NCBI GenBank assembly: GCA_965601925.1
Contig: OZ271854.1
Span: 4,192,001-4,256,000 of the forward strand
Direction: 5' to 3'
Source: Alkalispirochaeta sp.
GTDB taxonomy: Bacteria > Spirochaetota > Spirochaetia > DSM-27196 > Alkalispirochaetaceae
DNA: 64,000 nt
In this document: in pieces, positions 1 to 64,000 of the stretch
Layout: each line of letters opens with the position of its first letter
Position numbering within the stretch: the first letter of the stretch is position 1
Notes under the pieces: model-generated
The model's input: the letters and a program-made list of their open reading frames with translations, nothing else
Told to the model about the DNA's origin: nothing
The model's database searches: none
Program-made: the position numbers and the translations under genes

Positions 1-29
1 GGTGCGAATTCTCAGGGCGGGAACGATTA

Positions 30-953
30 TCATCGTTCCTCCCGGCGAAACATCGGCCACAGCGCTCGTACGACGATATCGCCGCAGAGAGAGAACACCG
101 GAAAGACGACCGAAAAGAGCAATACGACACCCTGGACGAGGGGTAGATCACGTTGCGAGATCGCCGTGAGTGCGAGACGCCCCAGTCCGGGCAAACCGAA
201 GACCTGCTCGACGACAATCGTACCGGCGAGAAGATACCCCGCCTGTATGGTCAACACCGTAATCGCGGGAATGAGCGCCGCCGGAAAGATATGCACCAGA
301 TAGATACGTATCCACGGAATACCGAGGGAGCGCGCGGCGAGCACGTGGGTGCTTCGACGTTGCTCGGAGAGGGCGGCGCGGAGGGTACGAGACAACACCG
401 CGGCATTACCCAGAGCGAGGGCACACGCCGGAAGCACGTACGCCCCCTCGCCGTCGGATCCAAAGATAGGAAACCATCCCAAACGAAACCCGAACAGATA
501 GACCAGAACCAAAGCGATCCAAAACTGCGGAAATGCGAATGCCCCGTACTCGAACATGCGCACGCCGATCTCCCACGCCGAACCGATGCGGGACACGAGC
601 GCCGAGGCGACGGCGATGAAGATACTCATACCGAGCGCCGAGATCGCCAAACGGAACGTCACCGAGAGTCGTTGTGCCAACAGACTCGTCACCGGTTGTC
701 CCTGGACATACGATACGCCGAGATCTCCCCGTGCGATTCCCGCTATCCAGCGACCGTAACGCTCAGGCCAGGGGCGATCCAACCCCAAGCGCATACGGAC
801 GAGCTCAACCGTTTCGGGGTCGGCATCCAGTCCCGCTATAACGGAAGCGGGATCTCCGGGAATCACTTGCAGCAAAAAAAAGGAAGCGGTCGCGACGCAA
901 AAAACTACGGCGAACGTATGTAACACGAGCGAGACGATCCATCGTTGTGCCAC
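30..953 (-). CDS. Peptide/nickel ABC transporter permease (DppB/OppB family)
   Basis: N-terminal PGDPA motif, LGLDRP, EAA-like loop (AARSLG..H), VEQVFGLPGLG, RDLPLVQG; several TM segments. Confidence 0.9.
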   Translation of the reverse strand: MAQRWIVSLVLHTFAVVFCVATASFFLLQVIPGDPASVIAGLDADPETVELVRMRLGLDRPWPERYGRWIAGIARGDLGVSYVQGQPVTSLLAQRLSVTFRLAISALGMSIFIAVASALVSRIGSAWEIGVRMFEYGAFAFPQFWIALVLVYLFGFRLGWFPIFGSDGEGAYVLPACALALGNAAVLSRTLRAALSEQRRSTHVLAARSLGIPWIRIYLVHIFPAALIPAITVLTIQAGYLLAGTIVVEQVFGLPGLGRLALTAISQRDLPLVQGVVLLFSVVFPVFSLCGDIVVRALWPMFRREER

Positions 954-962
954 GGACGACGA

Positions 963-1397
963 CTATGACAGGGAGGAGGTAATGCGCTCCAGTACCTTGT
1001 TACGATCCAAGGGCTTCACGATATAGTTCTTGGCGCCGATCATAAGCGAGTTCTTCACTAAATCGTTCTTGCCGAGAGCGCTGATCATGACCACGACGGC
1101 GTTCTTGTCAAACTCGATGATCTTCTCCAACGCCGTAATGCCGTCCATCTTAGGCATAGTGATGTCCATCGTCACTAAATGGACGTTGGGGTGGAGCTCT
1201 TTATACTTCTCGAGGCCCTCTTCGCCGTTGCTCGCGGTAGCGGCGATTTCGAATCCCGCCGAAGTCAGAATCTGACTCAGCTGCTTGGCGACGAACATGG
1301 AATCGTCGACGACTAAGACGCGATACGGTGACCCGTCGGGACGCAATCCCACAACCTCTTTTTCGTTGAGATTCGGAAAGTCACCCTTGCTTTTCAT
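963..1397 (-). CDS. cheY: Chemotaxis response regulator CheY, spirochaete type with N-terminal extension
   Basis: VLVVDDS, phospho-acceptor MDITMPKMDG, ISALG, KP. Start moved to ATG 1397 (MKSKGDF) behind the RBS AAGGAG. Confidence 0.85.
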   Translation of the reverse strand: MKSKGDFPNLNEKEVVGLRPDGSPYRVLVVDDSMFVAKQLSQILTSAGFEIAATASNGEEGLEKYKELHPNVHLVTMDITMPKMDGITALEKIIEFDKNAVVVMISALGKNDLVKNSLMIGAKNYIVKPLDRNKVLERITSSLS

Positions 1398-1419
1398 TTC
1401 AATAAGCTCCTTGTTCTGC

Positions 1420-1448
1420 TTTATACCTAAATTTAGGCGAAATTGCAA
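1420..1448 (-). promoter_or_regulatory. Putative sigma70 promoter of cheY
   Basis: Minus strand TTGCAA-17 nt-TATAAA just upstream of the cheY RBS. Confidence 0.6.
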
Positions 1449-1477
1449 GAAAACCGCATGCGCCGCCGACGAGCGAT

Positions 1478-1514
1478 AAAAAAAAGTCCGATGTCGTTCT
1501 CAACGACACCGGAC
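1478..1514 (-). terminator. Intrinsic terminator
   Basis: Minus strand GTCCGGTGTCGTT-GAG-AACGACATCGGAC followed by T8 (13-bp stem with one G-U pair). Confidence 0.85.
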
Positions 1515-1558
1515 CAGAACCAGGTGCTTGCAATATTTTTAAATAGTTTTTTACCTGA
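1478..1558 (-). ncRNA. Candidate sigma54-dependent small RNA (~80 nt)
   Basis: Lies between a -24/-12 promoter (1568-1584) and an intrinsic terminator; no RBS/start codon; 5' CAGGT...ACCTG stem closes an AU-rich loop. Confidence 0.5.
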
Positions 1559-1567
1559 CAACTATTA

Positions 1568-1584
1568 AGCATGAACCATGCCAA
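1568..1584 (-). promoter_or_regulatory. Putative sigma54 (-24/-12) promoter
   Basis: Minus strand TTGGCATGGTTCATGCT: GG-N10-GC spacing, close to the TGGCAC-N5-TTGCW consensus. Confidence 0.65.
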
Positions 1585-1700
1585 GAACGTGCATAGTAGA
1601 TGAAAAAAAGCATCTCATTATGATAAAAAGAATTACAGAGAAGGAGAGGTATCGCCGTTCGCGGCAACGTATGCTGAAGCAAGAACGCGCACCACGATCA

Positions 1701-1738
1701 ATGCATATCGCATCATAGCGCTATGAGAAATGCATAGC
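1701..1738. promoter_or_regulatory. Putative upstream activator (enhancer) sites
   Basis: Perfect 14-bp palindrome TCATAGCGCTATGA (1713-1726) flanked by ATGCAT motifs, ~130-150 bp upstream of the sigma54 promoter. Confidence 0.4.
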
Positions 1739-1742
1739 CGAG

Positions 1743-3158
1743 CTATCGTTTTTTGGCGAACCGTCGGCTTAACGTAGACTGGGAGATGCCCAAAAGTCGC
1801 GCAGCGGCCGATTGATTATCGGCTGATCGGCGCATCGCCTCCGCGAACAGCGCCTCTTCGACATCCGCGAGGCGGGGAAAGGGTCCGTTCCAGGAAAATC
1901 GTCCGTCCTCCGTCCGCGTCTCACCCTCATCGACACGACCTTCGGAATGCATCCGGATGTACTGCCGTAGTACCTGGACCGAAAGTTCACCATTGCGCGA
2001 ACTACTCACCGCATCGGCGACCATCGCCTGAAGTTCCCGTACGTTTCCCGGAAACGAGTACGCTTGAAGAATTTCCTCCGCGTCCTGGGTCACCACGGGG
2101 GCGCCGCGCCCCATGGCGCGCGCGGTCTGTGCTACGAAATACTTCGTCAACAGCGCAACGTCCTCACGACGCTCGCGCAACGGCGGCACGTGCACCAAAT
2201 GTGAAATCAAACGGTAGTACAGATCCTTCCGAAACTGACCGGTCCGCTGTCGCTCTATCAAATCGGCATTGGTTGCCGCCACGATGCGGACGTGCGCGGT
2301 GGACGGCTCATCGCTCCCGAGCGGATAATACTCGCCCTCCTGCAGAAGGCGGAGCAGCTTTATCTGGCTCCCCGGCTCCAGGTCGCCGATCTCATCCAAA
2401 AAGAGCGTTCCTCCCTCGGCCCGCTCCACCAGACCGCCGCGGGCGCGATCGGCCCCGGTAAAGGCGCCCTTCAAATGGCCGAACAACGTATCGGTGAACA
2501 TAGCATCGTCGAGCCCCGCCACGTTGACTACCACGAACTGCCCGGCGCGCCCGCTTGCGCGGTGTATGGAGCGCGCGATCAACTCCTTCCCGGTGCCGCT
2601 CTCGCCGGTGACCAACACCGCGTTGGGGCTCGGGGCAATCGCCTCGATGTATTGAAATACCGCCCGCATTCTGGGAGAGACGGTCAGGATTCGTTCGAAA
2701 ATTTCGGGAACGACCGGACCGTCGATCTCGGCGTGCTCGGTGCCGAACAGACGCAAGCGATCCTCGAGGTCGCGAACGCGAAGCGCGTGCGTCACCGCGC
2801 TCCCCAAACGGTTGCGGTCGATCGGCTTCGTCATGAAATCGAAGGCGCCCTGCTTCATGCACCGTACCGCCGCATCGACGCTGTCGGCCGCGGTCACTAC
2901 GATGACGGGAATACGCGGAAAATCGCGCGTCATCGATGCAAGCACCTCGAATCCGGAGACGTCGGGCATGAACAGATCGAGCAATACCGCCGACACCGGT
3001 CGATCACGGACGATCCCAAGCACCGCTCCGCCGTCGCTCGTGGTAATTAAATTATCGAAACCGAGCCCGTTGAGGCTCACGCGTATGAGCTCCAGGGCAA
3101 CCGGGTCGTCGTCTACTATAAGAATCGCTGGGCGCTTTTCGCTCACTTTTGTCCTCAA
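1743..3158 (-). CDS. Sigma54-dependent response regulator, NtrC/AtoC family (REC-AAA+-Fis HTH)
   Basis: REC domain (IVDDD, LDLFMPD, KP), Walker A GESGTGKE, GAFTGA loop, LFLDEIG, FRKDLYYRL, FPGNVREL, C-terminal HTH; exact start uncertain. Confidence 0.93.
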   Translation of the reverse strand: MRTKVSEKRPAILIVDDDPVALELIRVSLNGLGFDNLITTSDGGAVLGIVRDRPVSAVLLDLFMPDVSGFEVLASMTRDFPRIPVIVVTAADSVDAAVRCMKQGAFDFMTKPIDRNRLGSAVTHALRVRDLEDRLRLFGTEHAEIDGPVVPEIFERILTVSPRMRAVFQYIEAIAPSPNAVLVTGESGTGKELIARSIHRASGRAGQFVVVNVAGLDDAMFTDTLFGHLKGAFTGADRARGGLVERAEGGTLFLDEIGDLEPGSQIKLLRLLQEGEYYPLGSDEPSTAHVRIVAATNADLIERQRTGQFRKDLYYRLISHLVHVPPLRERREDVALLTKYFVAQTARAMGRGAPVVTQDAEEILQAYSFPGNVRELQAMVADAVSSSRNGELSVQVLRQYIRMHSEGRVDEGETRTEDGRFSWNGPFPRLADVEEALFAEAMRRSADNQSAAARLLGISQSTLSRRFAKKR

Positions 3159-3198
3159 TAGGGAGTCGCCATCGATATACTACTGTACTTTGACACAT

Positions 3199-4593
3199 AT
3201 GGGACAAGATTCTCGAATCATTTTTTTAAACACTGCGCCGGTAGCACGTCGACAACGCGTAGTGTACTGGATGCAGGCATCGGTCAGGTCGCGCTACAAC
3301 CACGCCCTCGAGTACGCCGTTCATTTGGCAAACCATCGCAACCAACCGTTGCACGTCGTATTCGGTCTCTCGCAAGGATATCCCGGCGCGCAACTACGAC
3401 ACTATCACTTTTTGGTAGAGGGGCTCTGCGCGGTAGAACGCAATCTTAAAAAACGGGGCATACCCTTTTCCGTGTGGCTCGGCGACACCGGTGCGATCGG
3501 TGTCGCAGCATCTCATATGGCGAGTACGTTGGTCACCGACCGAGCCTACCTGCGTCTCCACCGCCGATGGCGAAGGGACGTGGCCGAAGAGGCGTCGTGT
3601 CCGGTCGTGCAGGTGGAATCGAACGTCGTCGTGCCGGTCGAGCATGCCAGCGGCAAGGACGAGTACACCGCGGCAACCCTACGCCCGAAAATCAATCGCC
3701 TCGTGCCTCAGTACCTCCAGCCGATTTCAACGCAATCGTACCGCGGCGGTGCTGATGAGACGTTTTCCCTTGCGCCGCAGTTCGTATCGGTAGATCTATC
3801 AACGCTCTCCGACACGTACCGTCTTGCCGACTATGTAGAAGTCGACCGGTCCGTCGACCCCGTCGCGGAGTTCGTCGGCGGTGAGGACGAAGCCGACGAG
3901 CGGTTGTCCGAGTTTCTCTCCCGCCGTCTACGCTACTTCGACCAAGAGCGCAACGTCCCGGACCGAGACGCCACCAGTGGGTTGAGTCCCTACCTACACT
4001 TCGGCCATATATCCCCCGTAGAGATCGCACTCCGCGCTCACGACTATGCGGAGAAGCATTTTGACGTCGAAGAACGCGACGGGCTCTCGACGCTTTTGGA
4101 GGAGCTGATCGTCCGTCGTGAGTTGGCCGTCAACTTTACCGAATACAACCCCGAGTACGACCGATACGCGGGGTTGCCGGATTGGGCCCGCCGAAGCCTC
4201 GGCGAACACTCGGGCGACCCGCGCCCGGTCACCTACACGGCCCGACAACTCGAGTGCGCCGAGACCGACGATCCGTATTGGAACGCGTGTCAGCGCGAAA
4301 TGTGCCTGCGCGGAAAAATGCACGGATACATGCGTATGTACTGGGGCAAGAAAATCCTGGAGTGGATGGACGAGCCGGAGGAGGCGTTCCTCCTCGCGGT
4401 GGCGCTGAACGACAAATACGAGCTCGACGGGCGCGACTCTAACGGGTATGCCGGAGTCGCCTGGTGCTTCGGCAAGCACGATCGGCCCTGGGCCGAGCGT
4501 CCGGTCTTCGGGAAGATCCGCTATATGAACGCCAATGGACTCAAAAGGAAGTTCAAACGGATCGATCAATACGTACAGCGATGGTCGGAATGA
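3199..4593 (+). CDS. phrB: Class II CPD DNA photolyase
   Basis: VVYWMQ..R...NHALEYA, SGLSPYLHFGHIS, EELIVRRELA, MHGYMRMYWGKKILEW, DGRD.NGY, RPVFGKIRYMN; start set at ATG 3199. Confidence 0.92.
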   Translation: MGQDSRIIFLNTAPVARRQRVVYWMQASVRSRYNHALEYAVHLANHRNQPLHVVFGLSQGYPGAQLRHYHFLVEGLCAVERNLKKRGIPFSVWLGDTGAIGVAASHMASTLVTDRAYLRLHRRWRRDVAEEASCPVVQVESNVVVPVEHASGKDEYTAATLRPKINRLVPQYLQPISTQSYRGGADETFSLAPQFVSVDLSTLSDTYRLADYVEVDRSVDPVAEFVGGEDEADERLSEFLSRRLRYFDQERNVPDRDATSGLSPYLHFGHISPVEIALRAHDYAEKHFDVEERDGLSTLLEELIVRRELAVNFTEYNPEYDRYAGLPDWARRSLGEHSGDPRPVTYTARQLECAETDDPYWNACQREMCLRGKMHGYMRMYWGKKILEWMDEPEEAFLLAVALNDKYELDGRDSNGYAGVAWCFGKHDRPWAERPVFGKIRYMNANGLKRKFKRIDQYVQRWSE

Positions 4594-4601
4594 CGCAACG
4601 C

Positions 4602-6560
4602 TTACCGCGCGCCGTCGCGATCCAACGCCATCCACGCATACCCGTAGGGCGGCAAGGACAATCCGTACGGTCCGGGGACGACCGGCTTTGAGCGTACGAC
4701 GTCCACCCCTCCGGCGCTGAAACCCGCCGCGGCGAGAAGCGTTGCCGGTACGAGTTGCTCGCTGGAGTCGAAGTTAGCAAGAATGAGCACGCGTGATCCG
4801 TGCCGGCCTGCACGCACCAACCCGAGAATGTGCGGGTTATCGCACGGCGCGACCTCCGCTCGACCGTCGCCGGCCAACGCCGGGCAGCGTCTTCGGGCGG
4901 CGATAAGATCACGTAGGCGTGAGAATATACGGTGCTCGACCGTGCCCGCACGCATCCTCCGCTCCCGTTCCTCGCGACCGATATGCGGTCGGTGCATCCA
5001 TCGATTATCGGCGGCCGTGGCCGGATCATCCGCGTAGATATAATCGTTAATACGCCCGATCTCGTCTCCTGCATAGATTACCGGAACGCCGTCCAACGCG
5101 AGAATCAATGCGTGAAGCAGGACATGACGGTCAATCGCGAGGGTAAGCAACGATTCATCTCCACGTTCCAACGCGGCCTCGATTCCCGCGAGACTCGCAG
5201 CGGTACCGCTGATCCGCGCATCTCCCGTGTTCGGGTTGTACATGAACTTAGCGCCCCTCGCCGCGGAGCCCGGAAACTCACCGGTGTAGTAGCGAATCAT
5301 GAAGGCCCGATGAGCGGCGGGTTCCCACCCTTGCATGCGAAGATGCGTCTCGTCGTACCCGAGGCCGATATCGTCGTGGCACCGTACGTAGTTCAACCAC
5401 GCCGTGTCGGCCGGCGGGCGCGGTAAGTGCGATAGCCCCAAGCGCACCAAAGCCGACCGTCCCGTCGCCAGTGCGTCCCACAGCAGGACCATGAGCGACG
5501 CATTGTAGGCGAGTTCGCACTCCCGCCCTTCCCAGCGTCCCTCGCCGAAGTAGCGCGCGATTTCGACCGGTTGCACGATCGCCTCGGCGACGAAGGCGAT
5601 CCCGGGTGCGGCGATCCTTGCACACGCATTGAAGAGGCGCACCAGTGTATGGGCGCACGGAAGATTCTGCCCCGTCGTTCCAAGCTGCTTCCACAGGTAC
5701 GGCACCGCATCGAAGCGCAGTATATCCACGCCGCGATTGGCCAGCTCGAACAATACTCCCGTCATCTCGATGAAAACATTCGGATTTGTGTAGTTCAAAT
5801 CCCACTGATAGTCGTGAAAGACGGTCATCGCCCACCGATCGATCTCCGGAACGTAGGTGAAGTTTCCCGGGGCCGTCTCGGGGAAGACCTCGGGAAGGTG
5901 TGCATCAAACAGGTCCGGTACCGAGCGATCCGGATACATGTAGTAGTAGTCTTGATACGTCGGCTCGCCGTTTCGGGCGCGCCGGGCCCACTCGTGAGCG
6001 TCGCTGGTGTGATTAAGTACGTAGTCCAGGATCAACACCATATCGCGCTCGTGGAGCGCCTCGGCGAGTGAAGTCAGATCGGCCATCGTCCCGAGCTCGG
6101 GTTGCACGGCGCGATAGTCCGACACGGCGTATCCCCCGTCGTTGTAGCCGTCCGGTGTTTTGAGCAAAGGCATCACATGGAGCGCATTGACGCCCAAGTC
6201 CGAGAAGTAGTCCAACTCCTTGCGGAGGTTCTCAAGCGTTCCGGCAAACCGATCGACGTATAACTGCATCGCGACGAGCGACCCGTCGGCGTACCACTCC
6301 CCGCGCTCCACACGCCTTTTATCGGTCCGCTTCAGCGACGTCGAACGATCGGACCACGCGGCAAAGAGCGTATCGAGCAGGCGATCGAAGTGAACGTTCC
6401 AATCGATGCGCGCACCGTATAACTCTCGAAATAGCTGATACAAGTCGAAAAAGTTGGTTGATAGTTGGACGACAAAATCGACGTCCGCTGCGGCCGCCTC
6501 TTGTCGAATGAAGAAGCGGCGTAACACAGCGGACGCGCGCCGGGGAATGGAATCGTGCAT
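4602..6560 (-). CDS. Amylosucrase-like GH13 alpha-amylase family protein
   Basis: DGGYAVSDY, DYVLNHTS..HEWA, EVFPETAPGNF, FHDYQWDLN, RFDAVPYLWK, EAIV, YVRCHDDIG, RISGTAASL. Confidence 0.88.
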   Translation of the reverse strand: MHDSIPRRASAVLRRFFIRQEAAAADVDFVVQLSTNFFDLYQLFRELYGARIDWNVHFDRLLDTLFAAWSDRSTSLKRTDKRRVERGEWYADGSLVAMQLYVDRFAGTLENLRKELDYFSDLGVNALHVMPLLKTPDGYNDGGYAVSDYRAVQPELGTMADLTSLAEALHERDMVLILDYVLNHTSDAHEWARRARNGEPTYQDYYYMYPDRSVPDLFDAHLPEVFPETAPGNFTYVPEIDRWAMTVFHDYQWDLNYTNPNVFIEMTGVLFELANRGVDILRFDAVPYLWKQLGTTGQNLPCAHTLVRLFNACARIAAPGIAFVAEAIVQPVEIARYFGEGRWEGRECELAYNASLMVLLWDALATGRSALVRLGLSHLPRPPADTAWLNYVRCHDDIGLGYDETHLRMQGWEPAAHRAFMIRYYTGEFPGSAARGAKFMYNPNTGDARISGTAASLAGIEAALERGDESLLTLAIDRHVLLHALILALDGVPVIYAGDEIGRINDYIYADDPATAADNRWMHRPHIGREERERRMRAGTVEHRIFSRLRDLIAARRRCPALAGDGRAEVAPCDNPHILGLVRAGRHGSRVLILANFDSSEQLVPATLLAAAGFSAGGVDVVRSKPVVPGPYGLSLPPYGYAWMALDRDGAR

Positions 6561-6575
6561 GTCGCGTATGTGTGC

Positions 6576-8744
6576 TCAATACTCCTCAAAGTCTGAGTCC
6601 AAATCGTCAACCGGCTTTGGGCTCAAGTCCAAGGATATTCCCGTTGCGTCCTCCTCTGCAAGTACCAGCCCCGTCTCTTTCTTGGCGTTTGATCGCTGCT
6701 CGCGAATCGCCTCATGATCACCGGCGACGAACGACGCATCGGTGTCGGACGACGTGGCTACGGCGAGCCGCTCCGCATGCCGCCGATTCGGTAGGTGCTT
6801 CTCGCGCGATACCGGCGGCGCGGGGAGCGCCCGACGCGGCTCCGATTTCTTACGAGATCCGCCCTGCGCGTTCAGCTTGAAGAATCCCACGACCTGAGAG
6901 AGCTGCTCGGCTTGTCCGCTCAACTCTTCCGACATAGACGCCATCTCCTCGGCGGAGCTCGCATTGCGCTGGATTACCGTATCGAGTTGGAGAATCGCGG
7001 AGTTAATCTGTTCGGCGCCGCTGTTTTGTTCATTGCTGGCGGCGCTGATCTCCTGTACCAACTCGGCGGTGCGCTGTATGTCGGGGACGATCTGTTCGAG
7101 CATATCTCCCGCTTTTTCGGCGATCGCCACCGACCGCCCCGAAAGATCGCTAATCTCGCCGGCCGCCGTCTGGCTACGTTCGGCGAGCTTGCGTACCTCG
7201 CTGGCGACGACGGCGAATCCCTTGCCCGCCTCGCCGGCGCGCGCCGCCTCGATCGCGGCATTGAGAGCTAAAAGATTCGTGCTTCGCGAAATCTCTTCGA
7301 TGATCGAGATCTTCTCGGCGATCTCCTTCATCGCCTGCACCGTCTGTCGCACCGCCTCGCCGCCCTCTTCGGCGTCCCTGGCGCTTTTCTGAGAAATCTT
7401 ATCGGTCTGGAGAGCGTTGTCGGCGTTTTGTCTGATGTTCGAGCTCATCTCCTCCATACTGCTCGACACTTCTTCGGCGCTTGCCGCTTGCTCGGTGGCC
7501 CCTTCGCTCACCTGTTGGGCGGACTCCGAGAGCTGCCCGCTACCGCTCGCGACATTGTCCGCCGAGTTTCGTATATCCTGGACGATCTCCCGCAGATGGA
7601 GAACCATCGTCTTCAACGCATCGGCGAGCTTTCCAAGCTCGTCTTTCTGGTCCAGATCGAGCGCCGCGTCGAGATTTCCGTGGCTGAGCTCTTTTGCAAA
7701 ATCGACGCATTTCGCGAGCGTAGACGTTATCGAACGGGTGATTACCACACCGATTACGATCGCAATGATGAGGGCGCTGATAATGCCGATAGCAACGGCG
7801 ATCACGGCACGTCGGACGGTGGCAATTCCCTCAGCGGCGATGTTCTGTGTCGCCGAGATTCCGGCTGTAGATATCGATCGAGCGGCATCGAGCACCATTT
7901 CGACGGCCGCTTCTCGCTGAGGTCGCAGGCGTGTCAACGCTTCGTAGTCGTCGGCGGCGATACGCATAGCGGCCAAGTACTCCTCGACCGCGCGCTCTAC
8001 CGTATCGAGATCCGCCGAAGCTTCTGTATCGTCGGTAAGGCTCCGAATCTCCGCCACGACCGTTGGTACCCGCTCGAGAGCAGGCAGAGCGCTTCGGATA
8101 CGTTCCGGCTCATTAAAGAGTTGGCCGACGGCGTTCTGCAGTCGCCCGTTCAACACCGCCTCGTTGATCTCGTCGACGCGATTGATGACGGAGACTCTCC
8201 GTTCGAGCACTTGCGCGCCGGCCCCGCGGGCAATCTCATCATTAAGGAGGCTATTCTCGATCTCGGAGAGCGAGGAGATTGCCGTCAACGCCTCGGCGCC
8301 GGCCGTCGTATTTATGACTCGTCCTTCGAGTATACTGTCGACGGCGTCCGAGGTCTCTACAATCAGGCGATCGTAGAGATCGACCGCCTCACGGGCGGCC
8401 GCAGCGTTCTCCGCGAGCGTAACCAAGCCCGAGGAACGGGCGCTGAGCTGGTCGGCTTGGTCGAGATATGCGTATGTATCGGAGAGGTATCGACGACCCT
8501 CTTGGTAAAACTCCCGATTAAAATTGATAGCGAATGCCCGCATGTTGTACATGACGAGAAGCACCGAACGTTCGAGGTTGACCGCAATGTCGGTCTCCGC
8601 GATATGCTCGTCCGACAAACGTACGGAGTCGGCTTGAATTTGAAGCAGATTGATGGCCGCAATCACACCGATCACGACCAGAAGCGTAGTCAGAAGCCCG
8701 AACCCGAACACCATTTTCAGTGCCATCTTCAGGTTTTTTAGCAT
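6576..8744 (-). CDS. Methyl-accepting chemotaxis protein with C-terminal pentapeptide
   Basis: Two TM segments, [40 protein letters not shown], ends DFEEY; start ATG 8744 behind GGAGG. Confidence 0.93.
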
Positions 8745-8889
8745 TACAGGACCTCCAAAGAGAGCAATGTCGGAGCCAGCATACCTTAGCGTAAGCCAAC
8801 TATAGGTCGATTGCAAGAATTCGCTCCGTCACGCGGAGCGTGTCGACGATACCCATCGAGAAACGCGCACGTCGTAAAACGTCGTGCCG

Positions 8890-10392
8890 TCATCGGAGAG
8901 TGAGCGCGCGGTCCTGAACGACCAGGAGAACCTCCTCGATCGCGCGTAACGAACGAAGAACCGCTTCTCCGTCGCGATCGGGCGGGATATCCGCTGCAAC
9001 CAGCCACCCCGCCGGAAGCAGGTGGCGATGCACTTCAACAAGGTGCATGCCGCCGATGACTGCGTCGACCTCGGCGTCGCGCCGCATATAGATCAACAGC
9101 CGCCGCAGTCCCGTCGGATTCCAGGGCGTATCCTCGGCCCCGTCTCGCTCGATTCGCGCCTTGAGTCCGCGCTCCGATAGAAGCGAGACATCGCCTTCCC
9201 CGATCGTCGATCGAGAATCAAACCGCCCGTACGGCGCCTCGATCGCTAAACGAAGTGCCGACTCCATATCGACGATTCCGTAACCGGTCTCGGAATCCCA
9301 ACCCACCGAACCGATATCCCGAGCCGTCTCCCGCAAGATCGCACGAACGTCACCGGCGCTCAATGCGGGGTTGGCGCTCCGCAGTAGGGCCGCAGCGGCG
9401 GCGACCAACGGCGTAGCCATCGATGTTCCCTGTTGTAGGCCGTAACGACCATCGGGCGCCGTACTGAGGATCCCGGTAACATTATCCGTCGTTCCCGGCG
9501 CCACGAGCTCGATGTGCGAGCCGTAATCGGAGAAGACGGCGCGGTCTTCATCCCGATCGATCGCTCCCACGGCGATAACATCGTCGAACCGCGCGGGCCA
9601 ATCCACGCCGTCGAATTGGCCCACATTCGCGTTACCGATTCGGACGCCGTTACCCGCCGCCGCGACCATGACGACGTCGAGCGTCGCGGCTTGCGTCACC
9701 GCCGACTCCAGAAATATCTCTTCGGCTGCGGACAAGGCCGAAGCGCCGAGACTCATATTGATAACTCCCGCCGGTCTATCCGGCGCCACGCCGAGAGAGC
9801 TCTCTGCGCCGGCGGCGTAGAGGATCGCTTCGGTAAGATCGACGAGCGTTCCGTCCCTGTTGACCAGCGCGCGCACCGAAGTGATAAGCACCGCCGGACG
9901 ATCGAATCCATTGTACGCCGCGCCGCTCATCCCGCCGCCGTTCCCACCCTCGGCGGCGACGAGCCCGGCTACGTGGGTACCGTGTTCAAGTCCGATTGTG
10001 TCGGTGGGGAGGCCCGAAGGGTTGAGGACCACCGTATTGTCGGTTACATCCACACCGTCCGTGGTAAGGATTCGCACGAGGTCGGGGTGGGCGGCGGTAA
10101 CGCCGCTATCGATGACCGCGGCGACGACCGAAACGATATCCCGGCCCGCGATCGGGTCGGCAAGGAGCTCCCGATACAGGCCCCATGCACGGGGCGCGCC
10201 GATCGCGTCGAGATACCATTGATCACCGGACTGATAGAAGTCGTCGTTGGGCAGGAGCGCGGTCGCTACCGGGCTTGAGCGAACCTGTACATCGAACGGT
10301 CCGTAATCACACGCTGAAAACGCCGCGATGAAAAAGAGGCCGACGATAAGGCGAAGTAGAGAAATACCGGAGCAAAAAAACGATCGCCTCAC
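8890..10392 (-). CDS. S8 (subtilisin-like) serine protease, probable lipoprotein
   Basis: Catalytic triad motifs VIDSG, HGTHVAG, GTSMATP; oxyanion AAGN; FSAC lipobox-like signal. Confidence 0.9.
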   Translation of the reverse strand: MRRSFFCSGISLLRLIVGLFFIAAFSACDYGPFDVQVRSSPVATALLPNDDFYQSGDQWYLDAIGAPRAWGLYRELLADPIAGRDIVSVVAAVIDSGVTAAHPDLVRILTTDGVDVTDNTVVLNPSGLPTDTIGLEHGTHVAGLVAAEGGNGGGMSGAAYNGFDRPAVLITSVRALVNRDGTLVDLTEAILYAAGAESSLGVAPDRPAGVINMSLGASALSAAEEIFLESAVTQAATLDVVMVAAAGNGVRIGNANVGQFDGVDWPARFDDVIAVGAIDRDEDRAVFSDYGSHIELVAPGTTDNVTGILSTAPDGRYGLQQGTSMATPLVAAAAALLRSANPALSAGDVRAILRETARDIGSVGWDSETGYGIVDMESALRLAIEAPYGRFDSRSTIGEGDVSLLSERGLKARIERDGAEDTPWNPTGLRRLLIYMRRDAEVDAVIGGMHLVEVHRHLLPAGWLVAADIPPDRDGEAVLRSLRAIEEVLLVVQDRALTLR

Positions 10393-10425
10393 CCTATCGG
10401 AGTATAAAGCGTTATCACACGAGAT

Positions 10426-11652
10426 TCAATTCTCAAGGATAGTTATTTCTACGCGGCGATTCCGGCGGCGATTCTCCTCGGTATCGTTCGGTGCAACGGG
10501 TTCACGCGCTCCCATACCGCGGTACATCAACTCTTCACGGTTGCGCACACCGCGCTCGATGAGAAACTCGCCGACCGCGCGGGCCCGTTCCCGGCTCAAA
10601 CGCTCCCGTCCCTGCGGCGTCCCGGCAAGCGCGGTGTGTCCCGAGATGACCACGTCGCGGTCAGGATAATTCTCCAGAACGGTCGCCAACCATTCGAGTT
10701 TTACCACCTCACTCTCCAGCAGTTCCGCGGAATCGGGGGAGAAGCGAATGTCTTCCAACGCAATCGTCACCCCATCGTCGTCCGCGCGCACGGTGGCATC
10801 CTCGATGAGGCTGGTATCGATCGCTTCTTGTATCTCCTGCTCAATCGTATCGTAGTCGAGGGGTGGCGCATCGACGATCCGTCCGTCGGCCTCGCCTCGA
10901 TACTCCAGGCGACCGCCGTCGGCGGTCTGCATAAACAGCGTATATGATTCCTCATAGTAGTGCGGGCGTCCCGCGCGATTGTCCCAGAGAAGCCGTTGTA
11001 CGAAGTTCGCCGTCATAAGTCGAATGAACTCCGCCTCGGGCCGCCCTCGCGGCGGCCGGTAGAACAACGCATACCGTATACGTATTGCGTGATACATCTC
11101 GCCCTCGAACTCCTCGGGACCGATGTACTCATACTCGGCCGAGACCGGTACGCGCACCGGCGATTCAATCCCGAGAGCGTCGCGAAAGTCGTATACTTCC
11201 ACGGCGGGCTCACTCCACACGTCTCCCGGCCGTATCGCCGTTTGCGGAAACGTGGGAATGCCGCGGACCTGCGGCACGAAAGCCTCGGTCGGCACCTCCT
11301 GATTGCCGAGCTCATCTTGCCAGAGCGTCACCTCATGGTCTCGATCGACGGAAAACGGTTCGTCGGTGCTCTGCACCTCTTCCGATACACGATACTGGGC
11401 GCGGATCGTCGCCCCGGGCCGACCTTGACGGCTTTCCGGTTCGCCTATCGATATCCGAATACGGGTGAGAACCTCCGCCTCTCCCGCTCGCTCGCCGTCA
11501 ACGAACAACTCTTGCCGGTTGACACCGACGATGCGGTATTGTTCGCCCGGACGATAGGCAAACCGAAACAACTCGCCGTCACTACGTTGTTGCGCACCGA
11601 GCGCCGTAATCGCGACCGCGGCGGCACACGCCGACAGAAAGACCTTTCTCAT
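10426..11652 (-). CDS. OmpA family protein (C-terminal peptidoglycan-binding domain)
   Basis: Signal peptide MRKVFLS..; IRFSPDSAEL, ISGHT, LSRERARAV, RRRNRRVEI; start moved to ATG 11652. Confidence 0.85.
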   Translation of the reverse strand: MRKVFLSACAAAVAITALGAQQRSDGELFRFAYRPGEQYRIVGVNRQELFVDGERAGEAEVLTRIRISIGEPESRQGRPGATIRAQYRVSEEVQSTDEPFSVDRDHEVTLWQDELGNQEVPTEAFVPQVRGIPTFPQTAIRPGDVWSEPAVEVYDFRDALGIESPVRVPVSAEYEYIGPEEFEGEMYHAIRIRYALFYRPPRGRPEAEFIRLMTANFVQRLLWDNRAGRPHYYEESYTLFMQTADGGRLEYRGEADGRIVDAPPLDYDTIEQEIQEAIDTSLIEDATVRADDDGVTIALEDIRFSPDSAELLESEVVKLEWLATVLENYPDRDVVISGHTALAGTPQGRERLSRERARAVGEFLIERGVRNREELMYRGMGAREPVAPNDTEENRRRNRRVEITILEN

Positions 11653-11721
11653 ACTCGGAAGATATCGGCTCACGTACCGCCTTTCTTGACAAAGGCACAT
11701 GCCATTCATACGATTCGTTCG

Positions 11722-12753
11722 GTGATTGGAGCAACGCTCGAAACGTACAGCGAACGGGACACCCCGGCATATCCGGCCTGGATTAGACGCCGGCGGTCGG
11801 GAATCGTTCTCGTGCCGCCCCGCGCGCGCGTTACGGTGGGGTGTTTATTAGCGGACGACGGAGCGGAACGCCGGTGCTTGAACGTCGATACGGCGCCGGC
11901 CGCTCTGCTCCTCGCTACGTGCACCGACGAGTTTGATGCGCCCATGCGTGCCGTGCGTCCGGAGAGTGTCATAGATCGTATTCGGCGAAACGATCTGGAT
12001 CTCTCGCGGCTGAAACGTCTCGTGGCGTGTATACCCGACTCGGAGGAGTTGCAATTTTCGGCGGATCTCGGTTTTATCGTATCGAAAACCGACAGGCCGC
12101 CGCAGGTTCTCATCGTATCTCCCCGAGAGATCGATCGATCGGTACTGGCACGGCTTCCGGTCCGGCGTTGGCGAACGGCGGAGCTCCGTCACCGCGTAAC
12201 CGAATATGAAGGGAGATTCTTTATGCACACCAAGAAACACCGATACGTCGAAAATCCCGATGTCCTCCGACGCAAAGTGACGGAAGTGATACGTCTTATT
12301 CACCAGGATGCCGATCCTCACGAGCTTAACGCGTACAAACGGTTTGTCAAAAAACACGTCTCGATCTTTTCGAGAGCGTATTTCACCGCATATCTGGTAA
12401 AAATGCTCGCCGAAGGTCGCACGCTTGAGGCACCGCGGAAGGGCGAGCGCGAAGAGTCTCGACGAACGGGAGAGAAGCGATCGAGCGAGCAGGCGGGGAA
12501 TCTCGTGCCGGAGAACAAGCAGACCCTCTTCGTCAGCGTCGGGAAAAATCGCAGGGTGTATCCAAAGGACTTCGTCGCACTTTTTGCGGAGCTGGACGGC
12601 GTTCAAGGCGACGATATCGGCCAAATCAAGATTCTGGACAATTACTCGTTTGTCGAGGTCGACAAGCGCGTCGCCGAGTCGATTATCGAGACGTACAACG
12701 GATTCGAGTATCGCGGGCGCAAACTGACGGTAAATTACGCCCGAAACAAGTAG
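11722..12753 (+). CDS. DbpA RNA-binding domain protein with a degenerate DEAD-box-like N-terminal region (alternative start ATG 12223)
   Basis: C-terminus LFVSVGKNRRVYPKD..IGQIKILDNYSFVEV..GRKLTVNYAR matches the DbpA RBD; in-frame upstream segment resembles DEAD helicase motifs Ic-III. Confidence 0.7.
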   Translation: MIGATLETYSERDTPAYPAWIRRRRSGIVLVPPRARVTVGCLLADDGAERRCLNVDTAPAALLLATCTDEFDAPMRAVRPESVIDRIRRNDLDLSRLKRLVACIPDSEELQFSADLGFIVSKTDRPPQVLIVSPREIDRSVLARLPVRRWRTAELRHRVTEYEGRFFMHTKKHRYVENPDVLRRKVTEVIRLIHQDADPHELNAYKRFVKKHVSIFSRAYFTAYLVKMLAEGRTLEAPRKGEREESRRTGEKRSSEQAGNLVPENKQTLFVSVGKNRRVYPKDFVALFAELDGVQGDDIGQIKILDNYSFVEVDKRVAESIIETYNGFEYRGRKLTVNYARNK

Positions 12754-12797
12754 GGAGCTCCACGTCCTGGACGAACGCATCGCCGATTGCCGCGTCT

Positions 12798-13742
12798 CTA
12801 TCGGATCAAGAGCGCGGTGGCGATGGCGATAAGATATCCGTTTACGAAAATGCTCACGACTAACAGGACGACGGCACCCACTTCGCGGTGCCACGCCCGA
12901 CGGCTCAGACCGCGGGCGTGGGCGGATAACTGTGCCGCGGAGACCGATTCATCGCGGGCGAATGCGAGGTCGCGCTGCGCACGCAAACGCCGCGCGACGC
13001 GCCAAATTCTGCGGTACCAGAAGAAACCCACGACTCCGGGGGGCATGAGAGGCAACACAGGCACAAGTCCCAACACCATCGCAACAATCGCCTGAAGAAG
13101 GCTGCGATCGGCCAATGTAAGGGCCCACAACGTCTCGGCCAAAAAGCCGCCGACCAGCGAGACCGGTGTGAGATGGTTCCAGTACTCGTTACGTTGTCGT
13201 CCCGACCACGTTGCTCGGGCAAAGAGTTGTTCTTTCGGACAGTCGTAGATAATGACCAAGGGGATGTCCGCGGCTCCCCGATCGAAGTGCAGCGTACCTT
13301 GTCGCTCGACGATATCACCGACCACAAGAAAGTCGGTACCCTCGGCTAAGGCGGTAAGCTCTTTCCAAAACACGATCCGCGGCGTCTCGTCGGGCAATCC
13401 CTCGCCCCGCATTCCACCGCCGGGCAGAATATAGATGGGCACTCCCACAAGATCAATGACGACTGAGAGCGAGCCGTCACCGATCCAAATGCTAGTCTGC
13501 CCCTGCACCGCCTCCAGCTTGCCGAAGAATCGAAACGTACCGCGCTGCGACGAATCGCCCTCGTTTTCCTGTCTGTGTCCGTGGACCGCCGGATAGTCGA
13601 GATCCCTCGCCTCGCGAGCGGCGAGAACCCGGGCGCGGAAGCGTCTCCAACGGTACCGCACCGCAAACGCGCCGCTTCCGGGAATGACGAGATAGAACAC
13701 CACGCCGATCGCGACGCTTATGGTCAACGGCCATTCAGACAA
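12798..13742 (-). CDS. Hypothetical membrane protein
   Basis: 314-aa ORF with N-terminal and C-terminal hydrophobic segments; fills the gap between neighbouring genes. Confidence 0.65.
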   Translation of the reverse strand: MSEWPLTISVAIGVVFYLVIPGSGAFAVRYRWRRFRARVLAAREARDLDYPAVHGHRQENEGDSSQRGTFRFFGKLEAVQGQTSIWIGDGSLSVVIDLVGVPIYILPGGGMRGEGLPDETPRIVFWKELTALAEGTDFLVVGDIVERQGTLHFDRGAADIPLVIIYDCPKEQLFARATWSGRQRNEYWNHLTPVSLVGGFLAETLWALTLADRSLLQAIVAMVLGLVPVLPLMPPGVVGFFWYRRIWRVARRLRAQRDLAFARDESVSAAQLSAHARGLSRRAWHREVGAVVLLVVSIFVNGYLIAIATALLIR

Positions 13743-13783
13743 GGCGTTTGCTCCACACCCCTCTTTTCATTATGCTGTGTGCA

Positions 13784-14470
13784 ATGCTTATAGATCGAGT
13801 CATCGTCGGTTCAATGTACACCAACGCGTATATCGTCTCTACCGGCAAAAAAGAATGCATCATCATCGATCCTGGGGCAGATACGAAGATGCTCATTCAG
13901 CGGTTGGAGGCGATGAACCTCCTTCCGAAGGCAATTGTCTTAACTCACGGCCACTTAGACCATACCTCAGCGGCCCGAGGCATCATGGAACACTACGCAA
14001 AACGGGACTATCACGTTCCTATCGGTATACACGAGTCCGATGCGTCGTTTCTGGGAGAGGGCGCGACGGATATCAACCGTGAGATGTTCTCGCGTTTCGG
14101 AGAGCCCGGCCTGACGGCGTTTCAAACCTTCGAGACCGACGTACCCGAGCCGGAGTTCTTCTTAAAGGAAGGCGATTCTCTCCATAACTCGGACTTTGTC
14201 GTGATGCACACTCCGGGGCACAGTATGGGGAGTGTATGTCTATACAGTGAATCGCGGAATGCACTCTTTTCGGGAGATACGCTCTTTTTTAACACGATCG
14301 GGCGTACCGACCTCCCTTCAGGCGATACGGAACAGCTGAATCAGGCGGTAACACAACGTCTCTTTGAGCTTCCGGCGGAGACGCGGGTATTTCCGGGCCA
14401 CGGTCCGCTTACCACCATAGAGCGCGAAATAAAAAACAATACGATGGAAAGTGCCGGCGCTACGATTTAG
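13784..14470 (+). CDS. MBL-fold metallo-hydrolase (glyoxalase II-like)
   Basis: THGHLDH, HTPGHS, FSGDTLF..GRTDLP, PGHG; start ATG 13784. Confidence 0.9.
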   Translation: MLIDRVIVGSMYTNAYIVSTGKKECIIIDPGADTKMLIQRLEAMNLLPKAIVLTHGHLDHTSAARGIMEHYAKRDYHVPIGIHESDASFLGEGATDINREMFSRFGEPGLTAFQTFETDVPEPEFFLKEGDSLHNSDFVVMHTPGHSMGSVCLYSESRNALFSGDTLFFNTIGRTDLPSGDTEQLNQAVTQRLFELPAETRVFPGHGPLTTIEREIKNNTMESAGATI

Positions 14471-14521
14471 CATGCGCACCGTCTCGTGTGCGTCAACGGT
14501 ACCGGCGCGGATCGGCAGTAC

Positions 14522-14911
14522 TCAGACGAGTACGTCGACGAGAAGTCCGGCGTTCAATTGCGCCTGCGCCTCGGAACGATCGATTTCTTCGACGACGCTG
14601 CGAGCGGTCTCTTCTATGAGGCGCTGTTGCCACTCCAACGGGTCGGCCTCGTTCGGCTGCGGCGCGCCCGATTGCATCTGAGCCATACGGGCGATAAGCG
14701 AGTCTATCGCCCGCAGTCGGACAAGCGAGTAGCCGCCGCCGCCGGAGTGTGCGGGGACTGCGGTTATGTGGCTGAGACGCGCGTAGATTCCCCCCCGGAC
14801 GGGCATCGCGATGGGGTTCTCCGAGATGCGCGCGCGCACGAGCTCGCTCAGGGGAATCGTTGCGTTTTGTGGAATGGACGAGATCGTATCTGCCAAATCC
14901 GATGCCTCCAC
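14522..14911 (-). CDS. Hypothetical protein
   Basis: 129-aa ORF co-oriented with and downstream of the dksA-like gene; protein-like composition. Confidence 0.55.
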   Translation of the reverse strand: MEASDLADTISSIPQNATIPLSELVRARISENPIAMPVRGGIYARLSHITAVPAHSGGGGYSLVRLRAIDSLIARMAQMQSGAPQPNEADPLEWQQRLIEETARSVVEEIDRSEAQAQLNAGLLVDVLV

Positions 14912-14963
14912 CGTCCATTATCGGAAGCATCGGAAGGAAGTTTAGCCCGCCTACCCGGTCACC

Positions 14964-15320
14964 TCACCGATTGCGGCGCTCCAACTCGTTTTGGTACTCC
15001 ACTCGATAGAGCGCGTAGGGGATCGCCTCCAATCGCTCTTCCGGTATCGGCTTACCGCTTTTGAGGCATATGCCGTATTTGCCGTTCTCGATCCTGGCGA
15101 GCGCCGATTCGATGAGGCGTAGCTTTTTAAGTTCTTGCGCCCCGAGCGCGCTGAGAAGCTTTTTGTCAATATCGGTGCTGGCAACGTCTACCAAATCCTT
15201 CGTGTCGCTGGAGTCGGCCATGGAGCGGAACTCCTGATCCTCGGTGACGAGCTGAGAGAGTATTTCGGCTTTCATCTCTTCGAGGCGGTTTTTCATGCGG
15301 TCTACAAATTCTTGGTCCAT
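14964..15320 (-). CDS. dksA: DksA/TraR family transcription factor
   Basis: Coiled-coil tip DLVDVA (DxxDxA), ALARIENGKYGIC, IPEERLEAIP; start ATG 15320 behind GAGGAGG. Confidence 0.85.
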   Translation of the reverse strand: MDQEFVDRMKNRLEEMKAEILSQLVTEDQEFRSMADSSDTKDLVDVASTDIDKKLLSALGAQELKKLRLIESALARIENGKYGICLKSGKPIPEERLEAIPYALYRVEYQNELERRNR

Positions 15321-15424
15321 GACATCCTCCTCAATGGGGCGGAAAAGTTCAATGAAATATATTGGTCTCAAAAAAAAAGTCAAGACCCTATTCTACGCAA
15401 ACCGAGACTCGCCCACCCCACAGA

Positions 15425-15454
15425 TTGACACGCAGGCGGGAGGCAACCTACCAT
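15425..15454 (+). promoter_or_regulatory. Putative sigma70 promoter of infA
   Basis: TTGACA-18 nt-TACCAT upstream of the RBS AAGGAGG. Confidence 0.55.
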
Positions 15455-15480
15455 TCGGAAACATTCTGTAAGGAGGATTT

Positions 15481-15699
15481 GTGGCAAAAGAAGAGGCAAT
15501 TGAAGTCGAAGGCATCGTGAAAGAGTCGTTGCCCAACACGATGTTCCGCGTTGAACTCAAGAATGGGCACGTCATTCTTACCCATCTTTCCGGGAAGATG
15601 CGCAAGCACTACATCCGTATCGTCCCCGGAGATCGCGTTAAGGTCGCGCTCTCTCCATACGACCTGACCCGCGGACGAATTATCTACCGCGAGCGATGA
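15481..15699 (+). CDS. infA: Translation initiation factor IF-1
   Basis: [56 protein letters not shown]. Confidence 0.97.
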
Positions 15700-16070
15700 C
15701 GGATCAGCGCCCATGTGGCGCCGCTGCCGCCCTCTCGCACCCCCGGCGTCCCCGTCGCGCCGATCGACGGATTCCGTTCCAGATAGCGTAACACCATCTC
15801 CTTTATTACGCCCTCCGAAGCGGGGTGATTCCCCTTACCGTGCACAATAAGCACTTTCCGGATGTCATTTTGAAGGGCTTGTGTTACAAAGACGTCGAGA
15901 GCGTCTCGCGCCTCGTCTCGGGTCATTCCGTGTAGATCGATAGTCGCCTCGATTCGCATTTTCTTGGGCGACATTCGCTTCTGGTGTCCGCGTGAAGCGC
16001 CGGCGTCTTTGTCGAAGTCGGTCGGCGGCGGGTAGCGATCGAGAAACTCTTCCATACGTCGGGAGTCCAT
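15684..16070 (-). CDS. Smr/MutS2 C-terminal domain protein
   Basis: [25 protein letters not shown] overlaps the upstream stop (TAATG at 16068-16072). Confidence 0.88.
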
Positions 16071-18091
16071 TATCTCGCTCCATCGATACGGATTGCGGTA
16101 TGGGGTACCCACCCGGTAACACCGGCGGCGGTACGCGCCAGATAAAAATCATCATACGACAGTTCTACCGTGATTGCCGTCGCCGGCGAGAGATTTATCC
16201 AGGGACGCGCAGTGTAGTCGGGAATGCGGCGCACAATCGCCTCGCGCGTGACGACACCCTCCGGAACGGAAATCTGCCGCGAAGCCCAGAACCACCCCCC
16301 CGCCAGCGCAACGGCTACCATAGCGACGCTCACGAGGGCGAGAGTACGCCGTACGCGTCGACGGAGGGAGAGCAACACCCAAAAACCGGACCACAGCGTC
16401 AGGGTTGCGACGAAAAACCAATCGGGTCTGGGATACCACGGGATCGCCGGTTGCTCAACCACTGCGAAGTAGCGCTCCGCGTCCGCCAACGTCCGCCTGA
16501 AGAGCTCGCGATGGGGAGCGAGACGCACGGCGCGTCGCAGGTGATACATCGCCGCAACGGCGTTATCGGACCGAACGGCAAGCACGCCGCGGTTGAAATG
16601 AAGCCCGGCGTGCCACCCGGCATCCTGAATCTCCAGATCGTAGAGCACCCCCGCCACCGCCGGACGGCCCTCTTCGGCCAATTGTGCCGCGCGGTTCAAA
16701 CGTTCAATGTCGAGAGAAGGAAAAAAGACGGCGGATAGTAACAACGGCACCATGGCGACGACGGTCACCGAGCGAACCGAAAGTAGACGCGCCACCGCAA
16801 AGCCTGCCGGTCCGCCGAGAAAGAGCAGGTAAAGCCACGGATTACTCGCGAACGGGTACCATCGCGTCCGCGCGAGTTGTTCGATGGCAATGAGTGCCGT
16901 CGCCGGCGCCTCTTGAGCCACGTCTACGACGTCTCTGGGGTCGGTGACATCGAGGAGAAACGAGGGCGTGGTAACGCTGGTCGACCGCCCGCTCGTCGGA
17001 TCGAAAAATGCGAAATCCGCGATCTCGACGGTCGGATCGCTCGCTCCCGTTTGCGCTTCGAACCGTATCTCCACCTCGCGCCGTCCCCGATATCCTCGAA
17101 GGTCCGCCAAGTCGGGTTCCACGTCGCTCCGCTCGCTTTGTCCCAACTCGGTGAGCCCCCGAAGCGTCACCTCGGGAAAGTCGAGAACGGGGAGATTTCC
17201 CTGCCCTTCCACGACGAGTCGAATGGTGCCCGTCTCACCCACCGCAAGTCGCCGCGGGCCGACCTCCGCCCGGAACGAAAATGTGCCAACCGCGACGGTT
17301 GTACGCGCCTCGCGGGGCAACGCCGCTACCTGGAGGGTAGCGGCCGGCGCCACCGAACGCACACCGGCCGCGGTTACCTCGGCGGCGGGAATCGTAACGC
17401 CCCCCGAGGCCCCGGGTGTGAAGACAAAACTCGCGATGGGAAATTGATACAGCGTAACGCCTGCGACCTCGCGAGTAGACACGGTACCGAGCCCGCCGAC
17501 CTCCTCAAAGAGCCCGGTCTGCGGAGCACGAAATGCAAGCGTCTCGGGATACGTGAAGCTGTCGATGCCGGCGATTTCGAGCACGACCGGAACGCTTTGG
17601 GCCTGGAACACCGACTCGGAGAGAACTCTCCACCGCGTCCGAAAGGGAACGGTTCCGAGGCGTGGATCGTATACCTCGACGAGAATGGGGCGTGAGTATC
17701 GCAGCCCGTCCCTTGTCGTTACGGCCATTTCCTCGATCACAAAGCGTCCCGCAACGGCAGCGACGAAGTCGATACGAACTTCGACGTCGAGAATCCCACG
17801 GGAGACGATGGTCGGACCGGCGACCGTTCGCACGCCGTCGGGGAGCTCGGGAAGTACGACGGAAACCTCGTCGGATCTCATCCGAGGCAGTGAAAACCAT
17901 ACGGTAAACTCATCGCCGACATCGACGGCGAATCGATTGCCGGAGAGAAGCGAGAGGATCTCTTCGGGATCGCGCTCCCCGGTGCGAACCTCTTCTACCG
18001 CGTGCCGATCCGAGTCCGACGCATCTTGTGCGGCCAGAGGGAGAAGAGTCGCCACCGCAACGCACGCGACAAAGAAAGCCCGGAGCGACAT
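16070..18091 (-). CDS. BatD-like protein fused to a BatE-like TPR/TM/SH3 region
   Basis: Signal peptide; Ig-like repeats with AVGTF and VEGQGNL; TM; TPR (LHFNRG..YHLRRAVRLAP); SH3-like C-terminus (GVTGWVP); located in the Bat operon. Confidence 0.75.
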   Translation of the reverse strand: MSLRAFFVACVAVATLLPLAAQDASDSDRHAVEEVRTGERDPEEILSLLSGNRFAVDVGDEFTVWFSLPRMRSDEVSVVLPELPDGVRTVAGPTIVSRGILDVEVRIDFVAAVAGRFVIEEMAVTTRDGLRYSRPILVEVYDPRLGTVPFRTRWRVLSESVFQAQSVPVVLEIAGIDSFTYPETLAFRAPQTGLFEEVGGLGTVSTREVAGVTLYQFPIASFVFTPGASGGVTIPAAEVTAAGVRSVAPAATLQVAALPREARTTVAVGTFSFRAEVGPRRLAVGETGTIRLVVEGQGNLPVLDFPEVTLRGLTELGQSERSDVEPDLADLRGYRGRREVEIRFEAQTGASDPTVEIADFAFFDPTSGRSTSVTTPSFLLDVTDPRDVVDVAQEAPATALIAIEQLARTRWYPFASNPWLYLLFLGGPAGFAVARLLSVRSVTVVAMVPLLLSAVFFPSLDIERLNRAAQLAEEGRPAVAGVLYDLEIQDAGWHAGLHFNRGVLAVRSDNAVAAMYHLRRAVRLAPHRELFRRTLADAERYFAVVEQPAIPWYPRPDWFFVATLTLWSGFWVLLSLRRRVRRTLALVSVAMVAVALAGGWFWASRQISVPEGVVTREAIVRRIPDYTARPWINLSPATAITVELSYDDFYLARTAAGVTGWVPHTAIRIDGAR

Positions 18092-18101
18092 CACACCGTT
18101 C

Positions 18102-18707
18102 CTACCAGTCCTGTGCCACGGGAGAAACGCCAGCCTCGACATTGGCGCGCCACCGCTGTTCTTCTTTGCGTCGCATATAATCGAGCATCCGCGTCGCTCC
18201 GGTACTGTCCTGCGAGGATGAGCTTCCTCCACCGGTCGACGCGCTTCCTCGCCCTGCAAGCTCGGAGCCCGCCTCGATTTTCTCGAGCGTCAACTCGAAA
18301 TTGTTCTTGGCTGCAACGCTCTGCGGCTCTATCGATAGGGCAAAGCGAAAGTCGGATAGCGCCTCCTCATAGCGTCCCTGTTCGTAGAGATACACTCCCC
18401 GATTGAAGCTCGCCCCGAAGAGTAGATCCGCCACGTCCGACGTTCTCGCCGATTCCCACCGATCGTCGGCCGCCTCGGACTCGCCGAGAAAATGGTAGAC
18501 GTTGCCAAGATTGTACGAGAGCCAGTCTTCGAACTGCGCGGTCTCCTGCGCTCGAAGATAGTCGACGATTGCCGGTTGATACTCACCCCGGCTCACGTTG
18601 TAGTTCGCCCTCACGACTTGAAGATGCGGAACATAGGCGTTGCAGGAGACCAACATCCAAAGCAGACCGACACTCACCACCGACATTTTCATACGATGTT
18701 CCTCCAC
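18102..18707 (-). CDS. TPR lipoprotein (BatC-like)
   Basis: LVSC lipobox; TPR motifs YNLGNVY, FNRGVYLYEQGRYEEAL, AKNNFEL. Confidence 0.8.
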   Translation of the reverse strand: MEEHRMKMSVVSVGLLWMLVSCNAYVPHLQVVRANYNVSRGEYQPAIVDYLRAQETAQFEDWLSYNLGNVYHFLGESEAADDRWESARTSDVADLLFGASFNRGVYLYEQGRYEEALSDFRFALSIEPQSVAAKNNFELTLEKIEAGSELAGRGSASTGGGSSSSQDSTGATRMLDYMRRKEEQRWRANVEAGVSPVAQDW

Positions 18708-19678
18708 CGTACACTTTGTACTAACACCATTGCGACGAGCGCACCCAAAGAAAGTAGCACGAACATGTGATACCGATCGACGGCAACCTGTTCGAACAGA
18801 ACATCTCGTCCCGTTCCGGCGACCTCGCGCAAATCGTCGGCGATCGTCTGAGCGATTCCGCTGTCGCTCACATCGTACAAGCGCCCTCCCGAGGCGTCGA
18901 CCAGACGTTGCATCGTCGCTTCGTCGGAGCGCGCCAACACCGGCTCTCCGGTCTGATCGCGGAGAACATCGCCGTCCCGCGTAGGAATGGTCGCGCCGTC
19001 CCGACTACCGGTTACCACGGCGAATATCGGTACACGCGCCTCCCGCAGCCCATCGAGCTCGCGCTCGACCGCCCCCTGAAGCTCGTCGCCGTCGCTCAGC
19101 AGGAGAATCGCGCGGTGCCGCGGCGTCCCCGGGGGAAATGCGGAGAGGGCGACGGTAACGCCGCTCTCGATACTCGTGCCGCCGCTCGTGATAAGGTTCC
19201 CTGACAAATGGCCGACGGCCAGTTCGAAGGCGACCGGATCCTCGGTCATGGGAACGACCACCGACGCCGCCCCTTTGAAGGCGACGATCGCTTTGTGCGC
19301 CTCCGGAAGACGGTCCGCCACCGCGCGTGCGATCTCGCGGCTTCGTCCCAGCCGTGAGGGAAACACGTCCTGAGCGCTCATGCTGTTTGAGACGTCGACC
19401 AGAAAGACCAAGTCCAGCCCGCGCCGCTCGTCCTCGACCGAAACCTCGCCCCAACGGGGTCCCGAAAAGGCGATGATGAGACTGCCGACCGACGCGGTGA
19501 AAAGCACCGCCGTAACGAAGTTTTTGATAAGTAGCACGTTGAGCACGACCGTCTTGCGGCGCGCTCCTAAAAAGAGCTCTATCGTTCGGCGACTGCGCAT
19601 ATTCGCGAGAAGTAGAAGTACCCCCACGAGCGGTAGGCCCAAAAGCCACCATAGGTATTGAGGGAACAAAAAGCTCAC
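18689..19678 (-). CDS. batB: VWA domain protein (BatB-like)
   Basis: MSFLFPQYLW N-terminal TM, GPRWG, MIDAS DVSNSM, LSDGD. Confidence 0.82.
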   Translation of the reverse strand: MSFLFPQYLWWLLGLPLVGVLLLLANMRSRRTIELFLGARRKTVVLNVLLIKNFVTAVLFTASVGSLIIAFSGPRWGEVSVEDERRGLDLVFLVDVSNSMSAQDVFPSRLGRSREIARAVADRLPEAHKAIVAFKGAASVVVPMTEDPVAFELAVGHLSGNLITSGGTSIESGVTVALSAFPPGTPRHRAILLLSDGDELQGAVERELDGLREARVPIFAVVTGSRDGATIPTRDGDVLRDQTGEPVLARSDEATMQRLVDASGGRLYDVSDSGIAQTIADDLREVAGTGRDVLFEQVAVDRYHMFVLLSLGALVAMVLVQSVRWRNIV

Positions 19679-20676
19679 GGCGCACTTCCCACGACAAGGC
19701 GTCTCAAGAGCACCTCGCAGACGAGCAGGATCGCCGCGATCAAGAGAAATATCCGGTGCTGTGGACGCCGCTGCACTCGCACCTGGACACGTCGCTCGGT
19801 ACTTTCCGCCCTACCGATGGCGTCGAAAACGGTCTGGAGCGTTCCGGCGCTTCCGACGGTGAAGTAGCTTCCCCCCGACAACTCGGCGATACTGCGAAGC
19901 GTCTCCTCATCGTAGCTGTCGCGAACGGTACCGCGGTACAACTGGTCCGTAGTCGGATCGCGGACCTCGATGCGCGCCTCCTGTCCCGAGCCGACACCGA
20001 TCGCGTAGATACGAATGGCCGACTGTCCCGCGACCTCGGCTGCCGACTCGGGCGAGATTTCGCCGGCGTTGTTGACTCCGTCGGTGAGTAAGACGATCAC
20101 CCGCTCCTGGGCGCTACTGCCTCGCAGGTGCAACGCAGCCAGGGCAAGACCCATACCGATGGACGTGCCGTCACCCAACTCCATGAGTTGCATGGCGTCG
20201 AGAGAGCCGAGAAGATGGTCGTAGTTAAGCGTCGGCGGAACCCGCAACACAGCCTCGGCACTGAACCCGACAAGCCCGATATGATCATTCGGTCGCTCCT
20301 CTACAAATCGTCGTATGACCGTCCGAGCACTTTCGAAGCGATTCACGGGGCGAAAATCCTGCGCCCCCATACTTGCGGATTGGTCCAGCACCAACATGAT
20401 GTCGATACCGCGAGTCAGATACACCCGTTCACGCGTCGTTTGGGTCGGCCCCGCGAGAGCTATGATCATGAGAATCCATGCGATCCAAAACAGGAGCGCA
20501 CAAAAACGCAGAAGCAGGCCGCGCACGCTGATCGGCGCGGCAAACCCTTCGCCGGCATATATCGAGAAGGGAACCCCGATACGACCTCCCCGAGTCGGCC
20601 GAACGTGGCGAAGATACATCATGATCGGCAAGAGCCCCAGCAGCAAGAGGAAGCCGGGGCGATCAAGCACCCACAC
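19675..20676 (-). CDS. batA: VWA domain protein (BatA-like)
   Basis: GIDIMLVLDQSASM, DGTSIG, LLTDGVNN, IYAIGVG, DEETLRSIA. Confidence 0.85.
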   Translation of the reverse strand: MWVLDRPGFLLLLGLLPIMMYLRHVRPTRGGRIGVPFSIYAGEGFAAPISVRGLLLRFCALLFWIAWILMIIALAGPTQTTRERVYLTRGIDIMLVLDQSASMGAQDFRPVNRFESARTVIRRFVEERPNDHIGLVGFSAEAVLRVPPTLNYDHLLGSLDAMQLMELGDGTSIGMGLALAALHLRGSSAQERVIVLLTDGVNNAGEISPESAAEVAGQSAIRIYAIGVGSGQEARIEVRDPTTDQLYRGTVRDSYDEETLRSIAELSGGSYFTVGSAGTLQTVFDAIGRAESTERRVQVRVQRRPQHRIFLLIAAILLVCEVLLRRLVVGSAP

Positions 20677-21589
20677 GTTGATCCTCCTTACGCCGCTTGT
20701 GGAGCGTCTGTGAGATTTCTTTTATGTCCGAGAGATGGCGTGTGCGATCATCGACGCTCACGCGCTTGTTGGCAAATTTCACCAAGTCACCGAACCGAAA
20801 CAACTCGATGAGGCGCTCTTTCTCCGCGACGGGGATGCCCGTTCGACTCAGCACGAAGTCGAGCTCGCCGGTTGTCGCCGATTCGATACCGGGGGCCAGA
20901 CGTCCACCGAGGTACGATCGCGTTATGTCCAGCAGACGTATGTAGTAGCGCTTCCCGTCCAACTCGTGCATCTCTACCTGAAGGGATCGCAACCCCTTCT
21001 GGAGTGTACGGTAGGGTCTACTCTCGCGATACCGACGGCGAATCGCAACAAACCATCGACGACTCCACTCCCCGGCGACGAGTACCATCACGGGGATCGC
21101 CAACGCCGCCAGAACGATCAGCGCCGTGAGAAGCTGCGTACCCGGCAGGAGTATCTGGTTGCGAATCGGCTCCAGCTCGAGCTCGCCGTCTTGCCGAAGC
21201 GAACTCACGACGGCGCTTAACGTATCGACGGTGAACCCATCGAGATCGATCGTCGGCAGCTGGCGCGTTCCGACGAAAAAAGGTTGAAACACAACGCGAA
21301 TTTCATATCCACCGGTCCGCGGCGTGACTTGTACCGACCGAAAGTCGACCCACTCGGTATCGGGGAGCTCGGAGGGAATTCGAAAGACGATCTCTTCGGT
21401 AGCGCGCACGACGATCCGCGCCTCGACGATGTCGCCCACATAATACGTTTGAGGGAGAAAGAGCACCTGGGATACCGTCTGAGCCGAAACGGTCGAGCAC
21501 AGGGCGCCGAGCACCACAAAGAAGACGGAGAGACGAGGCGTGCCGGCACCACATCGGGACGCCCCGTGCGCCGAAACGACACAGTTCAC
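20663..21589 (-). CDS. Hypothetical membrane-anchored Bat operon protein
   Basis: Located between DUF58 and batA; single TM followed by RSYL..ATTGEL..DLVKFA; GTG start overlaps the DUF58 stop. Confidence 0.7.
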   Translation of the reverse strand: MNCVVSAHGASRCGAGTPRLSVFFVVLGALCSTVSAQTVSQVLFLPQTYYVGDIVEARIVVRATEEIVFRIPSELPDTEWVDFRSVQVTPRTGGYEIRVVFQPFFVGTRQLPTIDLDGFTVDTLSAVVSSLRQDGELELEPIRNQILLPGTQLLTALIVLAALAIPVMVLVAGEWSRRWFVAIRRRYRESRPYRTLQKGLRSLQVEMHELDGKRYYIRLLDITRSYLGGRLAPGIESATTGELDFVLSRTGIPVAEKERLIELFRFGDLVKFANKRVSVDDRTRHLSDIKEISQTLHKRRKEDQRVGA

Positions 21590-22482
21590 CGTCGACTCCT
21601 CCGTCGAAAGAAGACGATCAACCGTTCGGCGACTTGATCGACGGTACGAATTTCCAACGCCGAGATACCGAAACGGCGACACTCTCGGAGCCATTGGCGT
21701 CGCTGCTGTTCCCAGAACTGTTCGAAGGCGAAGCGAAATCGGCGCGATCGACCGTTCAAAAAGAGCGAACGTCCCGTTTCGGGGTCGGTAGCGTGGAGCA
21801 CCGGAAAATGTGGAAGCTCATCATGAATCGGGTCGGCGATGCGGATGGCGATGACGTCGTGCCGCTTGGCAACTAAGGCGAGTTCTCGTTGATAGTCGCC
21901 GGTTTGAAAGTCCGATATCACCACCACGACACCGCGTCGTTTGAGCGACTCGCTCACCGTTCGCAGCGCGAGAGCGAGGTCGCTGCCGCTACCGGACTTC
22001 CGCGTTGCCACGATCTCCTGCAACAGGCGCATCGCATGGGCGCGTCCCTTTGCCGGCGGCACCCATCCTTCGATCCGATCGGTGAACAGAGCGCCCCCGA
22101 CTTTGTCATTATTCTGTACCGCCGCGAGGGTCAAAAGCGCCGATGCAATGAGGGCAACCTCTTTCATGGATCGCTCCCCGGAGCCGAACTCCAATGAGGC
22201 CGAGAGATCGACGACCAGAAAGAGGGTCATCTCCCGCTCTTCCCGGAAGGTCTTCGTGTAGACCGATCCGAATCGCGAACTGACATTCCAATCGATGAGT
22301 CGCGTATCGTCACCCTCGACATACTCCCGCACCTCGTCAAACTCGATACCCGGCCCCTTGAATACCGAACGATAGTTCCCCGCGAAAAGACTATCGACCA
22401 AACGCTCGGCAATAACCTGGAGTTGTCTCAAGCGTCCCGGCGACGGGAGCTCTTTGAGAGGGTCGGACGGGTGATGCGCCAT
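21586..22482 (-). CDS. DUF58 domain protein
   Basis: G.Y.S.FKG.GIEFDEVREY..GDD.R.IDWNVS, EERE, DLSAS, ISDF. Confidence 0.92.
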   Translation of the reverse strand: MAHHPSDPLKELPSPGRLRQLQVIAERLVDSLFAGNYRSVFKGPGIEFDEVREYVEGDDTRLIDWNVSSRFGSVYTKTFREEREMTLFLVVDLSASLEFGSGERSMKEVALIASALLTLAAVQNNDKVGGALFTDRIEGWVPPAKGRAHAMRLLQEIVATRKSGSGSDLALALRTVSESLKRRGVVVVISDFQTGDYQRELALVAKRHDVIAIRIADPIHDELPHFPVLHATDPETGRSLFLNGRSRRFRFAFEQFWEQQRRQWLRECRRFGISALEIRTVDQVAERLIVFFRRRSRR

Positions 22483-22486
22483 CGAA

Positions 22487-23482
22487 TTACGGAACCGGGA
22501 CGGTAGACAAGAACATATCTACGACGTCGTCGCTGGAGAGTTCCTCGCTATCGGCCTCGTAGGAGAGGACGACGCGGTGGCGCAACACGTCGAGGGCGAC
22601 GGCCTTCACATCTTCCGGTATCACGTAGGTTCGCCCATCGAAGACCGCACGCACCTTGGCGCAACGGTACAGATAGATGCTGGCCCTCGGCGAGGCGCCG
22701 AACTCGATGTACCGCAACGGCCCCATGCGTCCGTTGTCTCGGTCGCCGCGCGTTGAGGTCACGATACGCACCATATAGTCGGCGATCCGATCGTCAACGG
22801 TTACCTGGGAGACGATCTCTCGAAGTTTCTTGATGTCGGTCTTGAAGATTGTGCGCTGCAACTCGATCGTCGTCGGAACGCCCACCCGGCGCAGAATCTC
22901 GTGCTCTTCCTCGACGGTGGGATAGTCGACGAACAGTTTCAACATGAATCGATCGAGCTGCGCTTCGGGCAACGGATAGGTACCTTCCTGCTCTATCGGG
23001 TTCTGTGTCGCCAATACGAAAAACGGATCGGGGAGCGAATAGGTGGTATCTCCGATCGTCACCTGGCGCTCCTCCATCGCCTCCAGAAGGGCGCTCTGTA
23101 CCTTTGCGGGGGCGCGATTAATCTCGTCGGCGAGAATGATGTTGGCGAAAACCGGCCCTTTACGAGGTACAAACTCCCCGGTTTGCTGGCGATAGACCAT
23201 CGTGCCGACGAGGTCGGCGGGCAGCAAATCGGGGGTGAACTGGATACGATGAAAGACGGCGTCCAAAACCTCGGACAGGGATTTCACGGTAAGCGTCTTG
23301 GCGAGACCCGGCACGCCTTCGAGCAACACGTGACCGCCCACGAGGATGCCCGTTAAGAGACCGTCGACCATTTCGGCTTGCCCCACGATCCGCCTACTCA
23401 ACTCTTGTCGTACTTTCTCGATCATATGTTGGGCACGCGTAATCTGCACCTCGAGCGCGCCGTTTTGTTCAGTTCGTTGCAT
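22487..23482 (-). CDS. moxR: MoxR family AAA+ ATPase
   Basis: GHVLLEGVPGLAKT, RIQFTPDLLPADL, LADEINRAPAKVQSALLEAM, ATQNPIEQEGTYPLPEAQLDRF, GASPR; start ATG 23482. Confidence 0.95.
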   Translation of the reverse strand: MQRTEQNGALEVQITRAQHMIEKVRQELSRRIVGQAEMVDGLLTGILVGGHVLLEGVPGLAKTLTVKSLSEVLDAVFHRIQFTPDLLPADLVGTMVYRQQTGEFVPRKGPVFANIILADEINRAPAKVQSALLEAMEERQVTIGDTTYSLPDPFFVLATQNPIEQEGTYPLPEAQLDRFMLKLFVDYPTVEEEHEILRRVGVPTTIELQRTIFKTDIKKLREIVSQVTVDDRIADYMVRIVTSTRGDRDNGRMGPLRYIEFGASPRASIYLYRCAKVRAVFDGRTYVIPEDVKAVALDVLRHRVVLSYEADSEELSSDDVVDMFLSTVPVP

Positions 23483-23504
23483 GAGGGTCCCTCCCATTGA
23501 GCCC

Positions 23505-24800
23505 TTAGGTGCGGTAATCCGCGTTCTCCTTGACATACTCGTAGCTCAGATCGCTCCCGATTGCGACTACCTCGCCGCTATCCGGCGCACCGGGCGCGGA
23601 AAAATCGATGACGATCGACACCGACTCCCGATGCTGCGGATACCCCCGTGTCGCTGGACCCATAGCGCAGGCGCGTAACCGCGCGGCGAGGTTCCGTTCT
23701 ACCCCTTCATCGAGTCGAAAGGCGCCGTCGGAGAAGACCTCCGTGTCGGCGATGGAGATCCGTAAATGCCGTATATCTACCCGTCGATCGTCGTCCCAAA
23801 GATCCAGGGCATCTCCGACCGCAGCCAGAATACGCCCGACGTTGGGGTCGTTGCCGAATATGGCGGTCTTTACCAATGGGGCGTCGACGACATGTTTGGC
23901 GATCTTGAGAGCTCGATCGCGCTCCTCGACTCCTCGGACGGTGGCCTCGATGACGTGAGAGGTCCCCTCGCCGTTACGCACGATATCACGCGCGAGCTCA
24001 TCGCACACAGGCCAGAGGAGATCCTCGAGTTCGGCCTCGCTTACGGCAATATCGGACGCGCCGTTCGCCGAGAGCAGTACCATGTCGCTCGTACTCTGGT
24101 CGCCGTCTACGGAAATCGTGTTGAATGTACCGTCCACGACACGACGGAACACCGTGTCGAGCATCGCCCCTTCAACGCGCCCGTCGAACATTACGAAACC
24201 CAACATGGTCGCCAAATGGGGTTCGATCATGCCGGCGCCCTTGGCGACACCAAGCAAGGTCGCCCCCTTCCGGCTTCGCCGCCACGCCGCCTTCGGATAC
24301 CGATCGGTCGTCATGATCGCCTCGGCAAACTCGACCGGGCCGACCTCGCTTTCTGCGAGACGCGATACTCCCTCGCGAATCGACGCCACCGGTAACCGCC
24401 AGCCGATGACGCCTGTACTGATCGACAAAGCGTGCTCCTCGGGTATATCGAAAAGGCGCGAACTCTCTCGAGCCAACAGACGCGCATCGTCAAGGCCGCC
24501 CGGTGCGGCGACGTTGGCGACCCTATTGTTCACGAGGATGGAGCGGATCGTTCCACCGGGAAGCCGCTCCCGGGCGAGCTCAACCGGTGCGCCACAGAAG
24601 CGATTGCGTGTGGCGACGCCTACGGTGCGAGTATACTCGGGCTCACTTACGGCGAGGGATACGTTCATGCGCGATCGATCGCGACTCGTCCGCTCTACAG
24701 GCACGAACTCGATCGATGTAGCAAAAAATCGAAAACCCTTCGGCGACGGCGCTTCCCGTTGTAGAAAAATCCGGTACTCCTCGGCGTTGCGGAACGTCAC
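23505..24800 (-). CDS. argJ: Bifunctional ornithine acetyltransferase/N-acetylglutamate synthase
   Basis: PKGF, STGVIG, AIMTTD, AKGAGMIEPHLATML (autocleavage site), VDGDQSTSD, NGEG, KTAIFGNDPNVGR, DLSYEYVKENADYRT; start approximate (GTG 24800). Confidence 0.9.
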   Translation of the reverse strand: MTFRNAEEYRIFLQREAPSPKGFRFFATSIEFVPVERTSRDRSRMNVSLAVSEPEYTRTVGVATRNRFCGAPVELARERLPGGTIRSILVNNRVANVAAPGGLDDARLLARESSRLFDIPEEHALSISTGVIGWRLPVASIREGVSRLAESEVGPVEFAEAIMTTDRYPKAAWRRSRKGATLLGVAKGAGMIEPHLATMLGFVMFDGRVEGAMLDTVFRRVVDGTFNTISVDGDQSTSDMVLLSANGASDIAVSEAELEDLLWPVCDELARDIVRNGEGTSHVIEATVRGVEERDRALKIAKHVVDAPLVKTAIFGNDPNVGRILAAVGDALDLWDDDRRVDIRHLRISIADTEVFSDGAFRLDEGVERNLAARLRACAMGPATRGYPQHRESVSIVIDFSAPGAPDSGEVVAIGSDLSYEYVKENADYRT

Positions 24801-24864
24801 GGCAGAACTGTACCGACGCTCCCGCGCTTGTGCAAGAGAGCGGGCGAACGCTACCCTTGAAATT

Positions 24865-25596
24865 GTGAAACCTCTGGATGCAATGCTTTCCCTCACCGAC
24901 GAATACGGTCCCGCGTTTGATACACTTGTATTCGCGGCGCCGGTCGCGTACGTGTACAACCCCCTCGCCTACGCCCGCCGGGCGTGGAAGCGATACATCG
25001 AGCGTTACGGTAATACTGGAAAGCGGACTCTCTTTTTGGGCATGAACCCCGGGCCGTGGGGGATGTCGCAGACCGGTATTCCCTTCGGTGAAATCGAGGC
25101 CGTACGGGGTTGGATGGGCATTGAGGAACCGATAGATCGTCCGGCCGACGAGCACCCCAAGCGGCCGATTCAGGGCTTCGCGTGCCGCCGCAGCGAGGTA
25201 AGCGGACGACGCCTGTGGGGGCTGTTCGCCGAGGAGTTCGAAACTCCCGAACGTTTCTTTCGGGACCACTTGGTCATAAACTACTGTCCCCTTGCCTTCA
25301 TGGCCGAGTCCGGACGCAATATCACACCGGACAAACTACCGGCGTCGGAACGAGCGCCCCTCTTTTCTCTATGCGATGCAATGCTCGCCGAAACCATTCG
25401 AGCGTACCGCCCCCGCTACCTCGTCGGCGTCGGGCAATTTGCCCGCCGCCGATTCGAAGCTGTCGCGGGCGCGGACGCGTCGGTAACGATAGCGCACGTA
25501 CTGCACCCCAGTCCGGCTTCCCCGGCGGCCAACAGCGGCTGGGCCGAGCGTGCGCGTCGGGAGCTCCGCTCCCGGGGAGTATGGGCCGAACGGTAG
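24865..25596 (+). CDS. SMUG1-like (family 3) uracil-DNA glycosylase
   Basis: YVYNPLAYA, FLGMNPGPWGMSQTGIPFGE, SEVSGRRLW, NYCPLAF, RNITPDKL, HPSPASP. Confidence 0.9.
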   Translation: MKPLDAMLSLTDEYGPAFDTLVFAAPVAYVYNPLAYARRAWKRYIERYGNTGKRTLFLGMNPGPWGMSQTGIPFGEIEAVRGWMGIEEPIDRPADEHPKRPIQGFACRRSEVSGRRLWGLFAEEFETPERFFRDHLVINYCPLAFMAESGRNITPDKLPASERAPLFSLCDAMLAETIRAYRPRYLVGVGQFARRRFEAVAGADASVTIAHVLHPSPASPAANSGWAERARRELRSRGVWAER

Positions 25597-25603
25597 CGCT
25601 CCA

Positions 25604-26728
25604 CTACTCGGTCTCACCGCGCATCCCCAGTTGCAGCACCACCGGTAGATGGTCGGAGACACCACCGTCCTCCCAACTCAACGGACGTCCCGACGAGTCG
25701 ACGAGTAGATCCGACATCGCTGCGGTAAACTCAATAAAATAGAGCCAATCGCCGTCGACGGCCGCCCGATTGGCGAATACGTGGTCTATCCGCTCCCAGC
25801 GATCGCCGTACCAGTACGACCCCTCGGCGGCCGAAGCGGCCCACGGGTCGTACAAAACGACCGTCTCCAGCCGTTGCTCCCGCTCCGAGAGACGCGCCGC
25901 GTCGGTCTCAAGGACGAGACACCGGAGTATACGATCGGCGGCGGGCATATGGCGCTCCGGCTCAAACCACTCGGGTGCCGTCGTCGGCTCCGATATCCAT
26001 TCCACAAGGTGCTCCGCGTGCAGTAGTGCCGTCGGGTACGCGTGATCAAGATACTCGGTCTCTCGCGGCCGTACGTTAAGATCGCCGGCGATGAGAATCG
26101 GGAGCCCCGGTTCTCTCGAGGCGATCTCATCAAGGCGTGTCTGCAGGAGTGCGGCGGCGGCGCGACGGAGCGATTCGGTCGCCGCTGCGCCGCCCCGTTT
26201 ACTCTTCCAGTGGTTGGCAAAGACGACCAAATCGGTATGGGTAAGGCGGACTCGCGCTTCAAGGATCGGACGCAGAGGCGGATACTCCCCGGAACGGGGT
26301 AGAAGAGAACGCACCTCCCGAATCGGAAAACGCGAGGCTATTGCGACCCCGGTGGCGTTCAGCGGCCCAGAACCGAAGGCGCGATACGGCAGAGAGAAGT
26401 CGGGTACGTGTTCGTCGAGAAGGCGATGCAGGAGTTCGTCGTTCTCGATCTCCGAAACGACGAGGACGTCGGGCTGCGGTTTGAGATCGCGCAACGCGGC
26501 ACCGAGTGCATACAGCCGATCATCGACGTCGTGATCGTCCCATCCCGACTCGGGAAGGAACTCTGTGTACTCGGTCCCTTGGACGGTCGCATCGAAGAGG
26601 TTCTCGACGTTGTACGCCACCACCGTAAGGCGTCCGTCGTCCGGAATAAATACGGTACATGCGCCGAGGCACAAGCACGCCGATACGGCCCACAACAACC
26701 ATCGCGGAAACGAAATGTGTGAGTTCAC
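25604..26728 (-). CDS. Endonuclease/exonuclease/phosphatase family lipoprotein
   Basis: LGAC lipobox, YNVENLFD, EIEN, NHWKSK, GDLN, IDH, SDHLPV. Confidence 0.88.
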   Translation of the reverse strand: MNSHISFPRWLLWAVSACLCLGACTVFIPDDGRLTVVAYNVENLFDATVQGTEYTEFLPESGWDDHDVDDRLYALGAALRDLKPQPDVLVVSEIENDELLHRLLDEHVPDFSLPYRAFGSGPLNATGVAIASRFPIREVRSLLPRSGEYPPLRPILEARVRLTHTDLVVFANHWKSKRGGAAATESLRRAAAALLQTRLDEIASREPGLPILIAGDLNVRPRETEYLDHAYPTALLHAEHLVEWISEPTTAPEWFEPERHMPAADRILRCLVLETDAARLSEREQRLETVVLYDPWAASAAEGSYWYGDRWERIDHVFANRAAVDGDWLYFIEFTAAMSDLLVDSSGRPLSWEDGGVSDHLPVVLQLGMRGETE

Positions 26729-26817
26729 AATGGAGTATTACGGTGAAAGGGGCGACGGCGCCTTTTCAAGGAGAGACGAGACGCCCGACGTCGCCGAGCG
26801 TCCCGCACACCGATCGT

Positions 26818-27420
26818 CTACATGTCCGATCGGTGTGTGACGATTCTGGCAATGAGGCCGTAGTCGACCGCCTCGCTTGCGCTCATCCAGTAGTCGCGAT
26901 CAGTGTCCCGCTCCACTTGGTCCAGCGGTTTGCCGGTCTCTTCGGCGATGAGGGTATTGATACGAGTGCGCATCTTCTCTATCTCCCGGGCGTGGATCTC
27001 AATCTCCGTCGCCACCCCTCTGATACCGGACAACGGCTGGTGAATGAGATAGTGGGAGTTGGGAAAGGCGAGTCGACGATCCTTCTCGCCGGCGAGGAGA
27101 ATAAGCGCACCGGCGCTCGCCACCAATCCTATTCCGACGGTAAACACGTCGGGCTTCACGAAGCGAATCGTGTCGAAGATAGCAAAACCTGCATCGGCAT
27201 CTCCACCGGGGGAGTCGATGAATACGCGAATCGGTTCGTCGCTCTCCTGCTCTAGAATGAGCAACTGTCGAACCACCCGCTCGGCAAGTTCCTTATTGAT
27301 CTCTCCCGATATGAGAACCGTCCTCGTTTTGAGCATCTTGTCGAGAAACGGAGGCTGCTCATTCTTTTTTTCTTCTTCCTGTTCCTCTTCGTCCTGATAC
27401 CGTGTGTTGTATGTATGCAT
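26818..27420 (-). CDS. clpP: ATP-dependent Clp protease proteolytic subunit
   Basis: IDSPGG, GLVASAG (Ser), HQPL (His), DTDRDYWMSA.EA.DYGLI. Confidence 0.93.
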   Translation of the reverse strand: MHTYNTRYQDEEEQEEEKKNEQPPFLDKMLKTRTVLISGEINKELAERVVRQLLILEQESDEPIRVFIDSPGGDADAGFAIFDTIRFVKPDVFTVGIGLVASAGALILLAGEKDRRLAFPNSHYLIHQPLSGIRGVATEIEIHAREIEKMRTRINTLIAEETGKPLDQVERDTDRDYWMSASEAVDYGLIARIVTHRSDM

Positions 27421-27485
27421 CGTGTTCTCCGTACTGTTAGGGTCGTTGCCTTTGGTGGCAGAATATACTATCAAGTTCATATAAC

Positions 27486-28391
27486 ATGCAAAGCACCGAC
27501 ATCCGCAGCGGGTTTGCGATACTCCTCGGTCGACCGTCGGCCGGAAAATCGAGTCTCATCAACGCGATGTGCGGCAACAAAGTTTCGATCGTCTCTCCGG
27601 TACCGCAAACGACGCGCAACACGATACGCGGCATCTACAACGATAGCCGCGGACAGATCGTCATTCTCGATACGCCGGGAATGCATCTCTCGGAGAAGAA
27701 ACTCAACCTCAGACTACGAGACGTCGTGCTCGAAAACCTGCCAGAGGCGGAGGTCGTCGTCTATGCTATCGACGCGACGCGTTTACCCGGGGAGGAGGAG
27801 CGCGACCTCGTCGAGATCGTTCGGAGCCTGTCGGTTCCGGTGATCGTGGGTATCACGAAGTGCGACGCCCCCGACGCGCGCCCCGCGAAAATTATCGCCT
27901 TTCTCGCCGACGAGAAACTCGCCGACCTCCCGGTGTACGAGCTCGGGGGCCTGGGCCGGGACGCCCGTGAGGCTCCGCGTGGCGTACCCGAACTCCTCGA
28001 GGCGATCTTCGCCGTCCTGCCGATATCGCCGCCGTGGTATCCCGAAGAGTTCTATACCGATCAGGAACCGAGCTTTCGTATCGCCGAGATCGTACGCGAA
28101 CAGGCGATTATACGGACGCGCCAGGAGGTGCCGCACGCGCTGTACGTCGAGGTCGCGGACTTGGAAAAACGGGGCGGCACACTATGGGCACGCACGTTCC
28201 TATACGTCGATCGAACCTCGCAACAGGGAATCCTCGTCGGCAAGGGCGGCGCCACGATTACCGCGATTCGCCGCGATGCGGAGCGGATTCTCGCGGGTAT
28301 CTTTCCCGACCCCGTACGTCTATCGCTCCAGGTGAAGGTGCGCCCCCGATGGCGGCGCGACGATCGTATCCTCAAGCGCCTCATACATTGA
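27486..28391 (+). CDS. era: GTPase Era
   Basis: GRPSAGKS, KVSIVS..PQTTR, DTPG, IAEIVRE, EVPH, GILVGKGG KH domain. Confidence 0.95.
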   Translation: MQSTDIRSGFAILLGRPSAGKSSLINAMCGNKVSIVSPVPQTTRNTIRGIYNDSRGQIVILDTPGMHLSEKKLNLRLRDVVLENLPEAEVVVYAIDATRLPGEEERDLVEIVRSLSVPVIVGITKCDAPDARPAKIIAFLADEKLADLPVYELGGLGRDAREAPRGVPELLEAIFAVLPISPPWYPEEFYTDQEPSFRIAEIVREQAIIRTRQEVPHALYVEVADLEKRGGTLWARTFLYVDRTSQQGILVGKGGATITAIRRDAERILAGIFPDPVRLSLQVKVRPRWRRDDRILKRLIH

Positions 28392-28409
28392 CGCGCCGCC
28401 GGCATATCG

Positions 28410-29123
28410 TCAGCCGACGGTAACCTGCTCAACCGTGCCGTCGGAGCGGCCGACCCATATCTCGGCCTCGGCGCGAGAGAAGATGCCGTTTTCCAACACA
28501 CCGGGAATACGGTTTATCTCCGTCTCCAGAGCCGCCGCGTCAAACGCCCTTCCGTCGAAGTGAATATCGAGAATCAGATTTCCGTTGTCGGTGACGACCG
28601 GTCCGGCCTTTTTGGCCGCCATGCGTAGTACGGGCCGCGTCTCCAGTTCGGTAAGGGCGCGAGAAGCGGGAACCAAGGCGCCGGGAATCACCTCAACCGG
28701 CACCGGATAGACCGAGCCGAGTTGCCGCGAGAGTTTGGACTCGTCGACCACAACGTACAGCCGTGCCGCATTGTACTCGGCAAGCTTCTCGAGTGTGAGC
28801 GCGCCGCCGCCGCCCTTGATCAAGAACCCGGTTCGCGTGTCGACCTCGTCGGCACCGTCAATTGCGACGTCGAGCGCTCCGTCGATCTCCGTATCGTTGA
28901 GCGTACGCAGGGGTATCCCCAGACGCTGCGCCTCGATCGCACTCTCGAAGCTCGTCGCCACGGCGATAATGTCGTGTATCTCTCCGGAGACGAGACGCGC
29001 TCCGATTCTCCGTACCGCGTGAATCGCCGTACTCCCGGTTCCGAGCACCACCTTCATACCCGATCTCACCACTCGGTCGCACACGTACTCCGCCACCGCG
29101 CGTTTTACATCCGCTGTGTCCAC
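28410..29123 (-). CDS. rpiA: Ribose-5-phosphate isomerase A
   Basis: LGTGST, DVAIDGADEVD, IKGGGGAL..EK, TDNGNLILD, PGVLENGIF; start GTG 29123. Confidence 0.95.
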   Translation of the reverse strand: MDTADVKRAVAEYVCDRVVRSGMKVVLGTGSTAIHAVRRIGARLVSGEIHDIIAVATSFESAIEAQRLGIPLRTLNDTEIDGALDVAIDGADEVDTRTGFLIKGGGGALTLEKLAEYNAARLYVVVDESKLSRQLGSVYPVPVEVIPGALVPASRALTELETRPVLRMAAKKAGPVVTDNGNLILDIHFDGRAFDAAALETEINRIPGVLENGIFSRAEAEIWVGRSDGTVEQVTVG

Positions 29124-29206
29124 GTTTTTCCTTCCTGTTGGTATGAACGTCTTACGATAAAACAAGGGGCGAAAAACATGCCCCGTCTCCTCGCCTCCAT
29201 CTTGCT

Positions 29207-29953
29207 TCAATCCGAGACGACATCGCGATCAGCGACCCAAACGTCATAGTGATAGTTGGACAAACCCGGTTCGAAGAATAGCTCGATCTCATACAAACGG
29301 CCTCCGTCGACGGATTCAACGACGATGCTGCCTCCTTCAATATTGCGTTGATACGAGAGAATCGCCGCTTCGCCAGTACTCCGTGTGATTCTATCGACAC
29401 CGCTCTCTGACAGACGTGTGCGCGAGCCGCCCTCACCGGCGCCGAACGGGAAATGTCGGTCATACAGTCTGTCATCGTCGATGTAAAACCATTCTTCGAA
29501 CAGTGGATTATCCGCACTGAACCCTACAGGTCTTGAACTGATAAAGTATGGTGAGAAGCCAGAATCAGTGCGATAAGTGAAGCTACGAACATCATCTCCG
29601 AATCTTTGCTCTACTTCGACCGCATTCTCGAGGTAACTGAAGAGATAAGAGAAATCTGAAAAATCTACGTCTTCGGGAAGAATCGAGTATTCAGCCCACG
29701 TCTCTATCAACCTGCCGCCCGGGTCATACTCAAAGTATTGTGTCGACTGATATTCCACGTTACCCGAGACAGCTTGTTCCTCTAAGGTAACATGATGCAA
29801 TCGTCCATTCGCGTAGGAAAAAGTCCGCGTCTGTTCATGTCCGTCCGGCAGCACAAGTTCAATCCTAACCGGTCGCGTCGTATGCAAAGCGTCCTGTGTT
29901 GACACACACGATAAAACAAACAGAGCAATGATTAGAACAAAGCTGGCTTTCAT
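29207..29953 (-). CDS. Hypothetical lipoprotein
   Basis: MKASFVLIIALFVLSC lipobox; RBS GGAGG; aromatic-rich beta-type sequence. Confidence 0.7.
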   Translation of the reverse strand: MKASFVLIIALFVLSCVSTQDALHTTRPVRIELVLPDGHEQTRTFSYANGRLHHVTLEEQAVSGNVEYQSTQYFEYDPGGRLIETWAEYSILPEDVDFSDFSYLFSYLENAVEVEQRFGDDVRSFTYRTDSGFSPYFISSRPVGFSADNPLFEEWFYIDDDRLYDRHFPFGAGEGGSRTRLSESGVDRITRSTGEAAILSYQRNIEGGSIVVESVDGGRLYEIELFFEPGLSNYHYDVWVADRDVVSD

Positions 29954-29996
29954 GAATCCCCTGTACCTCCCATGATAGACGCTCTATCTTCATCTC

Positions 29997-31574
29997 TCAG
30001 TATCGCTCCAAAATCGCAAAGACCCTCTCGGCGCCGAGCGTCTTCAAGAACCCGCCGAGGCGCGGCCCCCTCTCCTGGTCGACCAGTACGAGGTAGAGGA
30101 CGCGAAAAAACTCCTTCGGCTCGATCCCCGCCTCCCGGGCGATGCCGTACATCGCGTCCTGGAGCTCCTTCTCGCTCTTCGCATCGAGCTCGGCTCGTAC
30201 GAGTTCCCGCAGCGCGACGACCGCCGACCGTTCGCCGTCGGAGAGCTCACGGGTTGGAGCGGTCGCCGGATCGACCACCGTAAACCGAAAGTCCTCCGGG
30301 GCGAAGGAGCGAATCCAGTTCCACGCGCACCGCGCCCGCATAAAGGCTCGTTCCCGTTCGTCGTCTTCCATTGAAGAGAATCCGGGAACTCCCGCGAGAG
30401 CTCTTTCCGCATCTCCGTCGTGGATGAGGAGGAGATTACATAGATGGCGGAACGGAATCTGTACCGAAAGTCGTCCCGGTACTGAGTGCACCTGAGACAG
30501 CTCGTAGATGCGGCGCTCCTTATCGGCGCGCTTGGCGCTCACTTCCTCGCGACCGAAGTAGATTCGCTCACATCGGTCGTAGTCCTCGTAGATCTTGATT
30601 ACGTCCAGGTCGAAGCTAATGGCGAACTCAGTGTTCGGGCGCGTCCCGGCAAAGAGATAGCGCACAATCTCCGGTTGGTAGACCTCCAGTACGTCCCGTA
30701 GGCTGATCACCTCGCCGGAGGAGCTCGACATTTTGCCGCCCCGTCCTTTGATGCTGATAAAGTCGTACTGAAAGGTGACCGGCGCGGCCCAGTGGTAGAT
30801 CTCCTCGGCGATGTGGCGGGCGGTATCGAAGCTCCCCCCCTCGGAGTGGTGGTCCTTACCGGCGGGCTCGAAATCGACCTTCTCGACCGACCAGCGCATG
30901 GGCCAGTCGATGCGCCACGGTAACTTGGCCGCCCCCGATTCGCGCAGATCGATCGTGTCCTCTTTGTTCGTCTCGTCGCACCGATACGTCAGCCCCCATT
31001 CGCCGTCCCACTCGAGAATCGTGGTGGTGTCTTTGTTGGTGAATCGGCTGAACACGCTTACCGGCCACCATTCTGCGGGAAGGGGTGCGGTACGAAAGCG
31101 GTCCAGAATGGCCCTAATGTGCTCACGCTCCCGGAGAGCGGTTCGAATACCTTCGGCGTAGCGAGAGGCGCGATACTGCTCGGACTGATAAATATATTCC
31201 GGCGAGATGCCGACCCGTTCGAGCTGCTTTTCAAGCTCGATCTCGTTCGCACGAGCGTAGCTCTCGGCCTCTCCTACGGGGTCGGGCACCATGGTGATCG
31301 GCCACCGTAGATACGTCTCGAACGTATCGCGATTCGGCACATTCGTCGGCACCTTACGGAACACGTCGTAATCGTCCCATGAATAGAGGAATCTTACCGG
31401 ACGCTCCTTGTCCCTGAGCGCCCGTACGACCAACTCGACCGAAATAATCTCACGAAAGTTTCCGACATGGACGGTTCCCGAGGGCGTAATGCCCGAAGCG
31501 CACGTGTAGAGGGGTTTCTCGCCCTTCTCCCGGATGATTTTGTCGGCGGCGATATCCGCCCAATGGGTACTCAT
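29997..31574 (-). CDS. lysS: Lysine--tRNA ligase, class I
   Basis: HWAD, SGITPSG.VHVGN.RE (HIGH-like), WDDYD.FRKVP, KLPWRIDWP.RW, GKDH, KMSSS; start ATG 31574. Confidence 0.96.
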   Translation of the reverse strand: MSTHWADIAADKIIREKGEKPLYTCASGITPSGTVHVGNFREIISVELVVRALRDKERPVRFLYSWDDYDVFRKVPTNVPNRDTFETYLRWPITMVPDPVGEAESYARANEIELEKQLERVGISPEYIYQSEQYRASRYAEGIRTALREREHIRAILDRFRTAPLPAEWWPVSVFSRFTNKDTTTILEWDGEWGLTYRCDETNKEDTIDLRESGAAKLPWRIDWPMRWSVEKVDFEPAGKDHHSEGGSFDTARHIAEEIYHWAAPVTFQYDFISIKGRGGKMSSSSGEVISLRDVLEVYQPEIVRYLFAGTRPNTEFAISFDLDVIKIYEDYDRCERIYFGREEVSAKRADKERRIYELSQVHSVPGRLSVQIPFRHLCNLLLIHDGDAERALAGVPGFSSMEDDERERAFMRARCAWNWIRSFAPEDFRFTVVDPATAPTRELSDGERSAVVALRELVRAELDAKSEKELQDAMYGIAREAGIEPKEFFRVLYLVLVDQERGPRLGGFLKTLGAERVFAILERY

Positions 31575-31636
31575 AGGCGCTGAGTATACGAAAGACAATG
31601 GTAAATTTACAACGCGGAGTCGCCGATAGTGCGGGT

Positions 31637-32248
31637 ATGCGTGCTCTAACCCTGATCGTAACGGTGGCGATCCTCGCGACGACGACATTTGCAGCGGCTC
31701 AAGACGGCGGCGATTACGATAATCACCAATTAAGCGGTATCGCTTCGTGGTACGGAGGCAAGTTTCAGGGACGCCTGACGGCAAACGGCGAAGTGTTCGA
31801 CACGAACCAGCTGACCGCCGCGCACCGCACCCTCCCTTTCGGTACGATCGTCAGGGTGGTGAATCAGACCAACGATCGTGTCGTCGTCGTCAGAATTAAC
31901 GATCGCGGACCGTTCGTGGACAATCGCGTCATCGACTTGAGTCGCGCGGCGGCGGACATCATCGAGCTAACCTCAGCGGGTCTGGCGCCGGTTCGGCTCG
32001 AAATTATGCACTACCAACGGCCTTCGGACCTACGCACTCTCCAGATCGCCTCGTTCTCCCGGAGATCAAACGCCGCGGCTCTCGCCGATCGGCTGAGCGC
32101 GTCGGGTTTTGAGCCGGCGATCGAGACCGTTGCCGACGCCGGGGTCCACCGAGTGATCATCCAAGGAGTCCGGGAGAGCGACATACCGGCGTATCGCGAG
32201 CAGCTGGCCGCGGTCGGCCACTCCCAGATTCTCGTGCGGGAGAAGTGA
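31637..32248 (+). CDS. rlpA: RlpA family lytic transglycosylase with SPOR domain
   Basis: GIASWYG..F.GRLTANGE, TAAHRTLPFGT, RINDRGPF..NRVIDLS; C-terminal SPOR (LQIASFS..NA). Confidence 0.92.
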   Translation: MRALTLIVTVAILATTTFAAAQDGGDYDNHQLSGIASWYGGKFQGRLTANGEVFDTNQLTAAHRTLPFGTIVRVVNQTNDRVVVVRINDRGPFVDNRVIDLSRAAADIIELTSAGLAPVRLEIMHYQRPSDLRTLQIASFSRRSNAAALADRLSASGFEPAIETVADAGVHRVIIQGVRESDIPAYREQLAAVGHSQILVREK

Positions 32249-32323
32249 GACGCGGCGATGGGACCGGTGGATCGACACGATGTGGAGCGCCGACCGGACA
32301 CCTATACGACGCGGCGTGTCGTC

Positions 32324-33544
32324 TTATCGCACGGATACCTCCTCTTTTTGCCGTGCCGGGGCGAGAAACACGAACGCAACCGCGATACCGACGGCCGAGA
32401 GAATCAACGTCGGTAGAAAGGCCATACGATACGATCCGAAGGCCGTCCGCACACGTCCTGAGACGACGGTCCCGAGGATCGCGCCGACACCGTAGGCCGT
32501 GTACATGATGCCGTAATTGAGCGTGTAGTATTTAGAGCCGAAGAAGGCGCTGGTCGCCGCGGGCGCGATCGCCAGCCACCCACCGAGGAGCAGCCAAAAC
32601 ATTGCAAAGGCCAGAAGAAAGAGCGGCACGTTTCCAACGGGGACGAGAAGCATCACAAACGATGCCGCTGCGATAAGTACAAAAGCGCCGATGACCGTCG
32701 GTCGCGCCCCCGCCCGGTCGATAAGTGCCCCGAAAAGGGGACGACCGATCCCGTTGAAGACCGCCATCCCGGACACCACGAGCGCCGCGGCCGGGGATGA
32801 CACACCGGCTATCTCTTGGGCGGCGGGGCTCGTAATACCGATGACCATCAACCCGGTAAGCGTACCGATCGCAAACAGTATCCACAGCGTATAGAAGCGT
32901 TGCGTCCTGACCATAGCGGCGGGGTTCAACGCTACCTCGTCGACCCTCGACCACTCCGCGTCGGCCGCAACGTCGGTAGGCTCGTCCGGATAACGGAGGG
33001 CAAATGAGAATGTGCCGACGATCGCGGCGAAGACGACTCCCATAACCCGGAAGGCGTGGAGCACTCCGAGGTCGGTTATGAGTCGCTCCGCGAGAGGGGC
33101 GGTCACAAAGGGAGAGAGCCCGAATCCCACTAAGACGATTCCCATAGCGAGTCCCTTTTTTTCGCGAAACCACTTACTCGCTACCGCCAGCGGCACGCCG
33201 TACGCGATACCAACGCCGAGACCACCCATGACTCCGTAGGCGAGCGTAATCTGCCATATCCGCCCGGCGTAACTCGATGCGATCCACCCCACGGAGAGGA
33301 GCGCCCCACCGAGGCGTATCGCCGTCTTCGGCCCCAACTTCTCGATGAGCATCCCGCCCAACGGCATAGAAAAGGCAAATACCGCGAGAAAGACCATATA
33401 CGGGAAACCGCTCTCCGTCGGAGCGAGAGAAAAGAGATCTTCGATAGGATTGCGAAACACACTCCACGAGTAGATCGTTCCGAGGAAGATATTCACGCAT
33501 AACCCGGCGCCTACTCTGAGCCATCCAGATGTCCGTTGATTCAT
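32324..33544 (-). CDS. OFA family MFS transporter
   Basis: 12 TM pattern, YSWSVF, G.G.G..Y, KWF..KKGLA.G, NGIGR..FG, FFG.K....NYG. Confidence 0.88.
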   Translation of the reverse strand: MNQRTSGWLRVGAGLCVNIFLGTIYSWSVFRNPIEDLFSLAPTESGFPYMVFLAVFAFSMPLGGMLIEKLGPKTAIRLGGALLSVGWIASSYAGRIWQITLAYGVMGGLGVGIAYGVPLAVASKWFREKKGLAMGIVLVGFGLSPFVTAPLAERLITDLGVLHAFRVMGVVFAAIVGTFSFALRYPDEPTDVAADAEWSRVDEVALNPAAMVRTQRFYTLWILFAIGTLTGLMVIGITSPAAQEIAGVSSPAAALVVSGMAVFNGIGRPLFGALIDRAGARPTVIGAFVLIAAASFVMLLVPVGNVPLFLLAFAMFWLLLGGWLAIAPAATSAFFGSKYYTLNYGIMYTAYGVGAILGTVVSGRVRTAFGSYRMAFLPTLILSAVGIAVAFVFLAPARQKEEVSVR

Positions 33545-33604
33545 ACGAGTACCCAAAGAATCTCACTCCTGGGCGTTTGTCAAGCCGTCTGCGGCGGGCG
33601 TCTC

Positions 33605-33633
33605 TTGACAATGCCGCCCAAGTCGGGCATTAT
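33605..33633 (+). promoter_or_regulatory. Putative sigma70 promoter of the tRNA gene
   Basis: TTGACA-17 nt-CATTAT about 80 nt upstream of the tRNA. Confidence 0.7.
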
Positions 33634-33712
33634 CACGCTTCATTTGCAGGCTCAGGCGTAGCTCAGTTAGTCATTTATAGCTTTTCATCGTTGCGTCTGA
33701 GCCCTGCTTATC

Positions 33713-33786
<74 letters not shown>

Positions 33787-33911
33787 TCTCTAAATCATTA
33801 CGATGAAATGATTTAGGATAACCAAAAGCAAAAACAGACAGCCGTTTCACCTCAAATACTGAGGGGTGGCAGCAAAATGGCAGCAAGTCAGTTTGCAAAG
33901 GACGCGGCAGC

Positions 33912-34077
33912 TTGAAAGGCGCGCGGACTCCCTATCCCGACCCTTTCCTCCGCTCCGATCGTGGTGATGTCTATTACTTTACATACGTAGATCCTCGTAC
34001 CGGTACTCGGAAAATGAAGTCTACCGGATGCTCTCGGAAGGCAGACGCCGCGAGAGAGATAAAGAAGTTCGTCGATG
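33912..34077 (+). pseudogene. N-terminal fragment of a tyrosine integrase, truncated by an IS
   Basis: Translates MKGARTPYPDPFLRSDRGDVYYFTYVDPRTGTRKMKSTGCSRKADAAREIKKFVD, an arm-binding-domain pattern (YY..Y....G.R...STG....A); runs into the IS end at 34078. Confidence 0.7.
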
Positions 34078-34093
34078 TGACCTGCCCCTGAAA

Positions 34094-34939
34094 CTAGACC
34101 ACCGCTTGAGTGAGTCCGTCCTCAAACCTTCGCCAGATTTCTTCCGGCGTGTGATTGCCGAGCGAGCTGTGTGGCCGGTACCGATTGTACTCATCACGCC
34201 ACTCGGCCAGTTTTTCTTGCGCATCGGTCACGCCCAAGAACAGATTCTCATTGAGGAACTCGTCGCGTAGCTTTCCGTTGAAGCTCTCGACAAACGAGTT
34301 CTCGACCGGCTTGCCCGGCGTGATCAAACACTGCTGAATGCCGCGCTGGATCGTCCACGCGATCACAGCCCGGGATGTAAACTCCGGCCCGTTGTCGCTC
34401 TTCACGCATTTTGGCTCACCATGCATGATCATCGATTGCTCCAACGCTCGGATGACATCAACGCTGGTACATGTCCGAGCGATTCGTGCTGCGACCAGAT
34501 ACCATGTGTATTCATCCAGCACGACCAAACACTTCAACGACCGTCCGGATTCAGTCGTGTCGAAAACGAAATCCAATCCCCAGATCTGGTTCGGCCGGAT
34601 CGCGACACCAGCCCGATTGCGCTGCACGATGAGCTTCTTTCGGCGTCGTGAGCGGAGCATCAACCGCTCTTCGTAGTAGATCCGATACACCTGCTTGTGA
34701 TTCGCTTCACTATGGTCTCGCCGCAGTAACACGTGGATCCGCCGATACCCGAACCGCCTGTGCCTCTCTGCCAGCTCCTTGATGCGCGCCCGAATCCGAA
34801 GATCGTTCGGGTTCTTTGCCTCATACCGACAGGTCGATCGATGCAACGACGCCAGTTCGCACGCTCGTCGCTCACTGACCCCATGGTGTTTCAACGCCCC
34901 GACAGCCGATCGTCGCTGATGAGGCGTTATCAGTTTTTT
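34094..34939 (-). CDS. IS3 transposase OrfB (DDE), reached by -1 frameshift
   Basis: SERRAC, FGYRRI, WGLDF, SDNGPEF, PGKP.EN.FVESFNGKLRDE, YNRYRPHSSLG; the -1 frame is open from the A6C motif (KLITPHQRR..). Confidence 0.92.
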   Translation of the reverse strand, partial: KKLITPHQRRSAVGALKHHGVSERRACELASLHRSTCRYEAKNPNDLRIRARIKELAERHRRFGYRRIHVLLRRDHSEANHKQVYRIYYEERLMLRSRRRKKLIVQRNRAGVAIRPNQIWGLDFVFDTTESGRSLKCLVVLDEYTWYLVAARIARTCTSVDVIRALEQSMIMHGEPKCVKSDNGPEFTSRAVIAWTIQRGIQQCLITPGKPVENSFVESFNGKLRDEFLNENLFLGVTDAQEKLAEWRDEYNRYRPHSSLGNHTPEEIWRRFEDGLTQAVV

Positions 34940-35193
34940 GACAGCACCTCCTTCATCGCGTCAATCTCAAGCGCCTGGTTGGCGACCAACTTCTTTAGTC
35001 TGGTGTTCTCGTCTTCCAGTTCTTTCAGCCGTCGCGCCTCGCTGGTTGTCATTCCGCCATAGCGAGATTTCCATCGGTACAACGTATTTTCCGCAAACCC
35101 GTACTTCCGACAGATCTCCTTCACCGGAATACCGGATTCGACTTCCCCTAAGATCGCAATGATCTTCTCAACCGAATACTGACCCTTCTTCAT
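34930..35193 (-). CDS. IS3 transposase OrfA (HTH)
   Basis: ICRKYG..ENTLYRWKSRYGGM..SEARRLKELEDENTRLKKLVA. Confidence 0.93.
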   Translation of the reverse strand: MKKGQYSVEKIIAILGEVESGIPVKEICRKYGFAENTLYRWKSRYGGMTTSEARRLKELEDENTRLKKLVANQALEIDAMKEVLSKN

Positions 35194-35449
35194 GTTGTCT
35201 CTCCCTCCTATTATACCGGGAAAAACTCACCTTCTTGCTGGACCAGTTTTGTGGGAGCAGGTCAAGACAACGATGATTTTACGTTGTTGAGAACTGGATC
35301 AGTGACCTTCATACCGGATCCTGGCGTGCTCGGATTTGCTTGCCGGAACTTGCAAATCTGATTGAAGGAGTTATGCAATGTCACTCTCCTAATGAGACAT
35401 CGTATAGTAGGATGACGTCATCATCGGGATTTAGTGAAGTCTACCGCTG

Positions 35450-36652
35450 CTACTCTCGAAGAAGCGCAGCACGTTCTTCTTCAGGGCTCTTCCCCTGGTG
35501 TTTACTCTGCCACTCGTCGTCACCTATGAGCCTGCCGGAGAGCCTATACTCGTGGAAAAGTCTCTCCAGAACTCCGTCTCGACCTTTTATAGCGTATGGT
35601 TCAACAGCAGCCTGAGTTAGGTTTACTCGAAACTCAACGAGCAATGAATACTCTACATCCCACTGCTCCCTGACATCTCCCCGGCTATTCTGCCATTTGA
35701 TACATAGATCGATTTCTTTGAGCATAGATGCGAACTTTGCGTATTCAGTCTCGTCGATTCTTCGAAAAAAGAAACAGAAAAAACTCACGGCAGTGGCACG
35801 ATTTCCTATGCGGAGCCCTTTTTCTCGTGAGGCTATTGCTAACTCTTTTAAAAGTTTTTCTGCTTCACTGACATGGCTTGAGAGCTCTTTATCCTCTTTC
35901 TGATACGCAAGAATGAAACCCTGCAAATCCTGGAAACGTGCACGACTGAAGTCCTTTTTCTTTCGAAGACTGATCGCTTGTAGCAGGATCTGCGCCGCGA
36001 CTTGTTCTTTGGCGTATCTTCGATACGGAACACCCAATTGTGAGAAATACGTCATGGGTGATATGCGATTGAATACCTGTTCTTTCATCCATCCGACCAT
36101 AGCATGAAGCTTCTCGCCAGCATTAAGAGGCTGCGCTAACTGCAGCCGAGCGAACATGAGATTCAACTCTTGCTTGTGATCAACAGAATCCACTATGACG
36201 ATACTGACAGACACATCCTTTATTTTGTCTCGATACTGCTCCAAACAAGTCGAAGGGCCTTCATCAAGCAGCAACTGGGACTGTTGCATATCTTGGGGAT
36301 CTACTAAAAACTCTTTGCAGCCGTTTGGTAGCGACTCATTGTATACTTCATTTTGCCGTTCATATTTGAACTTCAAATCTTTTTGGAGACCTTCCGTCGA
36401 TGAGTGCACTATGCCAAAGAATGTGAAAATAGTTGTCAGTCTTTGGCGACCATCTATGCAATCATAGCGGCCGTCCTCTCGTTCAAAAAAAATGATAGAA
36501 GAAATATCGAGGCCACGATAAAGAGAGTCTATTAAAAGGGATCGTTTCAGTGGCTGCCAAACATTTGGCTCCCTCTGGTACTCAGGAAACTCAATAAGAG
36601 GTGCCTGATGAAGCAATTCTTGGATAGTCCATGATTTGTTCACTCTCTTCAT
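35450..36652 (-). CDS. DUF262 (ParB/Srx-fold, GmrS-like) domain protein
   Basis: PEYQRE..W, LIDSLYRG, CIDGRQRLTTI, MFARLQLAQPLN..E; C-terminal ~200 aa unrecognised. Confidence 0.85.
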   Translation of the reverse strand: MKRVNKSWTIQELLHQAPLIEFPEYQREPNVWQPLKRSLLIDSLYRGLDISSIIFFEREDGRYDCIDGRQRLTTIFTFFGIVHSSTEGLQKDLKFKYERQNEVYNESLPNGCKEFLVDPQDMQQSQLLLDEGPSTCLEQYRDKIKDVSVSIVIVDSVDHKQELNLMFARLQLAQPLNAGEKLHAMVGWMKEQVFNRISPMTYFSQLGVPYRRYAKEQVAAQILLQAISLRKKKDFSRARFQDLQGFILAYQKEDKELSSHVSEAEKLLKELAIASREKGLRIGNRATAVSFFCFFFRRIDETEYAKFASMLKEIDLCIKWQNSRGDVREQWDVEYSLLVEFRVNLTQAAVEPYAIKGRDGVLERLFHEYRLSGRLIGDDEWQSKHQGKSPEEERAALLRE

Positions 36653-36664
36653 ATGTTCCCCTGA

Positions 36665-37726
36665 CTAATCGGAAGTATACGCATACAGTTTTTCCATGAC
36701 TTGCTCTATGTGATGTTGCTCCGGTGAGCTCTTGCGCAAACTCCAATATCTGTACGAAAGCCATCCCTTGGCATGAAACGCTTTCGTATTGTCGAGACCA
36801 CAATACTCCATACAGAAATCAGTGAAGTCATCATTTTGATCGAGTGTTCTAGCATCGAAATAGGGATAGTCTTTTTTTATTTCTTCTGATCTTTCTTTTC
36901 CAGAAATAACTTCAACGATAGGCTTCCTTCCGTTTTCAAAAGCCACAGCGTCGAAAAGTAATGCAGATAGATGTCGGTCTGCCGGGTTGAGACCACAACC
37001 GACAACACGGATAACATCCGCGGATAGTAACTCTCGAGATCGTCCCATCAACAGGTTGAAGGGATAACGATCGAAAGCCTTGGACGCTCCCGGTGCGATC
37101 CATGTGGTTAACGGATCTTCAACCACGCCGTCCTGCCAAGTGGGAGGCGTGCCTGCCTTCCAGTTATACGATCCGTGCAATTTGATTATTGCCCAACTAG
37201 TAACATCATCTTTGCTTAGAGCATCGTACACTTCTCCGTATGCGCGCTCTGCGAGAGTGTCATAATTAAGCGAAATCGCACCAGCAAACTCCTCGTCATG
37301 AAATCGTTCGCCATTCTTGTGCCAATCAAACAACGCGGTGTAAAAATCTACAGGACGAGGATCTGTGTCATCTTCGTAATACCCCGTCGCAGATTCAATC
37401 CTCTTTGAAAGAACCTCTAAGAAGCACTTACGTAGCGATTGCGACTCCTCGATCGAGTAACGGTTACCTGATTGCTCAAGCAAATAAATAAGTTCTTCTA
37501 AAGGTTTGTAGGGCTGTTCTCCGTCATCGTTCGCGTTGCTTTCAGCTGTGCCCCAAGTTGTAATCGCAATCGGACACTTCTCCCTGAGTTCGTCATCGTC
37601 ACCAATCTGCAGGTGTATAGCTTCGGCGATATCCTTCGTTAATACTTTCGTCGAGCCGGCGCCCAAGTCATATACCGCTTGCTGTGAGGCTCCGGCGCCG
37701 AAAATGTAAACAACTTTGGTTCCCAT
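36665..37726 (-). CDS. SIR2-like (SIR2_2 type) NAD+-binding protein, putative NADase
   Basis: VYIFGAGAS, SLNYDTL, IKLHGSYNW, VVGCGL..AD; start ATG 37726 overlaps the methyltransferase stop (TAATG). Confidence 0.8.
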   Translation of the reverse strand: MGTKVVYIFGAGASQQAVYDLGAGSTKVLTKDIAEAIHLQIGDDDELREKCPIAITTWGTAESNANDDGEQPYKPLEELIYLLEQSGNRYSIEESQSLRKCFLEVLSKRIESATGYYEDDTDPRPVDFYTALFDWHKNGERFHDEEFAGAISLNYDTLAERAYGEVYDALSKDDVTSWAIIKLHGSYNWKAGTPPTWQDGVVEDPLTTWIAPGASKAFDRYPFNLLMGRSRELLSADVIRVVGCGLNPADRHLSALLFDAVAFENGRKPIVEVISGKERSEEIKKDYPYFDARTLDQNDDFTDFCMEYCGLDNTKAFHAKGWLSYRYWSLRKSSPEQHHIEQVMEKLYAYTSD

Positions 37727-38964
37727 TACTTGCTGAACTCCAAAACGAGCTCCGTCTCTGACCGAGAAGTCGCCTGTTTCCAACTGGACTTGTTTAGCAT
37801 AATCATAGAATGCTTTTTCGGAAACTTCCATATTTTTATTGGCCGCAACCCTGAAGCTTCGATCATCTCTGAGATGATTAAATCTAATTTGATTTCATGT
37901 TGTTTATAGTGGGAACGCTCGAGCACCATGTACCCGTGCCCCCCGTCTCGGAGCACCCTTGATATCTCACGAACTGATTTTTGAATCTCGACGAAGTAGT
38001 TTCCGAAAAACTTTGCGTAATACGTGCCAGAAGCCTTAGATTGATGACCGCAAATAGTAGCCATCGTGGCACGAGCGGTTTCGGACTGAATTGTTGTCCA
38101 ATCGGCTTTAGGTCGGCCGCTGATCAACACAGAGCCAAGCATTTTCCGTCGAAGCTCTCGCTCTTCATCAATCAGTAATGGGTAAAAAATCGCGATCTCG
38201 GGTGATGTCATCCTGACGTAATCGATCCTGGTGCAATAGGGAGGTGAAGTGATAACAAGGTCTATTGAGAAATCATCCAGGGGGACGTTGTTCGAGTTTG
38301 CCGTCAGTATGACCGGTTCGACAAAGCGTTCACTTCTTCGAGAGTCATCGAGAATGATGTCCATGAATGGCATCTCAGTAAGTCCAGTGAAAAAAGTGTC
38401 ACTGCTAAGCTGCATCCGAGGAGATATCTCTTTTAGTGGTATCCATGTGGGATTCTTAGATACTTTACGTCTCAAAGAGGCTCTAATGAACTGTGCCACT
38501 AAGAGACCGATTGCTAAAGCGTACTCCGTCAACCTTGATTCAGCGAGGCCTAAAAAGATCCTTATTGCGGCAACTGACTCTGGTTCAAACCAGAAAAGAA
38601 GGGGATCTCCCTCTTTGATATCCGACTTAAAAAAGTCTACTTCATCGATCAACTTCTTTAGATGCTTTTCAGTGATACCCGAGCACGTCTCCGCCTGTAA
38701 TCGCGCTTGAGCGACTACACACATAACTGGGTTTAGGTCAATTCCTATAGACTTTATGCCTCTTCGCGCTGATATCAGCGTGGTGGTACCACTTCCGTTC
38801 CATGGGTCCAAGACCGTTCGAGCTTCATCACAATGAGATTCTAAGACTGACTCTACGAACTCCTCGGAGAAACCCGCGTAGTATCGATAGCTCTGTCCCT
38901 TGTTACTGACCAGGATGATGGGTGATGCCGGTTCTCGATTAAATCCGCGGACGATATCAAACAC
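37726..38964 (-). CDS. DNA amino-methyltransferase, probably m4C, alpha-type motif order
   Basis: YRYYAGFS, motif I VLDPWNGSGTT, GIDLNP, motif IV ITSPPY, EISRVL; start uncertain (GTG 38964 or TTG 39048). Confidence 0.88.
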   Translation of the reverse strand: MFDIVRGFNREPASPIILVSNKGQSYRYYAGFSEEFVESVLESHCDEARTVLDPWNGSGTTTLISARRGIKSIGIDLNPVMCVVAQARLQAETCSGITEKHLKKLIDEVDFFKSDIKEGDPLLFWFEPESVAAIRIFLGLAESRLTEYALAIGLLVAQFIRASLRRKVSKNPTWIPLKEISPRMQLSSDTFFTGLTEMPFMDIILDDSRRSERFVEPVILTANSNNVPLDDFSIDLVITSPPYCTRIDYVRMTSPEIAIFYPLLIDEERELRRKMLGSVLISGRPKADWTTIQSETARATMATICGHQSKASGTYYAKFFGNYFVEIQKSVREISRVLRDGGHGYMVLERSHYKQHEIKLDLIISEMIEASGLRPIKIWKFPKKHSMIMLNKSSWKQATSRSETELVLEFSK

Positions 38965-39271
38965 TATGAGACGATACTCGACGAGTACACTTTTGTCATG
39001 TCTCCGGTTTAGCAGAAGCGGTTTGGAGTAATCATGATCCTGCCGCAAAAACAGCCGGCGTCATCGGCCTGAACATACTCGCTATTCGAAATCCCGACGA
39101 CATGATTCATAGGCCGCAACCTTGGCCGGGCATATCTGGTTAGGCCGGTGGAAGAGTGAGGGGCCCCCTTTTGCCTGACCACCGCGTCGTGTACCTACTG
39201 GGCGCCGGCGCGAGGCCGTGGTGTCGTCTGCGTGGTTTGCGGGCGAAAAACCCGTAGTGTGGTGTCAAACG

Positions 39272-39484
39272 CTATTGACGCTCGTTATCAACGGAAAACG
39301 GATCCTCAACCTTTTGCAGCTCATCGAGATGGAAGAGTTCGTCTTTGACTTCGTTATCTACGAACCAGTGACATTCCGCACCAGGATCGAATTTCATATA
39401 TTTCCCTATGCCCATTATGGTCATCTTCGGACCGCCGCTCTTGAGAACGACAACATCGCCTACTTTTAGATCTGCCATAGTCAA
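39272..39484 (-). CDS. YodC/DUF2158 family small protein
   Basis: LKVGDVVVLKSGGPKMTI..C.WF..F....L; ATGA overlap with the upstream gene. Confidence 0.85.
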   Translation of the reverse strand: MTMADLKVGDVVVLKSGGPKMTIMGIGKYMKFDPGAECHWFVDNEVKDELFHLDELQKVEDPFSVDNERQ

Positions 39485-40104
39485 AACTCCTTAAAAAAAC
39501 CTTTTACTTCGCGATTCATGACGAGGCCGGCAACGACAAGGGCGGATACAAGCGACCGATATCGCACAGAGTAAAACGAGAACACTCGTGACTGTGGATC
39601 AATACCATACAGCTCCAACTGAAACTTACTCATCTGTTTGATCAGAGATACTACCTCAACGAATCCAGGGTACGCCTCTATTGCTGCGCTCGACACGCTC
39701 TTGATATGCCGGTCAATGTACTCGCGTTTGGACTCTACTTGGTGTCCTAACGCTTCCAGTACGTACACAAGGTCTCTAATGCGTTCCGCTCGCTGTGTTT
39801 CTTGTTTTCTGACCTGTTCCGTTTTTTGGTAGTGCCGTATCTCTTGTCTCTGTAACCACAACGCGGCTATGAGCGCCACAAGTGTAAGAAAGGCAAACAG
39901 AGTCCCAACGGTGCCGCCGACGTAGGCCCCGAAGTTCCCCCAATCATTCTGATCTACAGAAAGACCGCTGCGGAAAATCGAAAAATAGATCCATAACGGC
40001 ATCAATATGATGCCGAGAATACCAACGGCAATGAGAGGAACGACAATGGTTTTGCGTATCGTCGTCTTTGCATTGACATTAGACTCGATCAGATGTCCTT
40101 TCAC
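39481..40104 (-). CDS. Two-TM membrane protein with a putative Abi-like N-terminal hairpin
   Basis: DWGNFGAYVGGTVGTLFAFLTLVALIAALWLQRQEI followed by a coiled coil. Confidence 0.65.
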   Translation of the reverse strand: MKGHLIESNVNAKTTIRKTIVVPLIAVGILGIILMPLWIYFSIFRSGLSVDQNDWGNFGAYVGGTVGTLFAFLTLVALIAALWLQRQEIRHYQKTEQVRKQETQRAERIRDLVYVLEALGHQVESKREYIDRHIKSVSSAAIEAYPGFVEVVSLIKQMSKFQLELYGIDPQSRVFSFYSVRYRSLVSALVVAGLVMNREVKGFFKEF

Positions 40105-40259
40105 TTCGATGCCTCACAGAGATTATCCACACGCGGCAACTGTTGAATCAACCACCTTCACGCCAACACGCTCCTCATCCCGCCGGAGATGTACGGGCGG
40201 GGTGAGGAAGCGCGGGTTATCCACGATCTGAATCGACGCGATTTGAGATTCTGAGACTG

Positions 40260-41276
40260 TTATTGATTCGGGACGGTGGTGGACGTGCCTGTCGGCCTAC
40301 CCATCCTTACACCTCGGTAGGCTGGCGCAGTGTCTAATCCTTGGCTATGGCGCTCGTTTCTCTCAGCCTCTTCCTGGGCTTTTCCGGCTGCTTCATATAG
40401 TTTTTCCTTAATGTAAAGATCCATATTTCGATTTAACGCGTTGTCTACTCCTCCGGAACCGAACTGGCTTCCTGTCATCTGTACCACAGCCTGCGCGGTA
40501 GCAAACTGCCCGACAAGACTCCTTGCCCGGGCGCCAGCTAATAGCATCACCTGTTCCTCCTCTGGAACACTAAACAACGGCACAACCGCCCCGGAGCTTG
40601 TCCGAACGAGGTCTCTGCTCCCGAGCGCGGCGGCTTCGAATCGTTCTTGTTGCGCCGCTGATACACGGTTAAACTCTGCGATTTCTTCGCGGCCAACGTA
40701 CTGCTGTCCCTGAATCATCGTACAGCTGCTGGCTTCCAAGATATGTGGATCCGTATGACGAGGATCACAGTCTGCTCGGTATGATTCGTTTTCAACACAC
40801 CCTTCTCCACCGTTTTGGCAGTCAACCCCTGAAATCAGAAGACGTAAATACGGCTCGTCTATCTGATCGACGGTGTGATCATTGGCTAAGGGCCGCCAGT
40901 CGAAACCTTCGGGGTTTTCTCGAGCACGATCAATCTGATCAAACATTGCTCGCATTGATGTATCGATGTCTTGCGCACCTATGTCGCCAATATCTCTGCG
41001 TACCAAGATGACACTATAGATCTCGTAGTCTCCTAAGTCGACGGAATGCTCGGCATCTAAGAGCGTCTTCATGAACTCGCTGTACTCATCGCGTGTGAAC
41101 AAATCGGCCACCGCCTCGTAATGTTCGGAAGAAGCGAAGTCGAAAGCTGTCTCGTCGTTATCAGTGGATCTGAATGGCTCGGAACCTCGTGCTGACGCAC
41201 AAGAGAACAGGATTCCGAGGCATCCGATACAAACAAGGGCCGTGATGGATCGAGTGATATGAACTACAGTCTTCAT
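40260..41276 (-). CDS. Hypothetical lipoprotein
   Basis: RBS AGGAGG, MKT...ILFSC spirochaetal lipobox, long open frame. Confidence 0.7.
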   Translation of the reverse strand: MKTVVHITRSITALVCIGCLGILFSCASARGSEPFRSTDNDETAFDFASSEHYEAVADLFTRDEYSEFMKTLLDAEHSVDLGDYEIYSVILVRRDIGDIGAQDIDTSMRAMFDQIDRARENPEGFDWRPLANDHTVDQIDEPYLRLLISGVDCQNGGEGCVENESYRADCDPRHTDPHILEASSCTMIQGQQYVGREEIAEFNRVSAAQQERFEAAALGSRDLVRTSSGAVVPLFSVPEEEQVMLLAGARARSLVGQFATAQAVVQMTGSQFGSGGVDNALNRNMDLYIKEKLYEAAGKAQEEAERNERHSQGLDTAPAYRGVRMGRPTGTSTTVPNQ

Positions 41277-41356
41277 GAGCATTCCTCCTGATTCAGATTG
41301 TACTACCGGTACCGTGAGAAACGAAAGCAAAGTGAGGCGCGTGATATGGTTTATCC

Positions 41357-41599
41357 ATGCCTAATCAAGCGCCTTACCTACCCCGCCCGTTACACGTGCA
41401 GGAGGCCACAACGGAATGGACATGGAACGACGGAGAGCTTGAGCAGAAGCCCGACGTACTGCTCGTAGCCGCAGAGTTCACGGAGCTGTGCGCGCACTAC
41501 GAGGCGTTGGACCGAATAAGCGATGCGGTGCGGTTAGCAATGGAGTGGTGGGATGGGTGGCAGCAGAATAGCAACAGCTTTTCCCACTTATCCCCGTGA
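41357..41599 (+). CDS. Possible small hypothetical protein or gene remnant
   Basis: 80-aa ORF only; no clear RBS; overlaps the arm-type repeat. Confidence 0.25.
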   Translation: MPNQAPYLPRPLHVQEATTEWTWNDGELEQKPDVLLVAAEFTELCAHYEALDRISDAVRLAMEWWDGWQQNSNSFSHLSP

Positions 41600-41686
41600 A
41601 GCAAAGTTGCTCACTATGATTGATCATCATCGTAACTCCTTATATATTCTAGAAATTAGTGAAACGGCATAAGCCATAGTGATGCC

Positions 41687-41699
41687 CCGAATGGGCCCA
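41687..41699 (+). repeat. attR core, direct repeat CCGAATGGGCCCA
   Basis: Duplicate of the tRNA 3' end. Confidence 0.85.
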
Positions 41700-41738
41700 A
41701 AAAAGAGGATCGGCACATTCGTACCGATCCTCTTTTTT
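41699..41738 (+). terminator. Bidirectional intrinsic terminator, probably the original tRNA terminator
   Basis: A6-GAGGATCGG-CACATTCGTA-CCGATCCTC-T6 immediately after attR. Confidence 0.85.
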
Positions 41739-42095
41739 GTGGCTGGAACCGTTCGGACTTGAAACGGAATGTGCGCCGAGCGATAGCGAGGAAAAGCGGA
41801 CACGACGTCCGCGGCAGCACACGGAGGCGGACCGGAGCGAGCCCTCGTGCGGAGGGTGACCGAGTCCTACGACGTATCACATCGACACTCCGCCGTTGCC
41901 GCTTAAAGGACCGTTCGGATCTCGTCTCTCAAAACGTGCGGCCGACATGCAACTATTTATATAAAGTATGTCTCATCACCTATTACTCCTTTACTGTCTT
42001 TCAAAGTTCTTTCAGCCGCATGTAATTACAAACAACGCCTGTTTTTCTCGTAATTCCTCCTGGACGGTCGGACGCACACTCGTTATTGTTTCGGC

Positions 42096-44222
42096 ATGAC
42101 CATACAGCGCGCGAGTCTCACGATTGCAGTAGGTCTATCGACGCTGTTCGTAGCGATCGTCGGTATTGAACTTATTCGTGTTGTCCGAGATCTCGGGAAC
42201 ACCCGCCAGATGGTGTCGACCGTGGCGGCGTCGAGCACGGTAAGCACGGCAACGATAGAGTTGTCGCTCGAGCGCTCGGTGATGCAAGTCGCACTGAATC
42301 TCGATCAACCGATCGCCCCGCAGTTCCGCTCACTCATCGACGAACAGCGCCGCCTCTCGGACGAGGCGTTTGTCGAGTCGGCCTCGATCGTTGCGGACGA
42401 TCGTCGCTTGAGTCGCGGTGAGGAGTTTATCTCGCGCCTCGCGGGATTGCGTTCGGAAATCGAGACGTTGCGCGCAATCGCGGACGAGGAGCTCACTCTC
42501 CCCCTCTCGGAACGCGACGCCGAACTCGTCGAGTCTCTGCCGCTCACCATGAAGGCCACGATCGAAGAGTTTGCGAATCTCACCGTGAAGCTTCGCGAAC
42601 GCGATGTCGAACTCCCCGGTATCGTTACGATACTGGAAGAGATCCAGCGGCGCGCCTGGGAAATTCGTGAGTACGGCGGGCGAGAGCGAACATACCTTGC
42701 CATTGCCGCAGCCGACGGTCGCCCCATATCGGATCATCGCCGCGGAGCCATGGTGGAGCTGCACGCGCGCGCGCGGTTTGCGATGGACATGGCGCTTATA
42801 CTGTCCGACAACGTGCCCGCCGACGACGAAATCCGCACGCAAATTACCGATGTATACGATACCTACTTCGAGCAATACGGCCAGATCCGCGCCGGAATGT
42901 TCCGGGCCTCCGACGCCGGCGAGCCGTACCCACTCGACTTCGACGACTTCTTTCGCGTGTCCACCGACGCGCTCCAGACCGCCGTTACACTCTCGGTGGC
43001 GTCGGGCGAGCGCACGTTGACGATTCTCAACCGGCGACAGGTACGCGCTTCGGTCTTATTGGCGATCTATGCGATCTTGCTGCTCGTGTCGGTATCGCTC
43101 TGCGCCGGCCAGATCCGCTACACCACTCGCAAAATATCAAATCGCCTGACCGGTCTCGCCGGCCAAATGGAGGTGCTTGCCTCGGGCGACACCTCGATCG
43201 ACCCCTCCCAGTATCGAGCACACGACGAGATCGGGCGGATGGCGGAGGCACTGGTCACCTTTCGGCACAATGCGGTGGAGAAGCGCAACTTGGAAGCGCA
43301 ACAGCGCGAGGACGCCGAAGAGGCGATCCGTCAACGAGAGGAGACGGTCAAACGACTCGCCGAGCGTATCGAACGGCAGACGCGTTCGTCGATCGAAGCG
43401 GTCGCCGCGAAGTCCGACCAATTGAACGACGCCGCGCGGGCGATGCGCGATCGCCTTGCTTCGATGGTCGAAAGCTCCTCCACGGTAGCGCACGTCGCCG
43501 CAACGACTCGAGAATCTTCCGACAAGGCGCGCGCATCGGTCGACGATTTCAACCGCGCGCTCGAACGTATCAACGGCGAACTCGGACACTCGAAGGAGGC
43601 GATCGACGGAGCGAGCGAGACGGTCACGCAGGCCGGACGCGCCGTCTCCGAGTTGAGCACACGTGCGGAGTCGGTGGCGGAAGTGGTACGTTCCATCGAA
43701 ACGGTCGCCGAGAAGACGCATCTCCTATCGTTGAACGCCGCAATAGAGGCGGCCCGCGCGGGTCATTCAGGTCGAGGGTTTGCGGTCGTCGCCGGCGAAG
43801 TAAAAAACCTGGCCGCCTCGACGGGTCAGTTTACACAGCGAATCTTCGGACAAATCGACGATATGCGCGAGGCAAACGAGCACGTCGTGCGCATGATGCA
43901 GGAGATAGCCGAAGGTATGCAGCGCGTCGACAGCCGCTCTCAGGAGATATTCAGTACCATCGAGGCGCAAAGCGCCGGTACGGCGGCGATCAATCAAGTT
44001 CTCGTGGAGAACCTTAAGCAAGCCGGCCTGTCGGCGGAGCGCGTTCATGAGCTCGCCGACGCCGCCGAAGAGCTGCGATCCCTCGCCGGCGGCTTGGAGG
44101 AACTCGCCTCCGACTTGGACGTCCAGGTCTCCCAGATCCGGGGCACGATCAACGGACTGACCGACGGCTCGGGCGATGAGGCGGCGAAGGCCGAGTTCGC
44201 GGAGTTAGTGGGTACCGGCTGA
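42096..44222 (+). CDS. Methyl-accepting chemotaxis protein, possible NIT-like sensor
   Basis: Two TM segments, ELSLERS / REYGGRER in the periplasmic part, HAMP ([11 protein letters not shown]), [28 protein letters not shown]. Confidence 0.9.
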
Positions 44223-44344
44223 GGACAACAAACCGTTTCACTCCGCGGTGAAAGCCGACGCTCCCCGCCCCGCGGAAGACGCCGGCCGATATCGCCACCG
44301 GCGCACCGTTTTTTCGCCGTCGACCGACCGGGACGTGAGGTCGG

Positions 44345-46849
44345 CTACGTTTCACCGGGCACGGCGCTCTCGGTAGCATTCGTCTTAAAGACTCCGATCT
44401 GTGAGCCGATCGCTTCCAGATACTCTCTGTTCTGCCGGCCTAAGCTCGATAGACTCCGGCTGGATGCGCTGATCTCTTTCACTCCCGTCTCAATCTCGGC
44501 AATACGCCCCGTCACTCCCGAGGAGACGTCGCGAACGACGGTAATGGTTTCGGTGATATCTCCCATTTTTTCATCCATATGCGCACTCCCCGAGGTTACC
44601 GCGGCCGACACGTCGGTCAACGCCGAGACGGCCTCCAAGATCTGGTCGCTTCCCACCGACAGCTCTCCCAACGTCGCGTCGATTTCGGAGAACGCTTGAG
44701 CGAACCCCTCAATATCGCGGAGAATACCGCGAAGGGATTCCCCCGTTTCGTTCGCCGAGGCCATGGCCTGATCGATCGTCTTTACGACCGAGGAGATGTT
44801 GTTGCTTATGATCTCCGAGTTGTCGCTCGACCGTTCCGACAGTTTTCGGATCTCCTCCGCCACGACGCCGAAGCCGCGTCCCGCGTCACCGGCGTGGGCC
44901 GCCTCTATCGCCGCATTCATGGAAAGCAGGCTCGTTTGACTCGCAATATCGTTGATAACCGTGATCGCCTCGATAATGGTATCCGCCGCCTGTTGCACAT
45001 TTGTAATCAACTCGACCGTCACCTCCAGCTTCTCACTACCGCTGCGGGTGCGCTGGGTCAACTCGTCGCTTTCCCGTGTTTTGTTGCGGACGACGCCGCC
45101 CACGGATTGAATGGAAGCAACCATCTCTTCGACCGCCGACGAGGAGGCCGAAACGGCGTGTTGCTGTCGATCGATATCCGACACGACGTTTCGTATGAGA
45201 CCCTTGATCGCTTCCACGGAGTCGAACGTTCCTCGGATGCTCCGATCCAAATCGCCGATCTGCGTCGATATCGCGGTAAGTCCGGCCGAGATCTCCGTCA
45301 CGGCTGCCGAGCTCTCTTCGGAGTGAGTGGAGAGGCTCTGGGATATTCCGTCCGCCTCATGGATCGACGTCTTGATCGTTCGCACAATCCCGTGAAGCGA
45401 CCCGACGAAACGGTTGAAGTGGCTCGACAGCACTCCGATTTCATCCCCGTTCCGCGTAGCAATGGATACGGTAAGGTCGCCCTCGCCTTCGGCGATGTCC
45501 TGGAGCACTTCCGTCGTTCGATTGAGCGGTACGGTAATGCTCACACCGATAACCCCGATTAACAGAATGAGCGCGACCACTACCGCCGCGGATATGATAA
45601 CGGTCAGTCTACGAATCGCCGCGGCGGAGCCGAAAGCTTCCTCGGCGTCTATTTCGGCCAAGAGCGTCCAGTGAACACCCGGGATATCCAGCGGCCGATA
45701 GGCCGATAACACATCGATGCCGCGATAGTCGACGATGAGCGCTTCGCCGGTCCGGCCCGCGAGGGCGTGTTCCACCGACTCGGTGCGAATCGGCATGTGG
45801 AGAATGGTCGTCCCGTATGTTCTGATTTCGTCTCCCAGGCCGTCGGTAGCCTCGATACCGTCGAGCAGGGCCGTAAACGCGTCTCGATCCTCGACAAAGA
45901 AGCGCGAATCGGTACGCATGAGATAGTCGTCTCCGACGATATAACTCTCACCGGTCTCACCGAACCCCTCGCTCCGCCAATTACCGCCGGAGGTCATTAC
46001 GTCATTGATCCGTTCTACCGGCATTTGAAAGATCAGGACACCGAGGAGGCGCTCGCCCTCGTAGATCGGAGTCGCAATGAACGACGCCGGAGCCGCGTAC
46101 GACGGTAGGTAGGCGGAAAAATCGGCGAGGTAACTCTCTCCCGTCCGGCCGTCGAGCGCCGCGCGAAACGCTCGAGCGATGCCCGAATCGCGATAGGGAC
46201 CGGAGAGGAGACTCGTTGCGTAATCCGCCTCTTTGAAGACCGAATAGACGATGATCCCCTCGTTCGGCTCGACCAGAAAGATGTCGTAGTATCCGAACCG
46301 TTGCAAATAAGAGCGGAGAATCGGATGATAGCGGCGGTGCATCTCATCGTACGCGTCTACACCGGCGGAGACGAGCTCGTCTTTCGAACCGATCGGGTGA
46401 GGGTTGTCCGCGATGTAGCGCTGTTGAAGCACCAATGACGCGTCGTTGCGCGCGAGGTACTCCTCCGCATCATCCGTCGCCGGACGCTCGGCCTCGGAGA
46501 CGCGGGGAAAGAACTGCTGCGTTACATAGGTCGTCATCGCATCGCGAGCATTCGCGCTCGCCGCTTCACTACGCGGGGCTAAGGTAAGCCGCTCGTACTC
46601 ATCGGAGAACGCACCCATCGCCTCTATCACCATCAGGCTCTCCGAAAGTGTGACGACCTGCTGCGAAATCGTTCGGAAGTATTGCTCAATCTGCCTCGTT
46701 TTGACGTCTCGAATGGCGGTAAGCTTCTCGAAGCTCGACCGGCGAAGAGCCGTCTCGGCGATCCTGGCGGTGGTGAGGGCCACTGCCGAAAGCCCAATCG
46801 ATACGAAGACAATGATAAGCATCAAACGGCCGCGAATTGAAATTGTCAT
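44345..46849 (-). CDS. Methyl-accepting chemotaxis protein with dCache-type sensor
   Basis: FGYYDIFLV..G.IVYSVFKE.D, DF..Y.PS..PA.F, GETGESYIVG.D, HAMP, TSLLSMNAAIEAAHAGDAGRGF; start ATG 46849. Confidence 0.92.
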   Translation of the reverse strand: MTISIRGRLMLIIVFVSIGLSAVALTTARIAETALRRSSFEKLTAIRDVKTRQIEQYFRTISQQVVTLSESLMVIEAMGAFSDEYERLTLAPRSEAASANARDAMTTYVTQQFFPRVSEAERPATDDAEEYLARNDASLVLQQRYIADNPHPIGSKDELVSAGVDAYDEMHRRYHPILRSYLQRFGYYDIFLVEPNEGIIVYSVFKEADYATSLLSGPYRDSGIARAFRAALDGRTGESYLADFSAYLPSYAAPASFIATPIYEGERLLGVLIFQMPVERINDVMTSGGNWRSEGFGETGESYIVGDDYLMRTDSRFFVEDRDAFTALLDGIEATDGLGDEIRTYGTTILHMPIRTESVEHALAGRTGEALIVDYRGIDVLSAYRPLDIPGVHWTLLAEIDAEEAFGSAAAIRRLTVIISAAVVVALILLIGVIGVSITVPLNRTTEVLQDIAEGEGDLTVSIATRNGDEIGVLSSHFNRFVGSLHGIVRTIKTSIHEADGISQSLSTHSEESSAAVTEISAGLTAISTQIGDLDRSIRGTFDSVEAIKGLIRNVVSDIDRQQHAVSASSSAVEEMVASIQSVGGVVRNKTRESDELTQRTRSGSEKLEVTVELITNVQQAADTIIEAITVINDIASQTSLLSMNAAIEAAHAGDAGRGFGVVAEEIRKLSERSSDNSEIISNNISSVVKTIDQAMASANETGESLRGILRDIEGFAQAFSEIDATLGELSVGSDQILEAVSALTDVSAAVTSGSAHMDEKMGDITETITVVRDVSSGVTGRIAEIETGVKEISASSRSLSSLGRQNREYLEAIGSQIGVFKTNATESAVPGET

Positions 46850-46995
46850 ACACGTTTCCCTCATCCCATTGTAATAGCATTTCGGCGACATTATCGCGCC
46901 GTCTCGCGGCATTCGCCGAACCGCTGCCGTCTGACCGGCCGACAATCGCGTCTCGGTCTTGGCCGACCCGCGTTGCGTGCGCTACTATCCGCATC

Positions 46996-48426
46996 ATGAC
47001 CACAACACCGTATTACCGGCCCGTCACCCAAGCCGTCGCCGACGAGCTCCGCTCGATCGTCGGCGCGCGGCACGTCGTATTCGCCGATCGCGATGCGTTG
47101 GAACCGTACTCACATGACGAGATTCCCGATCGACGCTACGCACACGAGCCGGAGGTGGTCGTCAGCCCGAAAGACGCGACCGAGATCTCCCGTATCATGA
47201 AGCTGGCCAACCGCGAGCGTATTCCCGTGACACCCCGCGGCGCCGGCAGCGGATTGTCGGGGGGCGCCGTTCCACTCCACGGCGGCATCGTGCTTCTCAC
47301 GGATCGCCTCAATCAAATTCTCGAAGTCGATTTGGACAACATGATGGTAGTGGTGGAGCCGGGCGTCATCACCGCGCATATCAACGAGCGACTCGAGGGA
47401 ACGGGACTCTTCTACGCCGGATATCCGATGAGTTTGGAAACGTGCTACGTCGGGGGAAACGTAGCGGAGAACGCCGGCGGAGGTAAGGCGGTGAAGTACG
47501 GCGTCACCGGACGCTACGTCTTGGGTTTAGAGGTCGTGACGCCCACCGGCGACATCGTCGAGCTGGGAGGTAAGCTGGTTAAGGATGTGACGGGATACAA
47601 CATGCTCCAGCTGATGGTCGGTAGCGAGGGAACGCTCGGAATCTTCACGAAAGTGTGGCTTCGTCTTACACCGAATCCGACCACGTCCGTCGACCTCCTG
47701 GCGCTCTTTCCCGACACGGCGACCGCAATCGACTTGGTACCGAGTATCATGACGAAGACCGGCATCACCCCGACGGCCATCGAGTATATCGACCGCCGGA
47801 GTTTTGCGCACGCGTGTCGATACCTCAACGAGACGATGTCGTACGAACAAGCGGGAGCGGTGCTGATCATTACCGTGGACGGTGACGACGAACAGCACGT
47901 TATCGGCGCATACGAGCGGATCGGCGCGCTCTGCGAAGAACATCACGCGTCGGAGGTGTACGTCGCCGACAATCGCACTACCAGTGAACGCATATGGGCC
48001 GTGCGTCGCAACATAGCCGAAAGCTATGCCCAGATCAGCCCGGATCAGGCGAACGAGGACCTGGTCGTACCACCCTCCGCGATTCCCGATCTCATCGCCG
48101 GCATGGAAGAGATCGCCGAGCGCCACGGAGTATTCGTACCGGCCTACGGGCACGCGGGGGACGGCAATATTCACACTCGAATCGTCCGCAACCCCGAATG
48201 GTCGCGCCGGGAGTGGGACGACCGTTTGCCGAACATTCTCGACGAGCTGTACGCGCTCACGGCGCGTCTGGGAGGTCGCATCAGCGGAGAACACGGCATC
48301 GGACACAAGCGCAAACCTTTTTTGGATCGCTTTGTCTCGCCGGAATATATCGCCATGATGCGCTCTATCAAGCGCGCACTGGATCCCGCCAACGTACTCA
48401 ACCCCGGAAAGATTTTCGACGTGTAG
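46996..48426 (+). CDS. FAD-linked oxidase, GlcD/D-lactate dehydrogenase family
   Basis: PRGAGSGLSGG, GGNVAENAGG, KYGVT, GSEGTLGI, GHAGDGNIH, SGEHGIG, DPANVLNPGK; start ATG 46996. Confidence 0.92.
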   Translation: MTTTPYYRPVTQAVADELRSIVGARHVVFADRDALEPYSHDEIPDRRYAHEPEVVVSPKDATEISRIMKLANRERIPVTPRGAGSGLSGGAVPLHGGIVLLTDRLNQILEVDLDNMMVVVEPGVITAHINERLEGTGLFYAGYPMSLETCYVGGNVAENAGGGKAVKYGVTGRYVLGLEVVTPTGDIVELGGKLVKDVTGYNMLQLMVGSEGTLGIFTKVWLRLTPNPTTSVDLLALFPDTATAIDLVPSIMTKTGITPTAIEYIDRRSFAHACRYLNETMSYEQAGAVLIITVDGDDEQHVIGAYERIGALCEEHHASEVYVADNRTTSERIWAVRRNIAESYAQISPDQANEDLVVPPSAIPDLIAGMEEIAERHGVFVPAYGHAGDGNIHTRIVRNPEWSRREWDDRLPNILDELYALTARLGGRISGEHGIGHKRKPFLDRFVSPEYIAMMRSIKRALDPANVLNPGKIFDV

Positions 48427-48440
48427 CGCACCCCCGTCCT

Positions 48441-49316
48441 CTACGACGCATTCAGCGCCGAAAGTACTTCGTACAGCGCCTGTGTTCCGAGGTTGTCCAT
48501 ACCCTTTGCCATTGCGGCGCGATAGAACTGCTCGACCATGGCGAGCCCCGGGAGCGCAAGGTTGATACGCCGCGCCTCGGCGAGGGCGATCCCGATATCT
48601 TTGACAAAGTGCCGAACCATGAATCCCGGATCCATGTCGCCCCGGGCGATCCGCGGACCGAGATTATTGATCGACCACGAACCGGCCGCACCGCTACCGA
48701 TGACGGCGATCACCTCCTCTTGAGAGAGCCCCACGTTCTTCGCATACAGGAGCGATTCGACGACGCCGACCATCGTAGAAGCGATGAGAATCTGGTTAGC
48801 CATTTTGGTGTGCTGCCCCGATCCGGGCCCGCCCATCAGACGGATCGTCGTTCCCATGAGCGCAAATAGCGGTTTGACGCGTTCAAACGCCGGGGCCGCA
48901 CCGCCGACCATGATCGCTAACGATCCGGCGCGTGCGCCGGTGTCTCCTCCCGAAACCGGCGCGTCGAGGGCCGCTATACCGCGCCCTTCCGCCGCTTCGG
49001 CGATGCGTATCGCAAGACTCGGATCCGAAGTCGTCATGTCTACGAGAATAGCGCCGGTGTCGGCGACCTCTATGATCCCTTGCTCGCCCAGATAGGTATC
49101 CCGTACGTCGTGGGGATATCCGACGATGGTGAATATGATCTCCGCGCCGCGCGCCGCCTCCGCGGCATCGCTGCATATTCGAGCGCCGCGTTCCCGAAGC
49201 GGTTCGGCCTTCGACCGAGTGCGATTGTAGACCTGCAGTTCGTGTCCCGCGTCGATCACGTGCCCCGCCATGCTGTACCCCATGATTCCCGTTCCGATCC
49301 ATCCTATCGTGCTCAT
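48441..49316 (-). CDS. NAD(P)-dependent beta-hydroxyacid dehydrogenase (3-hydroxyisobutyrate/tartronate semialdehyde reductase family)
   Basis: IGWIGTGIMG, YNRT, LDAPVSGG, GSGQHTKMANQ, PGF.V.HF.KD; start ATG 49316. Confidence 0.92.
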   Translation of the reverse strand: MSTIGWIGTGIMGYSMAGHVIDAGHELQVYNRTRSKAEPLRERGARICSDAAEAARGAEIIFTIVGYPHDVRDTYLGEQGIIEVADTGAILVDMTTSDPSLAIRIAEAAEGRGIAALDAPVSGGDTGARAGSLAIMVGGAAPAFERVKPLFALMGTTIRLMGGPGSGQHTKMANQILIASTMVGVVESLLYAKNVGLSQEEVIAVIGSGAAGSWSINNLGPRIARGDMDPGFMVRHFVKDIGIALAEARRINLALPGLAMVEQFYRAAMAKGMDNLGTQALYEVLSALNAS

Positions 49317-49447
49317 GGGTGTAGCATACCGCGTTTCAGCTCTCGGGTCATCGCTCGCCGGGGTGACCCTCCCCGCGCGTACTCCGACGAAGGGCGATAT
49401 CAACCGGCGCATCGCGGCGTACCGCACCATCGCAAAACGACATGACG

Positions 49448-51643
49448 CTACGATGAAACCAGATCGCGGAGAAGATCGCGCACCTCGCCGACACCATCGA
49501 TCGAGTACGCCGCTGCGGTGGATCCCACGCCGACCTTTATCGACACGCCGTCCTCCGGTACAGCCTGGAACATATACTCGTCGGTGGCGTCGTCCCCGAT
49601 CGCCATAACGAAGTCCCACGGCCCCGACTCCAGAAAATGTCGTACGACGCGCCCTTTGTGTACCTGCGCCGGCTTCACCTCCAGTACGCGGTTCCCGTCC
49701 AAGACGGACAGTTCCAGGTTGGCAGTAAAGCTGATAAGCGTCTCTCGAAGCTCCGCAAGGCGCACGTTGGCCAGCTCGGGCTCGCTGTTGCGATAGTGCC
49801 ACGCGAGGGAAAAGAGCTTCTCTTCCATCGCCGAGCCCGGGGTTCTGTCGACGGTACGCCGAATAATCGGCGCGATCGTCTCCTTCCACACCGGCTCCCC
49901 GACTCCCGCGTCCTGCCACGCCCCGCCGAGCTCGCGCAACCACGCTCCATGTCCGGCTCCCAAGGCTAAGGGAAGATCGCCTACCCAGCGCTCCAGGTTG
50001 TCGCGATCGCGACCGCTGGAGAGCACCAACTGTACGCCGTCGGCCTCCGCCAGCCGATGGAGGAGCGCTCGGAGCTCTTCGTCCGGTTTGGCGTGCTCGG
50101 GATGCCGAAAAAAGGGCATCAACGTGCCGTCGTAGTCCAGGACGAGCAGTCGCGAACGGGCCGATCGCCACCGGTCCAAGATCGCCGTACGTATGGAGCG
50201 ATCGATCGGCTGCGCCCGTAACGAGGATTGCAAGGCGCGCATATCGTCGAGTTTGTGCAGAAAGTCGCGCGCCCAGTGTTGCACCGTGAGGCGCTTCACC
50301 CGCTCACGCATCTTGGAGATATTGCGCTCCTGTTCACGCTTCGGACGTTGGAGCGCCTCGTAAATCGCCTGAGCTACGCCGTCTATGTCACTGGGGTTTA
50401 CGTGGGTCGCCTCGGAGAGCTCGCGCGCCGCGCCGGCGGTTTCGCTTAGGATCAGTGCGCCGTGTTTGTCTTCACGCGCCGCAAGATACTCCTTGACGAT
50501 GAGATTCATACCGTCCCGAAGGGGAGTGACGAGCAGTGCGTCGGCGCGCCGATAGAGCGCGTTTAACTCCTCGAACGAGGCGGTTTGGTACTGGTAGTGA
50601 ATGGGAACCCAATCGAGAGTGCTGAAGCGGCCGTTGATTTGACTCACTAACTCGTCGACTTCGCGCTTGAGCTCCATGTACCGCGGCACCGATTCGCGCG
50701 ACGGAGAGACGATGATCAGGAACGTCACCGAGCCGCTAAGGTCCGCATGCTTCTCCAAGAGGCGCCCGAAGGCGCGGATACGCGTCGGTATTCCCTTACT
50801 ATAGTCCAGACGGTCGACCGACAGGAGGAGCTTCTGTCCGCGATAGCGCTTCGTCATGGTCGAAAGGACATCGCGCACTTCGGACAACGTGCCGGCGTCG
50901 GAGTAACGGTGCCAATCAATACCCATGGGAAAGACATCCACCTTGACCGCTCGACGCGCCGTCTGGATGACGCCCATCGAGTGATCGTATCCGATAAGAC
51001 GTCGCACGCTGGATAGAAAGTGGCGGGCGTAATCATACGTATGAAATCCGATCAGATCCGCACCCAACATCCCTTCGATAATCGCCTCGCGCCACGGTAG
51101 GAGGCGAAAAATCTCGTACGACGGGAAGGGAATGTGCAAGAAGAAGCCCACTTGGACCTCGGGAAAGGACTCCTTGATCAGTTGGGGCAGCAACATAAGC
51201 TGATAGTCGTGAACCCACACAGTCGCGTCGTCGCGTATATGCGGTCGCAGGGCGTCAAAAAAACGACGGTTGATCGCGCGGTACGACTCCCACCATTCGT
51301 GGTTGTACTCCGCGTAGGTCGGGAAGTAATGAAAGAGCGGCCAGATCGTATCGTTACAAAAGCCGCTGTAAAACGATTCGAGCTCCTCGGAGGAGATCGG
51401 TACCGGTACCGATCCGTGCTCTGATCGGAGCGTATCGGCGATCTCGTCCCGTTCGTCCTCGGAAAGACGATCGGATGGTATTCCGCTCCATCCGATCCAG
51501 AGGGCGTTGTCGTAGTTCTCAGCCACGGAGCTGAGCCCCGTAGCGAGTCCCCCGACACTGGGAACGAACGCCGGGCCGTGATCCTTCCGTTCAACGCGTA
51601 CCGCCAAACGGTTCGATACAAATACGATTTGTCGACCGGTCAT
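49448..51643 (-). CDS. Bifunctional trehalose-6-phosphate synthase/phosphatase (OtsA-OtsB fusion)
   Basis: VSNRL, GGLATGL, WVHDYQL, FLHIPFP, VDRLDYSKGI, RDGMNL; C-terminal HAD LDYDGTL, GDD.TDE.MF. Confidence 0.93.
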   Translation of the reverse strand: MTGRQIVFVSNRLAVRVERKDHGPAFVPSVGGLATGLSSVAENYDNALWIGWSGIPSDRLSEDERDEIADTLRSEHGSVPVPISSEELESFYSGFCNDTIWPLFHYFPTYAEYNHEWWESYRAINRRFFDALRPHIRDDATVWVHDYQLMLLPQLIKESFPEVQVGFFLHIPFPSYEIFRLLPWREAIIEGMLGADLIGFHTYDYARHFLSSVRRLIGYDHSMGVIQTARRAVKVDVFPMGIDWHRYSDAGTLSEVRDVLSTMTKRYRGQKLLLSVDRLDYSKGIPTRIRAFGRLLEKHADLSGSVTFLIIVSPSRESVPRYMELKREVDELVSQINGRFSTLDWVPIHYQYQTASFEELNALYRRADALLVTPLRDGMNLIVKEYLAAREDKHGALILSETAGAARELSEATHVNPSDIDGVAQAIYEALQRPKREQERNISKMRERVKRLTVQHWARDFLHKLDDMRALQSSLRAQPIDRSIRTAILDRWRSARSRLLVLDYDGTLMPFFRHPEHAKPDEELRALLHRLAEADGVQLVLSSGRDRDNLERWVGDLPLALGAGHGAWLRELGGAWQDAGVGEPVWKETIAPIIRRTVDRTPGSAMEEKLFSLAWHYRNSEPELANVRLAELRETLISFTANLELSVLDGNRVLEVKPAQVHKGRVVRHFLESGPWDFVMAIGDDATDEYMFQAVPEDGVSIKVGVGSTAAAYSIDGVGEVRDLLRDLVSS

Positions 51644-51647
51644 AGCG

Positions 51648-52634
51648 CTACCACCGTTGGTGCACCAACGAACGAACGTTTCGATCGTAGATGTCGGTCA
51701 CCGCCTCGTGAACCGTCGCGGACAACGGCGCCACCTCGCTCGCCTCCACGTTTGAAACGACCTGTTCGACTCGCGAGGCGCCGGGAATCACCGTACTCAC
51801 CGCGGGGTGGTCAAGAATCCACCGCAGGGCGCACTGCGCCATCGGGATCTCCTTCGGGAGAACCGCTTGTAGTTCGGCAACGGCAGCGAGCGCCTCCCGG
51901 TACGGCACTCCGCTGAAGGTCTCACCCTTGTCGAAGGCCGCTCCCTCGCGGTTGAAGGTACGGTGGTCGTCGGCGGCGAATACCGTATCGCCGGTGAACC
52001 GGCCGCTCAGCAGCCCGCTCGCGAGGGGGACGCGAACGATGATTCCCACACCGCGCGCCGCCGCTCTCTGGAAGAATCGTTCTCGCGGACGCAGGCGAAA
52101 CATGTTAAAGATGATTTGCACCGTAGCGACGTTCGGGAACTCGATCGCCTTTTCCGCCTCTTCTACTTTTTCGACGGAGACGCCGAGGTGTGCGATCTTG
52201 CCCTCTTCGCGAAGTCGTTCAAACGTCTCAAAAATCTCGGGTCGGTAGTACACCTGCGTCGGTGGACAGTGCAGTTGCACGAGGTCCAAACGTTCGAGCC
52301 CCGTGTTTTTTAGACTCGCTTCCACGAATGAACGCATCGCCTCGGGTGTGTAGGCCTCTTGGACGTGGGGAGAGAGCCCACGACCGCATTTCGTCGCGAC
52401 GAACACCTCTTCCCGCCGGCTGCGTACTACATCTCCGACCGCCGCCTCGCTCAGGCCCTCGCTGTACACGTCGGCGGTATCGATGAAGTTAACGCCGCGA
52501 TCGATCGCCTCCCCTACGATCGCATGTGCCGCGTCACGGTCGAACGGCCGCCCCCATCCGCCGCCGACCTGCCACGTGCCGATGGAGACCTCCGATACCT
52601 TCATACCGCTTCGTCCAAGATTCCGGTAATTCAT
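51648..52634 (-). CDS. Aldo/keto reductase
   Basis: MNYRNLG.SG.KVS, FIDTADVY..G.SE, ATK, LDLVQLH, GKI..LGVS, PLASGLL, VIPGA. Confidence 0.92.
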   Translation of the reverse strand: MNYRNLGRSGMKVSEVSIGTWQVGGGWGRPFDRDAAHAIVGEAIDRGVNFIDTADVYSEGLSEAAVGDVVRSRREEVFVATKCGRGLSPHVQEAYTPEAMRSFVEASLKNTGLERLDLVQLHCPPTQVYYRPEIFETFERLREEGKIAHLGVSVEKVEEAEKAIEFPNVATVQIIFNMFRLRPRERFFQRAAARGVGIIVRVPLASGLLSGRFTGDTVFAADDHRTFNREGAAFDKGETFSGVPYREALAAVAELQAVLPKEIPMAQCALRWILDHPAVSTVIPGASRVEQVVSNVEASEVAPLSATVHEAVTDIYDRNVRSLVHQRW

Positions 52635-52727
52635 ACCCGCAGGGTAGTACGATCGGCACCGAGAGACAAGCGCGTACACGGTCGGACGGGCCGCACGACG
52701 CCTATTGCGTCGATTCCTCGCGATGTG

Positions 52728-53399
52728 TCAGTGCACCTGCCACGTATCGCCGGGTTGCATCTCGCGCACCGTTATGCCGTCCGGGCGAAAATCGTCCGCG
52801 CTCTGCACCAACAACGGAAATGTCGCGTAGTGGATTGGAACGGCGACCTTCGCTCCGATCATTTCGGCGGCTTTTGAAGCCAACCGCGGCCCCATCGTGA
52901 AGCGATCCCCGATCGGTATTGCTGCGATGTCGGGCTTATACAGCTCGCCGATTAACGCCATATCGGAGAAAAGACCCGTATCACCGGCGTGATACACGAC
53001 GCGCCCTCCCATCGAGACGACCAGGCCGCACGGCATTCCCATATAGCGTCCCTCATACGACGATGAGTGAAAGGCGTGGGTAAACGCGATAGAACCGAAG
53101 GGAAGCGTTATCGTTCCCCCAGGGTTACCGGGTTCGATCTTCTCAACTCCTCGTTCCTGAAACCACGTCGCCAGTTCAAATGCGGCGATCACCGTCGCAC
53201 CGTTCTTTTTCGCAATGTTGACCGCATCACCCACGTGATCAGAATGGCCGTGCGTCAGGGCGATGTGGGTACACGACAAGTCCTCCGGCTTATGTACCGA
53301 TCGAGGATTGCCGGTGAGGAACGGATCGATCACCAGACGATACGTCCCGTCGTCGAGTACGAACCCGGAGTGGCTCAAGTACGTTATTGATAGTCCCAT
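52728..53399 (-). CDS. UPF0173 metal-dependent hydrolase (MBL fold)
   Basis: HSGF, IDPFL.GNP, THGHSDH.GD, HSSS, YHAGDT.LFSDM, PIGD.FTMG, PIHY.TF. Confidence 0.9.
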   Translation of the reverse strand: MGLSITYLSHSGFVLDDGTYRLVIDPFLTGNPRSVHKPEDLSCTHIALTHGHSDHVGDAVNIAKKNGATVIAAFELATWFQERGVEKIEPGNPGGTITLPFGSIAFTHAFHSSSYEGRYMGMPCGLVVSMGGRVVYHAGDTGLFSDMALIGELYKPDIAAIPIGDRFTMGPRLASKAAEMIGAKVAVPIHYATFPLLVQSADDFRPDGITVREMQPGDTWQVH

Positions 53400-53511
53400 A
53401 GACGATCCTCCTTCGTCCCTAAAGGTTACGGAGAAGGAAAAAGTACCAACGGAACGTCACGTAGTCCACGTACGCGTCACGGTACGGCGGCGCGAAAGGC
53501 GACGGTGATCG

Positions 53512-54462
53512 CTAAGACGCGTCGCTCCCGCCCGCGGAGCGGAGCTGCCGATCGCCGCTTCGAGGAATCGCGAATGCCAAAGAGACGAGCACCAGAAAAG
53601 CTCCCGCGACGCTGACGATACCGGGTATCTCACCCAGAAACAGCGCAACGATGACCGTCGCAAAGACCGGCTCCAGCAAGATATAGGTAGATACCTCGGC
53701 GGCGTCGAGGTGCCGGAGAGTCCAGTTTATGAGGCTGTGGCCCAGGATCGTGCAAAAAAGCGCCAAAGCGATGAAGAGCGCGAACTCCCGTACCGGGTAG
53801 GGACCCAACGGCGTTCCCCACGCGCGGGCGACGAAAGAGAGCGCTGCCGCAGCGACGCCGTACACTGCAAAGCTATAGATAGATACCGGTACGAAACGCC
53901 GCGCCCAACGCCCGATGACCAGATACCCGGCGACTCCCGCGGCACCGGCCAAGGCGAGCATATCGCCGGCCACGGTCGGAGAGCGACCCGCCACACTTCC
54001 TCCTGCGGAGAGGACGATCGCGCCGATTATCGCAGTCGGCAACGCCGCAAGGCGTCGTGCTGCAACGGGTTCCCGCAAGAACAGCACCCCCGCGATCGTC
54101 ACGAGGATCGGGTGCATGGAGACGAGTACGGTCGAGTGAACGACGCTGGTAAACGAGAGCGACGAGATCCACGTGGCAAAGTGCATTGCCAAAAGGAGCC
54201 CGCTCGCGACCAGCATGAGCGCGACCTTCGGCACGCTCCCGCACGACAAGACTTCCACCGCCTCGTCGGTGCCGCGAGTATCGCGTTCGCGCTTCCGCCG
54301 CACACGCTCTACGCCCAAAAGAGGAGCGGTCAGCGCCGTCGCAAAGATCATTCGCCACGCCGCCACGGCCAACGGCGGCGAACCGCTCAGCCGTATGAGC
54401 GGAGCGGAGAGCGAAGAGAAGGCGATCGCCACCAGAACGACAAGGCGTGGATGCGCTCTCAT
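53512..54462 (-). CDS. DMT/EamA family transporter
   Basis: Ten TM segments in two repeats, HFATW..SL..TSV, GD.LAL, GHSL.NW, LLEPV. Confidence 0.9.
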   Translation of the reverse strand: MRAHPRLVVLVAIAFSSLSAPLIRLSGSPPLAVAAWRMIFATALTAPLLGVERVRRKRERDTRGTDEAVEVLSCGSVPKVALMLVASGLLLAMHFATWISSLSFTSVVHSTVLVSMHPILVTIAGVLFLREPVAARRLAALPTAIIGAIVLSAGGSVAGRSPTVAGDMLALAGAAGVAGYLVIGRWARRFVPVSIYSFAVYGVAAAALSFVARAWGTPLGPYPVREFALFIALALFCTILGHSLINWTLRHLDAAEVSTYILLEPVFATVIVALFLGEIPGIVSVAGAFLVLVSLAFAIPRSGDRQLRSAGGSDAS

Positions 54463-54479
54463 ACGACACTACGGCGCAA

Positions 54480-55985
54480 TCAGTTCAGGGGAATGAAGCT
54501 CACCAGACTGCGGAGATTATCGTCGGTAAATCGTACGCCGGCGCTCACGAAAAAGTCGCGTTGGTAGATATCCATCGCGTCATCGACACCGCCGGCAAGA
54601 TAGATCCACCGCAGCGGGTTGTTGCTCTCCGGATCGTAGAAGGGATACAGCGTGCCGTACCCGCGCAGATAGACGCCGTCGTCGGCCCCGAAATCGAACG
54701 CCTCGGCCGAGAGGGCAAACCGATCGACGGGTTGAAGATCGAGCCCCACACCGGCAGTGCTTTCGAATACGCCGGCGCGCGCGGTGAGAGGGCCCCATAT
54801 TCGTGCGAGCTGAAGATTGAACTTCAGATCGTCGGAAGAGACTTGCTCGTTCCTCGTCTCAACCGTCGTCGTGCCTCCGGAGCTGGTCGTGGTCACCGTC
54901 GTCTCTTCGGTTCTCGTCGGTACCGGCGTGCTAACCACTCCGGCGGTATAGAACCGATCGCTCTGGCGCGGCACCAGGCGCAGATTGAAACGGTCTTTGG
55001 TTTCCAGTTGGTCCACCAAGAACTCGCTCCGGAAATCGAGCTGCACTCCGAGCCCGCCGATGGAATCGAGAAACCCTTCGGCCTCCTCGGTGATACGCAC
55101 GACCCTCGTGTACAGCTCATCGTCGTTTATCAAGCGACCGACATTCCCTTCGCCGTCCCGTACGACCCGTGTGATCTCCTGTACGTTGTCGGCGCTCGCC
55201 TGTAGCGAATTGATCACGACCTGTAGACCGGCAAGGTTCTCTTCGATCGATCGAATGCTCTGCGCCATACTTTGATCGTTTTCACCGACCAGCGAGTCGA
55301 GTCGCGCGGTCAGGCTTGCCGTCGAGTTAAGGATTTCCTGGACGGACTCCAGCTGCTGTATCGAGCTATCGTCCAGGCGCGCACTGAAGGATTGGATATT
55401 CTGCATCGTGCTCCGCGCAATGAGAAGGTTCTGCTCGAGAAGCGCACTCGTGGAGATCGCCGCCTCGCGAATGACCATCACGATCTCGTTGAGCGCCTGC
55501 ACGGTGCCTTCATCGGTAAGATAGGTGTTGATCTCCTCGACGAGTGCCGCGGCGTTGGCGGCCAGCACATTGGCGTTTCCCACCGCGTCGGAGATCGTAG
55601 CGGACTGCTGAACGTTACGAACCGTATCGCCGTCACCGAGGAGTCCGCCGACTCCCGTCCCGGGATTGATCGACACCGTCGCGGTGCCCAGAAGGCTTTC
55701 CGTCGCCTTAGCCACGACCGCATCCTCATACAACTCCACGCTCTCCCTGATTTCGAGCGTCAGACGGGCGCGGGAGCCGTCGAGTTCGATAGCGGTAAGC
55801 CGTCCGACGTCTACACCGGCCAACCGCACGTTCGAGTCGATCAACAATCCGCTGGCGTCATCGACGTAGGCGTGGACGGTATAGGTCCTGCCGGTTCCGA
55901 CAAACTCAGCGGTCTGCATGACGTAAAGAATCGTGCCGATGCCGGTCAAGGTCACAAACAGACCGATTTTCACATATCGTGACAC
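54480..55985 (-). CDS. mlaD: MlaD/MCE family protein, long form
   Basis: N-terminal TM, DASGL...SNVRLAGV.VG (MCE), SLLG, long helical region, C-terminal amphipathic beta-strands. Confidence 0.85.
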   Translation of the reverse strand: MSRYVKIGLFVTLTGIGTILYVMQTAEFVGTGRTYTVHAYVDDASGLLIDSNVRLAGVDVGRLTAIELDGSRARLTLEIRESVELYEDAVVAKATESLLGTATVSINPGTGVGGLLGDGDTVRNVQQSATISDAVGNANVLAANAAALVEEINTYLTDEGTVQALNEIVMVIREAAISTSALLEQNLLIARSTMQNIQSFSARLDDSSIQQLESVQEILNSTASLTARLDSLVGENDQSMAQSIRSIEENLAGLQVVINSLQASADNVQEITRVVRDGEGNVGRLINDDELYTRVVRITEEAEGFLDSIGGLGVQLDFRSEFLVDQLETKDRFNLRLVPRQSDRFYTAGVVSTPVPTRTEETTVTTTSSGGTTTVETRNEQVSSDDLKFNLQLARIWGPLTARAGVFESTAGVGLDLQPVDRFALSAEAFDFGADDGVYLRGYGTLYPFYDPESNNPLRWIYLAGGVDDAMDIYQRDFFVSAGVRFTDDNLRSLVSFIPLN

Positions 55986-55986
55986 A

Positions 55987-56739
55987 CTAAACCTCTAACT
56001 CGGAAAACGAGTTGGCAATAAACTGCCGGAGCACGGGATGCTCCGTATCGCTCAGATCCCGCGGACGACCCTGCGCCTGGATTTGGCCATCATATAGGAA
56101 ACCTATGTAGTCGGAAATACGAAACGTCGCTTGAATATCATGAGTGATCAGGATACACGTAATGCCGAACTCGCGATTAACTTTCACGATGAGATCGTTG
56201 ATCGTCTCGGCGAGCACCGGATCGAGCCCGGTCGTCGGCTCGTCGAAGAGGAGTACGTCGGGTCGCGTCGCGAGGGTTCGGGCGAGGCCGACGCGCTTAC
56301 GCATACCGCCGGAGAGCTCCGAGGGAAACTTCTCCTCGATGCCGGGCAGACCGATCCACTCGAGTTTTTCCGCGACGATGGCGTCGATGTGAGGTTTGTC
56401 GGTCATACCCAACCCCTCTACCAACGGAAAGGCGATATTCTCGGCGACGGTGAGGGAATCGAAGAGCGCGGAGTCCTGGAAGAGATATCCGAAGTGACGC
56501 CGCATCTCGATGCGACGATTCGCGTCCGCAGCGATCATGCTCTCGTCGCGAAAAAAGATGTCACCCCGATCCGGTTCGAGGATGCCGATGATGTTCTTGA
56601 TGAGAACGCTCTTGCCGGTACCGCTCTGCCCGATGATTGCGGTGACCTTCTGCTCCTCGAAGGCTATGTCGATCCCCTGGAGAACGTGATTTTCTCCAAA
56701 AGATTTAAACAGTCCTTCGACCCGAACGATCTTGCCCAT
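55987..56739 (-). CDS. mlaF: MlaF-type ABC transporter ATPase
   Basis: GQSGTGKS, LFQDSALFDSLTV.ENIAFPL, LSGGMRKRVGLAR, FDEPTTGLDP, ITHD. Confidence 0.92.
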   Translation of the reverse strand: MGKIVRVEGLFKSFGENHVLQGIDIAFEEQKVTAIIGQSGTGKSVLIKNIIGILEPDRGDIFFRDESMIAADANRRIEMRRHFGYLFQDSALFDSLTVAENIAFPLVEGLGMTDKPHIDAIVAEKLEWIGLPGIEEKFPSELSGGMRKRVGLARTLATRPDVLLFDEPTTGLDPVLAETINDLIVKVNREFGITCILITHDIQATFRISDYIGFLYDGQIQAQGRPRDLSDTEHPVLRQFIANSFSELEV

Positions 56740-56745
56740 ACGCCT

Positions 56746-57588
56746 TCAATACAACAATTCGAGCATCAAGTCGGCCATAACGTAATCGGCTACCAAAATG
56801 CCGACCGACGAGGTGACGACAGCGCGTGTCGCCGCCTCTCCTACCCCCTTTGCCCCTCGATCGGAGTTGAATCCGAAGTAGGCGCAAATCACACTCATCA
56901 TAAACCCCATCACCGCCGCCTTGATCATGCCCGACGCGACGTCGGCCGGTTCCACGAACCAGTATAGCTGATCGAGAAAACCGCCGGGATCGACGTCCAG
57001 AGTACCGACCGCGATAATGTACGCCCCGACCAGCCCCACGACGTTGGCCATGGCGGTGAGGATCGGGAACACCACGACGCTGGCGACGACACGGGGAACC
57101 ACCAAGTAGTGGATCGGATCGACCGACATGGTTTGCATGGCGTCGATCTGTTCGGTGACGCGCATCGTTCCCAACTCCGCGGTCATGGCCGATCCGTTTT
57201 TTGCTATGAGCATCAGCGTCGTGATCACGGGGGCGAGTTCTCGAGCCAGAGTAAGTCCTACCGCCGCTCCGACCATCGTCTCGGCCTGAAACAGCGCCAA
57301 GAGGAGCGTAATCTGAAGCGAGAAGATCATCCCGATCGCGAAACTCGACAGACCGATAATCGGTACGGAACGGACGCCGATACGCTCCATCTGCTCGGCA
57401 AAGAGCCGCCAGCGAACCGGACGTTTCGGAAGACAGCGCAACACCCGTCCGAAAAAGATAAAGAATACCCCCAGCCCCTCGAATGTGACGTAGATTCGAC
57501 GTCCCATCGCCTCCAAAGGGCTGAGAATACGCGATTTCGGCGGCGGAGCACCGGCGTCTTGTTGTTCACGATCCATGACACCGCTCAT
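56746..57588 (-). CDS. mlaE: MlaE-type ABC transporter permease
   Basis: IGVRSVP, RELAPV, AELGTMRVTEQIDAM..M.VDP..YLVVPR, GA.GVG.A.T.AVV. Confidence 0.93.
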   Translation of the reverse strand: MSGVMDREQQDAGAPPPKSRILSPLEAMGRRIYVTFEGLGVFFIFFGRVLRCLPKRPVRWRLFAEQMERIGVRSVPIIGLSSFAIGMIFSLQITLLLALFQAETMVGAAVGLTLARELAPVITTLMLIAKNGSAMTAELGTMRVTEQIDAMQTMSVDPIHYLVVPRVVASVVVFPILTAMANVVGLVGAYIIAVGTLDVDPGGFLDQLYWFVEPADVASGMIKAAVMGFMMSVICAYFGFNSDRGAKGVGEAATRAVVTSSVGILVADYVMADLMLELLY

Positions 57589-57703
57589 CGAGTGCGTAAT
57601 GTATCATATGTACGCAAAAATGTGAGGGGTTACCGCGCGAGAACCATAAACTGGGTATAAACGATGAGACGGCAAGGCGTCCGGCATCGCCTCGCCTCCC
57701 CGG

Positions 57704-58276
57704 TCACGTCAACACGTCGCCGACCGGAAGATCGCCCATAAAACTTAACGCCTCCACGCAGTGCTCGAAGAGCCGCATGCACTGCCGAGCATCGTCGCGG
57801 GCGCGGTGCGCCGTGTTGGCGGGAATACCGAGCATTTCCACCAAACTTTGGAGGGCGTAACTCTTCTTGCCGGGAAAGGCCTTCTGCGCCAATACCTGGG
57901 TGTCGAGGATGCGGTTCCCGATCGTCGGAAGCCCGGCGCGCTGGAGTTCCGCGCGCAGAAAACCGGTATCGAACTCCGCGTTGTGGGCCATCAGAATCGA
58001 ATCGCCCAAAAACTCGACGAATCGCGGGAGGACATGTGCCACCGCCGGCTTGCCGACCACCATCTCGTCGGTAATACCGCTCACCTTTGCCGCATCGGGG
58101 TGAATGGCCACCCCGGGGTCGGCGAGCTCACCGAACGCTCCGGTCTCCTCTCCGATCGTGAAGCGGACCGCCCCGAACTCCACGATGCGATCGACCGCCG
58201 GATGTAGTCCCGTCGTCTCGAAGTCGAACGCCACGAATGTGAAATCGGTGACCGGGCGGGTAGTATCGATTGTCAA
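57704..58276 (-). CDS. DEDDh 3'-5' exonuclease (DnaQ/PolC-like)
   Basis: FDFETTG, AHNAEFD, LDT, HRA.DDA. Confidence 0.92.
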   Translation of the reverse strand: MTIDTTRPVTDFTFVAFDFETTGLHPAVDRIVEFGAVRFTIGEETGAFGELADPGVAIHPDAAKVSGITDEMVVGKPAVAHVLPRFVEFLGDSILMAHNAEFDTGFLRAELQRAGLPTIGNRILDTQVLAQKAFPGKKSYALQSLVEMLGIPANTAHRARDDARQCMRLFEHCVEALSFMGDLPVGDVLT

Positions 58277-60048
58277 CGTTGCGCCTCCTCGATGATAGAA
58301 CGAATGTCGGCCGCGATTGAGGCGATCTGGCCGGCGACGATCGGCTTGGCGACCGTCGGATCGGTACCGGCCTCCCCGTGGCAGCTGGCGTAGAACTTTA
58401 TCTTAGGTTCGGTTCCCGAGGGACGCATGCTCACCTTCGCCCCGTTCGTCAGATAAAACTGCAAGACATTGGATTTCGGAAGCCCCGGCCCCGCCTCTCG
58501 TATGCCCGACGCGGGATACGAAATCGTATCGGCCTGTATGTCGACGATGCGCTCGATCGTCGAGCCGCCGAACCGTGCCGGTGGATTATCGCGTAGGCGC
58601 GCCATTACGCCGGCCATGATCTCTTTCCCCGCCTGCCCTTCGAAGTAGGTCGAGATCGTCTCCTCCTGCCAGTACCCGAACTCCTTCCACAACTGCTCCA
58701 GGCGCTCCAGCACGCTGACACCGTGTCGGCGCCAATGGAGCGCCATTTCGATGGTAAGCATCGTCGCGGTAATGCTGTCCTTGTCGCGGACCTCCGTGCC
58801 GATGAGATAGCCGTAACTCTCCTCGTCTCCCATGACGTACTCGAGGTCGCTCGATTCGGTCTCCAGTCGCCGCATAATCGATGCGATGTGTTTGAAACCG
58901 GTCAACGTTTCGAATACCGTAGCACCGTGGTGTTCGGCAACGGCGCGTTGCATCTCGGTGGTAACGACCGTCGTGACGAATGCGGGCTTCGGCGGGAGCG
59001 TTCCCAGCGCCTTACGCTGCCCCAGGATATAATCGGCGAGGAGAACGCCGAGCTGATTGCCGGTGACCAACACCATCTCGTCACCGCTCGGCACCGCGAT
59101 CCCGAGACGATCCGCGTCGGGATCGGTACCGAGCACGATGTCGGCGCGTTCCTTTTTTCCGAGCTCGACCGCCATTGTCATGGCGCTCGCCTCCTCCGGG
59201 TTGGGAAAGTCGACGGTGGGAAACTCGCCGTCCGGTTCCCGTTGCTCCGGTACGGTGATGACGTTGACACCGAGCTCTCCCAGGACGCGCTCGACCATAA
59301 GCGCGCCGGTTCCGTGAAGCGGTGTATAGACCGCACGCACCTCACTCCCCTTTTCCCTCAATAAGTCGGGTTGCACCGATTGGCGCTTTACCATGGCGAC
59401 GAACGCGTCGTCGATGTCGGCGTCGATGTGCTCGAGCAGCCCCCGTTCGATCGCCTGCTCGCGCTCCATCCGCACGATCTCATCGGGCTTGACGGCCATC
59501 ACCTCGTCGATGATGCGCTCGTCATGGGGCGCTACGATCTGCGCGCCGTCGCTCCAGTAGACCTTGTACCCGTTGTATTGCGGCGGGTTATGACTGGCGG
59601 TGACCATGACACCGACCGATGCACCGAGGGTTCGTACCGCAAAGGAGAGCTCCGGCGTCGGCCGCAACGCGGAGAAGAGATACGCCTTGACGCCGTGGGC
59701 GGCGAAGACCAACGCGGCCGATAGGGCGAACTCGCGCGAATAGCGGCGACTATCGTAGGACAATACCGCGGCACGGCTGCCGTCCGGACGAGTATCTCCC
59801 TCTCTGGACACATACCGCGCAAGGCCGGTCGTCGCCCGATCTACGACAAAGGGGTTAATGCGGTTAAATCCGCCGCCGATCACACCGCGCAGTCCGCCGG
59901 TACCGAACTCGAGGTCGGTGTAAAAACGATCGTGAAGTTCCGTCCAGTCTTCCGCCGCGATAAGCTCGCTGACTCCGTCGGCGAACTGCGCATCCTGTTC
60001 CGCCGCGACATAGATGTGCGCCTTTTGCAACAGTTCCTGTTGATCCAT
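58273..60048 (-). CDS. pgm: Phosphoglucomutase/phosphomannomutase
   Basis: LEFGTGGLRG, TASHNP (phospho-Ser), DPDADR, TGFK, EESYG, RPSGTEPKIK; start ATG 60048. Confidence 0.93.
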   Translation of the reverse strand: MDQQELLQKAHIYVAAEQDAQFADGVSELIAAEDWTELHDRFYTDLEFGTGGLRGVIGGGFNRINPFVVDRATTGLARYVSREGDTRPDGSRAAVLSYDSRRYSREFALSAALVFAAHGVKAYLFSALRPTPELSFAVRTLGASVGVMVTASHNPPQYNGYKVYWSDGAQIVAPHDERIIDEVMAVKPDEIVRMEREQAIERGLLEHIDADIDDAFVAMVKRQSVQPDLLREKGSEVRAVYTPLHGTGALMVERVLGELGVNVITVPEQREPDGEFPTVDFPNPEEASAMTMAVELGKKERADIVLGTDPDADRLGIAVPSGDEMVLVTGNQLGVLLADYILGQRKALGTLPPKPAFVTTVVTTEMQRAVAEHHGATVFETLTGFKHIASIMRRLETESSDLEYVMGDEESYGYLIGTEVRDKDSITATMLTIEMALHWRRHGVSVLERLEQLWKEFGYWQEETISTYFEGQAGKEIMAGVMARLRDNPPARFGGSTIERIVDIQADTISYPASGIREAGPGLPKSNVLQFYLTNGAKVSMRPSGTEPKIKFYASCHGEAGTDPTVAKPIVAGQIASIAADIRSIIEEAQR

Positions 60049-60076
60049 CTCTTCCTCCTCTACCACGCCGCAGCGT

Positions 60077-60790
60077 TCAGTACACTCCCAGTGCTCGACC
60101 GAGCTCCACGGCACTGTAGCACATATGGGTCGCCCCGGCGGCCGCAACCGCCTCGGGGGTACGAAATCCCCACGCGACGCCTACGGGAATGCACCCTGCG
60201 GTTCGCGCCGTCTCCATATCGACCTCCGAGTCACCGACAAGGGCCACATCGCCCGGATCCACCGCAACGGTCTGTAGGATAGCATACAGCGACGCGGGAT
60301 CGGGCTTGGGCGGCACCCCGTCGATCTGTCCGCGAATCACCTCAAACAGCGCCCGATTTCCGGACAGCCCCAAGGCGTTCCGCGACAACGTGGCCGCGCA
60401 CACTAACTGCGTCAGCCCGTCCGGTTTATTCGAGAGAATCGCCATCGGTATCGACGCGGCGTCCAACGCACGCACGATATCGGGAACTCCGGGATACGGT
60501 CTGGTATGATCCGCCGGATGTCGGGCATAGTACTCGCGCGCCCGCCGTGAGAGCTCGTCTACCAACGAGTCGTCGGTCGGGTCACCGGTCGGAAGCGACA
60601 GCTCGATGAGGTGCCGCATTCCCCAACCGACGCGCTGCGTGTACGTTTCGACGGGCGACTCGGGATATCCCATGGATGCAAGGGCGTAGTTCACCGCCGT
60701 TGCGATATCGGCAAGGGTATCCAGAAGCGTACCGTCCAGATCGAACACGACGGCTCGGGGTGTGGTGAAATCGTCGGTACGGCGTGACAC
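60077..60790 (-). CDS. HAD family hydrolase (phosphoglycolate phosphatase-like)
   Basis: FDLDGTLLDT, LSNK, KPDP, VGDS.VD. Confidence 0.9.
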   Translation of the reverse strand: MSRRTDDFTTPRAVVFDLDGTLLDTLADIATAVNYALASMGYPESPVETYTQRVGWGMRHLIELSLPTGDPTDDSLVDELSRRAREYYARHPADHTRPYPGVPDIVRALDAASIPMAILSNKPDGLTQLVCAATLSRNALGLSGNRALFEVIRGQIDGVPPKPDPASLYAILQTVAVDPGDVALVGDSEVDMETARTAGCIPVGVAWGFRTPEAVAAAGATHMCYSAVELGRALGVY

Positions 60791-60861
60791 GCTGGGAACG
60801 GTATCGTCGAAGGGCCGCAGTGGTCAATCGGATGTGTGACAATCGATCGAAGGAGTGGTCG

Positions 60862-61683
60862 GTGCAGAAGGGGCACGAAGGTTTCGACGCGTACTACGGT
60901 GAGCTATTCGGTGATCGGTGGAATGCGCTCTCGACGGCACTCACCTCACCACGCCGCCACGCCGCCTACACTCGTGGGCTCACGAAGGCGTACTACCTGG
61001 ATCCGGCATCGATCGTTGCGGCGCATCTACTTCCGCTCGATGGAGCGCAACGAGTGCTGGACATGTGCGCCGCCCCGGGCGGCAAGGCACTCATCATCGC
61101 CGGGCGCCTTCCCGACGGGGCAACACTGGTAGCCAACGAGCGCTCTCGCCGACGCCGCGCACGCCTCGCCGCGGTATTGGACGAGCACCTGGATTCACCG
61201 ATACGGTCGAACATACGGATTACGGCCCACGACGCCGGCCGTTGGGGACTCCACGAACCCGATACCTACGACGCTATTCTGGCGGACGTACCTTGTTCTT
61301 CGGAGCGACACGTGCTGGTCTCTCCGGAAGATCTGGAGCGATGGAGCGTGCACCGGATCAAGCGGCTCGCACTGACACAGTTCGCGATTCTCGCCGCGGC
61401 GATCGACAGCGTACGCCCCGGCGGATACGTTCTCTACGCAACGTGCGCCCTTACTCCCCGTGAGAACGACGATGTCGTCGGGAAGGCGCTACGTCGACGC
61501 CAAAACGTCGAAATCGTCCCGTTACCGCCGGATGCAGCGATATACGAGCACGACGAACCATTTGTCGCGACACTTCTGAGCGCGGCAGAGGATACGGAGT
61601 ACGGCATCCACATGCTGCCCGATGTCGGGCACGGCGCCGGGCCGATATATTGCGCGCTCCTGCGCAAAGCGATTCAACCGTAG
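60862..61683 (+). CDS. RsmB/RsmF (NOL1/NOP2/Sun) RNA m5C methyltransferase
   Basis: LDMCAAPGGK, ANE, ADVPCS (motif IV), YATC (motif VI); start GTG 60862 behind AGGAG. Confidence 0.88.
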   Translation: MQKGHEGFDAYYGELFGDRWNALSTALTSPRRHAAYTRGLTKAYYLDPASIVAAHLLPLDGAQRVLDMCAAPGGKALIIAGRLPDGATLVANERSRRRRARLAAVLDEHLDSPIRSNIRITAHDAGRWGLHEPDTYDAILADVPCSSERHVLVSPEDLERWSVHRIKRLALTQFAILAAAIDSVRPGGYVLYATCALTPRENDDVVGKALRRRQNVEIVPLPPDAAIYEHDEPFVATLLSAAEDTEYGIHMLPDVGHGAGPIYCALLRKAIQP

Positions 61684-61722
61684 TGACACGCACCGGCACC
61701 TCAGCTACACTCCCACGACCCA

Positions 61723-63882
61723 ATGGATGAGCTTTTAGAACGCCTTAACCCCGAACAGCGCGAGGCGGCGACGACGATCGACGGCCCGCTTCTTATTATC
61801 GCCGGCGCGGGCAGCGGCAAAACCGGTGTGATAACCACACGCATAGCATACATGATCCTGCAGGGCGTCGACCCGGCTTCCATACTCGCTATGACCTTTA
61901 CCAACAAGGCCGCCGGAGAGATGCAGGAGCGCGTTCGAGAGATCCTCCAAGGTATCGAACAGAGCGGAGCGCTCCCAATCTGCGGTTCCCCGCGGACACA
62001 GGTTGTGTCGGCCGACGACAAACAGTCACGCCCCCTCACCGCCAAGGCGGCCGCCAAAGCGTTAACGATCAGCACCTTCCACGCCTTCGGGTTGTCGGTC
62101 CTGCGGCGCTACGGAAGAACGCTCGGCTATCGCCCGGCCTTCACCGTCTATGACGTCGGCGACCAGATCGCACTTCTCAAGGAAGCGGCCAGAGAACTAC
62201 GCATCAATCCGGAGGACCTCGAGATTTATACGGTGCTCCAGCTCTTCTCAGGCGTAAAAACCGGACGCGTGACCTGGAACGATGAACGATGGTACGAGAT
62301 GGCGGGCGCAATCGGGCCGAACGGCGGTGTACGCGGAGTCTCGACGTTCCAGGAGCTCTACCGCAGCTACCAGGAGCATCTGGTCACCTTCAACGCGGTG
62401 GACTTCGACGATCTCATCGTCAAACCGTTGGAACTCCTCCGCGAGCACCCGAAAATACGCGGTTACTACGCCGATCACTACCGCTACGTCATGGTCGACG
62501 AGTTTCAAGACACCAGCACGATCCAGTATCGCGTGCTCTATCAACTCACCCACGAGTGGAAAAACGTCTGCGTCGTGGGCGACGACGATCAGTCTATCTA
62601 CAGCTGGCGCGGGGCGGACTACACCAACCTCGAGAACTTCGAGCGTGACTTTCCACATTTCAAAGAGATCAAACTGGAGCGGAACTACCGCTCCACGGGG
62701 CAGATACTGCAGGCGGCCAACGCGGTGATCGCCAACAATACCAATCGCAAGGTCAAGGAACTGTGGACGCACATCGACGCGGGCAATTTAATCGAACTTT
62801 CGTTCCCCGACGACGACGGCGAGGAGGCGCAGTTCATCGCCGAGAAAATCAAGCTCCTCGCCTATCGGGAGAGCCTCACCTACGACTCATTCGGGATTCT
62901 CATCCGCACAAACAGCCAAGCCAGGGTGATCGAGGAGGCGCTGTTGGAGGCCGATCTCCCGTATCGCATGTCCGGCGGTCAGAGCTTCTTTCAACGCAAG
63001 GAGATCAAGGACGTCGCCGGCTATCTGCGGGTGATTCTCAACCCCGACGACGACGTGAATCTCCTACGAACGATCAATACGCCGCGCCGAGGCATCGGGC
63101 GGCGCACCGTCGAGCAGCTCCACACCGTCGCCGACGGGCGCAAGATATCCCTCTACTCAGCGATCAGCCTGGTGATCCACGGCGAGATTCCGCAGCAGGA
63201 ACATGGAATCGGTAAGGCCGCTCTCGGTAGCCTCGAGGAGTATGTGGAGCTTATCGAGCGGTATCAACAGCGGTTCGAGGAGAGCAAACACATCGCCGCC
63301 ACGACCCAGCGCTTGTCGGACGAACTCGACTACTGGGGCTACCTTGTCCAGGAACATCAGAAGAGCGAACGTACCGCCAAGGCGAAATGGAAAAACATCG
63401 GCTTCTTCATCCGCTCCATCGACCGCTACGAAACGAATCCCGACGTGCTGGCGCCGTCGCTTCAAGGCTATCTCAACCGTATCAGTCTGCAAACGCGCGA
63501 CGAGTTGTCGGACGAGGAGACGAAGGGGAAGGTGCACCTCATGACGATTCACGCGGCCAAGGGGCTCGAATACGACATCGTATTTCTTGCGGGGGTCGAA
63601 GAGGGCATTCTCCCCCACGCCCGCAGCGTGGAGGAGAACGACGGCAACGTCGAGGAAGAACGTCGCCTCTTCTACGTCGCGATCACCCGGGCGCGCCAGC
63701 GACTCTACATGACGACGTGTCGCCGACGGCAGGTTCAGAACGAAATTGTCGAGTCCTCTCCCTCCCCTTTTATTGAGGAGATCCCCGCCGAGCTCCTCGA
63801 AAAGACCGCCACCGACCCGACCGCCGGCCTCGACACGCCCGCCGACCCCTTTGCGGCGCTTAAGGCGCGGTTCGGGGAATGA
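61723..63882 (+). CDS. UvrD/Rep/PcrA superfamily 1 DNA helicase
   Basis: AGAGSGKT, TFTNKAA.EM.ER, TFHAFG, VDEFQDT, VGDDDQSIYSWRGA, LERNYRS, MTIHAAKGLE, EEERRLFYVAITRA. Confidence 0.95.
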   Translation: MDELLERLNPEQREAATTIDGPLLIIAGAGSGKTGVITTRIAYMILQGVDPASILAMTFTNKAAGEMQERVREILQGIEQSGALPICGSPRTQVVSADDKQSRPLTAKAAAKALTISTFHAFGLSVLRRYGRTLGYRPAFTVYDVGDQIALLKEAARELRINPEDLEIYTVLQLFSGVKTGRVTWNDERWYEMAGAIGPNGGVRGVSTFQELYRSYQEHLVTFNAVDFDDLIVKPLELLREHPKIRGYYADHYRYVMVDEFQDTSTIQYRVLYQLTHEWKNVCVVGDDDQSIYSWRGADYTNLENFERDFPHFKEIKLERNYRSTGQILQAANAVIANNTNRKVKELWTHIDAGNLIELSFPDDDGEEAQFIAEKIKLLAYRESLTYDSFGILIRTNSQARVIEEALLEADLPYRMSGGQSFFQRKEIKDVAGYLRVILNPDDDVNLLRTINTPRRGIGRRTVEQLHTVADGRKISLYSAISLVIHGEIPQQEHGIGKAALGSLEEYVELIERYQQRFEESKHIAATTQRLSDELDYWGYLVQEHQKSERTAKAKWKNIGFFIRSIDRYETNPDVLAPSLQGYLNRISLQTRDELSDEETKGKVHLMTIHAAKGLEYDIVFLAGVEEGILPHARSVEENDGNVEEERRLFYVAITRARQRLYMTTCRRRQVQNEIVESSPSPFIEEIPAELLEKTATDPTAGLDTPADPFAALKARFGE

Positions 63883-64000
63883 TACGGCGCGTCTCGAACC
63901 CGTCTTGGATGAGGGCTCCCCAAGGCGCTGTTCTCGAGTGAAACAGACCGACGTGAGTGATCGTCGTACATCCGTCGAGTCGGCGGTGCCGGCGGTCCAT

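Follow-up and report, generated by a model that had tools for sequence, protein, structure and literature searches.

What does a DNA methyltransferase do beside a SIR2 protein and a DUF262 protein in a tRNA island of Alkalispirochaeta sp., and do the three genes together form an anti-phage system? The window analysed here, a stretch of 64,000 nucleotides, holds the three genes intact, tightly linked and all on the minus strand, inside an AT-rich tRNA-Met island (window ORFs; Table 1); their GC content (46%) is below that of the genome (60%). A first-pass annotation had described the same co-oriented, AT-rich genes, and its account of their layout is borne out. The methylase stop codon overlaps the SIR2 start (TAATG, 37724-37728), the spacer between the SIR2 and DUF262 genes is 12 nt long (TCAGGGGAACAT) and contains a Shine-Dalgarno-like GGGGA, a candidate for the latter's own ribosome-binding site, and the methylase and SIR2 motifs that had been cited are all present. 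The tRNA island is likewise there, and its 13-mer from the tRNA 3' end has just two copies in the whole 5.05-Mb genome. The destroyed integrase that had been placed in it is not confirmed: the basis for it is an open stretch of 87 codons (33822-34082), interrupted by the IS, that has zero matches in Pfam, PHROGs, plasmids and the rest of the genome. The IS3-type element has two further genome copies, ~92% identical, and the DUF2158 protein does not recur among the neighbour families of homologous loci. No cognate restriction endonuclease was detected beside the methylase within the window island, and a promoter and terminator scan gave chance level only.

Table 1. Features of the island, with positions in the window.
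Feature	Position	Strand	Remarks
tRNA-Met	33713..33786	+	left end of island
IS3-type element	about 34072..35264	-	HTH_Tnp_1 ORF 34930-35193, rve ORF 34094-34894
DUF262 (ParB/Srx-fold NTPase) with all-helical middle domain, 400 aa	35450..36652	-	PF03235
Stand-alone SIR2 protein, 353 aa, predicted NADase	36665..37726	-	GAGAS, NYD, KLHGS
Amino-methyltransferase, alpha-order, predicted N4-cytosine	37726..39048	-	DPWNGSGTT then TSPPY; PF01555
Small DUF2158 protein, other island cargo	39272..39478	-	
13-bp direct repeat of tRNA 3' end	41687..41699	+	att-like right end of island

The methylase matches PF01555 (Pfam, E 5e-13) and belongs to what we call class A, a clade that partners DUF262 modules; from its sequence its mark is predicted to be N4-methylcytosine. 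Its alignment with 18 relatives starts near GTG 38964, which is likely to be the true start of the longer reading frame in Table 1. The SIR2 protein scores under the cut-off for Pfam SIR2_2 (E 0.011), and its residues N154 and H184 are invariant across 76 relatives. The best structural matches of its model are the SIR2 proteins of SIR2-HerA systems (E about 1e-7), to whose type its identity is only about 16-18%. In its model the protein clearly has the defence-NADase fold, in agreement with the first-pass annotation. A SIR2 profile also matches KomC weakly (E 0.022); KomC is the NADase of a modified-nucleotide-sensing system. The family comprises 209 clusters at 50% identity (E<=1e-30) that are mostly from uncultured lineages, and this may explain why screens have passed the module over; tblastn of the SIR2 protein against plasmids gave zero matches.

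The DUF262 protein matches PF03235 above cut-off (E 7e-16, residues 12-182). Its motifs Y25-Q26-R27 and D67-G-R-Q-R71 correspond to the Y30-Q31-R32 mark-sensing cavity and the DGQQR pocket that are described for SspE in a passage of PMC9646914; among relatives the QR is invariant, DG.QR is found in 97 of 98 and DGRQR in 82 of 98. The structural model aligns over its full length with BrxU 1-462, SspE and DndI (Z 8.4, 8.5 and 6.8; rmsd 7-14), is all-helical past residue 160 and stops where the aligned region of BrxU stops, at 462. It has no HNH/DUF1524 match in Pfam, and the adjoining genes are the SIR2 gene and the IS; on its model, then, this is a DUF262 protein without a nuclease and with a BrxU/SspE-like fold. 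It keeps the helical middle domain of the SspE/NsnA type, which is reported as DNA-binding in both proteins in part of PMC12065111. HNH-bearing relatives occur at four loci and have no SIR2 there, and this suggests that SIR2 occupies the place of the nuclease. Run against the sequences in the PDB, the DUF262 profile returned nothing meaningful, and tblastn against plasmids an N-terminal fragment only.

The conservation of this gene order was examined in homologous loci, and the synteny foreseen by the first-pass annotation is found. SIR2 lies directly upstream of DUF262 in 45 of the 47 assessable genome loci (50 in total, three unassessable and two with the arrangement absent), and the gap is <=30 nt in 43 of these 45. 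In the metagenomes, 69 of 80 loci have DUF262 following SIR2, the contig being too short in the other 11, so that the next gene is DUF262 and not HerA in 69/69 assessable cases. An SPPY methylase is nearby in 42 of the 44 genome loci where this could be judged (six of the 50 with short flanks were left out; L035 has C5 methylases instead, and L049 is a fragment). Co-occurrence of the three genes far exceeds chance, and the unit is spread over many bacterial phyla and archaea. The SIR2-DUF262 pair is mobile and sporadic, with two true loci among 401 genomes of the host phylum. No family recurs downstream of DUF262 among homologous loci, leaving no conserved fourth gene.

The three genes are not equally bound to each other. 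Across 58 loci the similarities of SIR2 and DUF262 co-vary with a rho of 0.84, against 0.33 and 0.21 for these two with the methylase. The partners include at least five SPPY groups as well as C5 enzymes, in some cases taken from a complete type II R-M system, and diverge to about 25% identity and also in motif order; in L012 and L017 the DUF262 proteins are 87% identical and the methylases are of different families. At no assessable locus is an adenine DNA methylase the only partner, and the two C5-linked DUF262 proteins cluster together (SH-aLRT 85). At four distinct loci (L099/L110, L112, L080 and L010), in assemblies that look error-prone, a frameshifted methylase stands beside an unbroken SIR2, and DUF262 is unbroken wherever the contig holds the whole gene. 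Sequence comparison thus indicates that the fixed core is SIR2 plus DUF262 and that the methylase is exchangeable, though it is always of the cytosine type; the three-gene unit of the first-pass annotation stands as a conserved arrangement, with only two of its members fixed. We conclude from these comparisons that the three genes are a conserved mobile unit and likely an anti-phage system without a name.

Restriction enzymes enter at a minority of loci. In at least nine of the first 131 loci the pair lies beside a type II enzyme of the XhoI, BsoBI or BsaWI family; the XhoI and BsoBI families recur at four loci each. The XhoI site, CTCGAG, and the BsoBI site, CYCGRG, overlap. The idea that the pair never stands beside a nuclease is ruled out by these loci, and a single recognition site common to all loci by the BsaWI-C5 and HNH-C5 partners. 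The first-pass proposal that the pair replaces the restriction nuclease therefore does not hold for the loci with an adjacent enzyme. Where a XhoI-family enzyme adjoins the pair the methylase is of the SPPY type in 4/4 cases; elsewhere, among 24 distinct XhoI loci, it is so in seven (Fisher 0.016, or 0.098 against the nine genome loci alone, with kin not independent). Cytosine chemistry thus seems to be selected for in the pair's methylase partners. No CTCGAG avoidance is seen in 308 cassette genes relative to synonymous shuffles (O/E 1.01, rank 46 of 64), and the value for the host genome (O/E 0.76, rank 5 of 64) is not specific enough to serve as a signal.

The mechanism we put first, and to which we give an even chance of being right, is an abortive infection of R-M type in which DUF262 would discriminate between marked self DNA and the unmarked DNA of phages and turn on SIR2. 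The methylase would place N4-methylcytosine on the host's own sites, as its sequence predicts, and the nuclease-less DUF262 protein would bind DNA and distinguish marked from unmarked sites. By analogy with SspE, NTP hydrolysis on marked DNA would free the reader, while on unmarked DNA it would stay bound, and the bound state would recruit or assemble SIR2. As in other SIR2 systems, the activated protein would then destroy NAD+ and the infected cell would arrest. Next to a type II R-M system, the pair may borrow its methylase and back up the nuclease. This mechanism is favoured by the linkage of the genes, their conservation, the protein folds, the intact catalytic motifs, the exchangeable cytosine methylase, the co-variation of SIR2 with DUF262, the methylase swaps, the DNA-reader anatomy, the XhoI/BsoBI site bias and the AbiR precedent. 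Against it, the cytosine-chemistry bias and the grouping of the C5-linked DUF262 proteins are explained no less well by a protein that recognises the mark, or methylated nucleotides, than by one that the mark simply blocks, and the cassettes do not avoid CTCGAG. The frameshifted methylases beside intact SIR2 genes would be lethal under it, if those assemblies are sound, and the SspE mark is described in PMC9646914, in part of that paper, as arming the effector rather than silencing it.

The main rival, which we think rather unlikely, is a damage sensor resembling Metis, in which degradation of the chromosome by the phage frees methyl-dC nucleotides or short marked fragments that enter the ParB-fold pocket of DUF262 and trigger SIR2. 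It would explain why only cytosine methylases, though of so many groups, partner the pair and why m4C is favoured at XhoI loci, the KomC match agrees with it, and the available part of the Metis preprint foresees cytosine-sensing systems with their own methylase (10.1101/2025.11.05.686725). The retained helical middle domain, the recurrence of two restriction enzyme families, for which a site-blind nucleotide sensor would have no need, and the lack of a MisB-like clean-up hydrolase recurring among neighbours argue against it; six-base sites would also give little signal (2,529 CTCGAG in the host genome, versus 41,562 GATC). A bolder and tentative proposal, which we think somewhat unlikely, has DUF262 recognise N4-methylcytosine positively, on pieces of degraded host DNA or on nucleotides set free from it, and so gate the SIR2 NADase. 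Licensing of the SspE type, where DUF262 is armed by reading self m4C and a separate infection cue fires SIR2, is unlikely. The conserved cavity and pocket motifs and the cytosine bias suit it, and it would tolerate methylase frameshifts beside intact pairs; an undirected NAD+ destroyer armed by an ever-present mark needs a second trigger, however, and there is no conserved fourth gene. We also find it quite unlikely that the pair is chiefly a guard or addiction module, which would keep watch on the methylase or the R-M system and kill any cell in which that activity is lost or inhibited, phage defence being a lesser role: its mobility and sporadic occurrence, the R-M cassettes at some loci and the toxicity of AbiR (partial text of PMC13064643) speak for this, but a protein-level guard should follow one methylase family, whereas the partners here are diverse, and killing on loss of the mark is a by-product of the R-M-like mechanism anyway. 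Co-occurrence as island cargo, or a SIR2 acting as regulatory deacylase or ADP-ribosyltransferase, is very improbable in view of the near-perfect linkage across many phyla and a fold closest to defence SIR2 proteins, even though few named defence genes are adjacent (most of 128 neighbouring proteins have no PADLOC match) and the SIR2_2 score is under cut-off.

If the R-M-like mechanism is true, methylation self-marking would be tied directly to NAD+-depleting abortive infection, nuclease-free. The module would also offer a compact, testable model, of three genes, for the cue to which DUF262 proteins without a nuclease respond, a question that sections of PMC10952713 and PMC12065111 leave standing for PD-T4-2, Menshen and Dazbog. 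Natural swaps offer ready specificity tests, in the 87% identical readers with different methylases and in the XhoI- and BsoBI-linked copies. A positive m4C reader, if real, would be the cytosine counterpart of Metis foreseen by its authors, built from unrelated parts, and nuclease-less DUF262 proteins would be a general class of epigenetic-mark switches with interchangeable writers and effectors (SIR2, HEPN).

The combination is indeed without a name, as the first-pass annotation had it: no PADLOC or NCBIfam system matches the three-gene unit, and no description of a methylase-SIR2-DUF262 system was found in the literature searched, which was mostly open-access. With SspABCD-SspE, DndI and BrxU/GmrSD it shares the DUF262 NTPase with helical middle domain, the YQR and DGxQR motifs and the coupling to DNA modification; it differs in the absence of the HNH/DUF1524 nuclease, in its separate SIR2 effector and in its mark, predicted methylcytosine from an adjacent methylase instead of phosphorothioate or phage base modification. 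SIR2 does not figure in the five supplements of the GmrSD paper. With SIR2-HerA (Nezha, PD-T7-2) and other SIR2 NADase systems it shares a stand-alone SIR2 of ~350 aa with the same fold and catalytic N/H and an NTP-binding partner, but the partner is DUF262, not HerA, and a methylase is included. In the available part of the preprint (10.1101/2025.11.05.686725), Metis combines PUA-like sensing of m6dAMP with a calcineurin-like NAD+ diphosphatase, and type III variants carry their own methylase, as here; its main text, to that extent, has no DUF262 or ParB. Methylation-linked NAD+ depletion, predicted here, would be common to both, through DUF262 and SIR2 in our case, and the three proteins have zero Pfam matches to PUA, calcineurin or HAD. 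AbiR of Lactococcus, an Abi system with a ParB-like subunit that depends on the LlaKR2I R-M methylase and becomes toxic in its absence (PMC13064643, in part), resembles the module by description only, and has sigma-like and SNF2/nuclease subunits and no SIR2. NsnA of Menshen (NsnABC) is the top PADLOC match of the DUF262 protein (E 7e-18) and has the same DUF262 plus ParBDB architecture, but the ABC ATPase NsnB and NsnC are absent here and an IS lies downstream of DUF262 in the window.

Also among the closest designs are the methylase-ParB/DUF262-HEPN (MAE_28990) operons listed, in the portion consulted, by Anantharaman 2013 (PMC3710099) and PD-T4-2 (Vassallo 2022, PMC9519451); together with SspE and AbiR they are published relatives of the unnamed system. 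They share an adjacent class A methylase and a nuclease-less DUF262 with a separate toxic effector. Here SIR2 replaces HEPN, the order is methylase-SIR2-DUF262, and neither a HEPN query nor a HEPN profile finds a match in the genome of the window or among the first 131 loci. The DUF262 protein is of a different family from its HEPN-linked counterpart, in a separate clade and alignable over the N-terminal ~170 aa only; the PD-T4-2_A profile PDLC04027 covers residues 22-80 only of it, compared with 29-367 of the HEPN-linked protein. In the class A clade, methylase-DUF262-HEPN is found in 13 of 14 assessable viral-contig loci and on one Roseomonas plasmid, and in the methylase tree SIR2-linked and HEPN-linked members interleave. 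The same methylase clade therefore also serves the DUF262-HEPN cassette noted in 2013, which makes the module a version of a known design in which the effector has been swapped.

The methylase, SIR2 and DUF262 genes form a real and conserved module. In the window, the three ORFs with their motifs, the TAATG overlap and the 12-nt spacer are as the first-pass annotation described them; it had proposed checking whether this gene order recurs, and conserved linkage was found in both genomes and metagenomes. A DUF262 alignment search of GTDB genomes gave 50 loci (Chloroflexota, Bacteroidota, Actinomycetota, Pseudomonadota, Acidobacteriota, several archaea and others), and a SIR2 alignment search matched 311 stretches of metagenomes. 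The analysis used the best 80 of these, several contigs being duplicates. Neither search selected for the other two genes. SIR2 lies directly before DUF262 in 45 of the 50 genome loci (3 unassessable, 2 absent), with a gap of at most 30 nt in 43 of the 45 and an IS-family ORF interrupting the other two. DUF262 follows SIR2 in 69 of the best 80 of 311 metagenome loci, the other 11 contigs ending too early. An SPPY methylase lies no more than 500 bp away in 38/50 genome loci, and in another 4 the distance is up to 5.3 kb; the remainder comprise six short flanks, one locus with C5 methylases (L035) and one fragment (L049). Among the same best 80 of 311, 53 have a methylase (SPPY visible in 48, cut in 5) and 27 were scored as short flank, including three (L105, L121, L126) with a long upstream side without methylase. 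No fourth recurring gene was found among the neighbours of homologous loci. The unit is sporadic in distribution: 401 genomes of the host phylum gave three DUF262 matches (the window, a second complete three-gene locus and a relative that bears an HNH but lacks SIR2), and in viral contigs it is rare (1 locus).

Each of the three genes is single-copy in the 5.05-Mb host genome, and their GC content is 46% vs 60% for the genome. The island spans 7.9 kb, bounded by tRNA-Met and a 13-bp repeat of the tRNA 3' end, a sequence with just two copies in the whole genome. The integrase remnant previously claimed for it has no database support. CTAG is strongly depleted genome-wide (O/E 0.11, 450 sites).

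Features of the window, the host genome (G000) and homologous loci (L numbers, coordinates within each locus)
Feature	Location	Remarks
IS3-type element		immediately downstream of the three-gene unit
Membrane protein, 207 aa	window 39481-40104	island cargo; phage homologs of unknown function (phrog_8999)
Lipoprotein-like ORF, 356 aa	window 40260-41330	island cargo; no matches
Strong 19-bp inverted repeat, T/A tails	window 41698-41739	directly past att-like repeat; likely the displaced tRNA terminator
Further SPPY methylase, class C-like	G000:C1:3254213-3255451	E 9e-46
C5-type methylase	G000:C1:3703693-3705438	
Protein with PD-(D/E)xK-like pattern	L011:5684-6643; L116:9-740	adjoins class C methylases; no Pfam/PADLOC match; probably a so far unannotated family of restriction endonucleases
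Class A methylase flanked by two DUF262 arms	L023:3072-9083	NsnA-like DUF262 and 211-aa unknown gene on one strand; SIR2-DUF262 divergent on the other
Second DUF262-like protein, 417 aa	e.g. L094:2518-3768 (also L096, L104, L124)	converges on module; circularly offset-looking; Pfam profile positions 136-198 only
Four co-oriented genes between class A methylase and SIR2-DUF262	L004:252-9164	three unknown genes (275, 389 and 472 aa) and an SF1 helicase (441 aa); may be a further, embedded defence system
Module between type III R-M Mod and Res genes	L019, L092/L118	
DUF262 relative without HNH or SIR2	L175:5260-7082	FRG-domain gene upstream, a possible third effector partner

The window methylase matches PF01555, with motif I preceding TSPPY. 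SPPY is typical of N4-cytosine enzymes, and a relative from a haloarchaeal virus carries the annotation 'N4-cytosine Mtase'. The SIR2 protein has a weak Pfam match; the top matches of its structure model (pLDDT 83.9) are SIR2 proteins of SIR2-HerA (E about 1e-7, TM about 0.45), and N154 and H184 are invariant across 76 sequences. The DUF262 model (pLDDT 84.5) spans an NTPase and a helical middle domain, without a nuclease, and matches BrxU, SspE, DndI and ParB. Since the BrxU and SspE matches are modest (Z 8.4-8.5, high rmsd), equivalence of the modelled middle domain is likely rather than proven.

SIR2 and DUF262 are the fixed core, and the methylase is an exchangeable writer. Similarities of SIR2 and DUF262 correlate at 0.84 (58 loci), those of each with the methylase at 0.33 and 0.21. 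The DUF262 tree (71 labelled rows) has 16 switches of methylase class, against a shuffled mean of 33, so the methylase has been both inherited and repeatedly swapped. The partners are class A (the window type), B2, E, B1 (BsoBI-like, with the REase in 4 loci), C (beta order, with an XhoI REase in 4 loci and an unclassified protein, PD-(D/E)xK-looking by eye, in 2) and C5 enzymes (L035, L173). By motif scan, an adenine-type methylase lies within 500 bp solely where an SPPY enzyme adjoins too (L059, L128). XhoI-family REases collected without reference to the SIR2-DUF262 pair served as a control (30 loci, 24 distinct after removal of 6 duplicates); they have an SPPY partner in 7/24 and an NPPY partner in 17/24. 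Those adjoining the pair have SPPY in 4/4 (Fisher p 0.016, kin not independent; p 0.098 for genome loci only), a suggestive, not firm, preference.

We are confident in predicting a methylation-linked SIR2 defence or addiction unit. For its mechanism we favour, with confidence about evenly balanced, discrimination on DNA by the DUF262 protein: unmarked DNA would be the trigger, and the self mark would keep an undirected toxin off. REase partners of the pair with overlapping sites recur (XhoI family, CTCGAG; BsoBI family, CYCGRG). The predicted reader also keeps a DNA-binding architecture and an SspE-like cavity, which in SspE senses the mark (PMC9646914). Most simply, the self mark would silence an undirected toxin, an arrangement for which AbiR is a precedent (PMC13064643). 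Positive reading of the mark by the DUF262 protein stays alive because the partner methylases are cytosine-only and the C5-linked DUF262 proteins group together; we consider it unlikely in a Metis-like form and somewhat less likely still in an SspE-like one. Cassette genes showed no avoidance of CTCGAG. A frameshifted methylase stands beside an unbroken SIR2 in four distinct loci, in assemblies that look error-prone.

The first-pass annotation did not recognise the combination as a named system, and the module apparently lacks a published name: PADLOC and NCBIfam profiles gave the window proteins no match at system level, and no description of the combination was found in the literature, where some papers' supplements may bear on the point. 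When the class A methylase was the sole query, 17 loci on viral contigs came up: 13 have the order methylase-DUF262-HEPN, in three the contig stops at the methylase, and in one both DUF262 and HEPN are absent. A Roseomonas plasmid also carries methylase, DUF262 and HEPN genes. The second gene of PD-T4-2 is likewise a HEPN. The HEPN-linked methylases interleave with SIR2-linked ones (3 changes on the tree), whereas the DUF262 proteins of the two cassettes form separate families. The closest DUF262 relatives without SIR2 have a C-terminal HNH in 4/6 checked. Because the HEPN sister cassette shares the methylase clade and SIR2-less DUF262 relatives often carry HNH, the module is best understood as a DUF262 switch coupled to modification, with a separate, predicted NADase in place of a fused nuclease. 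It is a variant of modification-coupled DUF262 defence with SIR2 as the predicted effector.
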